Shown here one piece after another: positions 1 to 64,000 of a stretch of DNA of 64,000 nucleotides. The translations under genes were made by a program, and so were the position numbers. Each line of letters starts with the position of its first letter. Position 1 is the stretch's first letter. Source of the stretch: an uncultured archaeon (GTDB lineage Archaea; Thermoplasmatota; Thermoplasmata; Thermoplasmatales; Thermoplasmataceae). The stretch is taken from assembly GCA_000965745.1 (NCBI GenBank), contig CP009479.1, forward strand, positions 704,001 to 768,000. Direction: 5' to 3'. The notes beneath the pieces are model-generated. The model made no database searches, was not told where the DNA came from, and worked only from the letters and a program-made list of their open reading frames with translations.

Positions 1-1
1 T

Positions 2-166
2 TCAGAGAGGATGTTACAGGGACTAAAAGACCAATTCATGGTCAATGATATGCTACTTAAAGTATTAGAACACAGCGTTGCTTTAGCCGAAGACGGTTTT
101 AAGAAATCCCTATTAGGCCAAATTGAACTAATTAGGATTGTATTACAACATTCACATTATAGTTAA
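2..166 (+). CDS. 3' end of an unknown ORF running in from outside the window
   Basis: Frame is open from the window start (SERMLQGLKDQF...IVLQHSHYS*). The IS630 sits in the TA of what was probably its TAA stop codon. Confidence 0.35.
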   Translation, partial: SERMLQGLKDQFMVNDMLLKVLEHSVALAEDGFKKSLLGQIELIRIVLQHSHYS

Positions 167-1245
167 ATACCTAACTTTCTATACTTATTATACTCCTCCG
201 GAATGAACTTCCTGATCCAGCCTATCGAGAAGGAATTGAACGGTGACAGTTCCTGGAAACTCTTAGAAATGAGGGATTTCATGTGATGTTCCGATGCAAT
301 GAAATTTCTCGATACAACTCTCTTTATGCTCTTCCATATGAATTCAATTGGGTTGAGATCAGGCGAGTATGGCGGCAGGAAAATGAGTTCTATTCTGAGT
401 TCTAGGGATAATTCCATCACCTTTGCTGCATGATGTGATGCAAAATTATCCAGCACCACCTTGATCTTCTTTTCAGGATTGTTCCTCCTTATCTCAACCA
501 GAAACGCGCAGATATCCTCCTTCCTTGATCGCTCCATGAAGCTGCATGTACTTGTGCCATTGATTGCATAGAACCCTATGCAATTGATTCTGTACTTAGC
601 TGTGTTCTTTATCTTCTCTGACCTTTTGAAGGACCACATCCTTACAGTGTTGGATGTGTTCTGTGGAGATGACTCATCCAGGAATCCTATGATCTCATCA
701 TCCATGCTGATCTGGCCTAAGTTTTTTTTAGCCTTTCCTCAGCGTCCTTTGGACGCCTGAAGTCATGCGGATATGGCTTTGAGTACTTCATGCCCATCTG
801 CCTGAGGATCGTGCGTACATGCTTCTGTGAGAACCTGATTCCGAATCTCTTCTCAATGAGTTTCTGTACCTCCTCTGTGGTCCAGTCATCCCTTTCCTGC
901 AATATTGTCCTGAGGCGTTCTTTCTTCTCCCCGGAGAGCTTAGCGGGCTTGCCGCCTGCAAATCTAGGTGCAAGGCCGTCATATCCATCCTCATTCCACC
1001 GGTCCTGCCACTGGTACCCGACCATCTTGTACACTCCGACCTTGGATGCAGCCTCTTCCACTGAATCTCCGTTGTAACGGTGCCTGACAAAGTACAGGCG
1101 CTTGAGGATCCGAGTGTCCTTCTCCAGTGTCTTGATACGCTTTTCAAGCTCTTCCACACTCATTTTTCTGTCAATTGGTATGGTCTCCTTCCTGCCCATG
1201 GTTGTATAATACTAATACGTATTAAAAGTATGGTATTTAACTATA
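158..1245 (-). mobile_element. IS630-family insertion sequence (two-ORF type)
   Basis: Inverted repeats TATAGTTAAATACC (158-171) and GGTATTTAACTATA (1232-1245), TA at both ends, enclosing HTH and DDE ORFs. Confidence 0.92.
163..1199 (-). CDS. IS630 transposase, orfA (717-1199) + orfB joined by a -1 frameshift
   Basis: orfA is HTH-like and ends CTA AAA AAA ACT TAG. The -1 frame continues KNLGQISMDDEIIGFLDES... with VLDN and LPPYSPDLNPIE motifs. Confidence 0.88.
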
Positions 1246-1276
1246 ATTTGAACCGGAGAAAAATGGAAACACAACA

Positions 1277-1605
1277 TCACTTTCGCCGATCATGTGAAAT
1301 TAAAAAATCTCTGAGTTTGTTGAAAGCCAATTTCCCCTTCTCCATGATTCCAATAAGATACCTGTTCTGATAACTTGTCTTGTCGATCCTCAAGGAGACA
1401 ACTTCTAGTTCATGCCCTTCTCAATACACGCAAATAGTCGATCCACGGATATGCCGGATCCGTTAAGTATTTCCGTTATTGATTGTTCGCCCTTCTTATC
1501 TAGGTAAAGCAGAGTCTCTGAAAGTCGGACTACCTTCCTATTATCACTGCAATAACTGAAATTACGTATGAATCTGGCGGGGCCGGCATTTTGACTTGTC
1601 ACCAT
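1277..1605 (-). pseudogene. Frameshifted winged-helix regulator, paralogue of 43967-44242
   Basis: ORF 1405-1605 (...SGISVDRLFACIEKGM) continues in another frame as ELEVVSLRIDKTSYQNRYLIGIMEKGKLAFNKLRDFL. This aligns by eye with DLGIIKARIESSSYPPKNLISLTEKGKKVAEKLKEL. Confidence 0.7.
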
Positions 1606-1687
1606 AGGAATAGGTCGATTTTAAATCAGAAGGAATTAAATGGATGGGGATTCAGTATCTATTGATATTAGCAGAATTAGTTGAGTT

Positions 1688-2722
1688 CTACTTAATTCCT
1701 CTAATTATTGCATGATCATGCATGTCTAAAGCGATCCTCGTGATATCTTTCCACCTAATGACTTCCACCAGCCCATCATTTCTCTTTATACTTAAGTATG
1801 GTCCAATTGACACAACCGAACCGACAATAGTTGATAGACCCTTACTTTGTGGGACATTGTCAACTTCCGGTTGATAAGTACCGGTGATACCAGTAGGATG
1901 TCCGCAGGAGACCTTCTTCAGTCTTGAACCGGTGCTTAAAAAGCCATGACTGTACTGAGAAATGCTGTTCCGCCTTGTCTGAGGTCTTCTCCACATCAGG
2001 ATTCTCAAGATACTTTGTGGCATCTTGAAAGTTATCTCCACTTTGAACCATTTCTGATTGGATAGCACTTCTGTTTTGAATAGGAAATTCTCCAAATATG
2101 GATATAATCCTTTTTGGGAGAATACGACTGCGAATGAAAAAATCACTAAAAAGTCCCCAAGAAGGCTTATCGGCGTAAATTTACCAACGGGATAAACAAC
2201 CGTGGGTATATTCGTGTAGAAGTTGGATGAGATAAATAATGGAAGAAGCACCGAAATAAAGAAGATTTTGTGTATCTTAATTTTAGAATATAAGTCTGCG
2301 AACACACTAATGTCTCCTCCACTAGGGTTCACTTCTTTTGAAGTATATTCAATCAGACTGGTTGCTTTATAATGCAGACTTACAAATAATCTAACCCAGA
2401 CTATACTCTGAATGAAAAATGTAAACCACCACAATAATCCCACGATTGAGTTTGGGTGCTGAACATTCAAAGGAAAAAGTGATTGAAAGTACAGAGTTAC
2501 CGCTAGAACAAAAGGCACTGCATAATATAGATCTGAAAATTGCGTTTTATTCACCAACTCAAAGAAATTTCTCATTTCTTTATTGGCTGAAGTGAAAATT
2601 TGAATCGACTTCTTTCTATTGAATGGTGATAATGGTAGAGCTCCGGTTCTGTTCTGCAAAATCTGCAAAGTGGGAAGCAAAATAGTTGCCCCCAGAGTAA
2701 TTTCCGCGAAAGTGCTTACCAT
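1688..2722 (-). CDS. Hypothetical membrane protein
   Basis: 344-aa ORF with about 5 hydrophobic segments and a soluble C-terminus; no recognised motif. Confidence 0.65.
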   Translation of the reverse strand: MVSTFAEITLGATILLPTLQILQNRTGALPLSPFNRKKSIQIFTSANKEMRNFFELVNKTQFSDLYYAVPFVLAVTLYFQSLFPLNVQHPNSIVGLLWWFTFFIQSIVWVRLFVSLHYKATSLIEYTSKEVNPSGGDISVFADLYSKIKIHKIFFISVLLPLFISSNFYTNIPTVVYPVGKFTPISLLGDFLVIFSFAVVFSQKGLYPYLENFLFKTEVLSNQKWFKVEITFKMPQSILRILMWRRPQTRRNSISQYSHGFLSTGSRLKKVSCGHPTGITGTYQPEVDNVPQSKGLSTIVGSVVSIGPYLSIKRNDGLVEVIRWKDITRIALDMHDHAIIRGIK

Positions 2723-2927
2723 CTTAAAGTGACAAAACCTTTAGGGAGAAATTATTTTCGGACTGCAGCAAGCTCTCTTACTTTTCAGTTCTCCCGTAAT
2801 TAAAATTTGCCTTCGTAGAATCGATTACTTTGAAGTTGTAAAAGTATTTAATTGATTAAATAATATGGTTGAATATGTTATATTCTGTAAGATATTTCTT
2901 ATCTTATCATACTCACATTGGTGAGGC

Positions 2928-4144
2928 TAGATTATCGTTCGCTTAATAATTAGTCTATTATTATATACCATCTTTTCATATCTTATGGATATAAATGGTG
3001 TTCAGGAGGAATTTTCCGAAACCGAAGTTCACTGAAGAACAGCTTGCAGATCTTGGAAAGATAAGGAATTCAAGGAGCGAGGAAAGAAGGCGTGTAATCA
3101 GGGCAGGAATAATTCTTGACTACATCGCTGATCTCAGCGACGAAGTCATAGCAAGGAAGAACCATGTAAATAAGAACACCGTAAAGAACACCCTCTCCAA
3201 GTTAAGAGAATTCGGCGTTGATTCTGCTCTTGCTGATCTTCCAAGGCCAGGAAAGCCACGCAGGATCACCGACGACGATAAGGCATGGATCCTGAATCTT
3301 GCCTGCACAAAACCATCGGAACATGGATATCCCAATGAACTCTGGACATATTCCCTGCTCACATCCCATGCAAGGATGAGCAGGCCATCATTGAGAGACG
3401 TGAGCCGTTCCACAATTCACGATATACTGACACTTGCAGCGATCAGGCCGCACAAGATCCGGTATTACGTAGAGAACAGGGATGAGGATTTCGAGAACAA
3501 GATGGCAACCATTCTTCATGTTTACAAGGAGGTCGAAATTATCAACTCCGGATCTGCAGAGGATGACCTGAAGGATACCATAACAATATCATTCGACGAG
3601 AAGCCTGGAATACAGGCACTGTCACTGAAATCTGAGGAGCTTCCTCCTGTTCCCGGAAAATACCCATCTGTAACGAGGGATTATGAATACAGGAGACTGG
3701 GCACGTTATCACTTCTTGCAGGATTGAATCTTCACAGTGGAAAGGTTACGGAGATTACCTCCAGAACACACAATAGCGACGACTTCATAAGATTCCTGAA
3801 GAAGCTTGATTCCTCATATCCAAAAGAGATAACCCTGAGGCTGATCCTGGACAACCTCAGGGTTCACACATCAGAGAAGACAAGGAAGTATCTCGCAACC
3901 GTTCCGAACAGGTTCGTGTTTGTGTTCACCCCCAAACATGGATCATGGCTCAACATCGTTGAAACGCTGTTCAGCAAGATCACAAGGACACTCCTGAAAG
4001 AGATAAGAGTGAAGAGATTTGAAGAGCTCAAAGAACGCATAGACCAGTATTTCGATGAGCTGAACAGGTCACCAGTCATATTCAGGTGGACCTACAAAAT
4101 GGATGAAACTGTAATAGCATAGAAATTAAGAGAACGCTCATCTA
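2928..4144 (+). mobile_element. IS630-family IS, copy 1 (single-ORF type)
   Basis: Imperfect IRs TAGATTATCGTTCGCTTAAT / ATTAAGAGAACGCTCATCTA, CTAG context at both ends; same sequence as 39669-40885. Confidence 0.93.
2995..4122 (+). CDS. IS630-family transposase
   Basis: N-terminal HTH (LADLPRPGKP), SFDEKP, ILDNL and TPKHGSWLNIVE motifs. Confidence 0.93.
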   Translation: MVFRRNFPKPKFTEEQLADLGKIRNSRSEERRRVIRAGIILDYIADLSDEVIARKNHVNKNTVKNTLSKLREFGVDSALADLPRPGKPRRITDDDKAWILNLACTKPSEHGYPNELWTYSLLTSHARMSRPSLRDVSRSTIHDILTLAAIRPHKIRYYVENRDEDFENKMATILHVYKEVEIINSGSAEDDLKDTITISFDEKPGIQALSLKSEELPPVPGKYPSVTRDYEYRRLGTLSLLAGLNLHSGKVTEITSRTHNSDDFIRFLKKLDSSYPKEITLRLILDNLRVHTSEKTRKYLATVPNRFVFVFTPKHGSWLNIVETLFSKITRTLLKEIRVKRFEELKERIDQYFDELNRSPVIFRWTYKMDETVIA

Positions 4145-4262
4145 GTTAGTCTGATCAATTTTTATCGTGAACCCATTCCTGATACCAGTCAAACCTATTA
4201 TACAACATGAGGTTTCTTGTTACAAAGTTTGGTCACCAAGCAACTACTAAGAGTGTATAAAT

Positions 4263-5180
4263 ATGTATCCTGAAGAGATAATTATAGGAATATTTTCATA
4301 CAATGAGGGAAATAATTTAAAGAGGATAGTTCAGCATATTTTGAGTGAGGAACCACGACTTTCCAATCAAATTCTCCTTTTGGATGACAGTGATGATCCT
4401 TACAGTCTACAGGTCTTGAAAGAACTAACAGAGAAATACGGTATAAGAAAAATATCAAACAAAGAAAGAAAAGGGAAAATCTTTTCCTACAATACTCTTT
4501 TAAAATACTTTTTAGAATCCAATGCAGATGTACTAGTACATTTTGATGCGGATTTGATTCTCGAATCTGGAGTAATCAAAAAGCTCTACAATAATATTGC
4601 TAGTGGAATATTCGATGTCACTGGATGCATGAATAGATCACTTCTAGGACGAACCCTATTTGAAAGATCGGTGAGGTTGTTATCAGTTATGGGGGAAAGA
4701 GCTAGAATGGATGGTACAATGGATTTGCCACTGGTAGGCCATAACGGAGCTTATAGCAGAAGGGCTGCCAATATTATTTACCCTGTTCCTACAGGGGGGA
4801 TAAACGAGGAACTTTATGTTGTTTCCATAATGTTATCCAATGGCCTGAAAGCTGGCTTGACCAGGGATGCACTTTCATACTTCAGAGTTCCATCTAACAT
4901 GAATGATTATATCATGTCTCACAGGAGACTCGCCGCTCAGACCAAGAAATTCATGAGCATAAACGAGAGTCGATCTGGGGGGAAAATCCTTGAAAAGGCT
5001 TTAGAGAAGACAAGAATAAGAATGTCGATGAGGCATGTGTATGCTTCAGTAAGTAAGGATATAGCAGGACTCATTTTGTCTCCATACATACTTGCCATCA
5101 GAAAAGCAGCAATTTGGAGTTCGGGAATCAGTAATGAAGATGAATGGGAAATAGTCAGCAGCACTAAGAATCTGGATTAA
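4263..5180 (+). CDS. Glycosyltransferase family 2
   Basis: IFSYNE, LDDSDD and FDAD motifs. Confidence 0.85.
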   Translation: MYPEEIIIGIFSYNEGNNLKRIVQHILSEEPRLSNQILLLDDSDDPYSLQVLKELTEKYGIRKISNKERKGKIFSYNTLLKYFLESNADVLVHFDADLILESGVIKKLYNNIASGIFDVTGCMNRSLLGRTLFERSVRLLSVMGERARMDGTMDLPLVGHNGAYSRRAANIIYPVPTGGINEELYVVSIMLSNGLKAGLTRDALSYFRVPSNMNDYIMSHRRLAAQTKKFMSINESRSGGKILEKALEKTRIRMSMRHVYASVSKDIAGLILSPYILAIRKAAIWSSGISNEDEWEIVSSTKNLD

Positions 5181-5434
5181 GAATTCTCAACGTATGTGGT
5201 TTCTCCATATAAATTCTAAATCGTTTTTTTATCTAATCTATTTGCCTCACCTATGAGATTCCATAAATACGAGTAATATTACCGTCTGCTTTTTCAATGA
5301 TGTTGAAGGGACTAAAATTTAGAGTTGTTTTTAATTTGACTTTATCGATCACCAATCACTGAAGATCCACTTACTTCGTTGAAGTGAATTTTGGTTTGGA
5401 CCCCTATTGTGGGAGTAGATTGTCTTCTTAGCTA

Positions 5435-6355
5435 TCATCTCTCTTCTATTAGATTTTCCTTCCATGTTTCATAAACCTCCTTTGGTGCTCTGTATCCGAT
5501 CGCCGAATGCAGTCTCTCATTGTTGTAGAATGCAATGAACCTGTCGATTGTGCCATCTGAATCCTTGAACGATGAGAACTCAAACCTTCTGATCACTTCC
5601 TTCTCCAGGATAGAGTTGAACGACTCGATGTGCGCATCTTCCTTTGGTGTGGCGGGATGAATCCTCTCATGCTCGATGTTCGAGGAGGAGAGGAACTGTT
5701 CCACCATCCTGGATACAAACTGCGTGCCATTGTCGCTCCTTATTCTGACCTTTGATACTGCATTCCCTCCTCGATCCAGGAAAGCGAAGTCCATCGCCAT
5801 CTTCACATCCCTTGAGGTGCAGTGATATCCCATGTAATGGCCGACAACCTCCCTGGTGAAGCAATCAATTATGGCGAACAGGTAGGCTGTCCTGTTCTCT
5901 CCCTGTATGTAGACATACTTGATGTCCATCTCCCAGACTTCATTTGGTGCATGAACATCCACAACGGACTCAACAACCCTCTTTGCAGGACTGCGATAGT
6001 TGTATGTGTGGTTGAGAAGGTTATTCTCCTTCATGAGACGGAAAACCTTCTTCCTGTTGATCCTGTACCCGGATCTCTGAAGGTGCTTTGTCACCTTCTT
6101 GTATCCATAGCAGACAAACTCCCTTGAGAGCAGTTCCCTGATCTCATCGAGTACCTGATTGTCAGGAACAATGATCTTACCGGCAGTGGAGGAGAGTTCC
6201 GTTTTCACAGTACGTTTCCTCCCTCTCCTCATTCCGATCATTGAAGGCTTCCGGTAATAGGTGCTCTCAGGAATGTGGAGAAGTTCCAGAATCCTTGAGA
6301 CATTGAGGCCTCTGGTTCTATATTGTTGGATCAGGACTGCCGCCTCCTTCTTTTT
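5435..6355 (-). CDS. IS3 transposase OrfB (integrase core), -1 frame to OrfA
   Basis: YGYKKV, WEMDIKY, IRSDNGTQF, IESFN and YNNERLHSAIGY motifs. The frame opens at the A7 run at the end of orfA. Confidence 0.9.
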   Translation of the reverse strand, partial: KKKEAAVLIQQYRTRGLNVSRILELLHIPESTYYRKPSMIGMRRGRKRTVKTELSSTAGKIIVPDNQVLDEIRELLSREFVCYGYKKVTKHLQRSGYRINRKKVFRLMKENNLLNHTYNYRSPAKRVVESVVDVHAPNEVWEMDIKYVYIQGENRTAYLFAIIDCFTREVVGHYMGYHCTSRDVKMAMDFAFLDRGGNAVSKVRIRSDNGTQFVSRMVEQFLSSSNIEHERIHPATPKEDAHIESFNSILEKEVIRRFEFSSFKDSDGTIDRFIAFYNNERLHSAIGYRAPKEVYETWKENLIEER

Positions 6356-6636
6356 TTATATGCTTCCTGCAGCATTTCCACCTCGAGTTCCCTCTCGGCA
6401 AGCATCTTCTTCAACCGTTCATTCTCCTTCTTCAGCTTCCTCACGCTTGGATCCGAGTGCCTGGTTCTCGATCTGAGGCCTTCCACACCATACGTGTCGA
6501 ATATCTCCTTCCAGCGGTAGAACATTGTTGGATCCGCACCATATTTCCTGCATGTCTCAACAACCTGGCCCTTCTCCTTGATCTCGTTGATCAGTGCGAG
6601 TTTCTCCTCTGCCTTCCATCGTCTCCGCTCGGTCAT
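6331..6636 (-). CDS. IS3 transposase OrfA (HTH + leucine zipper)
   Basis: MTERRRWKAEEK...FYRWK...LKKENERLKKMLAE; homologous to 31301-31603. Confidence 0.88.
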   Translation of the reverse strand: MTERRRWKAEEKLALINEIKEKGQVVETCRKYGADPTMFYRWKEIFDTYGVEGLRSRTRHSDPSVRKLKKENERLKKMLAERELEVEMLQEAYKKRRRRQS

Positions 6637-6642
6637 TGTTCC

Positions 6643-8540
6643 GTAGGGTAAAAACCTGGATTTCTCCAGGCCCTTCCACATCAAACCGTACGGTCGGTTT
6701 TCCCGAATACGGCTTTCCGGTGCGCTTCACCACGCGGCATTCGACCTGGATAGGAGATTCTGCCTGTCATTTTCATAAGACCCGTTTTTCGTGCGACACT
6801 CTTAGTATCTCCTTTCCAGGAGACCCTTGGGATCTTATGCTGATGGCTGTAGAACTTAGAGACCTTCCACTCGACAAACATGTGCAGGGTGGAGTACTGT
6901 TTGCTAGCATTTGTATGGTTGAAGTAGTTTGTCCATCCCCTGATCAGGGAGTTCAACTCATCGATCAGAGTGTTCATCGATTTGATGTGCGTCAGGTGTA
7001 TCGATGTGAGTGCTTTCACCTTTTCCCTGAATTTTCTCATGGATCCAGCGGAAGGATAGACCTTTGTAACTGGCTTGCCCGATACATGGGACACTTTCCT
7101 GATGAAGTGGAATCCCAGAAAATCAAAACCATCTTCGGCAGTGATCACACTGGACTTCTCCCTGTTCGGTTCAAGTCCGAGAAGGGATATTATCCTTTCC
7201 AGCGTTTCTGCCACTGCCTGTGGATCCTTGTTCGTCAGTGCGAGAAGATCGTCTGCATATCGAACAAGATGGGCGCTATGCTTGAGCGGGCTTTCCATTC
7301 CCCTCCTTGTCCAGAGTGAGTCAAGCTCATTGAGGTATATGTTAGCCAGAAGAGGCGAGATAACGCCTCCCTGCGGAGTGCCCTGTTCAGGATAACTCGT
7401 GTTCCCCTGGAAGACGATACCTGCCCTGAGCCATTCCCTGATGAGCTTGATCACATATGGATCAGTGATTCGCTTCATGACGGAGAAGACCATCTTCTCG
7501 TGATCAATGTGGTCAAAGAACCCCTTGATATCCATGTCCACTATGTTCGTGTATCCAAGGTTGAGCAGATGACGGATCTTCTCCGAGGCCTGCATTGCAG
7601 ATCTTCCGGGTCGGTACCCGAAGCTGCAGTCCTTGAAATCCGCTTCGAATATTGGCTCTATGATGGATTTCACCGCCTGCTGAACCACCCTGTCCCGGAT
7701 CGTTGGAATACCCAGAGGCCGAAGCTTTCCATCGCCCTTGGGTATGAAGACCCGCTTCACTTTTGGTATCCTGTATGTCTTCATTCGAAGCTGCTGCTGT
7801 ATCTCTGTTAGGAATTGATCGACTCCGCGATTTTCTATGTCCTCTATTGTCTCGCCATCAACGCCAGGTGCTCCATCATTCCCTGCAACTGCTTTCCATG
7901 CGGCTCTCAAAACATCGAGCCTGCACACCTTGTCGTGTAGGGAATAAAATCTTCTTTGTTCGTCCGTCTTGGCCGCGTGGTAGAGCCCATTCTGCAGGGA
8001 TTCGAGTGTTTTCAATCTTCGTACCCCCTTTCGAGAGAATAGAATACTCCTCCCCTGTAAATGGGCATGCACAGAGCAGGGTTCCTTCCCTTGTCTGGAG
8101 TTGTGCTGTCTCCGGATTCATTGGTACTATTAACCCCTCCGACTCCTTGCATCTCATTGCGATCCCTTTCCCTTACGGTTATAGGATCAGCTACCACTAC
8201 TCAACCCTCCAAGGCATGTTCGTGGAAGCTGCAAGGTCTCCCGATTTAGCGCATATGACATTCCTCTCTTGCCGTCGGCAGGACACCGGGAAGGCGGGTA
8301 TTCCAATGTGGCTGTACAGAATACCCATGGCAGTCTTCGCCTTTTGGGGACGGGCTCGACCCTTCCATTTGGGCTCACGGTGCTATGTTCCGTTCTCTCT
8401 CGATGCGGCCAGAGATTTTGCAGAATGGATAACTTCACACCACCCATCACTGGGAAGCATGTATCCTCTGCTATGTGGCTGAACCACTGATTTCCACAGT
8501 AAGACTTACACTCACTTGCCATATGTTTTCCTCGGCGTGC
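6643..8540 (-). mobile_element. Group II intron (ribozyme + RT ORF)
   Basis: Domain V AAGCCGTATTCGGGAAAACCGACCGTACGGTTT and domain VI hairpin CCTGGA-GAAA-TCCAGG ending ...TACCCTAC. The 5' end was placed by comparison with the intron-less IS copy at 31223. Confidence 0.9.
6681..8015 (-). CDS. ltrA: Group II intron reverse transcriptase/maturase without endonuclease domain
   Basis: [49 protein letters not shown] and RGWTNYF motifs; no HNH. Probable TTG start at 8015 (ORF is open from 8072). Confidence 0.93.
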
Positions 8541-8730
8541 CCCCAGACCCTCTTCAATATGGTCTTTAATATATTAATATCACTATTAGTCAATCTTCTC
8601 CATTGATTTAAGGGGCCAGACCAATTTGTTGGTAAGGTAATTCATATTCACTTGTAAATATGACTTGTTGTTTATGAATGTTTGATGATGTAAACACACT
8701 TACGGTATTGCTCAAATTCCATTTTGGGGT

Positions 8731-9645
8731 ATGTGTGAGTCTTCTTACTTATTGAAAGTAGAAGAAAATTTTTATCTTATATATTCTCATGGAAATGTTG
8801 TGTTTTCCATAGGTCATATAACCTCAGTAATAAGGTATAGAAAAGCCTTTAGAAATTACCCCACTGTTTTTATTAAGTTGTTGAAAGGAAAATATGATTT
8901 TCAGGTAATTATGAGAAAAGATAAAAACAGAATTAGAACATATAGTCAATCGTTATTATATTTCTTGTCTTTTGCACCCGAGGGTTACTATTACGATAGT
9001 AAAGACGATATTCTAAGATTTAATTTCAATGGGAGGTCTGTTTATCTCAAAGGTACACTTAAAAACGGCGACGTAGGTGGCATTTTTGGGGATATGAGTT
9101 ATGATATTAATGTTAGGGATAAAGTAGTCCTTGATGTTGGTGCAAACATTGGGGACAGTGCCGTTTTTTTCGCCTTAAGTGGTGCAAAGAGAGTAATAGC
9201 AATCGAACCAATAAAGAAGAACTTTGACTTGTTAACTGAAAATGTACGAGTTAATAACCTAGAAGGAATAATAATTCCCATTTTTGGCGGGCTCGGTGCT
9301 CAAAGATCTCAAATCTTCATTGATCAAGACAATCTTGTTGGGACAAACATTAATCTTTCGGAAAGTGCGTATATTGAAGGTTTTAAGACCGAGATCTATT
9401 CATTCGGTGAAATTTTGACTAGATATGAATGCTCAGTAATGAAAATTGACTGTGAAGGGTGTGAATATGACTTATTTGAAAAAGTCTCACTTTCCGATGT
9501 TCATCTACTTGATATTATAGTGGGCGAATATCACTCGAATGGGGTCTCGGAGATTGAGAAAATATTGGGAGAAAAAGCAGGCTTCCATGTTGACATTAGA
9601 GGCAACTCCAAGAATGGTATCTTCAAAGCAACTAAAGAAAATTGA
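8731..9645 (+). CDS. FkbM-family SAM-dependent methyltransferase
   Basis: VLDVGANIG and MKIDCEGCE motifs. Confidence 0.9.
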   Translation: MCESSYLLKVEENFYLIYSHGNVVFSIGHITSVIRYRKAFRNYPTVFIKLLKGKYDFQVIMRKDKNRIRTYSQSLLYFLSFAPEGYYYDSKDDILRFNFNGRSVYLKGTLKNGDVGGIFGDMSYDINVRDKVVLDVGANIGDSAVFFALSGAKRVIAIEPIKKNFDLLTENVRVNNLEGIIIPIFGGLGAQRSQIFIDQDNLVGTNINLSESAYIEGFKTEIYSFGEILTRYECSVMKIDCEGCEYDLFEKVSLSDVHLLDIIVGEYHSNGVSEIEKILGEKAGFHVDIRGNSKNGIFKATKEN

Positions 9646-9674
9646 GTAGATAATTGATTTTTGAATAACATGCT

Positions 9675-10871
9675 TTGTATACCTTTTTTTGTACCATACA
9701 CCCAATAAAGGTAGAGAATAATTTATACTACCACAGATTTCCAAACGTGGATCTTGCCCTAAAAAAAAAGCTTATAAACCCTAGTATTTGCATAATGATC
9801 CCGAGACTTTCATCGATAGATGGTCAGGCCATAAGGGTGATTGATATGGCCGAAAGCCTAAAAGATTACCGTGTATCCTTTGTAACTCACACAGTAGATA
9901 GGGTTGATGAAATATCAACAAAATATGATATATATGTCTCAAATAGGTACTACTTATCAATCATAGACGGGAAGTTGATATCGCACTTGAAAGATTACGA
10001 TCAGATAATAGTACAAGGAGCTATTCCTTTCCTATTAGCCACCATGGTAACAAGGAAGAGAGTAATTTACAGCAGTCCTGGACCAGACCCCCTTTTTCTA
10101 TTCAGGTTTCCCGGGAAAATCAAAATGTTCATTTCCAGGATCTTAGAAAGATTTTTAGTCAAAAAAGCTCGCCTTCTTATATGCAACTCAGAATGGATGG
10201 GTGGATATTACGAGAAAATAAAAGTTCACCCAACAATAGTACCATCTTCAATAGACAATTCAGTTTTTTTTCCTACTAGTAATTCTAAGTGCATTTCCAA
10301 AATGGGCAAAATTAAATTGATATTAGTGGGAGATTGGGATGGTTGGTATGGTAGGAAAAGGCAACATGAGTTTATATCCCTCCTCCCTGAAGTTTTTTTA
10401 GAGTACCCAGAGGTAGATGTAGAGCTTATTGGACTGTCCGAAGAGTCCATAAGGGAACTGCATAAGTTTGTTGAAAGATTATCAATAAGTTCCAAGGTAA
10501 AACTCCGAGGTAGGATGAGCAGTAAGGAAGTTGCAAATAGACTAAGGCAATCTGACATTTTTGTATCATCCACGATAAGCGACACTTTTTATCGCCCAAT
10601 TGTTGAGGCATTTGCCTGTGGGCTACCTGCTCTGGTCCGAATTCCACCTACTTTTGTTCCAAGAGAAAATATCGCCCAAATTCATCATGCAAAAAAATCG
10701 GGTGGAGCTGTTTTATTTAACCTAAACCCATCAAGTTTTCTAGATGCATTATATCATGTTATTCAAAATTATCAAAATCTACGCTCAAATTCGTTAGAAT
10801 ATTCAAATCTATTCAAAAGAAAGTTAATCAGGGATGAATATAGGGCTTTATTTAATGAGATAATGGGGTGA
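9675..10871 (+). CDS. Glycosyltransferase family 4 (start uncertain)
   Basis: ICNSEW, SDIFVSST and VEAFACGLP motifs. Confidence 0.85.
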   Translation: MYTFFCTIHPIKVENNLYYHRFPNVDLALKKKLINPSICIMIPRLSSIDGQAIRVIDMAESLKDYRVSFVTHTVDRVDEISTKYDIYVSNRYYLSIIDGKLISHLKDYDQIIVQGAIPFLLATMVTRKRVIYSSPGPDPLFLFRFPGKIKMFISRILERFLVKKARLLICNSEWMGGYYEKIKVHPTIVPSSIDNSVFFPTSNSKCISKMGKIKLILVGDWDGWYGRKRQHEFISLLPEVFLEYPEVDVELIGLSEESIRELHKFVERLSISSKVKLRGRMSSKEVANRLRQSDIFVSSTISDTFYRPIVEAFACGLPALVRIPPTFVPRENIAQIHHAKKSGGAVLFNLNPSSFLDALYHVIQNYQNLRSNSLEYSNLFKRKLIRDEYRALFNEIMG

Positions 10872-10880
10872 TCATAATAA

Positions 10881-13193
10881 GTGGAAACTCTTAATTCAAT
10901 TATACATAGAAACTGCAAGTACCCTAGTAAATGGGCAAAATACATTCTTCTGGTCGTTATTTTAATTATATCGGCTGTTCTCAGAATCTACTCCCTTTCT
11001 AACATCCCTCCTTCCCTATACTTTGACGAGATGAATAATCTTCAAAGCACACAATTCACTTTATCACACATTGGTTCGTACGTCAGTTCTCTCTCGTCTT
11101 TTAGAGTTTTATTTGATCAATTACTAAACGGCGACATTCTTAGCACAATATTGTTTGGTGGAAACATCAATTTTGCGGCTAGAATACCTACTGCAATCTA
11201 CGGAACAATTATGCCAATTTCAATTTATCTCTTTACCAAAGAGCTTCTTGGTAGCTCACGATATGGTTACTTTGCAGCACTCTTGTGGGCAATCTCTCCA
11301 CTTTCTATCATTAGTTCCCGGTATGAGCCTTCAAATGCGATATTTCCTGCTTTTATCTTTCTTATTTTCGTCTATTCTTTAACTAGGCTTAGAAATAGGA
11401 ATTATGCATTGAAGGATTATGCTTGGTTTCTACTAGTATTCTCACTATCAGTTGCTTTAGTTGCGAGACAAGTGACTGTATGGGCCGGTATCCCTATATT
11501 CTTAGTCTCTTATTTTTGGGTATTTACAGAACTCTATGTTAGATTAAAAAGAGTCGGAAAACAAAAATACCTGATATTGACATACCTACTTATAAGCATA
11601 ACCCTTGCTTTCTTGGTTTACGACTTACGGGATGCCATAACACAAAGCATTGGAATACCTGCTCAAATTGACCCCTTAAACTTAGGTATAGTGGGTGCAA
11701 TTTCATCATTATCCGTTAGGGCCTATTTTTTCATGAGGCCTCAGAACATGGTCGTAATTGATATATTCCCAACGAGTTATTTATCACACTCTCCAGACTT
11801 GACTCCAGTACTGTTTATCTCCGAGGCCATATTTTTCTATGCTTCTGTAGTATATCTGTTGTACAGATTTTACAAAGGTCACCAAAGATACGAAATATTG
11901 CTCTTATTTGTAATCTTTGTTGGTGGTTATTCGACTGCAATCTTGAATCAAGCCAATTCCCCTGACTTCACCAACCAGACTGAAGCCATTATTTCCGAGC
12001 CAATTATATTCATAATTACTTCCATCCTCTTTTTTAGACTATTTAAATCTCCCCTCATAGAACCTTCGATAGGTCTAGAATCCAATAAATCGCGCAAAAA
12101 AAATAAATTTTCCAACATAGCTCGAATCTTATCAGTATTATTCATTGCCCTATTAGTAGTTAATTTTACAGGTTTTGTGATTGATCTCTTTGACCATTAT
12201 GACGTTACTATGGAAACCAATACAAATTTTAACCCGTTTTATGCAACATATGGAATTGATGCGGTATCTAACTACATAGTCGCGAATAACTTATCCCAAG
12301 ACACAGTATACTATTACCCTTATGGAGACTTGGGCAACTATATCAACCTTACATCTAAGCCAAATATAGACTATTATTATTATCACCTTCATTTTCCTTC
12401 TCTTTGGTTAAAGGAGTATTCACATGATAAGATTAACAAGACCTCATTGTTGTATCCAGGACAATTTCCAACCCTTATCAATAATAGTGCAATTGTCATA
12501 ACTCAAAACAAAACTTACCAAAATCTACTCTCCTCAAATGGTTTCTCATATGAAGTTCTCAAACGTTTTTATCGCCCTAGTGGAATTACAGCATTCATAG
12601 TGTTAAAGGTCTACGGTAGAAATTCCCTCAATTACACCGGTTTTTATGAAAAGCACGTTCTATATCACCAAAAGTATTCTTATCTTACCATATCACAGAG
12701 AATATTAATCAATGAGAGTAGGGAATTCGGACATAATGGTAGTATTGTGATTGACGTCAACTCTTCAAACCTAAGAAATATCGGGAGGGTAACTGGCATT
12801 ATTACTTGGAATTTAAATTCAAGTTTGATCGGTTACGGTTACGCAAGTGATTTTCCATGGGTTAATGGAGGCAACCACTCTGTTCCAGTTTTGCGAGAAG
12901 TTCCCTTTTACAATAAAAGTCTACAGTTCAATATGACCCGGTACTTTGTACCTAATATTGACATTAAAAATAATATGACATACATGATGACAGTAACTTG
13001 GTCCCATTCAAAAATCTCGTGTTATTACAACAATTTTCTAGTTGGAAGTTACACCTATCCTCATAGTATGGTATTTAATCAAGGAGATATTTATTTCCAT
13101 AATCTAGGCATTACTTCCAACATTTACATTTTTAACTCGAGCATGCTACCTGGTTATGTGGCTGATATGTACTCCAATTTGATTTATCAATGA
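10881..13193 (+). CDS. GT-C fold membrane glycosyltransferase (PMT/ArnT-like) with extracellular C-terminal beta domain
   Basis: LRIYSL...YFDE and AARIP motifs, many TM segments, Asn-rich C-terminal domain. Confidence 0.75.
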   Translation: METLNSIIHRNCKYPSKWAKYILLVVILIISAVLRIYSLSNIPPSLYFDEMNNLQSTQFTLSHIGSYVSSLSSFRVLFDQLLNGDILSTILFGGNINFAARIPTAIYGTIMPISIYLFTKELLGSSRYGYFAALLWAISPLSIISSRYEPSNAIFPAFIFLIFVYSLTRLRNRNYALKDYAWFLLVFSLSVALVARQVTVWAGIPIFLVSYFWVFTELYVRLKRVGKQKYLILTYLLISITLAFLVYDLRDAITQSIGIPAQIDPLNLGIVGAISSLSVRAYFFMRPQNMVVIDIFPTSYLSHSPDLTPVLFISEAIFFYASVVYLLYRFYKGHQRYEILLLFVIFVGGYSTAILNQANSPDFTNQTEAIISEPIIFIITSILFFRLFKSPLIEPSIGLESNKSRKKNKFSNIARILSVLFIALLVVNFTGFVIDLFDHYDVTMETNTNFNPFYATYGIDAVSNYIVANNLSQDTVYYYPYGDLGNYINLTSKPNIDYYYYHLHFPSLWLKEYSHDKINKTSLLYPGQFPTLINNSAIVITQNKTYQNLLSSNGFSYEVLKRFYRPSGITAFIVLKVYGRNSLNYTGFYEKHVLYHQKYSYLTISQRILINESREFGHNGSIVIDVNSSNLRNIGRVTGIITWNLNSSLIGYGYASDFPWVNGGNHSVPVLREVPFYNKSLQFNMTRYFVPNIDIKNNMTYMMTVTWSHSKISCYYNNFLVGSYTYPHSMVFNQGDIYFHNLGITSNIYIFNSSMLPGYVADMYSNLIYQ

Positions 13194-13303
13194 GTTGCCT
13201 CAGAAATGATAGAATCAGAGTAATATTTTAGAAGTGATTGGCATGGCTCTGGTTTTGTGTGGTGTATCCTCCTATCAACAGTAAGGTCATCATCGAAGTC
13301 GGA

Positions 13304-14434
13304 TTAATCATAAGTGCGTGTCATTCTTAAACGACTCATGGCGTCACTTAGTGCTTTGCAATGTTTATCCCAGGTGTATCCTTTCGAAAGCTCAACGTTA
13401 TAATTTGAAATTTGATCCCACAAAGTGCGGTTCGTAAAAAGCTCATCGATTTTATCAGATACTTCTGAAGATCTTTCTTCGTCAAACTTGAATCCCGAAT
13501 GCCCCTCACAAAAAATCTCTTTTATACCAATACCGTCGTTTATTATAAGGGGAATTCCATATGATAGGGCTTCCATTGAACCCATGCCGGGACCCTTCTC
13601 GTTATATCCAAACCTGATAAATACCTTTGCTGAATTGTATAGCTGCTTAAGGTTCTCTTCACTTAAATCGCCAGTAACGCCAATTTTACTCCCCAGGTCA
13701 AGCTTAACTATAAGTTTCTTGAAAGAAGCCATGTATTCGTAATCGGCCCAGCTTCCAACGAGAAGTATTTTCCCGTGGGATAGGTTTTTAGCTATTTCTA
13801 ATAAGGTTTCAGGATGTCTACCATAATCCCACATCGTTACAGATATCGCAATATTTTCTCGCTCTTCAAACCTAGAGGTTGCACCCACATATTTTAGACC
13901 TGGCCTTAGCACAACTGATTCTTTCCCATAATACTTTTTGACTAAATTGGCATTGTCTTCTGAATTGGTTATAACACCAGATGCTGATGATAGTGAACGT
14001 TTAATGATCCAACTCCATAGTTTGCTCTTATCATGGACTTCATGTATTACAACAAAATTTTGATCGTTGTTTAGGATTTTTCCTTTCTTAGAGAAGAACG
14101 CTGCAAATTCATCAAAATATATTACGATATCATATCTATGCCTATTCTTTTCGAACTTCCATATAAGATCAAGATCGATAGTCGCATCTTTTCCTCTTTC
14201 AGGAGCGTACTGCCGAGTTATCAAGTGAAGAATCTTATTTAAAAACCTTTTTTGCACCGATTTATTATTCAGTATTCTGAAATTTATAGTCGATTCACTT
14301 AGAACTCTTTCAGTATCTCTTATGAATATCAAATCCACATCATGTCCCAATTTTCCCAGACCATCAGCTTCAGCAAAAGCAGTTCTCTGGACACCTCCGG
14401 GCCATAGTATTCTAACAACTATTGCGATATACAT
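13304..14434 (-). CDS. Glycosyltransferase family 4
   Basis: PGGVQR and GMGSMEALSYGIP motifs. Confidence 0.87.
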   Translation of the reverse strand: MYIAIVVRILWPGGVQRTAFAEADGLGKLGHDVDLIFIRDTERVLSESTINFRILNNKSVQKRFLNKILHLITRQYAPERGKDATIDLDLIWKFEKNRHRYDIVIYFDEFAAFFSKKGKILNNDQNFVVIHEVHDKSKLWSWIIKRSLSSASGVITNSEDNANLVKKYYGKESVVLRPGLKYVGATSRFEERENIAISVTMWDYGRHPETLLEIAKNLSHGKILLVGSWADYEYMASFKKLIVKLDLGSKIGVTGDLSEENLKQLYNSAKVFIRFGYNEKGPGMGSMEALSYGIPLIINDGIGIKEIFCEGHSGFKFDEERSSEVSDKIDELFTNRTLWDQISNYNVELSKGYTWDKHCKALSDAMSRLRMTRTYD

Positions 14435-14489
14435 TTATTGTACTGTGAAAGGTATGTCACTTAAACATTAAGTATTTTATTCAAGACTT

Positions 14490-15490
14490 TAGTGCGTTGC
14501 ACAATTCAATAGGCATGTGTCATCTCTCTCATGATGTTGTAGTACTGCACCTTCAGGGCGATCTCCTGAACTATGTAATCAGACCTGACAGCCTTGATCA
14601 CCTCACCCATTGTTCTCTTGAGACCTGAGAAATATATCTCTACATTCCACCGTTTCCCATACTGTACCGATTCCTTCCACCTCTTCTCAGATGTCCTTCT
14701 GATCTGTCTGACAACCTTAGCCCTTGCCGGTGATCCCCTGGATTGTGTGGAGGCGTTCTTCCTTGGCGGTATTATTGTGCCATGCCCAAAGTCATTGAAT
14801 ATCTTCTTTGAATCATATCCCTTGTCTCCGTATATCCTCAGTATTCTGTCCCTGACAGATTCCAGTATCTTTCTGCCCTCCTTCGCATCATGGACATGCT
14901 CATCGGTGATGGAGAAGGAGAGCACCGAGACATCATGTATTGAGATGACCGCATGGAGCTTGTTCCATCCTCTTCTGCGGCGATTCCATTTAGTACCCAG
15001 ATAATCGCCCCTGATAGTGATCTTGAAACCGGTGGAATCAATGGCACAGTCCACCGGTTTCCCATCAGTATGGGGAAGAGTTGGCACGATCTTCCTGATC
15101 CTCCTGAATATGTTGGTATAGCACACTGTCCTGATTCCCGAGATCCTGGAGAATACCCTGGCAATTCCTTCAAGAGACCTGAAGGGAACGCTGTACAGTG
15201 CTCTCAGCTTCGCAAGGAATGTTATGAACGCATTTGGTGTTTTGAAGGGATGTCCTCTCTTTCCTCTGTTGTTATCCTGCAGCAGGTTCTTCCAGTTCAT
15301 GAGGAATGAAGGGTCCATGAGGTCTTCAACCCTGTTCACCAAGGATCGGTTGTACCTGTCATGCCTTCGGTTAGAACCAACCCAATATCTTCTTGTGCTT
15401 CTATTGCCTATTGCAGTGATTTGTTGTGGTGTCATAACAACAAATCGTTCCCCTGTATTTCATTATACAGGGGAATTATGCAACACACTA
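14490..15490 (-). mobile_element. IS5-family IS (IS903-like)
   Basis: IRs TAGTGCGTTGCACAATTC / GAATTATGCAACACACTA; 9-bp duplication TCAAGACTT at 14481-14489 and 15491-15499. Confidence 0.92.
14506..15435 (-). CDS. IS5-family transposase
   Basis: AIDSTG, WNKLH, GDKGYD and YGKRWNVE motifs. Confidence 0.92.
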   Translation of the reverse strand: MTPQQITAIGNRSTRRYWVGSNRRHDRYNRSLVNRVEDLMDPSFLMNWKNLLQDNNRGKRGHPFKTPNAFITFLAKLRALYSVPFRSLEGIARVFSRISGIRTVCYTNIFRRIRKIVPTLPHTDGKPVDCAIDSTGFKITIRGDYLGTKWNRRRRGWNKLHAVISIHDVSVLSFSITDEHVHDAKEGRKILESVRDRILRIYGDKGYDSKKIFNDFGHGTIIPPRKNASTQSRGSPARAKVVRQIRRTSEKRWKESVQYGKRWNVEIYFSGLKRTMGEVIKAVRSDYIVQEIALKVQYYNIMREMTHAY

Positions 15491-15548
15491 TCAAGACTTT
15501 AAAACAGATGGATTTGTATAATCATTCACACAGAGAATTCTACCTCTT

Positions 15549-16807
15549 GATGGTGTGCGTGAATTGCTGTAAAAATTGAAAAGGGTCCTGCAAGATTTGG
15601 ATGTGAGTTGACCCAAAAATGCAGGACCAATTGAACATGGTGGAGGACCTAATTAGAGGTTTCCTCAAGGACAACAGAGAAGGCAAGAAACAGCTGATCG
15701 AGTGGTTTCTGAACGAAGTCATGGACAGGGAAGCGATGGATCAGATCAGGGCGAAATGGTACGAGAGATCTGAGCAGAGGAAAGCACACAGGAATGGCAA
15801 GAGGAAGAGATCACTGAAGACATCGGACGGCGATCTCACTCTGGAGAAGCCTCAGATACGCGAGTTTCCATTCGAAACTCAGGTATTTAACCGGTACAGC
15901 AGAGTCGAGAGAGCAGTTGAATCAGCAATCCTAGAATCGTACATACAGGGTGTCTCAACAAGGAGAGTGAAGAGCATTGTTGAGAGCCTGGGAGCGGGGA
16001 AGGTATCCCCGTCCTATGTCTCATCACTCTCCTCCGATCTGGATCAAAAGGTGAAGGAATTCCTTGAGCGTCCCATCGAACAGCCGATAATGTACATGTA
16101 TGTGGATGCCACATACATCAAGGTACGCCAGGACTCAAGGTACAGAAGCATGGCCTTGTACATAGCCGCCGGTGTGAGAGAGGATGGATATCGTGAAATT
16201 CTAGGCGCAAGACTGTACGATTCTGAAACTGAGATAGATTATGAGTCATTCTTCGATGATCTGAAGGAAAGGGACTGAGAGGATTAGAGCTGGTGATATC
16301 AGATGGCCATAAAGGAATCAGGGAAGCAGTACTCCGATCATTTCCAGGTGCATCATGGCAGTTCTGCCATGTGCATTTCATCAGGAATCTGATGAAGAAG
16401 GTCTCCAGGAAAAGATGGTCATCAGTCTCACTTATCGTGAAGGAATCACTGGAGAATCCCTCACTCATGCCACTGGCACAGCAGGCCTTGATCGATAATG
16501 GGATGGACAGAGCTGCTGAGATGTACGATAGATGGTCGGATTCACTGTACAACTATCAGTCCTGTCCACAGCAGCACTGGCGCAGGATAAGGACAACAAA
16601 CATGATGGAGCGGTTGAACTATGAGGTCAAGCGACGCACAAAGAAGGTTGGTGCGTTTCCATCTGAGAAAGCATTGATCAGGTTAGCAGGTTCCATTCTA
16701 ATGGACATGAATGAAGAATGGATCACTAGGAGAAAGTATTTGAGGATCGAGGATTTGCACGATCAGTAGGACTCTGATCAATTCTACAGCAGTCTCTGCA
16801 CATGACC
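15549..16807 (+). mobile_element. IS256-family IS
   Basis: Imperfect IRs GATGGTGTGCGTGAATTGCTGTAAAAATTG / CAATTCTACAGCAGTCTCTGCACATGACC; TACCTCTT duplicated at 15541-15548 and 16808-16815. Confidence 0.9.
15619..16769 (+). pseudogene. IS256 (Mutator-type) transposase with a 1-bp frameshift near 16272
   Basis: QGVSTR and YVDATY in the first ORF; ISDGHKG, WQFCHVHF and RTTNMMERLN in the second. One extra G restores LKERGLRGLELVISDGH. Confidence 0.87.
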
Positions 16808-16886
16808 TACCTCTTTGTGTTTGATATGATTTTCTTAACAGTTAAGTAGCTTAAGTTATATTACGTCCTTTAACATCGTATGTTAG

Positions 16887-18053
16887 ATGCATGAGGATTT
16901 TAGACCAAGTGTAAACATCTATTCGGAGGCCCCACTTTCTTTCTTCGGAGGAGGAGAGAGAATAGCTGCAAAAATAGGGAACTATCTCGTATCTAAAGGC
17001 TACAAAGTTACATATTACGAGCCTAATAATTCTAAAAATGTAAAACGCATAAGCGAAGAGGAAGTTAGTAAAATGATTAATTTTGACATAGATCAAATTA
17101 CCTTTAAGAAAGCTCCCTTTTTCTTTGGTCAATCGTTACCTGACCCTTCTGCTTTTGACATCCGGGCAATATCTTTGGTTCTCCTCAGGCGATTCCCTTC
17201 GAAGTCTTATATGAGAAAAATAGCCAGTGTTGGATCGAAAGTGGTCTTTTGCCTTCATGGAACTGCTATGGAACCAAAAATCCACCTAAACCCTATTGTA
17301 CTGGCGCATCAACTTGTAATGAGGAATGGTCTTTCAAAATTTGCTTCAGAAGTGAAAAAGAATCACTTGATATATGTACAATTTTTTTCGGAAACTATCC
17401 AATCCATATTACAAAGGAAAGGTGTGCAAGACGATCAAATTTTTAAAATCAAAAACGGTGTTGAAACATCGCACTATCAACCTAAGAGAAACGACGACTG
17501 TTTTACGGTCCTTTTTGCCGGAAGAATTGAAAATCTAAGTAAAGGAATTAAAAGATTGAAAAAAACCATAAAAATGACTTATAAGATAGACAAAAATATT
17601 CAATTCGCCGTAATTGGGACCGGAAAAGATAAACATTTGCTAAACAATTTGCCTCCAAATTCAAGTTATCTGGGTTTTGTTACGGAAATCGAACGCCTGA
17701 ATGCTTTTCATAATTCAAACTTGTTGATTGTGACTTCCAACCTTGAACCTTACGGGATCGTTGTTGTAGAGGGTCTTTTTTCAGGCTTACCAGTAGTAAC
17801 GTCTCCTGCTGATGGGCCAAAGAATATAGTAGAACATAATGGAATTTTCGGGAAGGTCTCCTCATTCAGACCCAGAACGCTAGCCGAAACAATATCTGAA
17901 TATTATCATCTTTGGGACGAGGATAAAAAAGCTTATTTTGACTTAAAGACAACCATATCCATTGAAGCAAAGAGGTCATTCGACGAAGAACTGATGACAG
18001 AAAGTTATCATTCCATGATTGCTGATCTCTGGGAAAAGGGCAACGGTGTTTAG
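16887..18053 (+). CDS. Glycosyltransferase family 4
   Basis: GGGE, LFAGRI and EPYGIVVVEGLFSGLP motifs. Confidence 0.88.
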   Translation: MHEDFRPSVNIYSEAPLSFFGGGERIAAKIGNYLVSKGYKVTYYEPNNSKNVKRISEEEVSKMINFDIDQITFKKAPFFFGQSLPDPSAFDIRAISLVLLRRFPSKSYMRKIASVGSKVVFCLHGTAMEPKIHLNPIVLAHQLVMRNGLSKFASEVKKNHLIYVQFFSETIQSILQRKGVQDDQIFKIKNGVETSHYQPKRNDDCFTVLFAGRIENLSKGIKRLKKTIKMTYKIDKNIQFAVIGTGKDKHLLNNLPPNSSYLGFVTEIERLNAFHNSNLLIVTSNLEPYGIVVVEGLFSGLPVVTSPADGPKNIVEHNGIFGKVSSFRPRTLAETISEYYHLWDEDKKAYFDLKTTISIEAKRSFDEELMTESYHSMIADLWEKGNGV

Positions 18054-18060
18054 AAAGCAT

Positions 18061-19218
18061 TTAAGTTTGCAACAGTATGTCGATGTTGTCTAACACCTCA
18101 TCAAGTTTTCGTTTAATCCTTAATCTGTACCTATTCCTTCTATACATCAGAACGGTTCTTATTGCATCTTGTAGGTTATCCCTTTTGCAAAGATGGACAA
18201 ATTCTAATCCATTTGCCTGTTCTCTATACTCAGCAAAATCTATTGCTACAGTTTCAACTTCAAAGAATATTGCTTGTTCTAGTACTCCAGAGTGGCCGCC
18301 AGGAGTGTTATATGGAAGTATCAACAGATCAGATTTCGTATAAAGCGACAAAATTTTCTTTTCGTCAATATATCCTAAGTAGCTACCAATTATATCGGAG
18401 AATTCATCTATAATTTTCATGAACTGCTTTTCGTATAACGGGAAGTGTTTATTGATCCCTCCTGATATTATAAGATTGAATATTAGTCCTTCATCACTAA
18501 TTTTTGACAACGCTTCCAATGCAGCTCTTAGGTTCTTTTGTGGCCCCCAGAAGCCGTGCAAGAGAACCGTTGGAACATCATCATTTCTCTTGTTTTGAAA
18601 TTCAACAGTATCTAGTAGATCATTTAAGAACAAGGTGGGAATCGCCTCAAGATACCTGCCACTTGAATATCTCACACGGTTTAAGCCAATCCTCTCGTCA
18701 ATCGCCTTCTTATAAAGCTCTACTAGCACAATGGTATCAATGAGCTTGAACATCGCTTTTTCAATAAAACCTAAGACCCTAGACCTAACTCTATCATAGA
18801 AGGTGTCATAACCAAGAAGCGCGACATTGTTCGTATACACTGAGTTGTGGTAGACGACCCTCAGGCCAGGCGTGCGAAAAATGGCGGCCATGGTGATGGG
18901 AACGAGAAGGCCGAATAGATTGGGGAGTGATGTGGAACCGAAACCGGTCGGAAGTATGTTGAAAATAATCCTGTCGTAGTTAATTCTCCTTATCTTGAAT
19001 AAGGTCAGAACAGATAGGGCGTCACCATACCGATAAGTCTCAATGACCCTGATTTTCTTGTGATGATTCTTTACGTGGGAACCTTTGTCCGAATAGGGAC
19101 AGAATACATCAATGCTCTCCACCTCCTCATTCAGGGCCAGGAGAAACACTATCGATGCTCCCACCGTATTAAGGCCCCTACCGTGATCGAGAAAGTCACC
19201 CACGTATGCTATCCTCAA
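18061..19218 (-). CDS. Glycosyltransferase family 4
   Basis: GFWGPQKN and DLLILPY...SGVLEQA motifs. Confidence 0.83.
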   Translation of the reverse strand: MRIAYVGDFLDHGRGLNTVGASIVFLLALNEEVESIDVFCPYSDKGSHVKNHHKKIRVIETYRYGDALSVLTLFKIRRINYDRIIFNILPTGFGSTSLPNLFGLLVPITMAAIFRTPGLRVVYHNSVYTNNVALLGYDTFYDRVRSRVLGFIEKAMFKLIDTIVLVELYKKAIDERIGLNRVRYSSGRYLEAIPTLFLNDLLDTVEFQNKRNDDVPTVLLHGFWGPQKNLRAALEALSKISDEGLIFNLIISGGINKHFPLYEKQFMKIIDEFSDIIGSYLGYIDEKKILSLYTKSDLLILPYNTPGGHSGVLEQAIFFEVETVAIDFAEYREQANGLEFVHLCKRDNLQDAIRTVLMYRRNRYRLRIKRKLDEVLDNIDILLQT

Positions 19219-19313
19219 TAGAGGGATAAAGAGACACAGTGATTAAAATATTCCTCTTGAGAAATACTTAAATATATAGGTGTCCGGTAGCGCATGAATA
19301 TCCACTCATGATC

Positions 19314-19366
19314 GTCCGGATTCATGTCCGGAACCCCGTCCGATATACTGTCCGTGTTGATGTCCG
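19314..19366. repeat. Five GTCCG direct repeats at an exact 12-bp period
   Basis: GTCCG at 19314, 19326, 19338, 19350 and 19362, with an extra copy at 19282. Confidence 0.85.
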
Positions 19367-19660
19367 AGCGTACGGATCATGGCTGATCGATCCCATTTCA
19401 ATGTGATGAAAGATCATGGGAAATTTCTGTTTTCTCCATTTGATAACTCAGAAGTGTCCTTGCAGAATCCCAAAAGATTCCACGAGGTTTCTCACCATAC
19501 TACCCCTCCTGTTTGAGTTTAACTCTGAAAAAGCTGCCCAAGCTGGACATCAAAGAGTGGATGTATGAAAGGCAAGTTGCGTGGGACGTTTTCCGGAAAA
19601 ATGGAAAAGTCTGTTTATCGCAGTAATAGAGCGTGTGGCCAAACAAATTAGTGAAAAAGT

Positions 19661-19689
19661 GGCTACACAGTGGCAGCCCATGTGTAGCC
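19661..19689. promoter_or_regulatory. Inverted repeat, probable operator of the downstream HTH gene
   Basis: GGCTACACA-N11-TGTGTAGCC ending 10 bp before the ATG at 19700. Confidence 0.55.
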
Positions 19690-19699
19690 CAATCTTAAT

Positions 19700-21310
19700 A
19701 TGAATAATTTTGATGTTAATCTTTATGGAAAAATAGCCAAAATAATATCCCTTCATATCCAGGGATTTTCAGTAAGAGAAATAACTCAAAAGACCGGCAA
19801 GGCAAAGAGCACAGTGCAGGACTACATCAATAGATGGCGTAGTCACCAGCTGTCAGCCCTCAGTGACGCCGTGCCACTCGAGGAGGAGCTTATCGAGCTA
19901 TCAAGATACACCAAGGAGAATGGCATCCCCCTAGAGAGTGTGAAAGAAGCCCTCACGCATCAGGGGATAGTCTCAGACCTCGGTATTGATTCAGAGCCAT
20001 ACTACAAGATACTTCTTTTCCTCAAGGACCAGCGGGAGCCTGTTGCAGTTATAAGTGAGCTGTTCTCGGTCATCCACGAGCTTGCATTGTCGGGGATAAC
20101 GCCTTCCAAGCTGGCTGAGGATGTGCGTGCTGCTAATGAAGGGATCAATGACGATAAGAAGCTTCTGAGAGATCTTCAGTCTGAGAACTCAAGGCTGACA
20201 GAGGAGAACGCGAAACGGAAGGAGGAGAACAGGAAAGGTATGGAAGAATACTCAGAACTCAAAGGCTGTATCCGGGAGAAGCAACAGTCCCTTAATGACA
20301 TTGAAAAAAGGCTACTGGATAAGAATGATACCGTTGAGAGGGTGACAAAACTTGAAGAATTCATGTCCAGGCATCACATAGAAGGTGAGGAGCTGATAAA
20401 ATTTTCAGACAATGCAAAGGCCATGGGATACGATGTCCGCCTCCTGTCCGGCATGAAGTACATGAACGTGGTGGGGGACAAGAATGGCCTAACTCATGAG
20501 GAGCTGGGGTCGCTTGTAGAGGACTGGAAATACCTGTCTAACCATGGTGTAAACAGCAGCGGAATAAGGCATATGGCCAATAAAATGAGGTCTTCGGGCG
20601 TCCAGGAATCCGACGTCGTGAAGAGATTCGTTGAATATTGCCGGAACATGGAGGCGCATGAAGATGAGCTGCGTGATGTCAATGGACAGGTTGCCACGGC
20701 ACGCAAAGAGCTGAAGAAACTAGAATGGGATAGAACTAGGGAGAAGGAGAAATGGGTGAAGGAGATTGCCACCCTGGACCTAGAGAAGAAAGAGTATGAG
20801 GGGGAGATAGAATCTTTGAAGGCCGAGCGCGACGAACTGTCCGACGCAATGGACTTTAGGAACAGCCAATACCAGGAGGCTGAGAATAGGGCCGCTGATG
20901 CCCTTGAGAGGCTAGGTGTAGTTTCCGATTACAGTAGGGGGATCTCAGACCTTCAGAAGAGGATTGAATCCCTTGAGAGTGAACGTGACAATCTAGTTTC
21001 AGGAAACCCCGAGCTAAAGAAGATTCGTGACGAATTAAACGATGGCATCACCCTCGGGAGGAGCATCAGGAAGGTCTTCAGGTCTGCTGGCTCAAATGCA
21101 GGATACCTTCTCGAGGGAGGCGCAAACATTCCGGAGGAGGAGGGCGTAATACATGTTTCCCTTAACAGCAATAAGAACAGGAAGGCGGCGAACGAGGTCT
21201 TCAAGATCCTGTTTGAAATAGTATCACGCTACGATGTAATCATTTCACATGGAGGGATTCCATCCGGTTTTCCTGAAAATGCTGAACTTCAGAAGCTTCA
21301 CAGCTGCTGA
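19700..21310 (+). CDS. N-terminal HTH + long coiled-coil protein of unknown function
   Basis: GFSVREITQKTGKAKSTVQDYI HTH followed by two E/K/L-rich heptad regions. Confidence 0.8.
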   Translation: MNNFDVNLYGKIAKIISLHIQGFSVREITQKTGKAKSTVQDYINRWRSHQLSALSDAVPLEEELIELSRYTKENGIPLESVKEALTHQGIVSDLGIDSEPYYKILLFLKDQREPVAVISELFSVIHELALSGITPSKLAEDVRAANEGINDDKKLLRDLQSENSRLTEENAKRKEENRKGMEEYSELKGCIREKQQSLNDIEKRLLDKNDTVERVTKLEEFMSRHHIEGEELIKFSDNAKAMGYDVRLLSGMKYMNVVGDKNGLTHEELGSLVEDWKYLSNHGVNSSGIRHMANKMRSSGVQESDVVKRFVEYCRNMEAHEDELRDVNGQVATARKELKKLEWDRTREKEKWVKEIATLDLEKKEYEGEIESLKAERDELSDAMDFRNSQYQEAENRAADALERLGVVSDYSRGISDLQKRIESLESERDNLVSGNPELKKIRDELNDGITLGRSIRKVFRSAGSNAGYLLEGGANIPEEEGVIHVSLNSNKNRKAANEVFKILFEIVSRYDVIISHGGIPSGFPENAELQKLHSC

Positions 21311-21346
21311 AAGGATGCGGATAAGCTTGAGGAGACTCTTGAAGAA

Positions 21347-21745
21347 ATGTCTGGAGACAGTATCACGATAATAATGAGGATAATGAACACATCTGATTCA
21401 GTGCCGGAGTGGTTCCGCCCAGCGATGGATCAGGCTGGTCGGAGGACCTTAGAAGAAAACATCAGAAAGAAGGCGAGTAAGGCATTTGAAAGACAAATCG
21501 ATGAAGGCATGATTACGGTTGCAGGAGGCGGCACCATTAGTATTCATGATAAATTTAACGTAGAGTACCCTACAGAAGAAGACACCCCAGTATCTATCGC
21601 CATGGTCTCTGTGTCCTCGGTACCGCAGTCACTCAAGAACGGTCGTGATTATGTGGAAGCCATCACTCCATCTGAGATCAGGATAGAGTTGTGCAACGCA
21701 ATCATATCCATGATGAGATTGTGGCTGAAATTTCAGAGTAACTGA
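21347..21745 (+). CDS. Hypothetical protein; in-frame continuation of 19700-21310
   Basis: Same frame as the upstream ORF; only the TGA at 21308-21310 separates them. Confidence 0.6.
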   Translation: MSGDSITIIMRIMNTSDSVPEWFRPAMDQAGRRTLEENIRKKASKAFERQIDEGMITVAGGGTISIHDKFNVEYPTEEDTPVSIAMVSVSSVPQSLKNGRDYVEAITPSEIRIELCNAIISMMRLWLKFQSN

Positions 21746-21932
21746 AGCATCAGGGTGGAGCAATATCGGGCTGAATCATGTTCTCACAAGGCATCGTTAT
21801 CTCAGAAGTGCAGGAGTAGCGGCGTAAGAACGATTGTCCCACTCTTGCTCTATCAGAACCAGCCCGTCCGCCTTTTGTTGAAGTTCAATGTGCAGTTCCG
21901 AGCGTGAACCGTTGAGAAATGTAGGTGTAAAA

Positions 21933-22169
21933 CTACGCCTCATTGTATCGAGTACCGTTCAAGACCATACAGTCAAACCTGACCACGCAGAATGGCTCAT
22001 CTTCTTCACATAAGTAGAATTTTGCCGTTTCATTTTCAATGCTGTAGCTTTCAAACTGGTACTCCTCGGTGTATTCATTACCACCAGCAATATGGTACTC
22101 CAATGCGATGTAGGAGATGTCCTCAACCTTGAACCTACCTTCATACTTTGAGATAGTGAGGTTTATCAT
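21933..22169 (-). CDS. Small acidic hypothetical protein
   Basis: 78-aa ORF with plausible composition and GGTAA upstream. Confidence 0.5.
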   Translation of the reverse strand: MINLTISKYEGRFKVEDISYIALEYHIAGGNEYTEEYQFESYSIENETAKFYLCEEDEPFCVVRFDCMVLNGTRYNEA

Positions 22170-22266
22170 TTTTACCAGATAATTGTACCCGTAGATGCTT
22201 CATTACATTATCCGTGAGGGTGAAAAATGAGGAATGACATGGTTCAGTCCCTTAACCTATAAGATT

Positions 22267-23625
22267 TTAATTTCCTGGAACAATAAAATCTTCATTTCCG
22301 GTAAAAATAGACATTTCTTCTAGGAGGTCTGATGATGCTTCCCTGCGTTCTTTGGGACTGGTAGCTATTCCGTCAACTTCAAATTCTTCAACTATCCCTC
22401 TTGTTCCATCCACAACAAGCTTGATCCCATTCTTTAGCACTGCCTTCCTCTTGACGTTGAGGTCCTCAACGTTATCAATCCGTCCATCTGTTACACGGGA
22501 CAGGCCGTCATGTCCAGAACCAAATTCTTCAGAGAATACGACATCTCTTGAAGGAAATGGGATCTTATTACCATTTGACCAAACAGTCAAAAAATCGCGC
22601 ATATCTATTGTAGTCTGATATCCATTTTCTACTTTGAATTTCTTGGACTGAGGGTACTTTATCATTAGTGGGATATTTATTAGAGTGTTATGCAGGAATA
22701 CTCCGTGACCCACAAACTTATTCTCTTTTAATGCCTCACCATGGTCGGAAGTAATCACCAGCAGCGTGTCATCATACAGGTCTTTCTCTTCCAACTTTCG
22801 GACGAGCTTAGACAATTGGGTGTCCATCACTTGGACAGAGTTATGGTAACTTCTCCTATATCTTTGAACTTCTTTACCTTTGAAGGGTCTATCTCCAGTA
22901 TAGTCCTCTATGGTCCTCTTGGTGAGTTTTCTTTCCCATAGCAAAACATTGGAAGGGAGTCTGTCGTGAGGCCCGTGCGACTCCATGAAATTCATGAAGA
23001 CAAAGGATGGTGAGTTTTTGAGATAGGTAGTAGCAGTTTCGACAATATCAGTCCCACCCTTATCCACTGGAAAATTCTTCGCTTTCAATTGTTTTCTAAG
23101 GCTACTGTTGATGGAGAGGATTTTCCTTATTTCGTCAAATTTAAGATTTAAGATAAGGTGCTTCAACGCAGCGCTAGTTTGAGTATCCACATCTCCCAGG
23201 ATATCTTTAATAGATTTCCCGGCTGCAGATATCCACTCGAATGGACCTATCGACAGGCAGTTGTCAAATCCGACATCGAAGCCACTACCTCCTGAAAGGA
23301 GAACATTCGCATGAAGTGAAGTGGTCTCATAACCAGCTGAATACATCCTCTCTGGAAGTGTGTCCTTCATACTATGTGCCCTATCCATGCTCTCCATTAC
23401 ACCTTCTTCCTGCCTTCTGTGGACTCCATGTTCGGAGGGGTATAGTCCAGAAAATATAGACGCATGGGATGGTACTGTCCAAGACGCCGGGGAAATGGCG
23501 TTATCATACAGTACACCATCGTTCGCAATCTTCTTGAAGGCCACAGTACTGTTAATCTGATCGTAGAGTGTGCTCCTCCGCAATGTATCAAGCACAACGA
23601 GAACTATGTTTGGCGGTTCTGTCAC
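22267..23625 (-). CDS. Sulfatase-like hydrolase/transferase (alkaline phosphatase superfamily)
   Basis: NIVLVVLDTLR, WTVPSHASIFSGLYP and ITSDHGE motifs. Confidence 0.88.
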   Translation of the reverse strand: MTEPPNIVLVVLDTLRRSTLYDQINSTVAFKKIANDGVLYDNAISPASWTVPSHASIFSGLYPSEHGVHRRQEEGVMESMDRAHSMKDTLPERMYSAGYETTSLHANVLLSGGSGFDVGFDNCLSIGPFEWISAAGKSIKDILGDVDTQTSAALKHLILNLKFDEIRKILSINSSLRKQLKAKNFPVDKGGTDIVETATTYLKNSPSFVFMNFMESHGPHDRLPSNVLLWERKLTKRTIEDYTGDRPFKGKEVQRYRRSYHNSVQVMDTQLSKLVRKLEEKDLYDDTLLVITSDHGEALKENKFVGHGVFLHNTLINIPLMIKYPQSKKFKVENGYQTTIDMRDFLTVWSNGNKIPFPSRDVVFSEEFGSGHDGLSRVTDGRIDNVEDLNVKRKAVLKNGIKLVVDGTRGIVEEFEVDGIATSPKERREASSDLLEEMSIFTGNEDFIVPGN

Positions 23626-24425
23626 ATGTATCCCAAAGCCCGCAGCTTTTCCATCATTCCTTCTTTATCTTGTGATCTGCCAGCCCTTTCCTTTGTTTGG
23701 TCGAGATCCTGCTCCCATGCTGGCTTATCAGAGACCTTCTTTGAATCATGTATCCCATCTATTGAGCGGTAACCTTCGTAATATTTAGGGTGTATGGGCA
23801 ACTTGTTCTTGAAAATGTAATCCCAGATATCCTTCTCAAGCATGGGCAATATTGGCTGAACTCGTACATGGGGTGGCTCATCCCGTGGTGATATGAACAC
23901 CTCACTGCCCCTCGCATCGTTTTCGTCCCACCTAACCCCAGTCAAAAGTGCATCGAATCTGTACCTCTTTATTGTGTTGTTCATAGCGACGGTCTTCAAT
24001 AGGTGGTTTCCCACGTCAGTTTCCAGAGAGTACTCAAATTCACCTCCTTCGAAGCCTATCCTCTTGACCTCTAGCTTGTTTTCCTCATTAAGATCTGCAA
24101 CTTCAATGCTGCCATCCTTAAGACTTTTCAACAGGTCATCATTCCTTGCAAATATTATTTTGAAATTCCAGTCTCGGCTGACCTTATTCAAGATTTCAAG
24201 AGTCTCAGGATAATGGTCACCGTGGTCGATGAATAGAGAGGGCGGCATCTTCATACCTCTGGACTCACAGACAGATCGCACAAGATTCAACACCACAGTG
24301 CTATCCTTTCCGCCACTCCAAACAACAACGGGCCTTCTGTAATGTGAGAATGCGTCTTCAATAACAGCTTCAGCAATTGAGACCTTCGCATCAAGGCTCA
24401 ACAGTAATTCCCTTTTTTCGGTCAT
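23622..24425 (-). CDS. cysD: PAPS-reductase-family protein, CysD-like sulfate adenylyltransferase subunit
   Basis: WSGGKDS, GVRWDE and GYRSI motifs; C-terminal ERAGRSQDKEGMMEKLRALGYM is CysD-type. Confidence 0.75.
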   Translation of the reverse strand: MTEKRELLLSLDAKVSIAEAVIEDAFSHYRRPVVVWSGGKDSTVVLNLVRSVCESRGMKMPPSLFIDHGDHYPETLEILNKVSRDWNFKIIFARNDDLLKSLKDGSIEVADLNEENKLEVKRIGFEGGEFEYSLETDVGNHLLKTVAMNNTIKRYRFDALLTGVRWDENDARGSEVFISPRDEPPHVRVQPILPMLEKDIWDYIFKNKLPIHPKYYEGYRSIDGIHDSKKVSDKPAWEQDLDQTKERAGRSQDKEGMMEKLRALGYM

Positions 24426-24489
24426 TCTAAATCCTTAAGGTAGCAAATATAAAAAATTATTTCTGAAGGACGTGTGGTGTTGAAAATCC

Positions 24490-25518
24490 ATGGTAACGAG
24501 AATTTTTAATGGTAGTAAACGTTTATCTACCCGTCTCATGGAAACTTTAGAACAAGTAAATATACGGAGCAGGAGTCCTAGGGTCGTCGTGCTAGTGCTA
24601 AACTGGAACGGCCTTCTGATAAAGTACCAAGATGAACCCATCCTGAAGCAATGTCTGGATAATCTACGCAGCACCAACTACTCCAATCTTGATGTCGTTC
24701 TCGTGGATGCTTCGAGTAGTGACGGATCGAAGGAATATGTAGAACAAAACTTCGAAACAGTACATGTTCTTACTGTAGACAATATCAGTTGGTCCTATAA
24801 CAATAACAGAGGTTTAGAGCACATTTTCGGTAACTTTCCAGATGCCGAATACGTAGTGATGATGAGTAATGACATCATCGCCTATGACAGAAATTGGTTG
24901 AGCAGATTTCTGGACCCCATAGAAGGAAATGATTCCATTGGTATAGCAAGTTGCAAGCTGGTAGATACCGAAGGGCGGACCCAATACACGGGACTTAGGC
25001 TCGCAAAATATGGCGGGTTTGAACCCGTAACTTCCAGAGGAACTGGATTCATCTCTGGGGATGGCTACATTGTTGGAGCATTCTTTTTGATGAATGCGAG
25101 AATGCTCAGAAAAATTGGCTTTTTAGATGAGAGTTATGTTATGATGGGATCGGAGGATACTGATATCTGCGAGAGAGCTAGATTAGCTGGTTACAAGATT
25201 TTTTATGAAGATGATGTGGTTCTGTCACATATCGGGAGTGCTTCCACGTTCTCTTTATCCGATGAGATTGAAGGTAGATGGGACCTTAAGGAACTGAAAT
25301 TCAACATGCGGGTGAACAACTATGTTTTCCTTTTAAGATGGAGAAAAAGCCGGGTACCTTTTTTTCTCCTCTACGACGCTGCAAGCACTATAATCCGGAT
25401 TAAACCTAAAATTCATTTGAATAGGCCACTGTTTTCTGGAATAGTCGAGTCCTTTACATCACTACTTCGAGCTGTACAACTTTATAGGACGACGAAAATT
25501 AAGTTTCCTAAGAACTGA
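24490..25518 (+). CDS. Glycosyltransferase family 2
   Basis: VLVLNWNG, VDASSSDGS and GFLDE...EDTDIC motifs. Confidence 0.88.
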   Translation: MVTRIFNGSKRLSTRLMETLEQVNIRSRSPRVVVLVLNWNGLLIKYQDEPILKQCLDNLRSTNYSNLDVVLVDASSSDGSKEYVEQNFETVHVLTVDNISWSYNNNRGLEHIFGNFPDAEYVVMMSNDIIAYDRNWLSRFLDPIEGNDSIGIASCKLVDTEGRTQYTGLRLAKYGGFEPVTSRGTGFISGDGYIVGAFFLMNARMLRKIGFLDESYVMMGSEDTDICERARLAGYKIFYEDDVVLSHIGSASTFSLSDEIEGRWDLKELKFNMRVNNYVFLLRWRKSRVPFFLLYDAASTIIRIKPKIHLNRPLFSGIVESFTSLLRAVQLYRTTKIKFPKN

Positions 25519-25523
25519 TTGAA

Positions 25524-26267
25524 ATGGAAAAACGTTCATTTGAAATCAACGCTGCAGTTATTTTGGCAGCTGGAAGAGGAAAAAGACTTGAATCACCCTA
25601 CAAAGACTTGCTTCCTAAACCCTTAATTCCGGTAAGGGATAGGCCAATACTCAGTTACGTTATAGATAACATTGTTAGTCTTGGCATCAGTAGAGTTTTT
25701 GTCGTTGTAAATTACAAAGAGCATTTGATCAAAGAATTTATTGAAAATGCATACCCCCATCTGAATGTAACCTTCATAAGACAGGATAAACTTGGTGGAA
25801 TTGCAGAAGCCATACTCCTGACTGAGCCATATCTGCCCAAAGAGCCTTTTATGGTTCATCTAGGCGACGAAATAGATATTGCGGAAAACCTCGGAGAACT
25901 CCTTGAAGTATTTGATGAGAGGAAGGCAAAGGCCGTAACTGGAACGGTGTGTGAAGACGATATGGATGTGATAAAGAGGACGTGCGAACTAAAATTTGAT
26001 CGCGACCTCAAAATAGAGTACATATCCGAAAAGCCCAAAGAACCTATTTCTTCTTATCGTGGAACAGGAGTTTACATTTTTTCTCGTGACATATTTGCCT
26101 ACATTCGTAGAACCCCGGTTTCAGAAAAAAGAAACGAAAAAGAAATCACAGACACCATTGGGATTCTGGCAAGTGAAAACTTTGCGTATGCAGTTCCATT
26201 AAAGGGGAAAAGCTACAATATAAATACAAAGAGTGACTTAATGCGTGCCAAGACTGAGATAACCTGA
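25524..26267 (+). CDS. Sugar-1-phosphate nucleotidyltransferase
   Basis: AVILAAGRGKRL, PKPLIP and EKP motifs. Confidence 0.9.
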   Translation: MEKRSFEINAAVILAAGRGKRLESPYKDLLPKPLIPVRDRPILSYVIDNIVSLGISRVFVVVNYKEHLIKEFIENAYPHLNVTFIRQDKLGGIAEAILLTEPYLPKEPFMVHLGDEIDIAENLGELLEVFDERKAKAVTGTVCEDDMDVIKRTCELKFDRDLKIEYISEKPKEPISSYRGTGVYIFSRDIFAYIRRTPVSEKRNEKEITDTIGILASENFAYAVPLKGKSYNINTKSDLMRAKTEIT

Positions 26268-26282
26268 TAATTTTGGTGCGGA

Positions 26283-27458
26283 ATGATGAACCAGCGCGAT
26301 AAACTAAAGATATCAATAGCCATAAACTCAAATCTCTTACTGGGTGGCGGGGGGGAAAGGACTTTAATAAATTACATCCTCTCAATCCCTGAAAGTTATT
26401 TCGAAATTTTTGATATTCAAATTCTTCAAACAGGTTATTATGACAGGATCAGGCTCAATAGAAGCATAATTGATGACCTCAGGGAAAAAGTGACAATATT
26501 GGACTTTCCTGACTATGAGGAGAGACTAAAAAGGTACAAGGATAGGAACAGTCTATTTTCCATAATCTTGTACCGCGCGTTTCTGCAAAGAATACTAGAA
26601 AGAGGTACAGTTAAACGCCTTAAGAGTCAACTATCAGATAGCGATATAGTCTATCTGTTCCATAACGGGTTCAGCAAATATGTGAGTTCGAATAAAACCG
26701 TCGTTATTGGAACACTGCATGAATGGCAACCAAATACACTATCTTTAGCCGGAAGAATTCAAAATTTTCTTGTGGGGCATAATCTCGTATGGAGAAGAGT
26801 CAACATCTTCCATGCCACCACGCAAAGGGGATTTGAATATCTGCCCAAATGTAAGAAAGAAAATAGTTTTGTCCTTAGAAGCGGCATAGATACGGAGAAT
26901 TTTTGTCTTTTGACTGACGAATCAAACCAACCTCAAATAAAAGTGCTTTATGTCGGGAGAATGCTCCCATGCAAAGGGGCGAATATAGTATTGAAAGCCG
27001 TCAATATGTTGAGGAACTCTGTGGACGTAGAGCTAACAGTGATAGGTTCCGGAGAGATGGAGCAACTTCTGGAACAAGGAAGGTATAACTGGGTAAAACA
27101 CTACCCAAACGTTTCAATACTCGAGCTTGTTAGTTATTACAATTCTTCTGACATTTTCCTTTTTCCATCTCAGTGTGATAATTTTGGCCTTGTCGTCCTT
27201 GAATCTGTAGCATGCGGCTGCTATCCGATACTGGATGAATCGATGAAAGGATTTTTCCCGGACTTAGAAGAACGTGGATATCTTCATTTTGCGAGCCACA
27301 ACTCCGAGGCTGTCTTCAACCGGCTTAAGGAGGCTGCCGATAATATAGGCGCCATAAGAGCAACGAGGGGGGAGGCCTCCGAATACGTGAGAGAACATTA
27401 TAGTTGGAGTAATGTTACCAATGAACTTCTTGGCCAAATAGTATCAAGAATCAACTAA
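26283..27458 (+). CDS. Glycosyltransferase family 4
   Basis: GGGE, LYVGR and DNFGLVVLESVACG motifs. Confidence 0.88.
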   Translation: MMNQRDKLKISIAINSNLLLGGGGERTLINYILSIPESYFEIFDIQILQTGYYDRIRLNRSIIDDLREKVTILDFPDYEERLKRYKDRNSLFSIILYRAFLQRILERGTVKRLKSQLSDSDIVYLFHNGFSKYVSSNKTVVIGTLHEWQPNTLSLAGRIQNFLVGHNLVWRRVNIFHATTQRGFEYLPKCKKENSFVLRSGIDTENFCLLTDESNQPQIKVLYVGRMLPCKGANIVLKAVNMLRNSVDVELTVIGSGEMEQLLEQGRYNWVKHYPNVSILELVSYYNSSDIFLFPSQCDNFGLVVLESVACGCYPILDESMKGFFPDLEERGYLHFASHNSEAVFNRLKEAADNIGAIRATRGEASEYVREHYSWSNVTNELLGQIVSRIN

Positions 27459-29341
27459 ACAAACTTTTCCAATGCTGCGGAGTTAACCTTGTACAGGGTC
27501 AGCTCCTTGTACGACTTCACTTCTTGGGTTACATTGTGATCTGACAAGAAATGAATGGCAGTGTGAACATAGGTTTCGGAAGACGATGGTTCATTAATAT
27601 ATTCGTCGACTAAAATATAACTCACATTGTTTTTGATCATCAGATTCGCCCAGTTAGAGCTAACCTCAATAGTGTTGTTCACGTTGACAACTGGATGTGT
27701 TATGTTGAAGTACACGTTCTTGTTTGCGGATGAAATGTAATCACCACCGTAGTTAAACTGGTTAATCAGCTTAACTGGGGAGAAGTAGAGCTGATAAAAA
27801 GATGCGGAACCTGTATAGTTCCAAGCAGTGCTCAAGTATGTCCCTGTCTGTGGTAACAATAGCACTGGTCCATTCTTGGGGATAAGATACGACCTTGCAG
27901 AAGAATAGCCTGCCGGAACATGAAATGTAGTGTTTATGGAAGAGTTGTATGGTTGAGTTTCAGCCTCTCCCGTAAATATTGGCAACATAGAGAAAGATAG
28001 AAGAGCGACTATCACAGCTATCACGGAAAACTTCATGTATCCCCTTCTTTTGAATGATTTTATCCTCCGAGCCCCCCATCCAGATATGAACACAACTGCG
28101 AAAGCTACAAAAGGATAGTAAATCAGTTCAATGTAGAAACTGAAGGAATTCGGCGGAATGAATTGATACCCTTGAGGTGGAAAAGAATTGATGTCCCACC
28201 ACAAGCTTCCCAATGGAGGATTTCCACCCTTATACCAGAAAAACATGATGACTGCTGGCAGCAAGAGTGATGGCAGAACAAGGTTCTTCCTATTCTTAAA
28301 AACAACAGCGAATGATACGATGAATAGAAATGGCCATAGATAAGAGGCTAGGGCAATTGGATTACTCCCGATGTAGAGGACGTGATATGAAGTGTAGGGA
28401 AACAACCAGTTTCCAAATAATCTCAGTGAGTTGTGAATCGTATTAAACTCCCCCGTGTAAAAACCTAAGTATGCATTAGCTGAAGCGCCTGAATCTGCAA
28501 CTCCCATATAGAACGATAAGTTTCTAAAGACGGGGAGAAAGGAATAAAAAGAGAAGATGGAGATTGATATGATTGAGGCTGCAAATTTTTTTGCTGCAGC
28601 CCAAGACCAACCCCGTTCTTTCGGGAATCTCAACTTCCTGACAAGAGCAGACGATAAATATATCATAACGAAGATAAGAGTTTGAATGACTGCTATTCTA
28701 ATGTTATTTGGAAATTTAGGGAGTGATAATGCAAAGCCGACTCCCATAAGAATAAGTGACGGAACCATCCCTAGCAGCGCTCTGCGGTCTGACCTGATCA
28801 CCATGACGGTTCCGATGAAGAATAGCACGGTGAATATCAGATGTGGGCTCACAATATTTCCGGCGAATGAGTATCTGGCTTCTGTTATTGACGAAGGGCC
28901 AACTACATAGAAGAATGAAGAAATTACAGACGCGATTCTAGTGTTTCTTGGGGAAAGTGCATCGAATACAATCAGTCTGGTTAAGTTATAGAAAAGGAAT
29001 AGTATCATAAACATTATCAGAAAAAGTGCAATGTAGTCACCAGCATAAAAGTTGAACCCTCCCAAAACGTTTCCAATGAAGTAAAAGAAAGAGGCAGTGG
29101 TTGGATCTAGGGTAAAATCGTAAACGTTGTAGAAACCAGCGTTATCTCCACCAAAGAATAATCTTCCATGACTGAAAAAAAGCATAAGACCAATGTAGAA
29201 CAGAGATAGAGAGACTGATGAAAGTGTAGCGTTTATCAGTGTTCTCTTGTCTAGTTTGAAATCCTCTTTGATAAAGGTTGAGATGCTGCTTTTAAAACTG
29301 TCGATAGACTTACTTTTAGACTGCATTTTGTTCTCCTTCAA
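27455..29341 (-). CDS. Polytopic membrane protein, probable GT-C-type glycosyltransferase
   Basis: About 12 TM segments; KGGNPPLG and VLLLP motifs; glycan-locus context. Confidence 0.6.
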   Translation of the reverse strand: MKENKMQSKSKSIDSFKSSISTFIKEDFKLDKRTLINATLSSVSLSLFYIGLMLFFSHGRLFFGGDNAGFYNVYDFTLDPTTASFFYFIGNVLGGFNFYAGDYIALFLIMFMILFLFYNLTRLIVFDALSPRNTRIASVISSFFYVVGPSSITEARYSFAGNIVSPHLIFTVLFFIGTVMVIRSDRRALLGMVPSLILMGVGFALSLPKFPNNIRIAVIQTLIFVMIYLSSALVRKLRFPKERGWSWAAAKKFAASIISISIFSFYSFLPVFRNLSFYMGVADSGASANAYLGFYTGEFNTIHNSLRLFGNWLFPYTSYHVLYIGSNPIALASYLWPFLFIVSFAVVFKNRKNLVLPSLLLPAVIMFFWYKGGNPPLGSLWWDINSFPPQGYQFIPPNSFSFYIELIYYPFVAFAVVFISGWGARRIKSFKRRGYMKFSVIAVIVALLSFSMLPIFTGEAETQPYNSSINTTFHVPAGYSSARSYLIPKNGPVLLLPQTGTYLSTAWNYTGSASFYQLYFSPVKLINQFNYGGDYISSANKNVYFNITHPVVNVNNTIEVSSNWANLMIKNNVSYILVDEYINEPSSSETYVHTAIHFLSDHNVTQEVKSYKELTLYKVNSAALEKFV

Positions 29342-29454
29342 TCGGCTTCTTCTACTACTTTGGAAGTAATTGATGCCAGATCAAACACTTCTAATCAGTA
29401 TCCGAATGGGCTTCTGTCAAGCTGCTAAATTCATAGAGTGGAGTGTTTTGTCCT

Positions 29455-30546
29455 TCATTCGGACCCTCGTTCACAACCCTTGATGAACATATCCAATATA
29501 CTTTCCATGATCTTTTCCTTATCGTACTTTCGAAATGCTTCTGACTGTATCCTTTTCTTAACATCAAAGTAATTTCCCCTATCCTGTGACCATTTTTTAT
29601 GATGTTTTCGTATTTCAGATTCAATATCAGTTACATTGGGTTTACACTCCGTTATTCCATAAGTTTGGAAAGAGGCTTTTGCGAATTTCCAGGTCGTAAC
29701 AATTGGCAAACCACATGATAAGGCTTCGAGCATAACAAACGGAAAGACGTCTCGGCTCGAAAGAAAGATGAGTAGAGAGGAATTTTGAAGAATTTTGAAC
29801 TTCTCGTACTCTCCCACCCTACCTAAAACCCTTATGTTTGAAACTTTAGACAATGAATTCATTATTGGAATGTAACTCTGAGGAACAGAACCCGCTATGT
29901 CTATGTAAAAACCAGGCTTCTCCTTAAAGAGATTGGATATCTTGATAAGTACGTCTGCACCCTTTCTCTTTTCCACTCTACCTAAAAAGACTATCCTGAA
30001 TTCGTTGGTGTCCATTACATTGCATTTAGCACCGGGGATGAAATTTGGAACAGTAAAAAACCTTTCTTTCGGAAGATTGAATTTACCTTCTACCACCTTG
30101 CTCAGAGCGTGGACAGATAACATTGCCCCCGACACTCTCATGGCAAGTCTAGAAATTGTCTGGAATGAATCTATCCCTAGTTTTCTATTTGAAAGAAAAG
30201 CATCGTGTGTACCGACTATCAACTTGGTCTTGCATTTCATGAGAATTCTGATAGGCTGCATTGAGGTGGTGTATACGATGTCAAAGTTGTCGAGTTCTCT
30301 GTTGTATGGTATCATAGGAGGAAAGAAGTTTAACTTATTAATGTGTTTGAGAAAATTATAAATAAGCGATTTGTAAGCTTTAACGCCGTGATCTCTGGCA
30401 ATTCTCACATCTTCTTCTGAAACCTCAGGCAAAAAGAATGTGACTTTCCATCCTTTTCTTCTTAACCGATCAGCTACCTCGACTGACCAGACCTCAGCAC
30501 CTCCTCTGAATGATAATGGTCCGGGGAGCACAATCGCAACTTTCAT
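29455..30546 (-). CDS. Glycosyltransferase family 4
   Basis: GGAE, FLGRVEKRKG and MLEALSCGLP motifs. Confidence 0.88.
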   Translation of the reverse strand: MKVAIVLPGPLSFRGGAEVWSVEVADRLRRKGWKVTFFLPEVSEEDVRIARDHGVKAYKSLIYNFLKHINKLNFFPPMIPYNRELDNFDIVYTTSMQPIRILMKCKTKLIVGTHDAFLSNRKLGIDSFQTISRLAMRVSGAMLSVHALSKVVEGKFNLPKERFFTVPNFIPGAKCNVMDTNEFRIVFLGRVEKRKGADVLIKISNLFKEKPGFYIDIAGSVPQSYIPIMNSLSKVSNIRVLGRVGEYEKFKILQNSSLLIFLSSRDVFPFVMLEALSCGLPIVTTWKFAKASFQTYGITECKPNVTDIESEIRKHHKKWSQDRGNYFDVKKRIQSEAFRKYDKEKIMESILDMFIKGCERGSE

Positions 30547-30704
30547 TATGCAGTCATATTCTGTCTATTATTAATGATTCCTGCAGAACACCGTATGCAA
30601 CGCACCTTCCACACTCCCCGAGATGAGATAATCTGTTTGCCTGATAAGAAAATAGTATTTTGTAATCTCATAGAAAATTAATAATTGGTCGGGTCAATTC
30701 TGCG

Positions 30705-31222
30705 ATGATAAGAGTGAAAATTCTTTGGCTGTCCCATCGTGATATAAGACACCCGAGAGCCGGTGGTGCAGAACTAACAATATATGAAGTTGGTAAGAGA
30801 CTTGTTGCCGATGGTCATAAAGTAAACTGGATAACTCCTAGACCTATTGCAAGCCCAAAAAAAGAGTTAATTGATGGGATAATAATAAGCAGAATTGGTG
30901 GGAATTTAATTGTGCATGTAGCATCTATAATTTACATTCTAACTATGCGCCAAGATTATGATATCATAATTGATGACATGGGCCATGCAATGCCTTGGTT
31001 TTCAAGACTCATCACTAGAAAACCTGTCATCGTATATTTCAGACACCGGCATTCCAGAACCTTGAAAGGACAGGTGAACAGAATATTGGCGAGTTTTCTT
31101 ACCTTGATGGAGAGGGGGTATAGAATCTTCTATAGAGGATGCGCTTTTGTGACAGAGTCTGAAAGCTCCTTGCAGGATTTGATATCGATGGGAATTCCAG
31201 AAACGAAAATATTTCTTAATCC
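30705..31222 (+). pseudogene. GT4 glycosyltransferase truncated by an IS3 insertion
   Basis: Only the N-terminal domain (HPRAGGAE) is present. The IS end starts at 31223 and the C-terminal domain is not found downstream. Confidence 0.8.
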
Positions 31223-31685
31223 TGTGCTGGCCCCTTAAATAATTGGACAACATTGGCTTATAGTAATAGAAAAGTATATATAGGGGGGTTCTAGGGGGAA
31301 ATGACTCGCAGATACTGGAAAGCGGAAGAGAAACTGGCACTCATCAACGAGATCAAAGAAAGCGGACATGTCGTTGAAACCTGCAGAAAATATTCTGTGG
31401 ATCCATCCATGTTCTACCGTTGGAAACAGGCCTTCGATGCACTAGGCATGGATGGGCTCAGATCCCGTACAAGGTCCTTGGAACCAGGCCTCAGAAAGCT
31501 GAAGAAGGAGAACGAGAGATTGAAGAAGATGCTTGCAGAGAAGGAACTGGAGGTATCACTGCTCCAGGAAGCATATAAAAAAACGAGGAGGAAACCGCGT
31601 TGATCAATGAGTATGCTGGACGTGGGCTCTCAACGACCAGAATCCTGGAACTTCTAAGGATACCACGGAGCACATTCTATCATAC
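31223..31685 (+). mobile_element. Truncated IS3-family element (left end, orfA, start of orfB), no intron
   Basis: TGTGCTGGCCCCTTAAAT end matches the 8623 end. Same TAT-A7 slippery site; orfB similarity stops after about 30 codons. Confidence 0.85.
31301..31603 (+). CDS. IS3 transposase OrfA
   Basis: Closely similar to 6331-6636. Confidence 0.85.
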   Translation: MTRRYWKAEEKLALINEIKESGHVVETCRKYSVDPSMFYRWKQAFDALGMDGLRSRTRSLEPGLRKLKKENERLKKMLAEKELEVSLLQEAYKKTRRKPR

Positions 31686-31726
31686 AAAAATTCATATTAC
31701 TTTAAGAATATAAACGTTCGACTATA

Positions 31727-32521
31727 TTGGAATCGCAAAACCTTGCTGCTCAAGAATTTGAGCTTCCTGCTAATGTTTCTATAATCATTCCAGCATACAA
31801 CGAAGAAGAACGGATCGGGCCTGTCCTAAACGAAATCCTGGATTTTTGCAAACTAAATTCCTTGAATTTGCAAGTTATAGTATCCATCGACGGTGATGAC
31901 AGCACTGAGCAGATTGTATCCGATTTGTTTGATGATGGAATGAATACTCTTGCCATCGTAAATAGAAAGAGAATGGGCAAGGGAAGGGCGATCAAAAGAG
32001 CCCTGGAGTTTGCAGAAGGAGATTACGTGATATTGATGGACGCAGATGGATCGGTGAGCTTCAAAGACCTGATTGACCATTTTCCACTAATTTATGATCA
32101 CGACTTGGTGAATTTTAACCGGTACCTGGATGTAAGTAACTCAATACCACCATATAGGCGTTTCTTCAGCAGAGCATTCAACTTTCTAGTCAAAGGTTTC
32201 CTGGGAATCAAGATAATCGATACCCAGTGCGGGTACAAGATAGCAAGAAAGGACAGATTAGTGGGGCTGTTCAGGAAGGTAACCATATCAAACGCATTCT
32301 TTGACGTCTTCGTCCACTACTATGCAAAGAGAGAAAACTACATCGTAAAGGAGGTGCCAATCCACTACACGCACGGCGAAGGGAGCACCTTCAACATTGC
32401 TGCCCTGATTTTCAGTGGCCTAATCTCCCTGGTAGCCATAATGATAAGAAACTCACCACTCTGGAAATACATTCCGAAGAAGGTGGAAGAGCTTTACTAC
32501 GAAAAATTCTCTGAATTCTGA
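31727..32521 (+). CDS. Polyprenyl(dolichyl)-phosphate glycosyltransferase, GT2
   Basis: IIIPAYNEE, GKGRA, MDADGS and DTQCGYK motifs. Confidence 0.88.
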   Translation: MESQNLAAQEFELPANVSIIIPAYNEEERIGPVLNEILDFCKLNSLNLQVIVSIDGDDSTEQIVSDLFDDGMNTLAIVNRKRMGKGRAIKRALEFAEGDYVILMDADGSVSFKDLIDHFPLIYDHDLVNFNRYLDVSNSIPPYRRFFSRAFNFLVKGFLGIKIIDTQCGYKIARKDRLVGLFRKVTISNAFFDVFVHYYAKRENYIVKEVPIHYTHGEGSTFNIAALIFSGLISLVAIMIRNSPLWKYIPKKVEELYYEKFSEF

Positions 32522-32542
32522 CCCTGTTCACGTTCAGCCACG

Positions 32543-33958
32543 TCAGGAATTTTTCTCAATAAGTGTGATATTATACTCATTGTCAACAATGTGATACCGT
32601 CCACTGTTTAGCAGAGACTGGAACTCGGATTGGAAGTTGGATATGACGTTTCCGGAAATATGAACACCATCGAAGTAATAGTAGCTGTAAGGATCACTTA
32701 AGGCATACTGGGGAAGATCGGTATGGTTGAGCTGATAAGGAAGGATCCAGTGGTATCCGTTGGTGAGCTGAGGCATATTCCCCTGTATAAGGACTGTTGA
32801 ACCTTTTGGTATCAGGGAAATCATCTGGTTCAATGCATTATCCTGGTTCGTGACCGTAATCTGGTTGGGTGCGTTGTATCCATCATTGATGCCGGTAGCA
32901 ATGTTGCCCAGTGGTGAGAGGAGTGATGCGAGCAGTATATTGATCAAAAGAATAGCCGCGGCGAGATGCTTTGCCTTCAATCTTCTGAAAGACGGGATCT
33001 TTTTGAATTTCCTCATCCCGTAGACCGCCGAAGTGAAAATTATGGGTGCAGTCAATGCAGGATACTGGTAAAACATGGGTGAGTAAAAGGGGTGGTAACT
33101 GTAACTGAAAACGAAGAGTACATACGGTATTATCAGGAGAAGAATTCGTATCTCCAGGAATGAAAGAAACAGCACAGGCAAAAGAAGCCAGAAGAAATAC
33201 TCTGCTTTCAGGGGCAAATCTGCCGATAGAGAGGAGAAAAACCCTGCAGAGAATGGCCTGTTCATCCAGTTATAAATGTATGCAGGACCGAAGTACAGTG
33301 CTATCAAGACCAATACTGCAAATGAAAATAAAAGCGCTACCAGAATATATCTTGTTATCAGAGGATCTCTTTTCCTCTTGGATGGATAGAGCATATAGCA
33401 GACTCCCATGAACAGCATAATAATTGGAACGAGGAGATCTGTCAGGGTCGCTAAGAACATGAAGAGCAGCAAATATCTTTTCCTTTCGTATACGAGAAAC
33501 ATTATTCCAAAGAGGAAGAAAGTCGGGAACAGGGCCATGTAGTGGAAGTCAAACCAGTAAACCCCCCCTAACGGGAAATATACAAGATACGCCAGCGACA
33601 TCGCAACGGACGCGAATTCGTCACCCAATACCTTCTTCCCGATCTTATAAAGAGGAAAAGCACCTATCGAGATCCAGAAACTCTGGAATACTAGGAGCGT
33701 TCTGGGATCAGGGTATAAGTTGTAGAAAGGTGCGATTAGGAGATAGATGAGCTTGTTTACAGCAAGATTGCCTGAAGAGAAATCCGGGTGGAACACACCG
33801 TATAGAAGGCTTGAATTCACCCCCAGGTCAAGCACATCAGCGTTGAATGCATCATACCTCATTACGGATATGAACGACCAGATGGAGGAAAGTGCCAGGA
33901 TAGCACAAAGGATGGTTAATGTGCCGCGTCTGTTATAGGCAACCTCCTTCCAACTCAT
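32543..33958 (-). CDS. DUF2079-like membrane protein (GT-C-like)
   Basis: DLG, LLVFQS and FDFH motifs; many TM segments. Confidence 0.75.
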   Translation of the reverse strand: MSWKEVAYNRRGTLTILCAILALSSIWSFISVMRYDAFNADVLDLGVNSSLLYGVFHPDFSSGNLAVNKLIYLLIAPFYNLYPDPRTLLVFQSFWISIGAFPLYKIGKKVLGDEFASVAMSLAYLVYFPLGGVYWFDFHYMALFPTFFLFGIMFLVYERKRYLLLFMFLATLTDLLVPIIMLFMGVCYMLYPSKRKRDPLITRYILVALLFSFAVLVLIALYFGPAYIYNWMNRPFSAGFFSSLSADLPLKAEYFFWLLLPVLFLSFLEIRILLLIIPYVLFVFSYSYHPFYSPMFYQYPALTAPIIFTSAVYGMRKFKKIPSFRRLKAKHLAAAILLINILLASLLSPLGNIATGINDGYNAPNQITVTNQDNALNQMISLIPKGSTVLIQGNMPQLTNGYHWILPYQLNHTDLPQYALSDPYSYYYFDGVHISGNVISNFQSEFQSLLNSGRYHIVDNEYNITLIEKNS

Positions 33959-34038
33959 CGGGAATCGTATAGAGGGGATGTATTAATTTATGTGCTGTCG
34001 AATAGGGTCATAAAATCTACAACATAGGTTCTAAATGC

Positions 34039-34959
34039 TCAGATATCCACTACCTTGTCCATCCCCTTAAAAGTAAAGTAGGCTGGTCTGGGGGTATAAT
34101 CACTTTTGAGGAGCCCAAAGGAATGGTCGAAGTCGGGTACCCAGTCCCTGAACTCGTACCAGAATATGTGTTGTATACCGAAAGAAGAGAGCATCGGATA
34201 TACTGCATTTATGTAGGCTACCGGGTCCAGGTCATACGGCATTCCGGTTTCAGTCACCCACATAGCCTCATTGCCGACAATTCTTTTAAGATGGGATATT
34301 GCAGACCGGTAACTCAGTTCAGTAATCTGGGCGTTTGAAATGGTTGAGTAAAGATGTATGGAAACAGCATCACAATAGTGCAGAATGCCCATTGAAACTA
34401 GTGCCTCCACCCATGCCTGGTCAAGAATATTGTTGTCAAGTATTCTTATGCCGCCAAATGCTATCACTTTCATAGAAGAATTAACAGATTTTATGATCTC
34501 ATAAGCTGACTTTACCATTTTATAATACAATGATGCCTTGAAGTTATTCTCCTTGCCCGATGGGATTGAAACCCTCGGCTCGTTGAGTATCTCCCATGCT
34601 GATACGTTTCCGTCATAATTTGTGGCGTATTTTTCCACGGTGCTGTTCCATTTGTCAAGTTGTTTTGGGCTTGTTACGTTCATCTCAATGATCCCGAGCA
34701 CTTTGATTCCAGCTGAACTCGCCATTGAAACAGATTTTCCGAATGTGGGCCAGGTATCCAGCCTTACCCAGGTGAAATTTGCATCAGAAATCATTACAAC
34801 ATCCTTGGCTGTTAGGTTGTGCACTGAAACTCCGGAGATGGCTTCGACTTTAGAGATATTAGGAGGTTCTGAATTGCTACTCAGTTCAGAGGAGATGAGA
34901 ATGACTAAGATAAAAATAATCAGTAAAGCTGATATCATGGTAGAATCTTCCATTCTCAT
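34039..34959 (-). CDS. Membrane-anchored/secreted clan GH-A glycoside hydrolase
   Basis: N-terminal hydrophobic anchor; WEILNEP, SIHLY, WVTETG and FGLL motifs. Confidence 0.82.
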   Translation of the reverse strand: MRMEDSTMISALLIIFILVILISSELSSNSEPPNISKVEAISGVSVHNLTAKDVVMISDANFTWVRLDTWPTFGKSVSMASSAGIKVLGIIEMNVTSPKQLDKWNSTVEKYATNYDGNVSAWEILNEPRVSIPSGKENNFKASLYYKMVKSAYEIIKSVNSSMKVIAFGGIRILDNNILDQAWVEALVSMGILHYCDAVSIHLYSTISNAQITELSYRSAISHLKRIVGNEAMWVTETGMPYDLDPVAYINAVYPMLSSFGIQHIFWYEFRDWVPDFDHSFGLLKSDYTPRPAYFTFKGMDKVVDI

Positions 34960-35338
34960 TATTGAATAAATCAGGCAATATTCTTAACCTGAGATTATTA
35001 AAAATAAGGTTTCTTAATCAATAGACGTTAGTGCGATCTTCCCCGTGATTTTGGATGTTTTTGCACATCTTCTACCTATGTTACTACTTCTCTCTTTTTC
35101 ATTTCAAACATCCTTTTGAATGATGAATCAATCAGCGACATCTTCCTGAAATCTCTATGTTTTTTAATTCCTCTGGTGAAAGATTATTTAACATTCGTTA
35201 AAGAGTAAAGAGGATTTCGAATAACATCCCCAATCACTGTAAATGCCGGATCATAATTCCTCAATTTTGTCGGTTTAGAATTCCCCAGGATCGCCGGTTT
35301 AAAATTCCCCATGTGTTTGATAGAGAACGTGGTGAATT

Positions 35339-36535
35339 TTGCTCGGCAGTGAGGGGTGGAGAATGATAAGGAACATGCTGGACAAAGGCTTCAGTATATC
35401 TGAGGTCTCAAGGCAACTGGGAATAGACAGAAAGACGGTGAGGAAGTATGCAAAGAGCGACGGTATTCCCACCACAAAGCCGCGCGTTGGAAGAAGTTCG
35501 AAGCTCGATCCTTACAGGGACAGTATCAGGGAGCTGGTGGACAGATATAACCTGTCCACAGTCAGGATACTCGAGGAGATCCGCAAGCAGGGATACGACG
35601 GAGGAAGGACAATCCTCGGAGATTACTGTTACACACTCCGCAAGGATCGAAGGGTACAGGCTGTGTACCGTTACGAGACAGATCCTGGAAAACAATCACA
35701 AGTGGACTTCGGAGAGTTCGGGCACATCGAGATCGATGCAAAGAGGAAGAAGCTGTACGCATTCAGCATCATCCTGGGATACTCAAGGATGCGCTATGCC
35801 GAGTTCACCACCGATATATCCACGGAGAATGTCATTAAAATGCACATGAATGCCTTCCGCTTCTTTGGAGGATACACTGACACCATCCTCTTCGATAACA
35901 TGAAACAAGTGGTCCTCGAGAGGAGGATAAAGGCCTCCGAATCCGTCTTCAACATGAAGTTCAGGGATTTCTCGGAATACTATGGATTCATCGTGCGGCT
36001 GTGCTTCCCCTATCGTGCCCAGACCAAGGGAAAGATCGAAAACACGATCAAGTATCTGAGATACAATTTCTGGGCCGGTAGAACATTCACATCCCTTGAT
36101 GACATGAATGCACAGTGCCTGCAGTGGCTTAAACGAGTGAATTCCCAGATACATGGCACAACGCACCAGATTCCAATGGACCTCCTTGCAATGGAGAAGC
36201 TAAACCCTGTAGATCGTGCACCGGAATACTTCACCCGCAAAGAAGAAACACGCAAGGTATCCAGGGACTGCTATGTCTCATGGAACGGCAATCGATACAG
36301 CGTGCCCTGGATCTATGCAGGAAGGGAGGCACTGGTGACGGAGGAATCGACCCTGAGGATCCAGGTTGATTCCCATGTCATAGCGGAGCATGACATCCTT
36401 CCTGGATCGGGAAGGATATCCAGAAAGAAGGAACACTTCGAAGGCCTTCTCAAGGCCATAAGGTCTGAGAACCTCACAGCCTTCGAAACGCTTGTGGAGA
36501 AACGCGATCTGTCAAGGTATGAGGAGGTGTCATGA
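35339..36535 (+). CDS. istA: IS21 transposase
   Basis: HTH, ETDPGKQSQVDF, FDNMK and QTKGKIE motifs. Confidence 0.93.
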   Translation: MLGSEGWRMIRNMLDKGFSISEVSRQLGIDRKTVRKYAKSDGIPTTKPRVGRSSKLDPYRDSIRELVDRYNLSTVRILEEIRKQGYDGGRTILGDYCYTLRKDRRVQAVYRYETDPGKQSQVDFGEFGHIEIDAKRKKLYAFSIILGYSRMRYAEFTTDISTENVIKMHMNAFRFFGGYTDTILFDNMKQVVLERRIKASESVFNMKFRDFSEYYGFIVRLCFPYRAQTKGKIENTIKYLRYNFWAGRTFTSLDDMNAQCLQWLKRVNSQIHGTTHQIPMDLLAMEKLNPVDRAPEYFTRKEETRKVSRDCYVSWNGNRYSVPWIYAGREALVTEESTLRIQVDSHVIAEHDILPGSGRISRKKEHFEGLLKAIRSENLTAFETLVEKRDLSRYEEVS

Positions 36536-37293
36536 TGGACTCATACGAAAGAGTTCATGAGCACCTTGCCAGCCTAGGTCTTGACGTCATGGAAAAGACC
36601 ATTGACAACTACCTGGAAAATGCGCATGATAAGAGTGTCCTGGAAGTACTTGACCACCTGCTTTCCGAAGAGGTCAGGAGCAAGCGATCAAAGAGATATG
36701 ATACCAAGCTGAAGTACGCCGGATTCCCGTTCAGAAAAACCATGGATGAATTCGATCTCTCCTTTCAGCCGTCCATAGACAAATCAGTGATCAATGACCT
36801 GATGACCCTGAGGTTCATACACAACAGGGAGAACCTTGTCTTCCTGGGTCCTCCGGGTGTCGGGAAGACCCACCTCTCTGTTGCAATAGGAATGCACGCG
36901 CTGCAATCGGATATTTCTGTGTACTATGTGTCAGCGGTGAAGCTTGTCCAGGCACTGAGGAAGGAATTCATGAAAGACAGCCTGAACACACTGCTCAGGA
37001 AATACGCAAGGTATCCTCTCATGATCATTGATGAGATAGGATACCTCCCGTTGAACAGGGAGGAATCAAATCTCCTGTTCCAGCTGGTATCGTACAGGTA
37101 TGAGAAATGTTCCACCATATTCACCTCGAACAAGTCTTTCTCGGAGTGGGGTGAAGTTCTCGGTGATCAGGTAATGGCATCCGCTGTTCTCGATCGAGTA
37201 TTGCACCACAGCATCGTGGTGAACATAAGAGGAGATTCATACAGGCTTAAGGACCGGAGGAAGGGCAACCCTCCTCCATACAAAAAGGTGTGA
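36532..37293 (+). CDS. istB: IS21 helper ATPase
   Basis: GPPGVGKT, IIDEIGY and LDRVLHH motifs; ATGA overlap with istA. Confidence 0.94.
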   Translation: MMDSYERVHEHLASLGLDVMEKTIDNYLENAHDKSVLEVLDHLLSEEVRSKRSKRYDTKLKYAGFPFRKTMDEFDLSFQPSIDKSVINDLMTLRFIHNRENLVFLGPPGVGKTHLSVAIGMHALQSDISVYYVSAVKLVQALRKEFMKDSLNTLLRKYARYPLMIIDEIGYLPLNREESNLLFQLVSYRYEKCSTIFTSNKSFSEWGEVLGDQVMASAVLDRVLHHSIVVNIRGDSYRLKDRRKGNPPPYKKV

Positions 37294-37372
37294 AAGAAAA
37301 TGAGTGAAATTATAAATATGGGTGGGGAATTTTATTCCGTCATTATTGGTGAAAAATCAACCGGCATTTACA

Positions 37373-37871
37373 AGTACAGGGAAGAGCAGCTCCTCGTCAT
37401 AGAGGATGATGCTTCCAGATACATCGTCGGTTTCGGATCATTCGAATCTGCAACAACGGAGAACAGCCTCATTGTTCTCATGAAGGCAACAGAAGAGCAC
37501 GAAAAACCCAGGGAAGTCATGACAGATCATGGTACACAGTTCTTCTCAAACGGGAAGAACGGCGAGCCCGGAGGTCCAAATGAGTTCCAGAGATTCCTTG
37601 AATCAGAGGGAATAAGGCACATCCTCGCAAGGGTGAAGCATCCCCAGACAAACGGCAAGCTGGAGAGGTTCAACGGTACACTGAAGGGATTGAGGAAGCA
37701 CTTCGGCACCTGGGAGGAAGTTGTGTACTATTACAACAACGAGAGGAGGCACATGTCCCTGAGCGATAAGGAAAGGCCAGTAGTAACACCTGCAATGGCA
37801 TATCAGGAGAAGATGAACAATGGCAAGGAAGAAGAGGCAGTATAAAAAGAAACAATACTCAGGATATCACA
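37373..37871 (+). pseudogene. C-terminal remnant of an IS481-like transposase plus right end
   Basis: DDASR, TDHGTQF and HPQTNGKLERF motifs, ending ...GGATATCACA; the N-terminal half is replaced by IS21. Confidence 0.75.
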
Positions 37872-38075
37872 AATATATGTAGACAAAGAATCGGTATTAC
37901 AAAACTATAATGTGGAGAAATTACATACAAAATAGATATAATTCCATTATAGTTTAAATGGCGCTAATTGCTGGAATGAAGTTTTCGTAAAACGAACAAA
38001 TTAGACATTTTTATTGGCTTTAAATGATAACTAACTTAAACAGCAAAGATATTAACTCGAAACTTGAGAGATTAA

Positions 38076-39602
38076 ATGAATGAATCGTCTACACAGAAAT
38101 CCATTGGTTTCGATGCACTATATCAATATGCGGGAGTAAGCGTTCAGGTCATTTCTGGAGCGGTCTTCTACTTAGCCTTGACAAGGTTGTTTACTACTTC
38201 TCAAGTAGGGGCCATCGCACTATTTGTTGCGATCAATGGACTGTTTAATATAGTCTTCCAATTGGGCCTTGGAAGAGGGGCACAACACTTTATCTCCTAC
38301 TATATCGGTAGGCATGATTTACGTTCAGCAAAAAAGGTATTGTTAAAGATAGTATCATACGGATTCATTTTTTCGATTTTAAGCTATATTGCAATTTACT
38401 TATTATCTGGAGACATCTCGCTTCTGTTGCTAAAGGATGAACGCATTCATCTTGCAATTCTCCGTCTTTTAGGCATTGTGGTTTTTGGAAATGTTTTGTT
38501 CGGAGTCCTGAACTCTTCACTACTAGGACTTCAAAAATTCAAATTATCAGCAATTATCAATATAATCGTGTGGACCTGTTACTATCTCATAGCTTTTGTT
38601 TTTGCATTTATTGGAGGATCTCTACTCTATATTATATTGGGGTGGGTTGTTGGAATTCTGGCCGGGGTAGCTATCGAATTTGCATCAATAATAAAAATTA
38701 TTTCTTCCTACGCAGGTGGTGGAAATTCCACTCCGAGTCGTGTTATTTTCTATTATTCTATTCCTGTGTTTCTGTTTTCTATCACGAGTTTTGGTGCCTC
38801 TTACGCTGATCGCTTCATTGTGGCTGGGTTTATGGCATTATCCCAACTTGGCATCTATAACATTGCACTCCTCATTTCAAGCTCGATAAATTTTATCATA
38901 ACGCCTTTTGGAAATATACTTCTTCCAAAATTTTCTGAACTTTATGGATTGGGAAAAAAGGACGCTATTAGAAACAATTTTCGGGTAGCTTCTCTTCTTC
39001 TTTCCTATGTATTTGTCCCTGCCGCTCTTGGGGTGATTTCTATTTCTGGACCTTTGATATCCACTCTAGCGGGAGTTCGGTATGTTGGCGCTATGTGGCC
39101 CCTTGACATCATCATGTTTTCGGCTGCTTTATTTGTAGTTTTCAACATATCCATACAGGCGCTCGCATCGATTCGAAAAACTAGGGTATTAATTTTTACA
39201 AGTTCCTCATCATTCACGATAAACGTTTCCTTATCGCTACTACTGATTCCGTCATTTGGAACAATCGGAGCAGCAGTTGGTTACATTTCAGTATATGTGA
39301 CGAATTTCTTCACGTTGTTTTATTTTGCACATAAGTATGAGGTCTCTTCTATAGACTTTAAAGGATTGACTAAGATATGGATATCCTCTCTTGCTATGTT
39401 CTTTTTTCTCAAAGGGGTAACCTTATTAGCCCCATATCCTCCTTACCTAATCCCAATTTATATACTAGGAGGATTAATTATTTATATTCTTTTAGGAAGC
39501 ATAATGAAGATTTTTGTAGACCAGGATAAAGAGTTAGTTATTTCCCTATTCCCGATCAGAAATTCGAGAATAAGGAGTTTCTTGACTTTACTTTTGAGAT
39601 AA
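38076..39602 (+). CDS. Oligosaccharide flippase (Wzx/MOP family)
   Basis: About 14 TM segments; ADRFIV...LGIYNIA, LLPKFS and FGTIGAA motifs. Confidence 0.88.
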   Translation: MNESSTQKSIGFDALYQYAGVSVQVISGAVFYLALTRLFTTSQVGAIALFVAINGLFNIVFQLGLGRGAQHFISYYIGRHDLRSAKKVLLKIVSYGFIFSILSYIAIYLLSGDISLLLLKDERIHLAILRLLGIVVFGNVLFGVLNSSLLGLQKFKLSAIINIIVWTCYYLIAFVFAFIGGSLLYIILGWVVGILAGVAIEFASIIKIISSYAGGGNSTPSRVIFYYSIPVFLFSITSFGASYADRFIVAGFMALSQLGIYNIALLISSSINFIITPFGNILLPKFSELYGLGKKDAIRNNFRVASLLLSYVFVPAALGVISISGPLISTLAGVRYVGAMWPLDIIMFSAALFVVFNISIQALASIRKTRVLIFTSSSSFTINVSLSLLLIPSFGTIGAAVGYISVYVTNFFTLFYFAHKYEVSSIDFKGLTKIWISSLAMFFFLKGVTLLAPYPPYLIPIYILGGLIIYILLGSIMKIFVDQDKELVISLFPIRNSRIRSFLTLLLR

Positions 39603-39668
39603 CATCACTCTTTGTTTATTCTGATTTCTTTATCATAGTGGATGAATCTAGGAGACTTGACCGAAAAC

Positions 39669-40885
39669 TAGATTATCGTTCGCTTAATAATTAGTCTATT
39701 ATTATATACCATCTTTTCATATCTTATGGATATAAATGGTGTTCAGGAGGAATTTTCCGAAACCGAAGTTCACTGAAGAACAGCTTGCAGATCTTGGAAA
39801 GATAAGGAATTCAAGGAGCGAGGAAAGAAGGCGTGTAATCAGGGCAGGAATAATTCTTGACTACATCGCTGATCTCAGCGACGAAGTCATAGCAAGGAAG
39901 AACCATGTAAATAAGAACACCGTAAAGAACACCCTCTCCAAGTTAAGAGAATTCGGCGTTGATTCTGCTCTTGCTGATCTTCCAAGGCCAGGAAAGCCAC
40001 GCAGGATCACCGACGACGATAAGGCATGGATCCTGAATCTTGCCTGCACAAAACCATCGGAACATGGATATCCCAATGAACTCTGGACATATTCCCTGCT
40101 CACATCCCATGCAAGGATGAGCAGGCCATCATTGAGAGACGTGAGCCGTTCCACAATTCACGATATACTGACACTTGCAGCGATCAGGCCGCACAAGATC
40201 CGGTATTACGTAGAGAACAGGGATGAGGATTTCGAGAACAAGATGGCAACCATTCTTCATGTTTACAAGGAGGTCGAAATTATCAACTCCGGATCTGCAG
40301 AGGATGACCTGAAGGATACCATAACAATATCATTCGACGAGAAGCCTGGAATACAGGCACTGTCACTGAAATCTGAGGAGCTTCCTCCTGTTCCCGGAAA
40401 ATACCCATCTGTAACGAGGGATTATGAATACAGGAGACTGGGCACGTTATCACTTCTTGCAGGATTGAATCTTCACAGTGGAAAGGTTACGGAGATTACC
40501 TCCAGAACACACAATAGCGACGACTTCATAAGATTCCTGAAGAAGCTTGATTCCTCATATCCAAAAGAGATAACCCTGAGGCTGATCCTGGACAACCTCA
40601 GGGTTCACACATCAGAGAAGACAAGGAAGTATCTCGCAACCGTTCCGAACAGGTTCGTGTTTGTGTTCACCCCCAAACATGGATCATGGCTCAACATCGT
40701 TGAAACGCTGTTCAGCAAGATCACAAGGACACTCCTGAAAGAGATAAGAGTGAAGAGATTTGAAGAGCTCAAAGAACGCATAGACCAGTATTTCGATGAG
40801 CTGAACAGGTCACCAGTCATATTCAGGTGGACCTACAAAATGGATGAAACTGTAATAGCATAGAAATTAAGAGAACGCTCATCTA
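39669..40885 (+). mobile_element. IS630-family IS, copy 2
   Basis: Same length (1217 bp) and identical translation to copy 1. Confidence 0.93.
39736..40863 (+). CDS. IS630-family transposase
   Basis: Identical protein to 2995-4122. Confidence 0.93.
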   Translation: MVFRRNFPKPKFTEEQLADLGKIRNSRSEERRRVIRAGIILDYIADLSDEVIARKNHVNKNTVKNTLSKLREFGVDSALADLPRPGKPRRITDDDKAWILNLACTKPSEHGYPNELWTYSLLTSHARMSRPSLRDVSRSTIHDILTLAAIRPHKIRYYVENRDEDFENKMATILHVYKEVEIINSGSAEDDLKDTITISFDEKPGIQALSLKSEELPPVPGKYPSVTRDYEYRRLGTLSLLAGLNLHSGKVTEITSRTHNSDDFIRFLKKLDSSYPKEITLRLILDNLRVHTSEKTRKYLATVPNRFVFVFTPKHGSWLNIVETLFSKITRTLLKEIRVKRFEELKERIDQYFDELNRSPVIFRWTYKMDETVIA

Positions 40886-40889
40886 GTAG

Positions 40890-41410
40890 TCTATGCCGAC
40901 CCATCCAGACCAAGAAAGGAATGCAAGTAGGGGTGGTTGCTCAGTATTGATATCATAAGATTCTGTATTTCTATCCTTAAATTGATTTGTTTGTCGATGG
41001 GGGCGCATTGGTCCGTTGTTCTGGATGGGGTCGACTGCGGCAGCAATTACACTTTGAATTTGTCTCAATATGATAAGGGAATTGCCTCTCCTGCCTTTTT
41101 ATTTACTATGGGTCGAAGTTCAAGAGCTTCCTCAAATGTACTCGCAAGGAGAAATTTATTTGCCAACGCTTTGTAATTCACAAATGTTCCTGCATATCCA
41201 AGTACTCTCCTTGCATCAGCTATCATTTCCAACTTCTCTTCGGTCCACAAACTAAGAGTTCATTTCCTTAAATAGTTCATGAAACGGCTCTTCACATTTG
41301 TATGTGGAAGATTATATATGTCAGTAAAAGAGGCATTCCTTCCAGTTTTGGACATCAACCTTGTAAGTTTCATCTACTTTTCAACAATATTTTCATGAAG
41401 TTGTACCCTC
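40890..41410 (-). pseudogene. Degraded gene of unknown function
   Basis: One frame reads as protein-like text broken by several in-frame stops (MKLTRL...YLRK*TLSLWTEEKL...IPLSY*DKFKV*...). Confidence 0.35.
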
Positions 41411-41596
41411 AATAATTATAGTGTAGACGCATTATCTATTGTTAATGGCTTACAAAACTTGCGCAATATGCGGGAGAAAAGTTTATCCAGGAACCGGTAT
41501 GTTTTACGGTGGTAGGTTAATACATAGAACTTGTAAGGGCGTAGCCATAATCCAACGATTCAAACTTAACAGAAGATGACACAATGTAGGATAGAA

Positions 41597-42133
41597 TCAA
41601 CGCAATAATTCAAATCCCAAACTGGTGTCTGAGTAAACGTCGCAACCGCATGTTTTGATTCTTGCTTCATCTATACCTCGTCGGGCTAGAAACCTAAACT
41701 CGGTCTTAATTCTAGTAAACAGAGAACCAGCATAACCCAAAGCTTCCATTGCTGGTTCTCCGATCAATAGAATGAAGGTAACCTTCACATTGCCTGTCCT
41801 CAATCTGAGATTGGGAAATAGTCTGATGATCTCATTCTCTAGTAACCAAAGGGAACCTTCAGCCTTGTTTTTCACGGTTTCAGGTGAAATGACATTGGCT
41901 ACAAAGTCTGGGTTAGGGTTATTGACATCTCTCAGCTCTATCAAATAAACTTCCGTATTGACGCCGTTTCTACCAATAAAAACCAAATCGCAATGCATAT
42001 TCCCATTGTAGTTCAGCACTTCTGCGTTCAGTACGGCACTTGTTTCAATTTCAGGTAATTTAACTGCGCAAGTTTCCCTCGTGTCATAGTAGTATATCGA
42101 ATCATCATTTCTATAGGTCTTTAGTTTCGGCAT
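41597..42133 (-). CDS. Hypothetical protein with a PD-(D/E)xK-like motif
   Basis: HCDLVFI...VYLIELR; GGTGA RBS before the ATG at 42133; overlaps the ATPase stop. Confidence 0.65.
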   Translation of the reverse strand: MPKLKTYRNDDSIYYYDTRETCAVKLPEIETSAVLNAEVLNYNGNMHCDLVFIGRNGVNTEVYLIELRDVNNPNPDFVANVISPETVKNKAEGSLWLLENEIIRLFPNLRLRTGNVKVTFILLIGEPAMEALGYAGSLFTRIKTEFRFLARRGIDEARIKTCGCDVYSDTSLGFELLR

Positions 42134-43961
42134 TGTTATCACCCGATGCTTTCTTCCTTTCCTTTGAGGTATTTGATCTTTTTATTAGTTCAGAAACCGT
42201 CCATTTATAAAAGGAATCGACCGTACTGGATATTCCCGGCACACTTTTGTCTAATTCTTCCCTTCCGATTATACGGGATTTTCCATTCTGTTCGATGAAA
42301 CATGAAATTGAGTCTGTACTTCTGTTCATATTAGTTATAGCGCTGGCCAACCAACGAATCTGATGAGATCCTTTGTTTGCAGCTGGCAATAAACTCTTAA
42401 TTAGGGAAATAAGGCTTTCTTCTTCAGGGCGGAGTTCTAATACGTAATGTATCACTAATGCCAACAGATCACTATGTGTCGATATAACTATTTTCAGATT
42501 CTTCTGTGCAGCAATTGCAATTAACAATAACCCCATAAGAATCTGAGTACTAACATGAAGCTGTGCCTCTGGTTCTTCTATTAAAATCAGTTCAGATTCT
42601 GATGCAGAAAGCAGAGGTAGCAATATTCCAGCCAATTCTTCCACCATCGCAGAAGATAACCCAAGGTTGACCCCCTCTCCTTTAGAGTAGTTATAAACCA
42701 ATGCCCCACTTTCTTCTAAGTATGAAATTTTACCTCCAAGAATGGGCTCAAATAAGCCAATAAATTCTTCAGGTGCATTATTTATCAATTTTTTACCTTC
42801 AATTGCCCACTCCAAATAATTGGCAGCTGGAGTAGAATCAATACCTCTCAGAATGTCTATTATCTCATCAGAGTCATAATATGGATTACCAAATGAAAGG
42901 TTTGCTAGTTGCATAACTAAATTCCTTCCATACGGGAAGAACTTAACAGATTTGAAAGAAGTAAGGTTGTAGATCTCGTTACTAACCTCATCGAATGCCA
43001 ATTGCATCACGAAGTCGTGATATTCCTTTGTTATATCTTCTAAAATTTGTGTTGAAGAATAGTTGATAAGGTTCTCTTGATCTTCTGATGTAATTTTCTC
43101 AAGCACGTCGAGGTATCTGTCAAGTGGTACCCTAAGCTCTCGCAGGTAACTATGCCGTTCATACATCAGATTTGCCTTTTCCAAATCAAAGTGTAATGAA
43201 ATTGATACAATCATTCTGACTGAGTTTGTTTCTACTCCTATTATCTTCCCATCAAAATCAAACAAAATTGGAAAGTCATGTCTTAAACGTCGTATTGTGT
43301 AAGCAATAGCTGAATCATTTGAGTTAGAAAACTCTGGGAGAAAAAAATGGTAGTCTCTGCCGGTTATTATATGATCTCTTTCGGGGACTATAGAATTGAT
43401 TGCCCTTTTCAAAACCTGCTGTAAATTAGAATCATTTATCATTATATGATCTATGGCACCACTTCCCACAAATTTGTTGAGTTCCTTTACATACAGCTCG
43501 GATATGTTCTCATATAGCTCCTCCCTTGGTATTCTAATTTCAATCTCCATATCCTTCTGAAATGATTCTATATTCAATTTTTTCAAGGGTCTCTTCCGAC
43601 TTTGCTCACTTTGTTCCTTAGGTTTTTCCAACGAATATTCTTCTTTTAACTGTTTCAAAACTTTGATCAAATAATCAAAAAGTGGCCTCGCAAACTCATT
43701 GAGTTGAAACGAATTTAACTCGGGAGTTTCCAAGCTGTATGCTGTTCCATAGCTCTGCACCAATCTTATCAAGGCTTTCTCATCAAGACTCTGGAGAAAC
43801 CAATAGATGGACCTCAACGAATAAGATTTTCCAGAATTTGGTCTCCCAAGTAGTAAAGATAAATCACGAAGTGGAAGTTCTAGTTTCTTTATAGGTCCAA
43901 TCTCCTTGACAATAACAGTGTTTCCTTTTCTTACAACGTCCTTTTCAAATTTCGCCGTCAT
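42111..43961 (-). CDS. ABC-type (AAA_15/AAA_21-like) ATPase
   Basis: IGPI, GRPNSGKS Walker A, LSSA signature, LIEEPEAQLH Walker B/D-loop and ISTHS. Confidence 0.88.
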   Translation of the reverse strand: MTAKFEKDVVRKGNTVIVKEIGPIKKLELPLRDLSLLLGRPNSGKSYSLRSIYWFLQSLDEKALIRLVQSYGTAYSLETPELNSFQLNEFARPLFDYLIKVLKQLKEEYSLEKPKEQSEQSRKRPLKKLNIESFQKDMEIEIRIPREELYENISELYVKELNKFVGSGAIDHIMINDSNLQQVLKRAINSIVPERDHIITGRDYHFFLPEFSNSNDSAIAYTIRRLRHDFPILFDFDGKIIGVETNSVRMIVSISLHFDLEKANLMYERHSYLRELRVPLDRYLDVLEKITSEDQENLINYSSTQILEDITKEYHDFVMQLAFDEVSNEIYNLTSFKSVKFFPYGRNLVMQLANLSFGNPYYDSDEIIDILRGIDSTPAANYLEWAIEGKKLINNAPEEFIGLFEPILGGKISYLEESGALVYNYSKGEGVNLGLSSAMVEELAGILLPLLSASESELILIEEPEAQLHVSTQILMGLLLIAIAAQKNLKIVISTHSDLLALVIHYVLELRPEEESLISLIKSLLPAANKGSHQIRWLASAITNMNRSTDSISCFIEQNGKSRIIGREELDKSVPGISSTVDSFYKWTVSELIKRSNTSKERKKASGDNNAETKDL

Positions 43962-43966
43962 TCATC

Positions 43967-44242
43967 TTACCCCAATAGTTCTTCCAGTTCTTTCAACTTT
44001 TCAGCTACCTTTTTTCCTTTTTCAGTCAAAGAAATCAAGTTCTTTGGTGGATATGAAGAACTCTCAATCCTTGCTTTTATTATACCAAGATCCTTTAACT
44101 TCTCAAGTGCTTTGTATCCTTGGTTTATAGAAACACCAGAATCTGGCCATATTCTTGACAATAAGTATTCGTCCTTGTCTCTGAGAAACAATGTAATTCT
44201 AAGAATACCTGACTGTTTTTCAAGTTCTCCAATTGAAGTCAA
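43967..44242 (-). CDS. Winged-helix transcriptional regulator
   Basis: LEKLKDLGII...SLTEKGKKVA wing motif. Confidence 0.8.
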   Translation of the reverse strand: MTSIGELEKQSGILRITLFLRDKDEYLLSRIWPDSGVSINQGYKALEKLKDLGIIKARIESSSYPPKNLISLTEKGKKVAEKLKELEELLG

Positions 44243-44260
44243 AGCGTATTGTTATATCTT

Positions 44261-44343
44261 ACTTCCAATATAGATTATAGCTTCTATCTTCCAAATCAGA
44301 ATATACTTATATTTGTTTCATATAACTTCTATATTGGAAGTTA
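44261..44343. promoter_or_regulatory. Operator-like inverted repeats in a divergent promoter
   Basis: ACTTCCAATATAGA (44261-44274) is the perfect inverse of TCTATATTGGAAGT (44328-44341); palindrome TAACTTC-N7-GAAGTTA at 44323-44343. Confidence 0.65.
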
Positions 44344-44347
44344 GAAT

Positions 44348-44494
44348 ATGAATTCGCAACAGTCTATACCGATCTTGACAAAGAGAGAAACTCATTCTCT
44401 ATTGAAAGAGTTAAAATTTGATTTTAGAGTTGATTCTCTAGACAAAGTCATTAAAATCTTGATTGAAGAACACAGACGGAGGAGTATTTCTTGA
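44348..44494 (+). CDS. Small ribbon-helix-helix-like protein (48 aa), not in the ORF track
   Basis: MNSQQSIPILTKRETHSLLKELKFDFRVDSLDKVIKILIEEHRRRSIS; TTGA overlap with the integrase start. Confidence 0.65.
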   Translation: MNSQQSIPILTKRETHSLLKELKFDFRVDSLDKVIKILIEEHRRRSIS

Positions 44495-45465
44495 ATGAAA
44501 GGGATTTTCAAAATAAACTCCAGGAATATCGGATTTGGGCAATGACAATGGGGAGATACTCTCCTTCAACTGTAAAACGAGCCTTAAGAAGAATACGAAG
44601 TTTTTCTCGTTTAATTGACTTATTTAATCCAGATCAAGGCAAGATTCTAGATTTTTTTGCCTCTGAAATAGAGAACAGGACAAAGCCGCATACTATTAAC
44701 AATCAGAGGAAAGATCTATCATCGTGGTTCAGATTTCTCGGTTTAGATATAGAATTGCCCAAATTAAAAGAACCTCCGGTTCCAGATCCTTGGATTCCAA
44801 CAAATACTGAAGTAGAGATAATCATACAAGCTGCCGGTCATATGAGTACAAGAAGGGAGGTCAATATCAGAAATTCAATAATTGCGCATATTGCTTTCTT
44901 TGGTGGTGCTCGAATAGGCGAAATTGTACAGATAAACATCTCCGATATCCAGGAAAATGGAATAAGAATCAGATCTGAGAAAGTAGAAGCAGAACGTATC
45001 ATAGGCCTACCTGATAAAATTATGAACGATGTCAGAAAGTATATCAAAGATTACAGGCCAAACACAGATCAAACAGCACTTTTCACAACACCAACAGGAA
45101 GAATGACCTATGACTACATCAGAAAAATCGCCAAAAGGATAGGGGCTTTCACTGGCATCAAAAAATTCCACTGGCACGCTGCGAGGCACTGGTGCGCCAC
45201 ATCCCTTCTAAAAGGGTATCACGGAGCAAAACCACTGGACATTCGCATGGTCCAAATCCATCTCGGACATCGGTCACTTCGGACCACTCAGCGCTACACC
45301 CACTTTTCTCAGTATGAAGTTGCGGAGGTGGTAATATCCCGCCTCAGGGATATATTTCAGGGAAGTGGAAAAATGACGGAATTGGTATCGATGTACGAAT
45401 CTGGTAGTGGACCACATGGGGCTGCCCGGATTTGGACCGGAGTCTCAGGCTCCCAAAGCCCGTAG
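44491..45465 (+). CDS. Tyrosine recombinase/integrase
   Basis: GARIGE, HAARH and HLGH...TQRY motifs; 3' end overlaps tRNA-Pro on the opposite strand. Confidence 0.92.
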   Translation: MNERDFQNKLQEYRIWAMTMGRYSPSTVKRALRRIRSFSRLIDLFNPDQGKILDFFASEIENRTKPHTINNQRKDLSSWFRFLGLDIELPKLKEPPVPDPWIPTNTEVEIIIQAAGHMSTRREVNIRNSIIAHIAFFGGARIGEIVQINISDIQENGIRIRSEKVEAERIIGLPDKIMNDVRKYIKDYRPNTDQTALFTTPTGRMTYDYIRKIAKRIGAFTGIKKFHWHAARHWCATSLLKGYHGAKPLDIRMVQIHLGHRSLRTTQRYTHFSQYEVAEVVISRLRDIFQGSGKMTELVSMYESGSGPHGAARIWTGVSGSQSP

Positions 45466-45489
45466 GATACCAAGCTACCCCACAGCCCC
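45417..45489 (-). tRNA. tRNA-Pro(TGG)
   Basis: Cloverleaf GGGGCTG...CAGCCCCA; anticodon arm CGGGC-TTTGGGA-GCCTG; upstream TTTTTATT box. The T-loop is atypical (TCCAAAT). Confidence 0.92.
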
Positions 45490-45562
45490 TTTGTGATATT
45501 CTGGAAATGCCGTCCGAATAAAAACTTACCGCAATATGATGTATTTACTCCCGCATCAGGAC

Positions 45563-45985
45563 TCACTTGTATTTGAAGGGGAGAAGATCAAGAACGTCGG
45601 ATTTGCGGAGTTTGCCATTGTCGGGATAGATAACCTTGGCAGTTCTGTCATAATCGGAGACCAGTTCACGGCACATTCCGCATGGTGAAACTACTTTCAT
45701 TGACTGATCGGGATTTGATGGGCGCGGATGCTTCACGGCAACTATTGTATCAAACTGGCTGCTTCCATCGTATAATGCTTTGGCCACAGCTATGGCTTCT
45801 GCGCAGACAGCTATTCGTCCAACGCTTGCTTCAATGTGGACAGAAGTGAAGATTTTGCCATCCTTAGTTCTCAAAGCCGCGCCAATAGAGTGCCAATTTT
45901 CCAGGTACCTGTCTACAATGGCCTTTTTTGCCATTTCTACAAGCTCCTCGTCTTCCTTTTTAATCTCATAATCCACGGTCATCAA
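45563..45985 (-). CDS. Cytidine deaminase family (blasticidin S deaminase-like)
   Basis: CAE and SPCGMCRE zinc motifs. Confidence 0.88.
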   Translation of the reverse strand: MMTVDYEIKKEDEELVEMAKKAIVDRYLENWHSIGAALRTKDGKIFTSVHIEASVGRIAVCAEAIAVAKALYDGSSQFDTIVAVKHPRPSNPDQSMKVVSPCGMCRELVSDYDRTAKVIYPDNGKLRKSDVLDLLPFKYK

Positions 45986-46070
45986 CCTTTCCCAGTATGC
46001 ACAGTTAGGTTTTATGAATACTTATTCAGGCAAAAAGGAAACGGTGATATATTTCTCAGCAATAATTGAT

Positions 46071-46135
46071 GAGCCACTGTGATGAATTCAGCCTTGACTG
46101 AAATTATGATGAAAGACGGGCAGACTGAGTGGTTT
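46071..46135 (+). ncRNA. Archaeal box C/D methylation-guide sRNA
   Basis: C box GTGATGA (46079), D' CTGA (46098), C' ATGATGA (46106), D CTGA (46125); two 12-nt guides; terminal stem AGCCAC/GTGGTT. Confidence 0.9.
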
Positions 46136-46248
46136 ACATACATGTGAATTTTGTGGAATGCAGTAATCAAAATGCTCTACATTCACTTAATTTCTGCCAA
46201 ATTTATATTTCAAAATCAAGTTTTTTAGTAATTCTAGAAAAGATTTTT

Positions 46249-46262
46249 TTAGGTTAGCCTAA
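46249..46262. promoter_or_regulatory. DtxR/IdeR/MntR-type operator
   Basis: TTAGGTTAGCCTAA, matching the DtxR-family consensus, upstream of an NRAMP gene. Confidence 0.7.
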
Positions 46263-46333
46263 TATCTGAATTAATGTGCTCCCTAGAATATGATTCGAAA
46301 TTCCCCACTGAAAGGGTGGGGTGAAAAGCGGGC

Positions 46334-47575
46334 ATGTATAATGTATTCAAGCATACCCGAACTGGGAGACACTCCTTCCTGGCTTCCTTTGGGCCTGCGT
46401 GGATCGTAATGATTGCGGATGTCGACGTAGCCAGCATCGTAACAGGAATACAATCAGGCTCGTCATTCGGTTTTCATCTCATCTTCATCGAACTGATGCT
46501 CACAGTTCCCCTTGCAGTCATACAGTTTGTATCAGGCAGCATAGCAATAGCTACTGGGAAGGGGATAGCAGAATCAATCAGGGGAACATGGGGCTCAAAA
46601 TATGCCTATATTTCTGCGATTCCAATGGCGCTCACTGATTTTCTCTCTTATGTCACAGAATACGCCGGAATAGCCATCGGCTTCCTCCTAATTGGCCTAA
46701 ACCCGGCAATAGGGATATTAACAGCATTCATTCTGCACAATGTTCTGGTTATGACCAGACGTTTTGAAACTGTTGAGAAGCCGCTTCTCATCATAAGTTT
46801 TGTACTGGTTGCATCTTTTGTCATAGCTGCAGTTATGTCCTCACCGGATCTGCACAGCCTCGTATTCACCGGACTTAGTCCGATTCAGCCGTACGGAAAT
46901 TCAGATTACACTTACCTGGCGGTCGCGAACATTGGTGCTGTAATAATGCCCTGGATGATATTCTACCAGGCAGGGGCCAGCGTTGAAAAGAAGATTCCAG
47001 CAACATCCATTAAAGGTCAGAAGAGGGAAACTTACATGGGTGCCCTAGTAAGCGAACTAATCATGGTTGCAATAATTATAGCATCTGCAAGAATAAGCTC
47101 TTTCGGAACTTTGGACCTTGGGGACATTTCTGGTGCTTTCTCGTATATGGGGCCAATGGGGCATTTCCTGATGGCAATAGGATTCATTTCAGCGGCTTTC
47201 CTAGCACTTGTCGTAATATCACTCTCGTCTGCGTGGGGGGTATGCGAAGCAGCAGGCATCAAATTCAGGTTCTCCGAGAAAATCTCCCGCCGCAAGGGTT
47301 TCTATTTCATCTTCCTCCTTGAAAGTTTCCCGGCGATGATCCTGAGTATGGTTGCATCCTCAGGCCTCATCTCCTTGATGCTCAACCTGATGGTGATCTA
47401 CGTCATCGTCGACATACCTGTGCTAATTATGGTAGGAATGATTACAATAAAACAGAGAATGGTCCAAAGGGGGACACTCTCAAGGAAAACCATGGCAGCT
47501 TACTGGGCTTTCTTCTTTCTAATAGAGGCTATGGGAATATACAGCCTGCTCACGTCCAGCCTGGCTTTTCTTTGA
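46334..47575 (+). CDS. NRAMP-family divalent metal transporter
   Basis: GPAWIVMIADVD and IGAVIMPWMIFYQ motifs; about 11 TM segments. Confidence 0.88.
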   Translation: MYNVFKHTRTGRHSFLASFGPAWIVMIADVDVASIVTGIQSGSSFGFHLIFIELMLTVPLAVIQFVSGSIAIATGKGIAESIRGTWGSKYAYISAIPMALTDFLSYVTEYAGIAIGFLLIGLNPAIGILTAFILHNVLVMTRRFETVEKPLLIISFVLVASFVIAAVMSSPDLHSLVFTGLSPIQPYGNSDYTYLAVANIGAVIMPWMIFYQAGASVEKKIPATSIKGQKRETYMGALVSELIMVAIIIASARISSFGTLDLGDISGAFSYMGPMGHFLMAIGFISAAFLALVVISLSSAWGVCEAAGIKFRFSEKISRRKGFYFIFLLESFPAMILSMVASSGLISLMLNLMVIYVIVDIPVLIMVGMITIKQRMVQRGTLSRKTMAAYWAFFFLIEAMGIYSLLTSSLAFL

Positions 47576-47610
47576 TACCATTGACGGAGAATGGTATGTT
47601 GGGAAAAACC

Positions 47611-48561
47611 TTATCGTACCCTTTCAAGCGTGAATGATCCGAGATCATAACCAGTTTCGGAGGGATACATCTCTATCCACTCCCTGGATCTTGCATTTCC
47701 TATCCCCTCAATTCTGATGTAATTGTCAGTAAATGTCTTTCTAAGGTGGATCGCACCATCCATGAGGTAGCTCACAGCCTCATACATCCTGTCGTCAAAT
47801 AGCCCGTCCTCTAGTATGTAAAAGGTCAGGGATCCCTCAGTCTTTCTCTTCTGTGAAAACTGCTGCAGAAGCCTGAGAAAAGTCTTCTCGTCGTGCTGAG
47901 TAATAAATGTTGTGAGGGATGTAAGAAGGAATCTGTAGCCTTTGTGTTTCTGGCACACTTCAGAAGTAACCGAATCCACAGTCTTGATCAGCGAACTCAG
48001 GTTGTACGAGTCGACTTGGACAGCATGCTTTGACCCGACTTCCGCCTGGATGGACCTTGAATAAGCGTCAATAAATCTAAGGAGCCCTGACTCTTCGGCT
48101 TTTTCAACATCACCAGCGATCTTTGAAAGCGACTCTTTCATCTGCACAATATCCTTGTCGGCAGAAAGGACAATTACCGGTATCCCGTCTCTCAGAGACT
48201 GTGCAACGAAGTTGTTTGCGATGATAAATTTGCCGCTGAATGGGGGGCCCCTCAGAACTATATTGCTTGGAGGGGCAATTCCACCATAAAGGAGAGAATC
48301 GAGCTTGCCATTGCCCGTTGACATCTTCTGGCCTTTCACATTCTCAGAGACGGCCTTGATGAGGGCCTCCCTGGCAACTGAATCGCTGCTAGTGCTTTTG
48401 CCCTTCGAAGAATTTTCCGGTACACTGAGAGCATCCAGAAGTCTCCGGACCTCCTTCTTTTTCTCGTTCAGCTTATCGATTAGGGCATCCACTTCCCTGC
48501 TTCTCTTCTCCAGTTCGCTGATCGCGCTGGATATCCTTTCTAGATCATCCTCTCCGGTCAC
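47611..48561 (-). CDS. RAD55/KaiC-like RecA-superfamily ATPase with N-terminal coiled coil
   Basis: STGNGKLDSLLYGGI, GPPFSGK and FIDAYS motifs. Confidence 0.85.
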   Translation of the reverse strand: MTGEDDLERISSAISELEKRSREVDALIDKLNEKKKEVRRLLDALSVPENSSKGKSTSSDSVAREALIKAVSENVKGQKMSTGNGKLDSLLYGGIAPPSNIVLRGPPFSGKFIIANNFVAQSLRDGIPVIVLSADKDIVQMKESLSKIAGDVEKAEESGLLRFIDAYSRSIQAEVGSKHAVQVDSYNLSSLIKTVDSVTSEVCQKHKGYRFLLTSLTTFITQHDEKTFLRLLQQFSQKRKTEGSLTFYILEDGLFDDRMYEAVSYLMDGAIHLRKTFTDNYIRIEGIGNARSREWIEMYPSETGYDLGSFTLERVR

Positions 48562-49766
48562 TTACTGCTCTCCTTCTTTGCAAATGTCCCCGAAACAACC
48601 CAGGGGGGCTCCCTTGGATCAAAGGGTTCCATGCCTTCAACTTTGTGATCCTCTTCTATTTTTTGATCGACTTCAATTCCAAGGCCAGGTTTGCCGGAAA
48701 GTTCGAAATAGCCATTATTCAGCTTATATCCCGACTTGACAAGATTCTGCTTCCAGTCCGGCCAGAACTTCTCGAAACTTTCCTGGATCAGGAAATTAGT
48801 CAAGGTGACATCAACATTTAAGGATGCGGCGGTCTGCACAGGCCCGAAGGCATTGTGGAATGCAACAGGAACCCCGAAGGCATCGGCAATGGCGGCAGTC
48901 TTCTTCGCTTCCAGAATTCCAAGCGAGTTTGTCAGATCGGGCTGTATTGTATCGACAAGCCCCTGTGATATCAGCCTGGCAAAGTCTCTCTTGTTCAGTA
49001 CTCTCTCTCCCAGTGCAACCGGCGTGAGCACATATTTCTTAAATTCAGAAAGGCCGACTTCAAGCTCAGGGTGCACCGGCTCCTCCATGAAAAGAGGGGA
49101 AAATTCGTCAAGGGCCATTCCTGCCTTTACCGCTGCAGGAGTGGAAAATCTCCCATGGCACTCTATAAGCAGGTCCACCTTGTCACCCAGCTCCGCCCTA
49201 AGAGTTCCAACTATGTCCCTTGCATTGTCTATTCCCTCCTTGGTTATTGTATCATAATTGTCACCGAAGGGATCGAATTTCATGGCAGTGAATCCCATTT
49301 TCACAACTTCCTTTGCTTTTTTCAGGAAGTCGTCTGCTGTCATGCAATCATCATACCAGCCGTTCGCATAGGCCCTTATTTTGCTGTGGAAAGTTCCTCC
49401 GAGCAGGTCGTACACAGGTGCACCCAACTCCTTGCCAATCAGGTCCCAACTCGCTATCTCAAACGCACTGAGGGCTGAGGTTGCTTCCATTGATCTGGAC
49501 AGATAAAATGAATTTCTGTAGAAATCTCTAATGTTTTTCTCAACATTGAAGGGATTTGCCCCCTTGAATATCCTTTCAACCTCTTTCATGCTTTCCAGGA
49601 CCGGCAGCGTCATGAGGGTTGTAGGAGCTTCACCGTATCCTACAGTCCCGTCCTTTGTCGTGAGCTTCACAAGAAGCATTGTGGAGCTCCAGGGTGACGA
49701 TATCTCCTTCCCTCTGACACCCAGCTCAAGAATTTCAACATCGCTTATCTCAGAATTCATGGACAA
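48558..49766 (-). CDS. Mandelate racemase/enolase-superfamily sugar-acid (gluconate/galactonate) dehydratase
   Basis: GYGE, WDLIGK, YANGW, KFDPF, ECHGRF, EEP and GER motifs. Confidence 0.87.
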   Translation of the reverse strand: MSMNSEISDVEILELGVRGKEISSPWSSTMLLVKLTTKDGTVGYGEAPTTLMTLPVLESMKEVERIFKGANPFNVEKNIRDFYRNSFYLSRSMEATSALSAFEIASWDLIGKELGAPVYDLLGGTFHSKIRAYANGWYDDCMTADDFLKKAKEVVKMGFTAMKFDPFGDNYDTITKEGIDNARDIVGTLRAELGDKVDLLIECHGRFSTPAAVKAGMALDEFSPLFMEEPVHPELEVGLSEFKKYVLTPVALGERVLNKRDFARLISQGLVDTIQPDLTNSLGILEAKKTAAIADAFGVPVAFHNAFGPVQTAASLNVDVTLTNFLIQESFEKFWPDWKQNLVKSGYKLNNGYFELSGKPGLGIEVDQKIEEDHKVEGMEPFDPREPPWVVSGTFAKKESSK

Positions 49767-49865
49767 AGATGGAAATCTTCATATTTAATGTTGTTAAACT
49801 TTACTCTTTTCAAGCATCGTTTCGACTCATCAAAACACTAATTAGCCTTAGCTCAATGCCTCTTC

Positions 49866-52565
49866 ATGCCTGATGACTTGAGAATTCTTAAACAGATTGA
49901 AGTATCCGGTAAGGAGTACAATTATTTTTCACTGCCAGACCTTGAAAAGAAAGGTTACAATATATCAAAACTCCCCCGTTCAATTAGAATAGTTCTGGAG
50001 TCCCTGATCAGAAACCTTGACGGAAAAGCCGTCAGGGAAAAGGATGTTCTCAATCTCCTGAACTGGAACTCAAAAGACCCCGGCAAAGAGGAAATTCCAT
50101 TCAAAGTTTCCAGAGTTGTGATGCAGGACTTCACGGGAGTTCCTGCAGTAGTTGATCTTGCCGCATTGAGAGACACTGCTAAAAGGCTGGGCAAAGATCC
50201 GTCAATAATACAGCCGCAGGTTCCAGTGGATCTCGTAATAGACCACTCTGTTCAGGTTGACTTTTACGGAACACCCACGTCCATAGAAATGAACACCGAC
50301 AGGGAATTCGAGAGAAACGGGGAAAGGTACCTCTTCCTTAAATGGGCGCAGAATTCGTTCAAGAACCTCAGAATTGTTCCACCATCGGTTGGCATTGTGC
50401 ACCAGGTCAACCTTGAATATCTCGGTAAAGTTGTTATGGAGGCAGAAAGAGACGGAAAAACATACGCGTTCCCAGATACGCTGGTAGGAACTGATTCGCA
50501 CACAACCATGATAAATGGCCTAGGCGTGGTCGGCTGGGGAGTCGGAGGAATTGAAGCGGAGGCTGCAATGCTCGATCAGCCTGTTACTATACTTACCCCA
50601 GAAGTCGTTGGGGTCAACCTGCATGGAAAGTTGAAACCAGGAGTTACAGCGACCGATCTGGTCCTCACCCTGACGGAACTTCTGAGGAGGAACAGAGTAG
50701 TCGGAAAGTTCGTAGAATTCTATGGTGAAGGTGTAACATCACTACCGCTCCCTGACAGGGCAACCCTGTCCAACATGTGCCCTGAATATGGTGCAACGCT
50801 GGCACTGTTCCCTGTGGACGATGAGACACTCAAGTATCTCAGGACCACTGGGCGAAGCGATGAACACGTAGAGCTCATTGAGAAATACCTGAAGGCTCAG
50901 GGTCTCTATGGCTCTCCTGACAGCCTTGATTACAGCCAGGTGATTGATCTTGACCTTAGCTCTGTCACACCCACAGTTGCCGGCCCCAAGCTTCCCAATC
51001 AGAAAGTGGAAATGGGCCATATCAGTAACAGCTTCCTCAACTACATGGAGGGAAACTCGGACATTCAGATGATGGATAACGGCCAGCGGAGCACAACTGT
51101 ATCCCTGAAGAGTGTCCCTGTATCCGTTAAGGGCGAAGATACAAAACTTTCTGATGGAGATGTTGTAATCGCAGCTATCACAAGCTGCACAAACACTAGC
51201 AATCCGCAGGTAATGGTAGCAGCTGGCCTGCTTGCAAAGAAGGCCGCTGAGAAGGGCCTTACGGTAAGCAAGAAGGTGAAGACAAGCCTCGCACCTGGAT
51301 CACGTGTTGTTACCGACTACCTTGGAAAATCCGGCCTTCAGGAGTACCTGGACAAGCTGGGATTCTATCTTGTAGGGTACGGCTGCACCACGTGCATAGG
51401 GAACAGCGGCCCTCTGGATGAGAACATAGAAAAAGCGATAGTCGACAATAACCTCAGCACTGCGGCGGTACTGTCCGGGAACAGGAATTTCGAAGCTAGG
51501 ATACACAAGAACGTGAGAGCCAATTACCTGATGTCCCCGCCGCTTGTTGTTGCTTTTGCTATCGCGGGGAAAGTCACTATCAACCTAGAGAAAGAGCCGA
51601 TAGGGAAAGACAGGGATGGCAAGGATGTCTTTCTGAAGGAAATATGGCCATCTGACGATGAAATATCTAATGTCATTAACGAGACAATAAACGTGAAGAT
51701 GTTCAGGGAGAAATACAAGAATCTGGACATCTACAATGAGAAATGGTCTAAGCTAAATGCTCCAACGGGAACCACATACGACTGGGAAGATTCAAGCACA
51801 TACATAAGAAACCCACCCTTCTTCGACGACTTCTCACCTGACAAGTCTGTAGAAATGACCGAAGTCTCTGAGGCCCGGCCGCTTCTGATACTAGGGGATT
51901 CAGTTACGACCGACCACATTTCCCCCGCTGGTGCCATATCCAAGAACAGCCCCGCGGGAAAGTATCTAATGGAGAACGGTGTGGAACCTGTAGACTTCAA
52001 TTCATTCGGATCAAGAAGGGGAAACCATGAAGTAATGATGCGCGGAACATTCGGGAATGTCAGGATCAGGAACAAGCTTGTGGACAAGGAAGGTGGATTC
52101 ACCCTTCACCTCCCGGATAAGAAAGAGACCACTGTGTATGACGCTGCTATGCAGTACGTGAAGGAGAAAACACCCCTGCTTGTATTTGCCGGTATAGAGT
52201 ACGGGACAGGAAGCTCAAGGGACTGGGCTGCAAAGGGAACCATGCTTCTTGGGGTGAAGGCCGTAGTTGCAAGAAGCTATGAAAGAATACACAGAAGCAA
52301 CCTGATAGGCATGGGTGTATTGCCTCTCCAGTTCAAGGAAGGGGAAGAATTCGGCAAACTGGATGCAGACTGGAACAAGCCCTTTACAGTTAAGGTACCG
52401 GAAAACCTGGAGCCGGGAACTCAGGCAGAACTAAGCTATACGGATAACTCCGGAAACCGGAAGAAAGTGGCTGTTGGCATAAGGCTTGACACGCCGATCG
52501 AGGTTGAATATTTCAAGAGTGGTGGAATACTTCAGTATGTGTTGAGAAAAATCCTGCAAAACTGA
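49866..52565 (+). CDS. acnA: Aconitate hydratase A
   Basis: QDFTGVP, GTDSHTT, ITSCTNTSNP, GCTTCIGNSG and GSSRDWAAKG motifs. Confidence 0.97.
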   Translation: MPDDLRILKQIEVSGKEYNYFSLPDLEKKGYNISKLPRSIRIVLESLIRNLDGKAVREKDVLNLLNWNSKDPGKEEIPFKVSRVVMQDFTGVPAVVDLAALRDTAKRLGKDPSIIQPQVPVDLVIDHSVQVDFYGTPTSIEMNTDREFERNGERYLFLKWAQNSFKNLRIVPPSVGIVHQVNLEYLGKVVMEAERDGKTYAFPDTLVGTDSHTTMINGLGVVGWGVGGIEAEAAMLDQPVTILTPEVVGVNLHGKLKPGVTATDLVLTLTELLRRNRVVGKFVEFYGEGVTSLPLPDRATLSNMCPEYGATLALFPVDDETLKYLRTTGRSDEHVELIEKYLKAQGLYGSPDSLDYSQVIDLDLSSVTPTVAGPKLPNQKVEMGHISNSFLNYMEGNSDIQMMDNGQRSTTVSLKSVPVSVKGEDTKLSDGDVVIAAITSCTNTSNPQVMVAAGLLAKKAAEKGLTVSKKVKTSLAPGSRVVTDYLGKSGLQEYLDKLGFYLVGYGCTTCIGNSGPLDENIEKAIVDNNLSTAAVLSGNRNFEARIHKNVRANYLMSPPLVVAFAIAGKVTINLEKEPIGKDRDGKDVFLKEIWPSDDEISNVINETINVKMFREKYKNLDIYNEKWSKLNAPTGTTYDWEDSSTYIRNPPFFDDFSPDKSVEMTEVSEARPLLILGDSVTTDHISPAGAISKNSPAGKYLMENGVEPVDFNSFGSRRGNHEVMMRGTFGNVRIRNKLVDKEGGFTLHLPDKKETTVYDAAMQYVKEKTPLLVFAGIEYGTGSSRDWAAKGTMLLGVKAVVARSYERIHRSNLIGMGVLPLQFKEGEEFGKLDADWNKPFTVKVPENLEPGTQAELSYTDNSGNRKKVAVGIRLDTPIEVEYFKSGGILQYVLRKILQN

Positions 52566-52639
52566 TTTTTCTTAACATGCGAAATGCGAAATACCACACT
52601 TAAAAATTTAAACAACCAGATTATTATCTGTAACTAGGT

Positions 52640-53947
52640 ATGTATATAAGTGCTCCACCAGGGACGGTGGAACTGGCCAGGCTTATTATTCCGAAAGATG
52701 AATATGAGAGATTGTCGAGCCTTGGCTTTAACTCCTATGGTGAATCTAAGTCAATGACAATCCTGCAGTTTCTGCGTGATCTTGACTGGATATATATTTC
52801 ATATGAAGAGTCCGAAGTGCTTTCGCTCAAGCCTACCCAGCTGGGCCTGGAGGTATTTGAAAGGGGAGTTGCCGCCGACAACAAGGAAGATCTGGACACA
52901 CTTGTAGAACTCATCAGGAAATACCTCTCTGTTTTCCTTAAAGACGGGCAGAATGTTGCTGAGGTTATGCAGGAACTGGCGGAATATTATCTGAAAATTG
53001 GAAATTATACCCGGGCCATAGATCTGGGTTCCGATCTCATTACGCTCGGCAACGAGCACAATGACTCCAAGGTGCTGGGAAAGGCGCATGATATTTACGG
53101 AGTCATAAATCTCTACAGGCAGGATCTCGATTTTGCTCAGAACCACTTCGAGAAATCGGTTTTCTATGGTGGGCTGTGCAACGATCTTGCTACTGTTGCC
53201 AAGGGGCATGTCGGCCTCGGGTCGGTGAACGGCTACAAACAGAAATTCGAAGAAGCGATAACAAATTTTGAAAAAGCTTTCCTTCTGTTCAAGGAGATAG
53301 GGGACGAATCCGGAATAAACCAGGTTAAACTCAACGAGGCATTCACCTACGCCAACATGGGGGACCTGAACGTGTTCTTCAAGATGAACCATGAGGCAAT
53401 AACTTACTTCGAGTCAGTAGGTGACAAGCAAAAACTTGAGTACTGCTATATCAATGAATCAACTGCTCTTCTGAGCATCGGCAAGATAGACGAGGCAATA
53501 GACAGCATTGTAGAAGCTCACGAACTCGCAAAGGAAGTTGGAAACAAGAGAATTCTTCATATGTCTGGATTGAACATCGCCAGGATCTACGTTCTGACAA
53601 ACAGGCCCGGGGACGCCTATGAATACATACTTCAGGCTCATGAGTACTTCAGGAAGAACTTTGACACTAATTCAGTTGGAGCTTGCAATGACCTCCTCGC
53701 TTCTTATTTCGTTGCAATGAAGGACATGGACACAGCGGCAGAACATCTTGAGAAGATGGAGAAGAACTTCCTTATCAAGAACAACAAGAGGGGGATCGTG
53801 GATGGGTTTGCCTATTTTATAAAGACAATGAAAACTTATTCATACGACGATGAAACAGTCAACAGGAAAATCAAGGAACTTGAAGAAAAGGTTCAGGATG
53901 AAAAGTATAAAGAAATATTCAAACAAAGTTTGGATGAAGAATTATAG
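52640..53947 (+). CDS. TPR-repeat protein with a possible N-terminal winged-helix region
   Basis: Series of about 40-aa TPR-like repeats (AxxxLG..Y....A...F); N-terminal LRDLDWI...KPTQLGLEVF resembles a wing. Confidence 0.82.
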   Translation: MYISAPPGTVELARLIIPKDEYERLSSLGFNSYGESKSMTILQFLRDLDWIYISYEESEVLSLKPTQLGLEVFERGVAADNKEDLDTLVELIRKYLSVFLKDGQNVAEVMQELAEYYLKIGNYTRAIDLGSDLITLGNEHNDSKVLGKAHDIYGVINLYRQDLDFAQNHFEKSVFYGGLCNDLATVAKGHVGLGSVNGYKQKFEEAITNFEKAFLLFKEIGDESGINQVKLNEAFTYANMGDLNVFFKMNHEAITYFESVGDKQKLEYCYINESTALLSIGKIDEAIDSIVEAHELAKEVGNKRILHMSGLNIARIYVLTNRPGDAYEYILQAHEYFRKNFDTNSVGACNDLLASYFVAMKDMDTAAEHLEKMEKNFLIKNNKRGIVDGFAYFIKTMKTYSYDDETVNRKIKELEEKVQDEKYKEIFKQSLDEEL

Positions 53948-53975
53948 ATTTGTGGTTTAAAAAGATTATTAAATT

Positions 53976-54068
53976 TTACTCTGCGCAGTAAGATCCGCCA
54001 GTCATTACGAACTTCAGCTTCTGCTTTGGTATTTCAATCTCTTCTATCATTTTCAGTTTTCCCTTCAT
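53976..54068 (-). CDS. Unannotated 30-aa peptide (alternative ATG at 54089)
   Basis: MKGKLKMIEEIEIPKQKLKFVMTGGSYCAE*; purine-rich coding-like composition; T-run after the stop. Confidence 0.55.
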   Translation of the reverse strand: MKGKLKMIEEIEIPKQKLKFVMTGGSYCAE

Positions 54069-54427
54069 AGCTATCAAATGAGTTACCATGGCAAAACTAA
54101 AGACCTTTGTGTGACAGGAAATGCAGTCCCGATACTGTTACATAGACAAAACACTTGCATTATGTATGTGCAAATTTTTATCGTAACTTTTCCAAGGTTA
54201 GATTTCAGTCAAGCCAGTTTTTAAGGCATTACACCTGAAGTTGATATTATATTCTCTTTCGAGTTTATATCATTTTTTTGCATACTGTTGTGTAGGTATG
54301 AACTGTCGAGAAAACCGTCGATATATGTTAAATTGGACGGAATGCGAAATATTTCATGCATAACATCCGTCAATGCACCGAATTCAAAAATCGTCATTTG
54401 AGAAACTAAAGTTATATATTACTGGCA

Positions 54428-55777
54428 ATGTTCCACTTTTGCATGGATGAAGGAGTATCATCTGCGCTGAAACAGCTTGAAAAAGATGGAGTTGGATTCT
54501 TACAGTTACAGTTTACCGATATCCTGGGAGCGGTAAAGACTCTCACAATACCAAAAAACCGTTTTGAGAGTGCCCTGACTGAGGGCGTGGTTTTCGACGG
54601 AAGTTCTGTTGCAGGCTATGCACAGATCGAAGAATCAGATATGAGGGCAATACCGGATCTTTCAACATACACGGTGTTCCCTCAGGGAAACGGATTTTCC
54701 AAAACTGCCAGATACATATGCACGATCCACAACCCTGACGGTGAAAGGTTCAACGGAGATCCGAGGTATGTTCTTGAGAGCGTCCTTTCAAAGCTACATG
54801 AGAAGAAAATGGACTTCTACGTCGGTCCGGAGTTCGAGTTTTTCATCTTCAAACGTGATGAAAAGGGAAATCCCACTACCATACCGAGTGACTATGGAGG
54901 CTACTTTGACAACACTCCCCTGGATGCGGCCAGTGAAATAAGGCAGGAAATACTGATGCAGCTCAACAACCTGGGGTACCAGCCGGAGGCAGCACATCAC
55001 GAGGTGGCTTACGGTCAGCATGAAATAGATCTCAGGTATGGGAAAGCGCTTGTAATGGCTGACAGAGTTGCCATGCTGAAGAATATAATCAAGAACGTGT
55101 CACAGAAGCATGGCATGTATGCAACTTTCATGCCAAAGCCGATAAACGGGGTCAACGGCTCCGGAATGCACGTCCATCAGAGCATTATGAACAGCGAGGA
55201 ATCAACCAACCTGTTCTACGATGAAAAATCGAAGTACGGCATCAGCGAACTCGGACTGCATTATCTCGGGGGGATATTGTCCAACATATCCCAGGGTTCA
55301 GCGATCCTTGCTTCCTGGGTTAATTCCTACAAGAGGCTTATACCGGGCTATGAGGCTCCGGTTTACATTTCGTGGGCCAACAAGAACAGGACAGCCCTTG
55401 TCAGAGTTCCCGCGGGTGTAAGGATGAGAAAGAGGATGGAACTCAGATGCCCGGATTCGGCAGGTAACCCATATCTGCAGTTTGCGGTAATGCTTGGGAT
55501 GGGTCTTGACGGAATAAACAGGAAACTTGAGCCGCCTGATCCGGTCGAAAAGGATATATTCCACATGACCAGCGAGGAAAGGAAGGAGCAAAGGATAGAT
55601 TCCATGCCCGAAAGCCTGGGAGAGGCTCTGCACCACTTCAGAAACAGCAAGCTCATGAAAGAAATACTTGGCGAGCACGTCTTCAACAATTTCATAACGG
55701 TGAAACAGAGGGAATGGGACGCATTCAGGTCACACGTGACCGAATGGGAGACAAACAGGTATCTTCCCATCCTCTAA
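54428..55777 (+). CDS. glnA: Glutamine synthetase type I (probable start 54443)
   Basis: FDGSS, HHEVA, TFMPKP, NGSGMH, NSYKRL and NPYL motifs. Confidence 0.96.
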   Translation: MFHFCMDEGVSSALKQLEKDGVGFLQLQFTDILGAVKTLTIPKNRFESALTEGVVFDGSSVAGYAQIEESDMRAIPDLSTYTVFPQGNGFSKTARYICTIHNPDGERFNGDPRYVLESVLSKLHEKKMDFYVGPEFEFFIFKRDEKGNPTTIPSDYGGYFDNTPLDAASEIRQEILMQLNNLGYQPEAAHHEVAYGQHEIDLRYGKALVMADRVAMLKNIIKNVSQKHGMYATFMPKPINGVNGSGMHVHQSIMNSEESTNLFYDEKSKYGISELGLHYLGGILSNISQGSAILASWVNSYKRLIPGYEAPVYISWANKNRTALVRVPAGVRMRKRMELRCPDSAGNPYLQFAVMLGMGLDGINRKLEPPDPVEKDIFHMTSEERKEQRIDSMPESLGEALHHFRNSKLMKEILGEHVFNNFITVKQREWDAFRSHVTEWETNRYLPIL

Positions 55778-55808
55778 TTTTTATTTTCAAAAAAGAACGC
55801 TGGTCAGA

Positions 55809-56609
55809 CTATTCTGAAAACTCCCTTAGATGCTTTCTTTTTCTTTCTCTCCTCAGGGCATATGCATAGGCACTCAGGAAAGCAATGCCTCCCGGCAGCA
55901 GCACAAAACCGAAGATAGTCATTCCAAGTGCAGCATAACTCGCATCGCCGATGCTAACTGAAAGGTTTACGGGAAGCTCTCCGCTGTTGTTTATCTGGAT
56001 CTTCCATTCTCCCGACACAGGGACAATAATGGTGTCCGAACCGGATGATGCAGAGGAAAGGTGAATGGATGAATGCTGCGCCCCGTCAGGGGATAGAAGC
56101 ATAGCGGTGATGTTTCCAACCTGGTTGGGGGACATAGAATAGACAAGATTGCTCCCCGATGAAACCTTCGGGTCATAGAATCTCGTATAGTTTCCAGGGG
56201 CTATGGGTACGCCTTTGTGCGTAATTGAATCGTAAACCACGCTAATGTTGACATTGTATCCGCCGTCGTTTGCTATTTGCAGAGTCCAGTTTCCGCTCGA
56301 GGGTGCCAGTATTGTGTTAGTCCCGGTCGGAAGCTGGTTGAATGTTATGACCGAATAGCTTGTTCCGTTCTGTGAGATCAGGCTCGCAACAAGATCAAAA
56401 TTCTGATGGAATGAAACCTTGTATGTCAGATCGTCGCCTGCACTTACTCCTGCCTTCGAAAAACTCACTGTTTTGCCCGGGTCAGAATTCACGCTGTATT
56501 CCGAAGTTCCGGCTGATAACAAGTACACAGAGACCGCAAACAGTACGATTGAGGCCACTATCATTATCAGGCCAATCTGTCTCAACCTTCTCTTATTGGA
56601 TCTTATCAT
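55809..56609 (-). CDS. Membrane protein with duplicated extracellular beta domain
   Basis: TM at both ends; internal repeat (SG.W...I.N.G...VN.SV) twice. Confidence 0.7.
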   Translation of the reverse strand: MIRSNKRRLRQIGLIMIVASIVLFAVSVYLLSAGTSEYSVNSDPGKTVSFSKAGVSAGDDLTYKVSFHQNFDLVASLISQNGTSYSVITFNQLPTGTNTILAPSSGNWTLQIANDGGYNVNISVVYDSITHKGVPIAPGNYTRFYDPKVSSGSNLVYSMSPNQVGNITAMLLSPDGAQHSSIHLSSASSGSDTIIVPVSGEWKIQINNSGELPVNLSVSIGDASYAALGMTIFGFVLLPGGIAFLSAYAYALRRERKRKHLREFSE

Positions 56610-56666
56610 TCGGCACCCTGACTACCTTAAGCCTAACGAAACAGCTGTTTAAGTTTTCTTCGGCTG

Positions 56667-59051
56667 TTACTCCCCCGACTCAACATTAATCTCGTCAGAC
56701 TCTGAAATGCTGATGTTTTCAATCTTCATAAGACTCTTTATGACTTCCTGAAAGCTCATGAGTGTGCTGCTTCTGCCGGAAATGTTCAGGGAATCAAGTT
56801 TCGCTCCCATGGACAGTTTCATTGAAGTTTTGAGGCTCCTTATTTTTCCTATTACTTCAATTACATACTCCATTTCCTTCTCATCCTCCGGAAACATTCT
56901 GTCATCCGAGAACTCAGGCCAGCTCTCAAGGTGAACGCTCTTCTTCATCCGGGAAAATGGTACCATGTGGTATGCTTCTTCAGTTATGAATGGCATGACA
57001 GGCGCATAGAGACACAGCGTCTTCCTGAACGTGGAAAATGCAACTGTGAGTATTTCTTTCTTGAGATCCTCATCCTCCGACGATGAGAGTACCCCCTTTA
57101 TCATTTCCAAATAATTGTCGCAGAACGTGTTCCAGAAGAAATTGTCGAGTGATGCCCTTCCTCTGGAGACATTAAATTTTTCATACTCGGAAGTAACCTC
57201 CATGAGGGTTCGCTCGAATTTTGTAGTTATCCACCTGTTCAGGCTGGACTTCAATTCTAAGGTCTCATCTCCTATATCTGTATCTCCCTTGAGCATAAGG
57301 ATCAGCTTTGCGGCATTATAGATCTTTATTACGGTCCTCCTGCCCCTAACGAAGTCCTGCTCCTTTATCTTGATGTCTTCACCAGGGATGGTTGTGGATG
57401 CCCAGAATCTCAGGGCATCTGCACCATATTCATCTATGACCGTTCTTGGCTCAACCACATTGCCCTTGCTTTTGCTCATTTTGGCCCCGAATGGATCATA
57501 CACGTTCCCGCTGATGAATATAGTCTTCCATGGGACCAGGTCGTCGTGAATCCTTGACCTTACAATTGTGGTGAATGCCCAGAATGAAATGATATCATGG
57601 CCCTGAAACCGTATATCCATGGGATAAAGCTCGTCCAGAAGGCCTAAAGGCATTAGAGCCAGTCTCGGGGAAAGCGAAGAGGTTGCCCAGGTATCCATAA
57701 TGTCTGTTTCAGGCGTAAGATCATCTGAGCCGCAATTCTTGCATTTCCTCGCCGCCATTTCCAGCCTCGGGTCAACAGGAAGCTCATTCTCATCTGCTAC
57801 TACAGTCTCTCCGCAGTTGTCGCAATACCATAGTGGGAAAGGTACTCCGTAAAATCTCTGCCTTGAAATGCACCAGTCCCATTTCAATCCAAGCACCCAG
57901 TTGTCGTACCTGGTTTTCATGTATGGCGGGAGCCAGTCTACACTGGCACCGTTTTTAAGGAAATCATCCTTGAGGTCAAGATATCTCAGGAACCATTGCT
58001 TACTGATGCCTATTTCTATTGGAGTTCCGCACCTTTCATGAGTGTTCACGGAATGCTTTATTCTTTCAGTCCTGCTGATGAGGCCCTCACTCTTCAGGAG
58101 CTTTTTGATGACGCTTCTCGCTTCCTGAACAGTCTTGCCTTCAAGCGGCCCGGATAGTGCATTCATTTTTCCGTTGTCTTCTATAAGGTTCCTCAGATCC
58201 AGGGAATATTTTTTCCATAGCTCCAGATCGTTCTGGTCCCCGAAAGTGCAGATCATCTCAGCCCCTGTTCCCTTCTCGGGGTCCACGTATTCATCCTCTA
58301 TAATCTTCACTTCATGGCCGTAAAGCGGGACTTTAGCAGTTTTCCCAACCAGGCCCCTGTACCTATCATCATCAGGGCTCACGCAAACCGCCACGCAGGC
58401 TCCTATCAGTTCAGGCCTCGTTGTGGCAACTGGCACAGACCCCCCGCCATTAATTGCAAAATCAAGATACACAAAATCTGTGTTCTGCACGACATCCCTC
58501 ATCTCTATCTGCGATATGGCAGTATGGCATACAGGGCATTTTATGGTTGGAGCCTCCTCTCTATAAGCCCTGTCTTTCTTGAGAAGATCAATGAACATCT
58601 TCTGGGATATCGTTCTGGATTCCTCAGACACTGTTCTGTAAGGGTGTCTGAAATCAGCACTCATCCCTATGTCCGACCAGGTCTTGAGGAGTTCCTCCTC
58701 TGATTTGTCTGATGCTTCTTTGCATGCCTCTATAAATTCTTCAAGGGGCATTCTTTCTGCCTTTATTCCAAGAGTCTTTTCAGCATACCTCTCAGTGGGG
58801 AGGCCATTATCATCAAACCCCCATGGGTAGAAAACACCAAAACCCTTCATTCTCTTGTACCTGGCAATAAAATCCTGATGAGGGTATGAAAACGCATGCC
58901 CCATGTGCATTTTGCCGGATATTGTTGGAGGCGGGGTATCAATTACAAAGTACTCTGATCGATCTCCTCCATGATAATTGAACTTGTAAATATCATTGTT
59001 GTCCCAGAATTCTCTCCATTTTGCCTCCATTTCGGGAATATTTAGGTCCAT
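56667..59051 (-). CDS. valS: Valine--tRNA ligase
   Basis: DTPPP, HMGH, DWCISRQR and KMSKS motifs. Confidence 0.95.
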   Translation of the reverse strand: MDLNIPEMEAKWREFWDNNDIYKFNYHGGDRSEYFVIDTPPPTISGKMHMGHAFSYPHQDFIARYKRMKGFGVFYPWGFDDNGLPTERYAEKTLGIKAERMPLEEFIEACKEASDKSEEELLKTWSDIGMSADFRHPYRTVSEESRTISQKMFIDLLKKDRAYREEAPTIKCPVCHTAISQIEMRDVVQNTDFVYLDFAINGGGSVPVATTRPELIGACVAVCVSPDDDRYRGLVGKTAKVPLYGHEVKIIEDEYVDPEKGTGAEMICTFGDQNDLELWKKYSLDLRNLIEDNGKMNALSGPLEGKTVQEARSVIKKLLKSEGLISRTERIKHSVNTHERCGTPIEIGISKQWFLRYLDLKDDFLKNGASVDWLPPYMKTRYDNWVLGLKWDWCISRQRFYGVPFPLWYCDNCGETVVADENELPVDPRLEMAARKCKNCGSDDLTPETDIMDTWATSSLSPRLALMPLGLLDELYPMDIRFQGHDIISFWAFTTIVRSRIHDDLVPWKTIFISGNVYDPFGAKMSKSKGNVVEPRTVIDEYGADALRFWASTTIPGEDIKIKEQDFVRGRRTVIKIYNAAKLILMLKGDTDIGDETLELKSSLNRWITTKFERTLMEVTSEYEKFNVSRGRASLDNFFWNTFCDNYLEMIKGVLSSSEDEDLKKEILTVAFSTFRKTLCLYAPVMPFITEEAYHMVPFSRMKKSVHLESWPEFSDDRMFPEDEKEMEYVIEVIGKIRSLKTSMKLSMGAKLDSLNISGRSSTLMSFQEVIKSLMKIENISISESDEINVESGE

Positions 59052-59145
59052 TTCGTTGGTTATGGAGCTTCATGTTAAAACGTTTGCTCATGGGGCATGT
59101 CATATAGCCCTGATCTCAGGCTTATTATGAAAAACAACGTCAGAT

Positions 59146-59652
59146 TTGTCCGGGATAAGATTTTATAAGAATATTGCATGGTTCAATACTATGGTTATGT
59201 CATCTCCGATTGAAGACCTTATTAAAGATGCAATTGAAAAGGAGGACAAGGCCTTCATGGAGTACAAGGAACTTGCAGAAAAGGCTCCCAAGAGCAATAT
59301 AAGGTGGTTTCTTGAATCATTCTCTGATGCCCGCAAAAGGATTAGGGATAAATTAACCAATGTACTCGAAAACAGAGTTGATGATGAATTCGGTTACCCC
59401 GAGGAAAAGATATTGCACATCCAGGCAACCGAACATCTTCACTTCAGCGGAAATGTTGACCAGAACAGCCTTCAGAGCGTTCTCCTGTACATTTCAAAAA
59501 AGGAATCTGAGGACCTGGAGTATTTCAGATCTCTGATAGAGAAATCCGAAAGCCAAGAAGTGGAAAAATTCCTAAAGCCCATTCTGGCAGAAAAGGAAAA
59601 TATACACATTAAAGCTGACAGGCTTTATCACGATCTTATAGAAATCTACTGA
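59146..59652 (+). CDS. Ferritin/rubrerythrin-like protein (start probably about 59190)
   Basis: AIEKE...Y and E..H four-helix pattern. Confidence 0.7.
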   Translation: MSGIRFYKNIAWFNTMVMSSPIEDLIKDAIEKEDKAFMEYKELAEKAPKSNIRWFLESFSDARKRIRDKLTNVLENRVDDEFGYPEEKILHIQATEHLHFSGNVDQNSLQSVLLYISKKESEDLEYFRSLIEKSESQEVEKFLKPILAEKENIHIKADRLYHDLIEIY

Positions 59653-59724
59653 CCGGCAGGCTCATTTTCAGACCCTTCATGATAGAAAGCAATATTTTGA
59701 GTAATAGTAGCGAATACTGGACAA

Positions 59725-60519
59725 ATGCACCTTATCGTAGCTTCCAGAGCAGATAAAGCAAGCATGTCTATGGAAAAATACATTCTGGAAAATGTTCCGT
59801 TCAGTGAACCTGATTCAGACAATGGCATGTATGAATATGGAAATTACCGCCTGAAACTTATAAATGAAAGGCATCTCAATTATGATCAAATACCGGCAGA
59901 AGAAAAGGGTTTAACACCTGACATTTCAGACGTCACATTTCTCTCCAGCCATTCCTCATCGGCAGAAGTGAAATCTCTTACAGTGCATCCGACGGGTAAT
60001 TTTGCAGAAGCCATTCTGGGTGGAAAAGAAAAGACTCTCTCGGTTAGCTCACCGGAGAAGATGACACCCGCCCTGAGGATGCTCGCGGAAGCATACGAAG
60101 GCAATGGTTTTGAGATCACACTGGAGTCAACGCATCATGGCCCGTACCTGGAGCTGCCAAATTACTACATAGAGATAGGAACAACCGAGAATGAGTGGAA
60201 GGATGAAGCAGCATTGAGAGCAGTAAAAGAGGCAGTTTTCACGGAACCCGACACCGCATCGGAAAACTTTGTTGGAATAGGCGGAGGCCATTATGTTCCC
60301 AAGATAACGAAGTACGTAATGGAAAACTCCGTTAATATAGGCCATCTTATTTCAAAGCACGACCAGGATACTATCACAAGGCAACAGATCGAGGAAGCTG
60401 TTGACAAGACCCCTAAGTGTCGTGGATTCGTCATGGACAGGAAGGGGTGCAGAGGTCCGGTAAGAGCCATTGTGAGGGAAATTTCAGACGATCGTGGTAT
60501 TGAAATAATTAAATTATAA
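59725..60519 (+). CDS. dtdA: Archaeal D-aminoacyl-tRNA deacylase
   Basis: LSSHSS, LTVHPTGN, ESTHHGP, EIG and GGGHY motifs. Confidence 0.9.
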   Translation: MHLIVASRADKASMSMEKYILENVPFSEPDSDNGMYEYGNYRLKLINERHLNYDQIPAEEKGLTPDISDVTFLSSHSSSAEVKSLTVHPTGNFAEAILGGKEKTLSVSSPEKMTPALRMLAEAYEGNGFEITLESTHHGPYLELPNYYIEIGTTENEWKDEAALRAVKEAVFTEPDTASENFVGIGGGHYVPKITKYVMENSVNIGHLISKHDQDTITRQQIEEAVDKTPKCRGFVMDRKGCRGPVRAIVREISDDRGIEIIKL

Positions 60520-60681
60520 ATTATTAAAAATATCTATATAAAAATAATTAAAATTAGATTTTTAAAAATATGCTATTACAATGGTTCTTCTGACTGTTAT
60601 GGAAGTCGATTTTGAGCATTAATGTTTAAATACTCAATGACTCTAACTTCCAATTAACCAGAACAGATCTGGTGGAAACAG

Positions 60682-61650
60682 ATGGAAGAAGTTGTAAGTG
60701 AAGAAGAACCCCCCGGCGGTACGCCTTTTTTCAAGGCTACCAGGCTAGGAAAACAGCTCAATTTGGACAATCTTTTTGTAAAATTCGAGGGAGCTAACAC
60801 AACTGGAACACAGAAAGACAGGATTTCACGGCTTCATGTAAGGAATGCCATAGAAGGGGGTTTTGATACCGTCTCGGTTGCGACGTGCGGCAATTATGGG
60901 GCATCAATATCTCACTACGCTAGCTTGAATGGTGTCAGGAGTGTAGTGGGTATACCTGAAGGATATTCTAACTCAAGGCTGGATGAGATCAGGCGGAATG
61001 GCTCAGAGATTCTGACGATACCGGGCAGATACGAAGAGGCCGTTGAATACATGTCCCGGTTGGCAGGAGCTGAAGCTTGGTACGACTCCAATCCCGGATC
61101 TCCAAACGCGTCGGCTGATATTTCCGGTTACGAGACAATCGCCTATGAGATCGTGGAGCAGCTCGGCCACCCGCCTGAATTTGTGGCTGTACCCGTGGGA
61201 AACGGCACCACATTGTCTGGAATATTCTCAGGTTTCAGGCGCATGAAGCGTGACGGTGCAATAAGCGATTTGCCCAGAATGGTGGCATCAAGCACGTCCA
61301 ACGGAAATCCTGTAGTTGATTCATGGAACCGGGGTTCCAGAAAGGTTATTGATCTCAACCCGGAAACTATTCATGAGACCGCTGTAAATGAGCCACTGAT
61401 TGCATACAGGGCAATAGACGGGCAGAATGCGCTTGATGCCATATATGAAAGCAGGGGAATGGCCTTTTATGTGAGTGATTTTGACATGGTGCGTTATTCA
61501 AGAATAGCAGAAGATCTCGAAAGCCTGTCAGTTCTTCCAGCCTCTGCATCAACAATTGCGGCAGCCCACAGCAGGCTGGGAAATTGCTGCAGAGGAAGCG
61601 AGATCGTGGTTGTACTCACCGGGAGGAATCAGATATGGACAACGCGGTAG
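60682..61650 (+). CDS. PLP-dependent fold type II enzyme (threonine-synthase-like)
   Basis: KFEGANTTGTQKDR, TCGNYG and PVGNGT motifs. Confidence 0.87.
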   Translation: MEEVVSEEEPPGGTPFFKATRLGKQLNLDNLFVKFEGANTTGTQKDRISRLHVRNAIEGGFDTVSVATCGNYGASISHYASLNGVRSVVGIPEGYSNSRLDEIRRNGSEILTIPGRYEEAVEYMSRLAGAEAWYDSNPGSPNASADISGYETIAYEIVEQLGHPPEFVAVPVGNGTTLSGIFSGFRRMKRDGAISDLPRMVASSTSNGNPVVDSWNRGSRKVIDLNPETIHETAVNEPLIAYRAIDGQNALDAIYESRGMAFYVSDFDMVRYSRIAEDLESLSVLPASASTIAAAHSRLGNCCRGSEIVVVLTGRNQIWTTR

Positions 61651-62669
61651 TTCTAGCAGAAGGAGTATTTGGAACAACTTATGGAAAGACTGCCAACGGG
61701 CTCGTCAGATACAGCACAAGATTCCGGATCAAAGCGGTCATAGATTCAAGATTTGAAGGGAAGGATGCGGGAATGATCCTGTCCGGAAAAACAAGTGGGA
61801 TTCCAGTGGTATCTGGAGTTGAACAGGGGCTGTTGCTCGGTGCGGACACGCTTGTCATAGGTGTGGCCACGGATGGGGGTTTCATCCCGGAAACTTACAG
61901 GCAGTTTATCTCCGATGCCCTCAAGAGAGGTATGAATGTTGTCAGCGGCCTTCACGAGTTCATAGGGGATGATCAGGAATTTTCAGAGCTGGCTTTAAGC
62001 TCCGGCTCAAGAATCACAGACGTAAGGAGGTTGTTCAGGGACCTGAAGATACCTTTTACAGGAAAGATCGAGGAGGTCAGGGCCAAGAAAATTGCTATTC
62101 TTGGAACAGACAGTGCCATAGGCAAGAGGACGACCTCTGTTTTTCTCACGAGGGAGATGAACATGGCAGGACACAAATCTGTTATGGTTGGGACAGGCCA
62201 GACTTCATGGATGCAGGGATTCAAGTATACCGTGGTAGTCGATTCAATGATCAATGACTTCGTTCCGGGGGCTCTGGAAGAAATCACTTACCAAGCGTGG
62301 GTTAACGAGAAGCCTGAGTACATATTCATCGAGGGGCAGGGTTCAGTTCTTCATCCTGCGTATCCGGGCAGCTTCGAGATAATCGGGGCTTGCAGGCCGG
62401 ACGGGATAATCCTTCAGCATGCCCCCGCAAGGAAATACTTCGACGGTTTTGGAAAATACAGGATACCCGATTTAGGAAAGTACGTCAGAATACTGGAAGA
62501 GCTCTCGGACAGGCGGGTCATTGCTATTGCGCTCAATACTGAGAACATGACGCGGCATGAAGTCATCAAGGAGAGAAATGCTCTTGAAAGAAGGTTCGGC
62601 ATTCCAGTGTTTGACCCTCTTGGGAAACTCCTGAACGTTACCAGGGAAATCTCAGTAATGAACCTGTGA
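61635..62669 (+). CDS. DUF1611-family P-loop protein
   Basis: GKTANGL, VSGLH, GTDSAIGKRTT and IEGQGS motifs; GGAGG RBS before the ATG at 61635. Confidence 0.87.
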   Translation: MDNAVVLAEGVFGTTYGKTANGLVRYSTRFRIKAVIDSRFEGKDAGMILSGKTSGIPVVSGVEQGLLLGADTLVIGVATDGGFIPETYRQFISDALKRGMNVVSGLHEFIGDDQEFSELALSSGSRITDVRRLFRDLKIPFTGKIEEVRAKKIAILGTDSAIGKRTTSVFLTREMNMAGHKSVMVGTGQTSWMQGFKYTVVVDSMINDFVPGALEEITYQAWVNEKPEYIFIEGQGSVLHPAYPGSFEIIGACRPDGIILQHAPARKYFDGFGKYRIPDLGKYVRILEELSDRRVIAIALNTENMTRHEVIKERNALERRFGIPVFDPLGKLLNVTREISVMNL

Positions 62670-64000
62670 TTATCTTGAAAAACACATACATGAGCAGAGT
62701 TGCCGCATTCAGATCATTCTCGGTTGGAGACATACGGATAAGGAAAAAGCAGATATCGGGCAGAGTTTCTATATCCCACAAGGACGGGATGGAAGAGAAT
62801 TTCAGGCTCATTTTCTCGTATTCCGAGGAAATAGAGGCAGACCTCAACACAGCGGGACTGATGCTTACAATGCCCCTGATCAATTTTACATATTTTTCTG
62901 AGAAACTGATCCTTGATTATCCGGTATCTGGACAGGACAGAATACTACTGGAAAAATTTCTGAAGATCAATGCCAGGGAAGTGTTTGTAAACAAGATATG
63001 CAGGAGAAGATACGAATTCTTCCTTCAGGAGGCAATTCCTTCCAAAAAGGAAATAACCGAAGAAAATGCTGACGGCAGGACTGAGCTGGTCACCACTTCA
63101 ACGTTCGAAGACACTTGTGCTGTAATATCGCATTCGAGCTCTGCGCTCATACTATCTTCAGGCGGAAAAGAGAGCCTCCTGACATTTGGAATGATGAAGG
63201 ATCTGAATCCCAGGACGCATGCATATTTCTTCAACGAATCCGGAGGGCACTGGAGAGCGGCAAAGACTTCGTATGACTATTTCAGGGCAAATTATAAGGG
63301 CGTTTCGAAGGTCTGGTCAAATGTAGACAGGTTCTACAGATTCATGCTGGAGAGGCTGCCTGTTCTGAACATGGAGACTGTGAAAAAAAGGGCCGACACC
63401 TACCCGGTGCAGCTTTTCATCTTTCCGGTATACATATTTGCTGCAATTCCTCTTGTCAGAAAGCACAATATTGGAAATATCCTGATGGGGAACGAGTTTG
63501 ACGATCCCAAGGACATGCCTTTGTACAGGGGAATCAGGCATTATTTCGGTGTGTTTGACCAGAGCAGCGACTTCATGGAGATGATGACCGGGTATTTCCA
63601 GGGAAAAGGAATATCCACAAGGTTATGGTCCGCTGTGTATCCCATATCGGGAACAGTGGTCGAGGACATACTTGTGAAAAGGTACCGGAACCTCTTCCTA
63701 CAGCAAAGATCCTGCCACTCGTGCAGGTACGAGGAAGGGGCAATAAGGCCATGCGGCTCCTGCACAAAATGCCTCGGAGTGGCAATGTTCGTACTTGCAG
63801 CTGGCGGCAGTCCGGAGGAAATTCTGTATGACAGAACCTCAATCTCTGACCTTGAAAGGAACGTGAACGAGTCGAGGATGAGGCTGGATCCGGATGAACT
63901 CAGTTACCTGAAGAACGTTCTCTGGGGACACCCTGATAAGGGAAATGCAGATCACGTCCGGGGCATTCATATTCTTCCCGGTGAGTCGGAACCTTTGCTC
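62666..64000 (+). CDS. PP-loop (adenine nucleotide alpha-hydrolase) protein, MurL/QueC-like; runs off the window
   Basis: Open frame from GTG 62666 / ATG 62690; SSGGKES, MGNE and SCHSC...PCGSCTKC motifs. Confidence 0.8.
   Translation, partial: MIILKNTYMSRVAAFRSFSVGDIRIRKKQISGRVSISHKDGMEENFRLIFSYSEEIEADLNTAGLMLTMPLINFTYFSEKLILDYPVSGQDRILLEKFLKINAREVFVNKICRRRYEFFLQEAIPSKKEITEENADGRTELVTTSTFEDTCAVISHSSSALILSSGGKESLLTFGMMKDLNPRTHAYFFNESGGHWRAAKTSYDYFRANYKGVSKVWSNVDRFYRFMLERLPVLNMETVKKRADTYPVQLFIFPVYIFAAIPLVRKHNIGNILMGNEFDDPKDMPLYRGIRHYFGVFDQSSDFMEMMTGYFQGKGISTRLWSAVYPISGTVVEDILVKRYRNLFLQQRSCHSCRYEEGAIRPCGSCTKCLGVAMFVLAAGGSPEEILYDRTSISDLERNVNESRMRLDPDELSYLKNVLWGHPDKGNADHVRGIHILPGESEPLL

Follow-up and report, generated by a model that had tools for sequence, protein, structure and literature searches.

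The locus raises the question of whether translation initiation can be controlled by splicing in an organism that couples transcription to translation, and the composite of two mobile elements found here would provide a simple system in which to ask it. In the window, i.e., the whole stretch of 64,000 nucleotides that was analysed, an IS3-family element (8623..5392, minus strand) is interrupted by a group II intron, and this anatomy is confirmed to base level; the insertion point lies in the untranslated leader of the element, 6 nt 5' of the ATG of orfA (Table 1). The explanation that, taken as a whole, we consider reasonably probable is that a mobile intron without an endonuclease domain occupies the leader across a likely Shine-Dalgarno (SD) element, with transposase synthesis throttled by splicing. 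Such an intron, from a lineage of Thermoplasmatales-like archaea with 5' GCACG in place of GUGYG, would have reverse-spliced into the IS3-family leader; the site is recognized through base pairing between the intron's EBS1 (CCCCA/CCCCAAA) and the conserved U(U/C)UGGGG of the leader. Given that the intron is codirectional with the transposase genes and appears to lie just 3' of the TATA-like box of the IS, its own transcription would depend on the IS promoter. Only the spliced RNA would regain G6-AACA-AUG and efficient translation, and the intron would lower transposase synthesis without stopping it and would move together with the IS upon transposition.

Table 1. Coordinates of the features of the intron-IS composite and of a related IS fragment in the window
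Feature	Position	Strand	Evidence or remark
Target-site duplication ATTT, low-coordinate	5388..5391	.	same 4 nt at 8624-8627
Right inverted repeat, TGGTTTGGACCCC...	5392..5431	+	metagenome contigs switch to other flanks exactly at 5392
orfB (rve/DDE core)	5435..6355	minus	OrfAB fusion after -1 frameshift; Pfam rve 3.9e-21
orfA, 101 aa, HTH_Tnp_1	6331..6636 (including stop)	minus	Pfam PF01527 1.6e-13
A7 slippery site	6351..6357	minus	TATAAAAAAAGAAGG in orfA frame; programmed -1 frameshift, orfB in -1 frame
3' exon start GGAACA	6637..6642	minus	splice site to ATG; holds the last two G of G6
Group II intron	6643..8540	minus	Rfam matches; ends common to 8 relatives; empty-site contig lacking exactly 1898 nt
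Domains V and VI	6643..6717	minus	RF00029, 40.9 bits, full model; gathering score 40
Reverse transcriptase (RT)/maturase ORF	6681..8015	minus	444 aa, TTG start, YADD, without endonuclease domain
Domain I core	8277..8508	minus	RF02005 63.3 bits, E 7.8e-17; RF02003 51.8 bits; gathering score 49 for both
EBS1 loop CCCCAAA	8343..8349	minus	CCCCA pairs with exon UGGGG
IBS1 UGGGG	8541..8545	minus	final 5 nt of the 5' exon; includes the first four of the six G in the interrupted run
AT-rich TATA-like box, ATATTAATATATTAAA	8565..8580	minus	fixed distance to ATG in 12 intron-less IS relatives
Left inverted repeat, TGGTCTGGCCCC...	8584..8623	minus	metagenome contigs exit to other flanks at 8623-8625
Target-site duplication ATTT, high-coordinate	8624..8627	.	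same 4 nt at 5388-5391
Different IS3-family element, truncated to its 5' part (left repeat, leader, orfA)	31223..31600	+	78% identity, first 300 nt only

Without the intron, the host element measures 1334 bp between its ends at 5392 and 8623. It shows the features by which IS3 elements are recognized, namely TG...CA ends, a duplication of 3-5 bp and a length of ~1.2-1.5 kb. The presence of ATTT on both flanks has a chance probability of about 0.008, and related copies of the IS elsewhere in the genome are flanked by 4-bp duplications as well, AAAG and CCTT. The inverted repeats are imperfect, matching at ~25 of 34 positions with two gaps, and both ends start with TGG. No stop interrupts the orfB frame between the slippery site and the terminal codon at 5437-5435, and the orfB product, in which the D, D and E motifs are present, scores 193.5 bits against the IS3 transposase model NF033516 (cut-off 160). 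The A7 slippery site is conserved in a related IS that is 75% identical to the host and in a diverged composite, L149, that is discussed below. Thus, with orfA, the slippery site and orfB open, the repeats matching to this extent and the duplication in place, the description of an IS with intact ORFs, inverted repeats and ATTT duplication in the earlier note holds. The AT-rich box next to the left repeat is a putative promoter of the IS, given the genome-wide AT-rich peak at about -28 before start codons.

The intron comprises 1898 nt on the minus strand, from GCACG at 8540 to CCCUAC at 6643. Both ends are the same in eight related introns from other genomes (start GCACGYCGAGG, end UUACCCUAC), the flanks of which are unrelated. 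The 3' boundary fits the AY rule and is common to about a dozen relatives. The 5' boundary departs from the GUGYG rule, which counts against the explanation favoured here, with GCACG in this intron and in all eight members of the lineage, and GUGCG is found at the homologous position in more distant Thermoplasmata relatives; conservation and past mobility suggest that the GCACG end is catalytically competent. The sequence GUGAG at 8515 was suspected to be the 5' splice site since the Rfam match to domain I begins just after it. This candidate was ruled out: it is unconserved in the relatives, whereas GCACGYCGAGG is conserved and the similarity begins exactly at 8540.

A soil-metagenome DNA contig (run X8) joins 6641/2 to 8540/1, with exactly 1898 nt absent, and has another flank; the shorter arm of this empty-site joint measures 29 nt, a length in keeping with a branch between unitigs. 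The same run also contains a contig that spans the filled 3' junction (6613-6709). The ends of the intron are thus fixed by the common ends of the relatives, the covarying EBS1-IBS1 pairing and the exact 1898-nt empty-site contig. Deletion of 6643-8540 joins ...TCTGGGG to GGAACAATG, and the predicted junction in the spliced RNA is ...UCUGGGG followed directly by GGAACAAUG..., that is, ...GGGUCUGGGG followed by GGAACAAUGACC.... The ends at 6643 and 8540 and the TCTGGGG junction had been claimed previously, and both the ends of the relatives and the contig that skips 1898 nt agree with them. Given that mobile elements are often misassembled and that the genome appears to be derived from a soil metagenome, one could suspect that an erroneous assembly of repeats has joined the intron to the IS. 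This suspicion is already contradicted, however, and its probability is negligible: the independent assemblies L152 and L153 show the same order, RT-orfA-orfB-glycosyltransferase, the junctions are covered by contigs from runs of three studies, and the junction recurs in L149, which is 88% identical.

The domain V triad of the intron is AGC, and in domain VI the A at 6649, which is 7 nt from the intron's 3' terminus, is a candidate branch point; two compensatory pair changes are found in the domain VI stem of L149. The RT/maturase ORF extends through domain V, and homologues have ATG where it has the TTG start. Its product matches TIGR04416 with 395 bits (cut-off 300), RVT_1 with 2.2e-38 and GIIM with 8.5e-13, and the same 444-aa protein is on record as P0001. 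The alignment column of EBS1 pairs with exon positions -5..-1 in six of the eight relatives, with six different sequences, and all 7 nt of the loop can pair, without mismatch, with the UUUGGGG leader that is common in intron-less IS relatives of other genera. No block of columns covarying with exon positions -6..-18, as an EBS2-IBS2 pairing, was detected in the eight sequences, which are a small sample.

The only pointer to the class of the intron is that the solved RTs nearest to its protein, 7uim (4.6e-59) and 6ar1 (1.6e-57), which are ahead of T.el4h and LtrA, are IIC. Besides the nearest solved RTs, the intron resembles class C (IIC; B.h.I1, E. rectale, GsI-IIC) in the absence of an endonuclease domain, the short IBS1 and the lack of a detectable EBS2. 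In contrast, the domain V triad is AGC, as opposed to the CGC that is typical of IIC, and no consistent hairpin or terminator of the IIC style is found in the 50 nt upstream of the eight insertion sites (z -1.6 to +1.3).

The intron-free leader reads G6-AACA-AUG, with the G6 run at -10..-5, and it is this run that the intron splits. Genome-wide, SD-like 5-mers start at -15..-9, so that G6 is inside the SD window. With the 3' end of the 16S rRNA, ...GGAUCACCUCCU, the predicted duplex energy is -9.7 kcal/mol for the empty-site leader vs -3.5 kcal/mol for the unspliced one, and values of -10 kcal/mol or lower are reached by only 9% of the ORF upstream regions. In a natural variant of the IS, the position of the G-run is taken by GGGAGGAACAATG, the canonical GGAGG. 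From these sequence comparisons, the split G6 run is most likely an SD element, and the proposal of the earlier note that the intron splits an SD-like G-run is supported by its location in the genome-wide SD window.

It is rather improbable that the G-run is not a ribosome-binding site at all, with an mRNA that is leaderless or nearly so and an intron that, in the spacer between promoter and start, alters the geometry of the transcription start instead of SD pairing. The genome-wide AT-rich peak, which extends over -34..-23 from the start codons, points to many leaderless genes, and the 75%-identical IS has a TATATATA box from -26, its proximal G5 being at -7..-3, too near the ATG for a typical SD. 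In the clade of the host IS, however, the strong AT box is located ~10 nt further upstream (-46..-31), which leaves a short leader with the G-run; this run is nearly invariant in relatives that are 75-88% identical, although the adjoining bases vary. The canonical form of the one variant and the duplex energy, which is in the top tenth of genes, also argue against leaderless translation.

From the TATA-like box, the transcript is predicted to start at about -11 (±3 nt) relative to the ATG. Transcripts from the IS promoter may then contain no more than 2-8 nt of 5' exon, and the G-run would be at their very 5' terminus, a further point against the favoured explanation. The predicted start coincides with IBS1, as expected if the insertion is a dead end, in which the intron, too near the IS transcription start, is left without a usable 5' exon and is not spliced, and the IS copy is silenced. 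Since the gene preceding the IS is divergent, read-through from that side is improbable, and the composite is present in a single copy in the genome, with the identical RT found at one locus only. We nevertheless consider a dead end unlikely. Neither the three ORFs nor the ribozyme motifs show damage, and a transcription start at 8545 or further upstream could still include the 5-nt IBS1 in the transcript. Furthermore, purifying selection on the transposase and the RT in the comparison with L149 (dN/dS 0.09-0.23) and the compensatory changes in domain VI would not be expected if the pair were silenced.

L149, represented by one 1389-nt contig, has the same intron-IS junction and is 88.0% identical to the present composite in the intron part and 88.3% in the IS part. 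In this comparison, dN/dS is lowest for orfB (0.09), followed by the RT (0.14) and orfA (0.23). A metagenome scan with the 18-nt filled junction gave 12 matches, of which 11 are due to chance, the intron-IS junction being present only in L149. Thus, with the intron and IS parts equally diverged and dN/dS low in both, the pair appears to persist as a unit; alternatively, partners that circulate together could have become equally diverged through repeated homing.

Intron-free alleles of the same IS exist in nature alongside filled ones. Closer intron-less relatives of the host IS are 88% identical to it in the leader and orfA and serve better for the comparison. The sequence at ~31290, which the earlier note had taken for the intron-less relative, does align along the G-run, but its status is to be corrected, in that it belongs to a different IS and is truncated. 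The IS represented there is the one that is 75% identical to the host; three full copies of it are present elsewhere in the genome, and these and the truncated copy are all intron-free. No other filled site was found among 102 other genomes of the family. (A search for McrA did not find it, and in a search for amoA, no control genome matched.) The identical RT occurs in contigs of four assemblies, at one and the same locus wherever the flanks are visible, so that there is no sign that the 100%-identical composite has moved. The related introns adjoin GCV_T, sulfatase, MFS and unknown genes and none is in an IS3 element; the lineage overall is thus not IS-specific. The earlier suggestion that the intron may travel with the IS gains support: a second composite at 88% identity, equal divergence and purifying selection on both partners speak for it, whereas the single copy at one locus does not.

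Group II introns inside insertion sequences are textbook layered genetic parasites. To our knowledge, the examples on record come from bacteria, with the intron inside the transposase ORF. Here, this arrangement, well known in bacteria, is documented in a Thermoplasmatales-like archaeon, in an untranslated leader and with natural empty and filled sites. E.c.I4 and other enterobacterial group II introns retrohome into the IS3-like elements IS629, IS911, ISEc16 and ISEc31 (PMC3522654). The present intron resembles E.c.I4 in that it encodes an RT, occupies a specific site in an IS3-family element, has both filled and empty homing sites, and resides in a transposable host. Unlike the introns of this type, which are located within the transposase coding sequence of bacterial IS, it belongs to an archaeon and is located in a leader, at 6 nt from the ATG; also unlike E.c.I4, it starts with GCACG, and only one filled site per genome was seen. 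In Sinorhizobium meliloti, RmInt1 occupies ISRm2011-2, and it has been proposed that transposase expression and spreading of this IS are limited by how efficiently the intron splices (PMC4238363, PMC3035460). Like the present intron, RmInt1 lacks an endonuclease domain and has an insertion sequence as its natural homing site, but it is inserted within an ORF, and its splicing and mobility have been shown experimentally, whereas for the present intron both are inferred. The host IS of RmInt1 presumably belongs to a different family, IS630/Tc1. These two systems bear out the remark that introns inside IS are known in bacteria.

Among archaea, Methanosarcina group II introns reportedly home into other group II introns, as Dai and Zimmerly are said to have found in 2003 (cited in PMC8919778). 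The present intron shares with them an archaeal host and a preference for other mobile elements as insertion targets, but differs in the host order, in the target, which is an IS rather than an intron, and in the non-canonical 5' end. The remark of the earlier note that archaeal group II introns are described mainly from Methanosarcina is to be corrected, given that such introns have been counted in 15% of Thermoplasmatota genomes (PMC8919778) and are thus not confined to that genus.

A broader proposal, which we put forward as possible but doubtful, is that the intron and an IS clade co-evolve in acidophilic archaea, with EBS1 tuned to the leader, splicing gating the transposase across an SD element at the 5' end of the mRNA, and a working GCACG splice site. 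If true, a working 5' splice site of this sequence would widen the accepted sequence rules of group II catalysis. The naturally mobile GCACG introns constitute a set for testing how far the 5' GUGYG rule bends. One related intron elsewhere in the genome adjoins domain V of another intron, directly after the hairpin.

The IS3-family element that carries the intron is intact, with all parts of the composite on the minus strand (see the table). The orfA product matches HTH_Tnp_1 and the orfB product matches rve, the latter scoring 193.5 bits against the NCBIfam IS3 transposase model (cut-off 160); past the slippery site, the -1 frame is uninterrupted and all DDE residues are there. Each IS end begins with TGG, about 25 of 34 aligned positions are shared between the two, and a 4-nt flank match such as this would arise by chance with a probability of about 0.008; the element without the intron is 1334 bp long. 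Metagenome contigs depart from the element precisely at 5392 and at 8623-8625, where different flanks begin; therefore, these ends are real, and the IS or its close variants reside elsewhere in other populations. Rfam models match the intron at 6717..6643 (domains V/VI) and 8508..8277 (domain I). The ORFs, slippery site, inverted repeats, ATTT and Rfam domains thus confirm the claim of an intact IS3 element with a group II intron. A glycosyltransferase gene (4263-5180) and a divergent ORF (8731-9645) flank the AT-rich spacer that contains the IS, and the G+C content of the mobile DNA (5392-8623) is 49%, compared to 46% in the genome and 43% in the window.

Parts of the intron-IS composite and full copies of the related IS (window positions unless marked genome)
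Feature	Position	Strand or side
Target-site duplication ATTT	outside each IS end	both flanks
Left inverted repeat	starts 8623	minus
IS leader, 83 nt	ends ...GGGUCUGGGG at 8541	minus
Group II intron	8540..6643	minus
GGAACA, then orfA ATG	ATG at 6636	minus
A7 slippery site	6357..6351	minus
orfB, -1 frame	open to 5438	minus
Right inverted repeat	ends 5392, then ATTT	minus
Related IS, full copies	genome 2219231-2220546, 1640866-1642189, 1110162-1111477	

The boundaries proposed earlier (6643-8540) imply the 5' end GCACG, not GUGYG. The sequence GUGAG, located 25 nt further in, is rejected as the 5' end: it is not conserved among eight related introns (65-75% identical, in the host genome and six other genomes of the family), and GCACGYCGAGG is. 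All eight start with GCACGYCGAGG and end with UUACCCUAC, and their flanks are unrelated. The hairpin loop 8349..8343 (CCCCAAA), EBS1, pairs with UGGGG, the last five exon bases; in 6 of the 8 relatives, the loop at the equivalent alignment position is complementary, in register, to exon positions -5..-1, with six different sequences. In the soil metagenome run X8, one DNA contig joins 6641/2 directly to 8540/1, skipping exactly 1898 nt, with a different flank; a second contig spans the filled 3' junction (6613-6709), and a third stops exactly at 6642, just as an insertion polymorphism should appear in a de Bruijn graph. The shared ends, the EBS1-IBS1 pairing by which the site is recognized and this precise empty site settle the intron ends by sequence comparison, and the proposed boundaries are borne out.

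The GCACG(C/T)CGAGG start characterizes the entire lineage (window 8536-8540, minus strand, and loci L002, L037, L038, L039, L046, L048 and L049), and GUGCGCCGCCGAAG occupies the homologous place in more distant Thermoplasmata relatives. Members of the lineage carry EBS1 loops fitted to their own 5' exons, so introns with the GCACG start have been able to move. The other members reside in unrelated contexts, mostly intergenic. The 5' exons of L037, L048 and L049, from different genomes, have in common TATGGCG(T/A)CA, located 10-20 nt ahead of the insertion point, a hint of a further conserved homing site. A 70%-identical relative (genome C1:1299571-1301800; L002-L005) has inserted into a second, partial group II intron, one or two bases past the domain V hairpin of the latter, so that the two are nested; the 3' exon of this relative also starts with GGGAAC.

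The intron-less relative near 31290 invoked in the earlier note has a leader, TCTAGGGGGAAATG, that aligns as claimed; the copy itself is a truncated 5' piece of a different, 75%-identical IS3-family element, which has three full copies at other genomic loci. This piece (31223-31600) consists of the left repeat, leader and orfA only and directly precedes a glycosyltransferase-like ORF (31727-32521). Copies of the related IS likewise have 4-bp duplications (AAAG and CCTT in two full copies); the third, C1:2219231-2220546 (L007, L013), has none, and its unmatched flanks, GTTT and CAGA, may reflect past recombination between IS copies. Twelve intron-free relatives from other genomes of the family make better comparators, the closest being 88% identical across the orfA start with a conserved leader. 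All twelve contain an AT-rich box, always at the same distance, as well as the motif GGGGGTYTGGGG/GGAACAATG (the slash marks the insertion point). Diverged intron-free variants from runs X2, X3 and X6 read ...GGGGTCTGGGG/GGAACAATG, ...GTCTGGGA/GGAACAATG and ...TATGAGG/GGAACAATG. Over all 7 bp, the commonest leader variant, UUUGGGG, is perfectly complementary to the EBS1 loop; therefore, the leader of this IS clade looks like the cognate homing site of the intron.

Several observations support the split G-run as a Shine-Dalgarno (SD) element. The 16S rRNA ends with ...GGAUCACCUCCU, and the six-base G-run occupies -10..-5 in the empty-site or spliced form, for which pairing with the 16S tail is -9.7 kcal/mol vs -3.5 unspliced (only 9% of ORF upstream regions are at -10 or below). 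One natural variant has the canonical GGAGG at this place, and GGGGG is located 8 nt before the TTG of the intron ORF. Among 1441 long ORFs, the preferred start positions are -15..-9 for SD-like 5-mers and -30..-27 for TATA-like 6-mers; therefore, SD-led and leaderless initiation both occur in this genome. The SD reading is qualified by the likely transcription start: the conserved AT-rich box (8580..8565) has its centre about 38 nt before the ATG, compared to about 28 nt for the genome-wide leaderless signal, so that transcription is predicted to start near -11 (give or take 3), the same place as IBS1. Such a start would leave a very short leader and, in the composite, would reduce the 5' exon transcribed from the IS promoter to a few bases only. 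That the mRNA is leaderless and the G-run a promoter spacer appears quite improbable given the position, 16S pairing and GGAGG variant, and the SD-likeness asserted in the earlier note holds.

The composite is present in one copy in the host genome and was not found in the other 102 genomes of the family; an identical RT occurs in four assemblies, only at this locus. A metagenome scan with the 18-nt filled junction identified a contig, L149, with the same junction. Its alignment with the composite is gapless, and identity is 88.0% for the intron portion and 88.3% for the IS portion. Both partners of this diverged second composite are under selection (dN/dS between the two composites: RT, 0.14; orfA, 0.23; orfB, 0.09), and the domain VI stem shows compensatory change at two base pairs. 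Contigs across the junctions, the L149 junction and the RT locus in four assemblies exclude misassembly. Most simply, this one short contig suggests that intron and IS were inherited together as one unit with both partners kept functional, which speaks against abolition of transposase expression by the intron; a dead-end insertion silencing the IS is accordingly unlikely. Alternatively, repeated homing between co-circulating partners may account for the likeness of L149. The suggestion that the intron travels with the IS thus gains some support from L149, set against the single genomic copy; with the anatomy and SD-likeness upheld, the original proposal is partly supported.

The IS promoter would drive intron transcription, splicing would rebuild the SD element, with transposase synthesis throttled by splicing efficiency, and the intron would be carried along as the IS moves. 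The same throttling has been proposed for RmInt1 in ISRm2011-2 (PMC4238363). The layered intron-in-IS arrangement is already known from bacteria, where retrohoming of group II introns into IS elements, IS3-like included, is established; E.c.I4, e.g., is located in IS629, IS911, ISEc16 and ISEc31 (PMC3522654; PMC4238363). Unlike these cases, the host here is archaeal, the intron lies in the leader, across the likely SD element, and the 5' end is GCACG. In a review, GUGYG is the rule, and the GCACG variant is not among the described introns that splice away from it (PMC4424553). Group II introns were counted in 15% of Thermoplasmatota genomes (PMC8919778) and IS3 elements in 1842 archaeal genomes (PMC13343696); a literature search combining group II introns with Thermoplasmatales genera found no description.

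The host genome is a single 2.23 Mb contig, of which the window spans bases 704001-768000, and its DNA recurs in soil metagenomes. The 16S gene scores 1524 bits with the archaeal SSU model vs 1120 bits with the bacterial one, a genome search found no McrA, and the intron protein has its nearest named relatives in Cuniculiplasma, 'E-plasma' and Thermoplasmataceae; therefore, by these sequence criteria, the host is a non-methanogenic, Thermoplasmatales-like archaeon. The intron ORF (TTG 8015 to 6684, 444 aa; TIGR04416, 395 bits) contains YADD and a maturase domain, without an endonuclease domain. The closest solved RTs belong to class IIC; because hairpins upstream of the insertion sites are not consistent and domain V has AGC, no intron class is assigned. 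The RT reading frame extends across domain V, ending at the 3' border of that domain (6681-6717); in L149, a TAA within domain V makes the ORF ten codons shorter.

Follow-up and report, generated by a model that had tools for sequence, protein, structure and literature searches.

A gene for a TPR protein and a far shorter open reading frame (ORF) converge between an aconitase gene and glnA in the window, the 64,000-nucleotide stretch of Thermoplasmataceae DNA analyzed here. The question raised by this locus is whether the two genes encode a receptor and its peptide ligand and, if so, whether the ligand ever leaves the cell. An earlier note, made from the sequence alone, had read them as a candidate archaeal equivalent of the RRNPP systems, in which a DNA-binding TPR receptor would sense a short peptide released behind a double-glycine leader. 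The reading preferred here, held with about as much belief as doubt, is that the small protein is the ligand and the neighboring TPR protein its receptor, the two forming a lineage-specific and probably intracellular pair whose logic is nearest to that of Rap-Phr.

The small gene and its locus

The features of the locus are the following (window coordinates, strand, description).

52577..52595, plus strand: tandem TGCGAAAT element, upstream of the TATA-like box of the TPR gene
52640..53947, plus strand: TPR protein gene, read as an ORF of 435 aa, with its stop TAG at 53945-53947
52640..52879, plus strand: N-terminal domain of the TPR protein, residues 1-80, from the secondary structure of the model and the alignment
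52892..53935, plus strand: TPR superhelix, residues about 85-432, from the AlphaFold model
53948..53975, no strand: spacer between the convergent stop codons, 28 nt
53976..54068, minus strand: small-protein gene of 30 aa, without annotation, with its ATG at 54066-54068 and its stop TAA at 53976-53978
54155..54179, minus strand: conserved block about 90-110 nt before the ATG of the peptide gene, from an alignment of upstream regions
54428-55777, plus strand: glnA, divergent from the small ORF

The positions originally given for the two genes, the 28-bp gap between their convergent ends, and the divergence of the small ORF from glnA are all correct. About ten ORFs of at least 20 aa share the same intergenic stretch, so that one 30-aa ORF is, by itself, uninformative. 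The small ORF is, nevertheless, present in 21 of the 21 full genome-contig loci holding a TPR orthologue, and in the three full loci of a metagenome scan (which returned four loci only, every one with the same synteny). In each of these 24 complete loci, it adjoins the receptor stop in convergent orientation, 4-28 nt away, and encodes 30-31 aa. This recurrence beside the orthologous TPR genes, a pooled pN/pS of 0.13 (pS 0.54), and a GAGG(T) Shine-Dalgarno box, found 6-9 nt ahead of the start codon in every one of the five genera except that of the window, bear out the claim that the annotation track had missed a gene. Gene callers report a 31-aa hypothetical protein in some relatives, and never in the window's genus. 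By these sequence criteria, this ORF is a genuine gene, conserved among relatives and missed by the annotation of this genome, and its translation is predicted. Its start, M-x-x-K-L-K, is conserved across the aligned orthologues, and the true length is therefore 30-31 aa, not 37. A 37-aa form, starting from an upstream in-frame ATG at 54089, was rejected, as the upstream Met is not conserved.

The encoded protein has a K-rich, amphipathic, and conserved N-terminal half, the first 18 residues being both conserved and charged, and it ends with the conserved motif G-x-[YF]-[CS]-x-[DE]. The conserved position of the tail near the C-terminus takes Cys or Ser only. The peptide is devoid of any hydrophobic stretch or signal sequence, and its GRAVY is about 0. 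NCBIfam yields zero matches for it.

Across 169 genomes of the order, an HMM of the peptide matches solely in genera g1, g7, g8, g11, and g16 (E 1e-10 to 1e-20, with E <= 1e-10 required). These five Thermoplasmataceae genera are exactly those in which the TPR orthologue is found. Each genome holds one copy of the small gene, and a genome-wide motif scan revealed no paralogue of it. The order aconitase, TPR, peptide, glnA is common to all the loci that hold the module, in genomes and metagenomes alike. At 15 loci from 7 other genera, glnA is kept without the TPR gene and without the peptide, and in three of these 7 module-free genera aconitase abuts glnA directly. The small gene and the TPR gene constitute a two-gene block, gained or lost together. 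Since a single synteny is found everywhere and the five genera probably make up one clade, this co-occurrence may, however, represent a single evolutionary event.

The layout also lends itself to another reading, according to which adjacency is an inherited gene order, the small protein acts elsewhere (e.g., on glutamine synthetase), and the role of the TPR protein is unrelated. Indeed, the peptide gene and glnA diverge from a common control region, and small regulators of glutamine synthetase are known, such as sP26 in Methanosarcina and IF7/IF17 in cyanobacteria (bioRxiv 10.1101/2020.05.06.080432; PMC6316151). With only one synteny, linkage to the TPR gene is, moreover, statistically inseparable from linkage to the locus. 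Nevertheless, glutamine synthetase is found family-wide, whereas the peptide is never found without the TPR orthologue. A complex prediction with clean controls, and contact positions 268 and 155 of the TPR protein, which track peptide variation (see below), also point back to the TPR protein. Finally, an Rfam scan of positions 52400-54600 (E <= 1) revealed neither a glutamine riboswitch nor a Downstream-peptide motif, nor any other match upstream except a snoRNA-like one, dismissed as chance (18.8 bits for a cut-off of 60). This reading is considered quite unlikely.

Regarding regulation, the block at 54155..54179, conserved across g1, g11, part of g16, part of g8, and locus L121, may serve the peptide gene as promoter or operator. 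The tandem TGCGAAAT element is a candidate binding site for a regulator. The equivalent place in other genera is occupied by a palindrome, TGCGAAA-(2-3 nt)-TTTCGCA, and a near-identical element lies at 54343-54360, upstream of glnA, in the window's genus. A genome search for GCGAAA...TTTC returned 11 loose matches, mostly within genes, and no regulon emerged from it. No RNA structure was detected in the peptide leader, the consensus fold of the upstream 125 nt at 21 loci containing zero pairs. A scan for bacterial promoters and terminators, a method unsuited to archaea, gave chance-level results. The spacer, which is only 4-15 nt long in other genera compared with 28 nt in the window, contains a run of five A at 53959-53963. 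On the minus strand, this run is a T5 lying 13-17 nt past the stop of the peptide gene, where it might act as an archaeal terminator. The module has aconitase on one side and glutamine synthetase on the other, and its lineage lacks NrpR; it is, therefore, a candidate entry into C/N regulation, and may be linked to carbon or nitrogen metabolism.

The TPR protein and its predicted complex

The TPR protein, of 435 aa and cytoplasmic, opens with a winged-helix-like domain and continues with about 8 TPR pairs (AlphaFold model, pLDDT 91.7). Its orthologues, sharing 90-44% identity, are restricted to Thermoplasmataceae. Pfam detects generic TPR families alone, namely TPR_12 (1.2e-17, 64.3 bits, cut-off 30.1) and TPR_2 (6e-11, 42 bits, cut-off 27), and no RRNPP family. 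Beside the distant homologues that lie in other contexts (23-29% identity, L010 and L011), no small ORF is recognizable, and there is, therefore, no independent second context.

Conservation is highest in the N-terminal domain, which has 24 invariant columns and is built of a strand, four helices, a beta-hairpin 'wing', and a helix, in this order. It had initially been taken, by eye, for a DNA-binding wHTH domain. The topology fits a winged helix, and almost all of its structural matches are winged helices of the MarR, PadR, or F-93 type, but these matches are weak (Foldseek E of at least 0.28, VIA Z of at most 4.2). The domain is, furthermore, acidic, with a pI of 4.4-4.6 and a net charge of -6 to -9 among orthologues. 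Its wing tip reads EESE or DEGD, E57 being invariant, and the pairing of a basic recognition helix with a wing suited to DNA is not seen. Due to this strong acidity, DNA binding is doubtful; the invariant K37, S38, Q43, and R46 of the third helix leave it possible. A profile search with the domain among 1.84 billion representatives gave 6 matches at E <= 0.001, none of them with a clearly different architecture. The four found at E <= 1e-10 begin at residue 1, as do the orthologues themselves.

On the concave face of the TPR superhelix, K119, G192, S195, G198, Y199, N232, and N272 are invariant, and N344 is near-invariant. The fold neighbors of this part include LGN (E 1.6e-7) and Rap-Phr (8e-5). 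With VIA, the top neighbor is APPBP2 bound to a C-degron (Z 27.5, rmsd 6.0, 356 residues aligned), and the others include RapF with Phr (Z 26.6, rmsd 4.4, 329 aligned), phi3T Rap (Z 26.2; the Rap alignment extends over residues 84-426), NprR (23.5), PlcR (20.8), and AimR (20.0). Peptide-bound structures of Rap, NprR, PlcR, and AimR, thus, rank among the best neighbors, and Rap and the eukaryotic TPR proteins differ by no more than 1 in Z.

Complex modeling, one of the checks suggested at the outset, supports the pairing. The peptide and the TPR protein together score 0.79, compared with 0.02 for the best of three controls. This score is the model's own confidence, and the mark applied to it lets through 58 of 80 solved complexes, together with 2 of 110 mismatched pairs. 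At least 71% of the contacts agree between runs, with a partner pLDDT of at least 50. As many TPR-peptide complexes have been solved, part of this success may reflect memory of the class. The predicted contacts come from peptide residues 19-30, the last 12, which lie extended in the concave groove. The tightest receptor contacts involve N232, N272, Y199, S195, and position 268 (all invariant save 268), while the invariant K119, near the groove end, contacts the last residues of the peptide. According to this model, the concave TPR groove would bind the C-terminal tail of the peptide, in the register predicted.

Co-variation between the two partners had also been proposed as a check, and is seen at individual positions. 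At TPR position 268, W accompanies G at peptide position -5, Y or F accompanies S or M, and S accompanies V or T combined with Ser at -3. Three of these states are found inside one genus, and 268 ranks 4th of 323 variable positions. Position 155, ranking 15th of 323 for tracking the peptide, is V with A at peptide position -2, N with N, and, with V at that peptide position, A in genus g1 and T or S in most other genera. One exception is L121, in which the peptide Cys is replaced by Ser, yet position 268 remains Tyr. Although positions 268 and 155 track the peptide, the global test comparing the interface with the rest of the TPR domain is not significant (p = 0.06).

The tail-binding groove could also belong to an adaptor or chaperone, reading the tail as a tag and handing the small protein over to targeting, assembly, or degradation. 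Such a role would suit the predicted contacts, which reach the very C-terminus, the invariant K119 touching the last residues at the groove end, and the first rank of C-degron-bound APPBP2 among the VIA neighbors. However, a dedicated 435-aa adaptor for a single 30-aa client would be an uneconomical arrangement, the neighboring ORFs include no protease, translocon, or assembly partner, and eukaryotic TPR proteins are not separated from Rap by their Z values. This alternative is, therefore, regarded as very unlikely.

Export, maturation, and mode of action

The TGG sequence preceding SYCAE, on which the proposed leader was based, is present in the window but is not conserved. The positions that are GG in the window are LG, TG, GA, AG, or TT in other genera, Gly-Gly being found ahead of the tail in the window genome and two genera. 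The C39 peptidase profile, PF03412, has no match in the genome, a 99.4%-complete single contig, whereas control genomes are matched. Neither result supports the double-glycine leader, and the search for a C39 exporter gave nothing. The release of a SYCAE pentapeptide also lacks support, with twelve residues in predicted contact and the N-terminal 18 residues conserved. The search for radical SAM maturases had the same outcome, SPASM (PF13186) being absent from the genome, as is YcaO (PF02624), the other maturase profile used. Besides the TPR and peptide genes, the neighborhood holds aconitase, glnA, a membrane protein, and a tRNA synthetase (ORFs and Pfam), and none of the neighboring ORFs examined encodes an exporter, maturase, protease, translocon, or assembly partner. 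The caveat of the earlier note, that no exporter, peptidase, or Sec h-region was visible, holds, as no signal peptide, exporter, or C39 domain was found.

These results also bear on the possibility of a RiPP precursor, modified at the Cys or Ser near its C-terminus and recognized by the TPR protein as a scaffold. The restriction of this position to Cys or Ser would be consistent with it, as would weak NCBIfam cross-hits of the TPR protein to RiPP-type TPR proteins (FxSxx_TPR, 19.5 bits; HaaT, 13.6 bits). However, these cross-hits are far under the cut-offs (300 and 1125 bits, respectively), the genome has neither YcaO nor SPASM, and no maturase or exporter lies in the neighborhood. In one lineage, the receptor residue contacting the Cys/Ser position changes together with that position, which suggests that an unmodified side chain is read. 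A RiPP precursor is, therefore, highly improbable.

Cell-cell signaling of the RRNPP type would require export of the peptide, perhaps trimming to the tail, Opp-type re-import, and cytoplasmic sensing by the TPR protein, which would then modify expression or the activity of a partner. The layout of a receptor with an adjacent small gene fits this scheme, binding of the tail in the groove is predicted, and Rap, NprR, PlcR, and AimR are among the best fold neighbors. Leaderless secreted RRNPP signals exist, such as SIP of RopB (PMC6565748), and nine SBP_bac_5 (Opp-type) peptide-binding proteins are encoded in the genome, so that export would be compatible with the lack of a signal sequence. On the other hand, a Sec-type hydrophobic region is missing from the peptide, its GG varies among genera, the genome is without C39, and no exporter is found nearby. 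Being conserved and charged, the first 18 residues do not resemble a disposable signal sequence, and the receptor, with its acidic N-domain, has no XRE-type HTH and matches no RRNPP Pfam family. Signaling between cells is, therefore, judged unlikely. A first archaeal RRNPP/Rap-Phr counterpart in the strict sense, with the 30-aa product released (possibly leaderless, like SIP), its tail taken up by an Opp-type permease and then sensed by the TPR protein, is slightly more unlikely still. Of the RRNPP-like pair first proposed, the gene itself, its linkage, the predicted groove binding, and the fold neighbors stand, while the DNA-binding domain, the double-glycine leader, the release of a pentapeptide, and export are not supported.

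The module, thus, most likely acts inside the cell, as suggested by the absence of a hydrophobic stretch, the absence of C39, YcaO, and SPASM, and the conserved charged N-half. In the preferred reading, that of an intracellular ligand and its TPR receptor, the conserved tail, with its free carboxylate, would lie extended in the concave groove of the superhelix, where an asparagine ladder (N232, N272) would grip its backbone, with K119 close to the acidic end. A promoter located within the control region common with glnA would set the level of small protein, and this level would decide groove occupancy. Occupancy would, in turn, alter the action of the acidic winged-helix-like N-domain (a putative allosteric output), the partner of which would more probably be a protein than DNA.

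Whether the peptide is exported or not, the locus provides a well-defined, genetically linked pair of a small-protein ligand and a TPR receptor in archaea, with binding predicted. In agreement with the earlier note, which knew of no characterized archaeal equivalent, a full-text search for RRNPP and archaea retrieved no paper describing an archaeal RRNPP system. If the pair were such a system, with a released peptide, acidophilic Thermoplasmataceae would sense population density by means of a peptide. Several residues are available for mutation, namely N232, N272, Y268, and V155 in the receptor, and the Tyr, the Cys, and the terminal acid in the peptide. Oxyplasma meridianum M1, which carries the module, is presumably in culture, given its listing as a strain whose genome is complete. 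Finally, genome annotation gains one missed gene, and the growing list of functional archaeal small proteins gains a case.

Comparison with known systems

The closeness to a nitrogen assimilation locus or regulon is shared with tiny proteins such as sP26 of Methanosarcina mazei and the cyanobacterial IF7/IF17. The present peptide differs from these in that its distribution follows the TPR gene rather than glutamine synthetase, and in that no glutamine riboswitch is found.

An extended tail with a free carboxylate, predicted to lie in a TPR groove whose lining includes Asn and Lys, recalls PEX5-PTS1, Hop-EEVD, and the C-degron of APPBP2. These are eukaryotic adaptors for sorting, chaperoning, or degradation, which serve many clients, whereas a single, linked, and dedicated ligand is found here.

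Double-glycine leader systems with C39-ABC exporters are evoked by the Gly-Gly preceding the tail in the window genome and two genera. Here, however, the GG is not conserved in register and the complete genome is without a C39 domain; the peptide also seems to lack the hydrophobic spacing usual in double-glycine leaders.

PlcR-PapR, NprR-NprX, Rgg-SHP, AimR-AimP, and RopB-SIP all combine a receptor with a small gene, the ligand being the C-terminal part of its product. RRNPP receptors hold the peptide backbone by conserved asparagines of the concave face, which in RopB are about 40 residues apart (N152/N192; PMC4794775), as are N232/N272 here. The TPR superhelix with groove asparagines (for which binding is predicted) and the small gene adjoining the receptor in 24 of 24 complete loci are, thus, both found in this module, whereas the XRE-type HTH or Rap three-helix bundle and sequence membership of the family are not. 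The RRNPP transcription factors bind DNA through an XRE-type HTH, in contrast to the acidic N-domain and wing tip described here, and their peptides are secreted and re-imported, a route that would be hypothetical for the present peptide.

Rap-Phr, a member of the RRNPP family found in Bacillus and its phages and plasmids, offers the closest likeness. It differs from the present pair by the absence of any sequence-level relationship (only generic TPR Pfam families being matched here) and by its host, which is here an archaeon. Its N-domain is a three-helix bundle rather than winged-helix-like, its peptide gene is co-directional rather than convergent, and it contrasts with the present pair, for which no signal peptide or export route was found. 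Nevertheless, both rely on a cytoplasmic receptor in which a small N-terminal protein-interaction domain precedes a TPR superhelix, with the peptide encoded by the adjacent gene predicted, here, to lie in its groove.

Gene content and distribution of the locus

The source genome, that of a Thermoplasmataceae archaeon, consists of one contig of 2.23 Mb (99.4% complete). Four genes follow one another at the locus:

49866-52565, + strand: aconitase
52640-53947, + strand: TPR gene, 435 aa
53976-54068, - strand: small ORF, 30-aa form
54428-55777, + strand: glnA

The stop codons of the TPR gene and the small ORF are 28 nt apart, as an earlier note on this sequence had described, and the ORF that it pointed out is, from its pattern of conservation, a genuine gene. 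It occurs, convergent and in the same place, at all complete loci holding a TPR orthologue, both in genome contigs (21/21) and in metagenomes (3/3). In the peptide alignment, the conserved start lies at M-x-x-K-L-K, giving 30-31 aa; a 37-aa start was discarded, as it is not conserved there. Sixteen pairwise comparisons gave a pooled pS of 0.54 and pN of 0.068 (ratio 0.13), and in the window's own genus the flanking sequence is much less conserved than the ORF. A GAGG(T) box is found 6-9 nt upstream of the ATG in four of five genera, its place being taken by a weaker GATAG in the window's genus. The gene is present in one copy per genome; in some relatives, gene callers list it as a hypothetical protein of 31 aa, and it is unannotated in the window's genus. 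Among named relatives, Oxyplasma meridianum M1 is the nearest to carry this locus. Directly after glnA (55809-56609, - strand), a 266-aa protein with membrane helices at both termini comprises two beta-sandwich-like halves; Pfam gave faint hints (PPC, P_proprotein) and NCBIfam nothing.

The N-terminal half of the peptide is rich in lysine, with alternating hydrophobic residues and invariant L5 and K6. Its tail reads G-x-[YF]-[CS]-x-[DE] before the stop codon, the Cys being replaced by Ser in two lineages. No hydrophobic stretch is present in the peptide (GRAVY close to 0). The double-glycine leader proposed earlier was abandoned: the Gly-Gly is LG, TG, GA, AG or TT in other genera, so that the cleavage site is not conserved, and no C39 exporter was found in the genome. 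The suggested RiPP precursor was likewise rejected, with no YcaO or SPASM enzyme in the genome and no maturase in the neighbourhood; NCBIfam cross-matches to the TPR proteins of RiPP-type systems fell far under their cut-offs.

Among 169 genomes of the order, all peptide HMM matches at E 1e-10 to 1e-20 came from genera g1, g7, g8, g11 and g16, which are those with a TPR orthologue. Glutamine synthetase (GS) was found in 57 of the family's 61 genomes, and both the TPR gene and the ORF are absent upstream of glnA at 15 loci from seven other genera. As they are missing together where glnA is kept, the two genes behave like a single unit of insertion or deletion, situated between aconitase and glnA. 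In three of these seven genera (g5, g14 and g15; loci L048, L050, L052, L053 and L059), aconitase lies convergent, right behind glnA, whereas in the window's clade it is upstream and co-directional; gain or loss of the block thus coincides with an inversion in which aconitase and glnA remained neighbours. Synteny is identical at all loci with the pair, GS sequences are most alike among the five genera, and the co-occurrence may represent one single evolutionary event.

In Thermoplasmatales archaeon AK 1 (L008/L080), the TPR gene is broken by a TAA after codon 362, the rest lying in another frame, beside an intact peptide gene; in the sister genome (L079) the TPR gene is whole and encodes 430 aa, and the interruption is due either to recent pseudogenization or to faulty assembly. 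A 50% complete genome of genus g9 (G011, locus L009) encodes a TPR orthologue that has diverged to 32% identity; behind it lies a degenerate peptide-like ORF ending in ...GGGFSND, with an in-frame stop shortly upstream. Sequence errors are likely here, because glnA on the same contig is split across three frames.

Predicted binding of the peptide in the TPR groove

The AlphaFold model of the TPR protein is confident (pLDDT 91.7). Residues 1-80 (N-domain) run from a strand through four helices and a beta-hairpin to a further helix, ahead of about 8 TPR pairs. With Foldseek, the TPR part is closest to LGN/Pins (E 1.6e-7), Rap-Phr coming next among prokaryotic proteins (8e-5). VIA-align did not separate APPBP2 with its C-degron (Z 27.5) from APC/C subunits or from Phr-bound RapF (Z 26.6; rmsd 4.4, 329 aligned), all ahead of NprR (23.5), MalT domain III (23.4), PlcR (20.8) and AimR (20.0). 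Since all the top neighbours are peptide-binding superhelices, the fold is generic for peptide binding and no proof of kinship.

The proposal of a TPR receptor for the neighbouring peptide is supported by complex prediction with both alignments, which scored 0.79, against 0.02 for the best of three controls, as the model's own confidence and not a measurement. Solved complexes reached this mark in 58 of 80 cases and mismatched pairs in 2 of 110; part of it may reflect memory of the class, TPR-peptide complexes being common among solved structures. The runs agreed on at least 71% of contacts, with a partner pLDDT of at least 50. Peptide residues 19-30 are placed in the TPR groove, the least uncertain contacts linking residues 25-29 to N232, N272, Y199, S195, G198, F235 and position 268. 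None of the core contact residues varies among 32 orthologues, and N232 and N272, 40 residues apart, match the concave-face asparagine pair with which RRNPP receptors hold the backbone of their peptides (PMC4794775).

Variable contacts are suggestive of the same binding register. Position 268, predicted to touch peptide residues 26-28, has four states tracking the peptide: W when position -5 (from the C-terminus) is Gly, Y or F when it is Ser or Met, and S when it is Val or Thr and -3 is Ser. Three of these states occur within one genus, and the position ranks 4th among 323 variable positions in explaining -5; as counter-evidence, one lineage with Ser in place of the peptide's Cys retains Tyr. 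Position 155 (ranked 15th), in predicted contact with residue 29, pairs V with A in the peptide, and N with N (two lineages); with V in the peptide, it is A in the window's genus and T or S in most others. The global test of interface against the rest was not significant (p = 0.06).

N-domain and upstream elements

The N-domain is the best-conserved part of the protein (24 invariant columns). Folded alone (pLDDT 73), it had no Foldseek match below E 0.28 and a best VIA Z of 4.2. It has few relatives outside its own family: a profile search of 1.84 billion representatives returned six matches at E <= 0.001, of which the four strong ones resemble family members. As to the earlier call of a winged-helix DNA-binding domain, the weak matches are nearly all winged-helix proteins of MarR, PadR or F-93 type, and DNA binding is doubtful. 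Because the net charge is -6 to -9 and the wing tip acidic, a protein partner appears more likely, although K37, S38, Q43 and R46, invariant in the third helix, leave DNA binding possible.

Three elements precede the TPR gene and glnA:

52577-52595: upstream element of the TPR gene, tandem TGCGAAAT
54343-54360: glnA copy of the element, TGCGAAATATTTCATGCA, ~85-100 nt upstream of glnA in the window's genus
~54408-54420: TATA-like AAAGTTATATAT box ahead of glnA

The first is conserved in most genera, ~60-75 nt before the TPR start in L066, L068, L073 and L075, and in g16 takes the form of a palindrome, TGCGAAA-(2-3 nt)-TTTCGCA. It may serve as the operator of a regulator; a loose genome-wide search retrieved no regulon. 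The glnA start is probably the ATG at 54443 (MDEG...) rather than 54428, since the alignment with orthologues begins only at residue 4-6, and the TATA-like box would yield a nearly leaderless mRNA. The NrpR regulatory domain (PF01995) was not found in the whole genome, and a riboswitch-controlled GS factor was discarded, with no Rfam match and no conserved leader structure.

Proposed action and known systems

A dedicated ligand-receptor pair is the best-supported account. The peptide tail would fill the TPR groove and thereby control N-domain activity, the level of the small protein being set from the control region common to its gene and glnA. A secreted and re-imported signal is less probable, though signals that lack a leader are known (PMC6565748) and the genome is rich in Opp-type importers; there is no sign of export and the N-terminal half is itself conserved, so that action of the unprocessed small protein inside the cell is favoured.

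In agreement with the earlier note, the literature search found no described archaeal equivalent. In Rap-Phr, Phr peptides control Rap, and the tail is proposed to control the N-domain likewise. The principle is already known; what is new is its setting: the host is an archaeon, the N-domain is an orphan, the small gene is convergent and unannotated, and the receptor falls outside RRNPP sequence membership.
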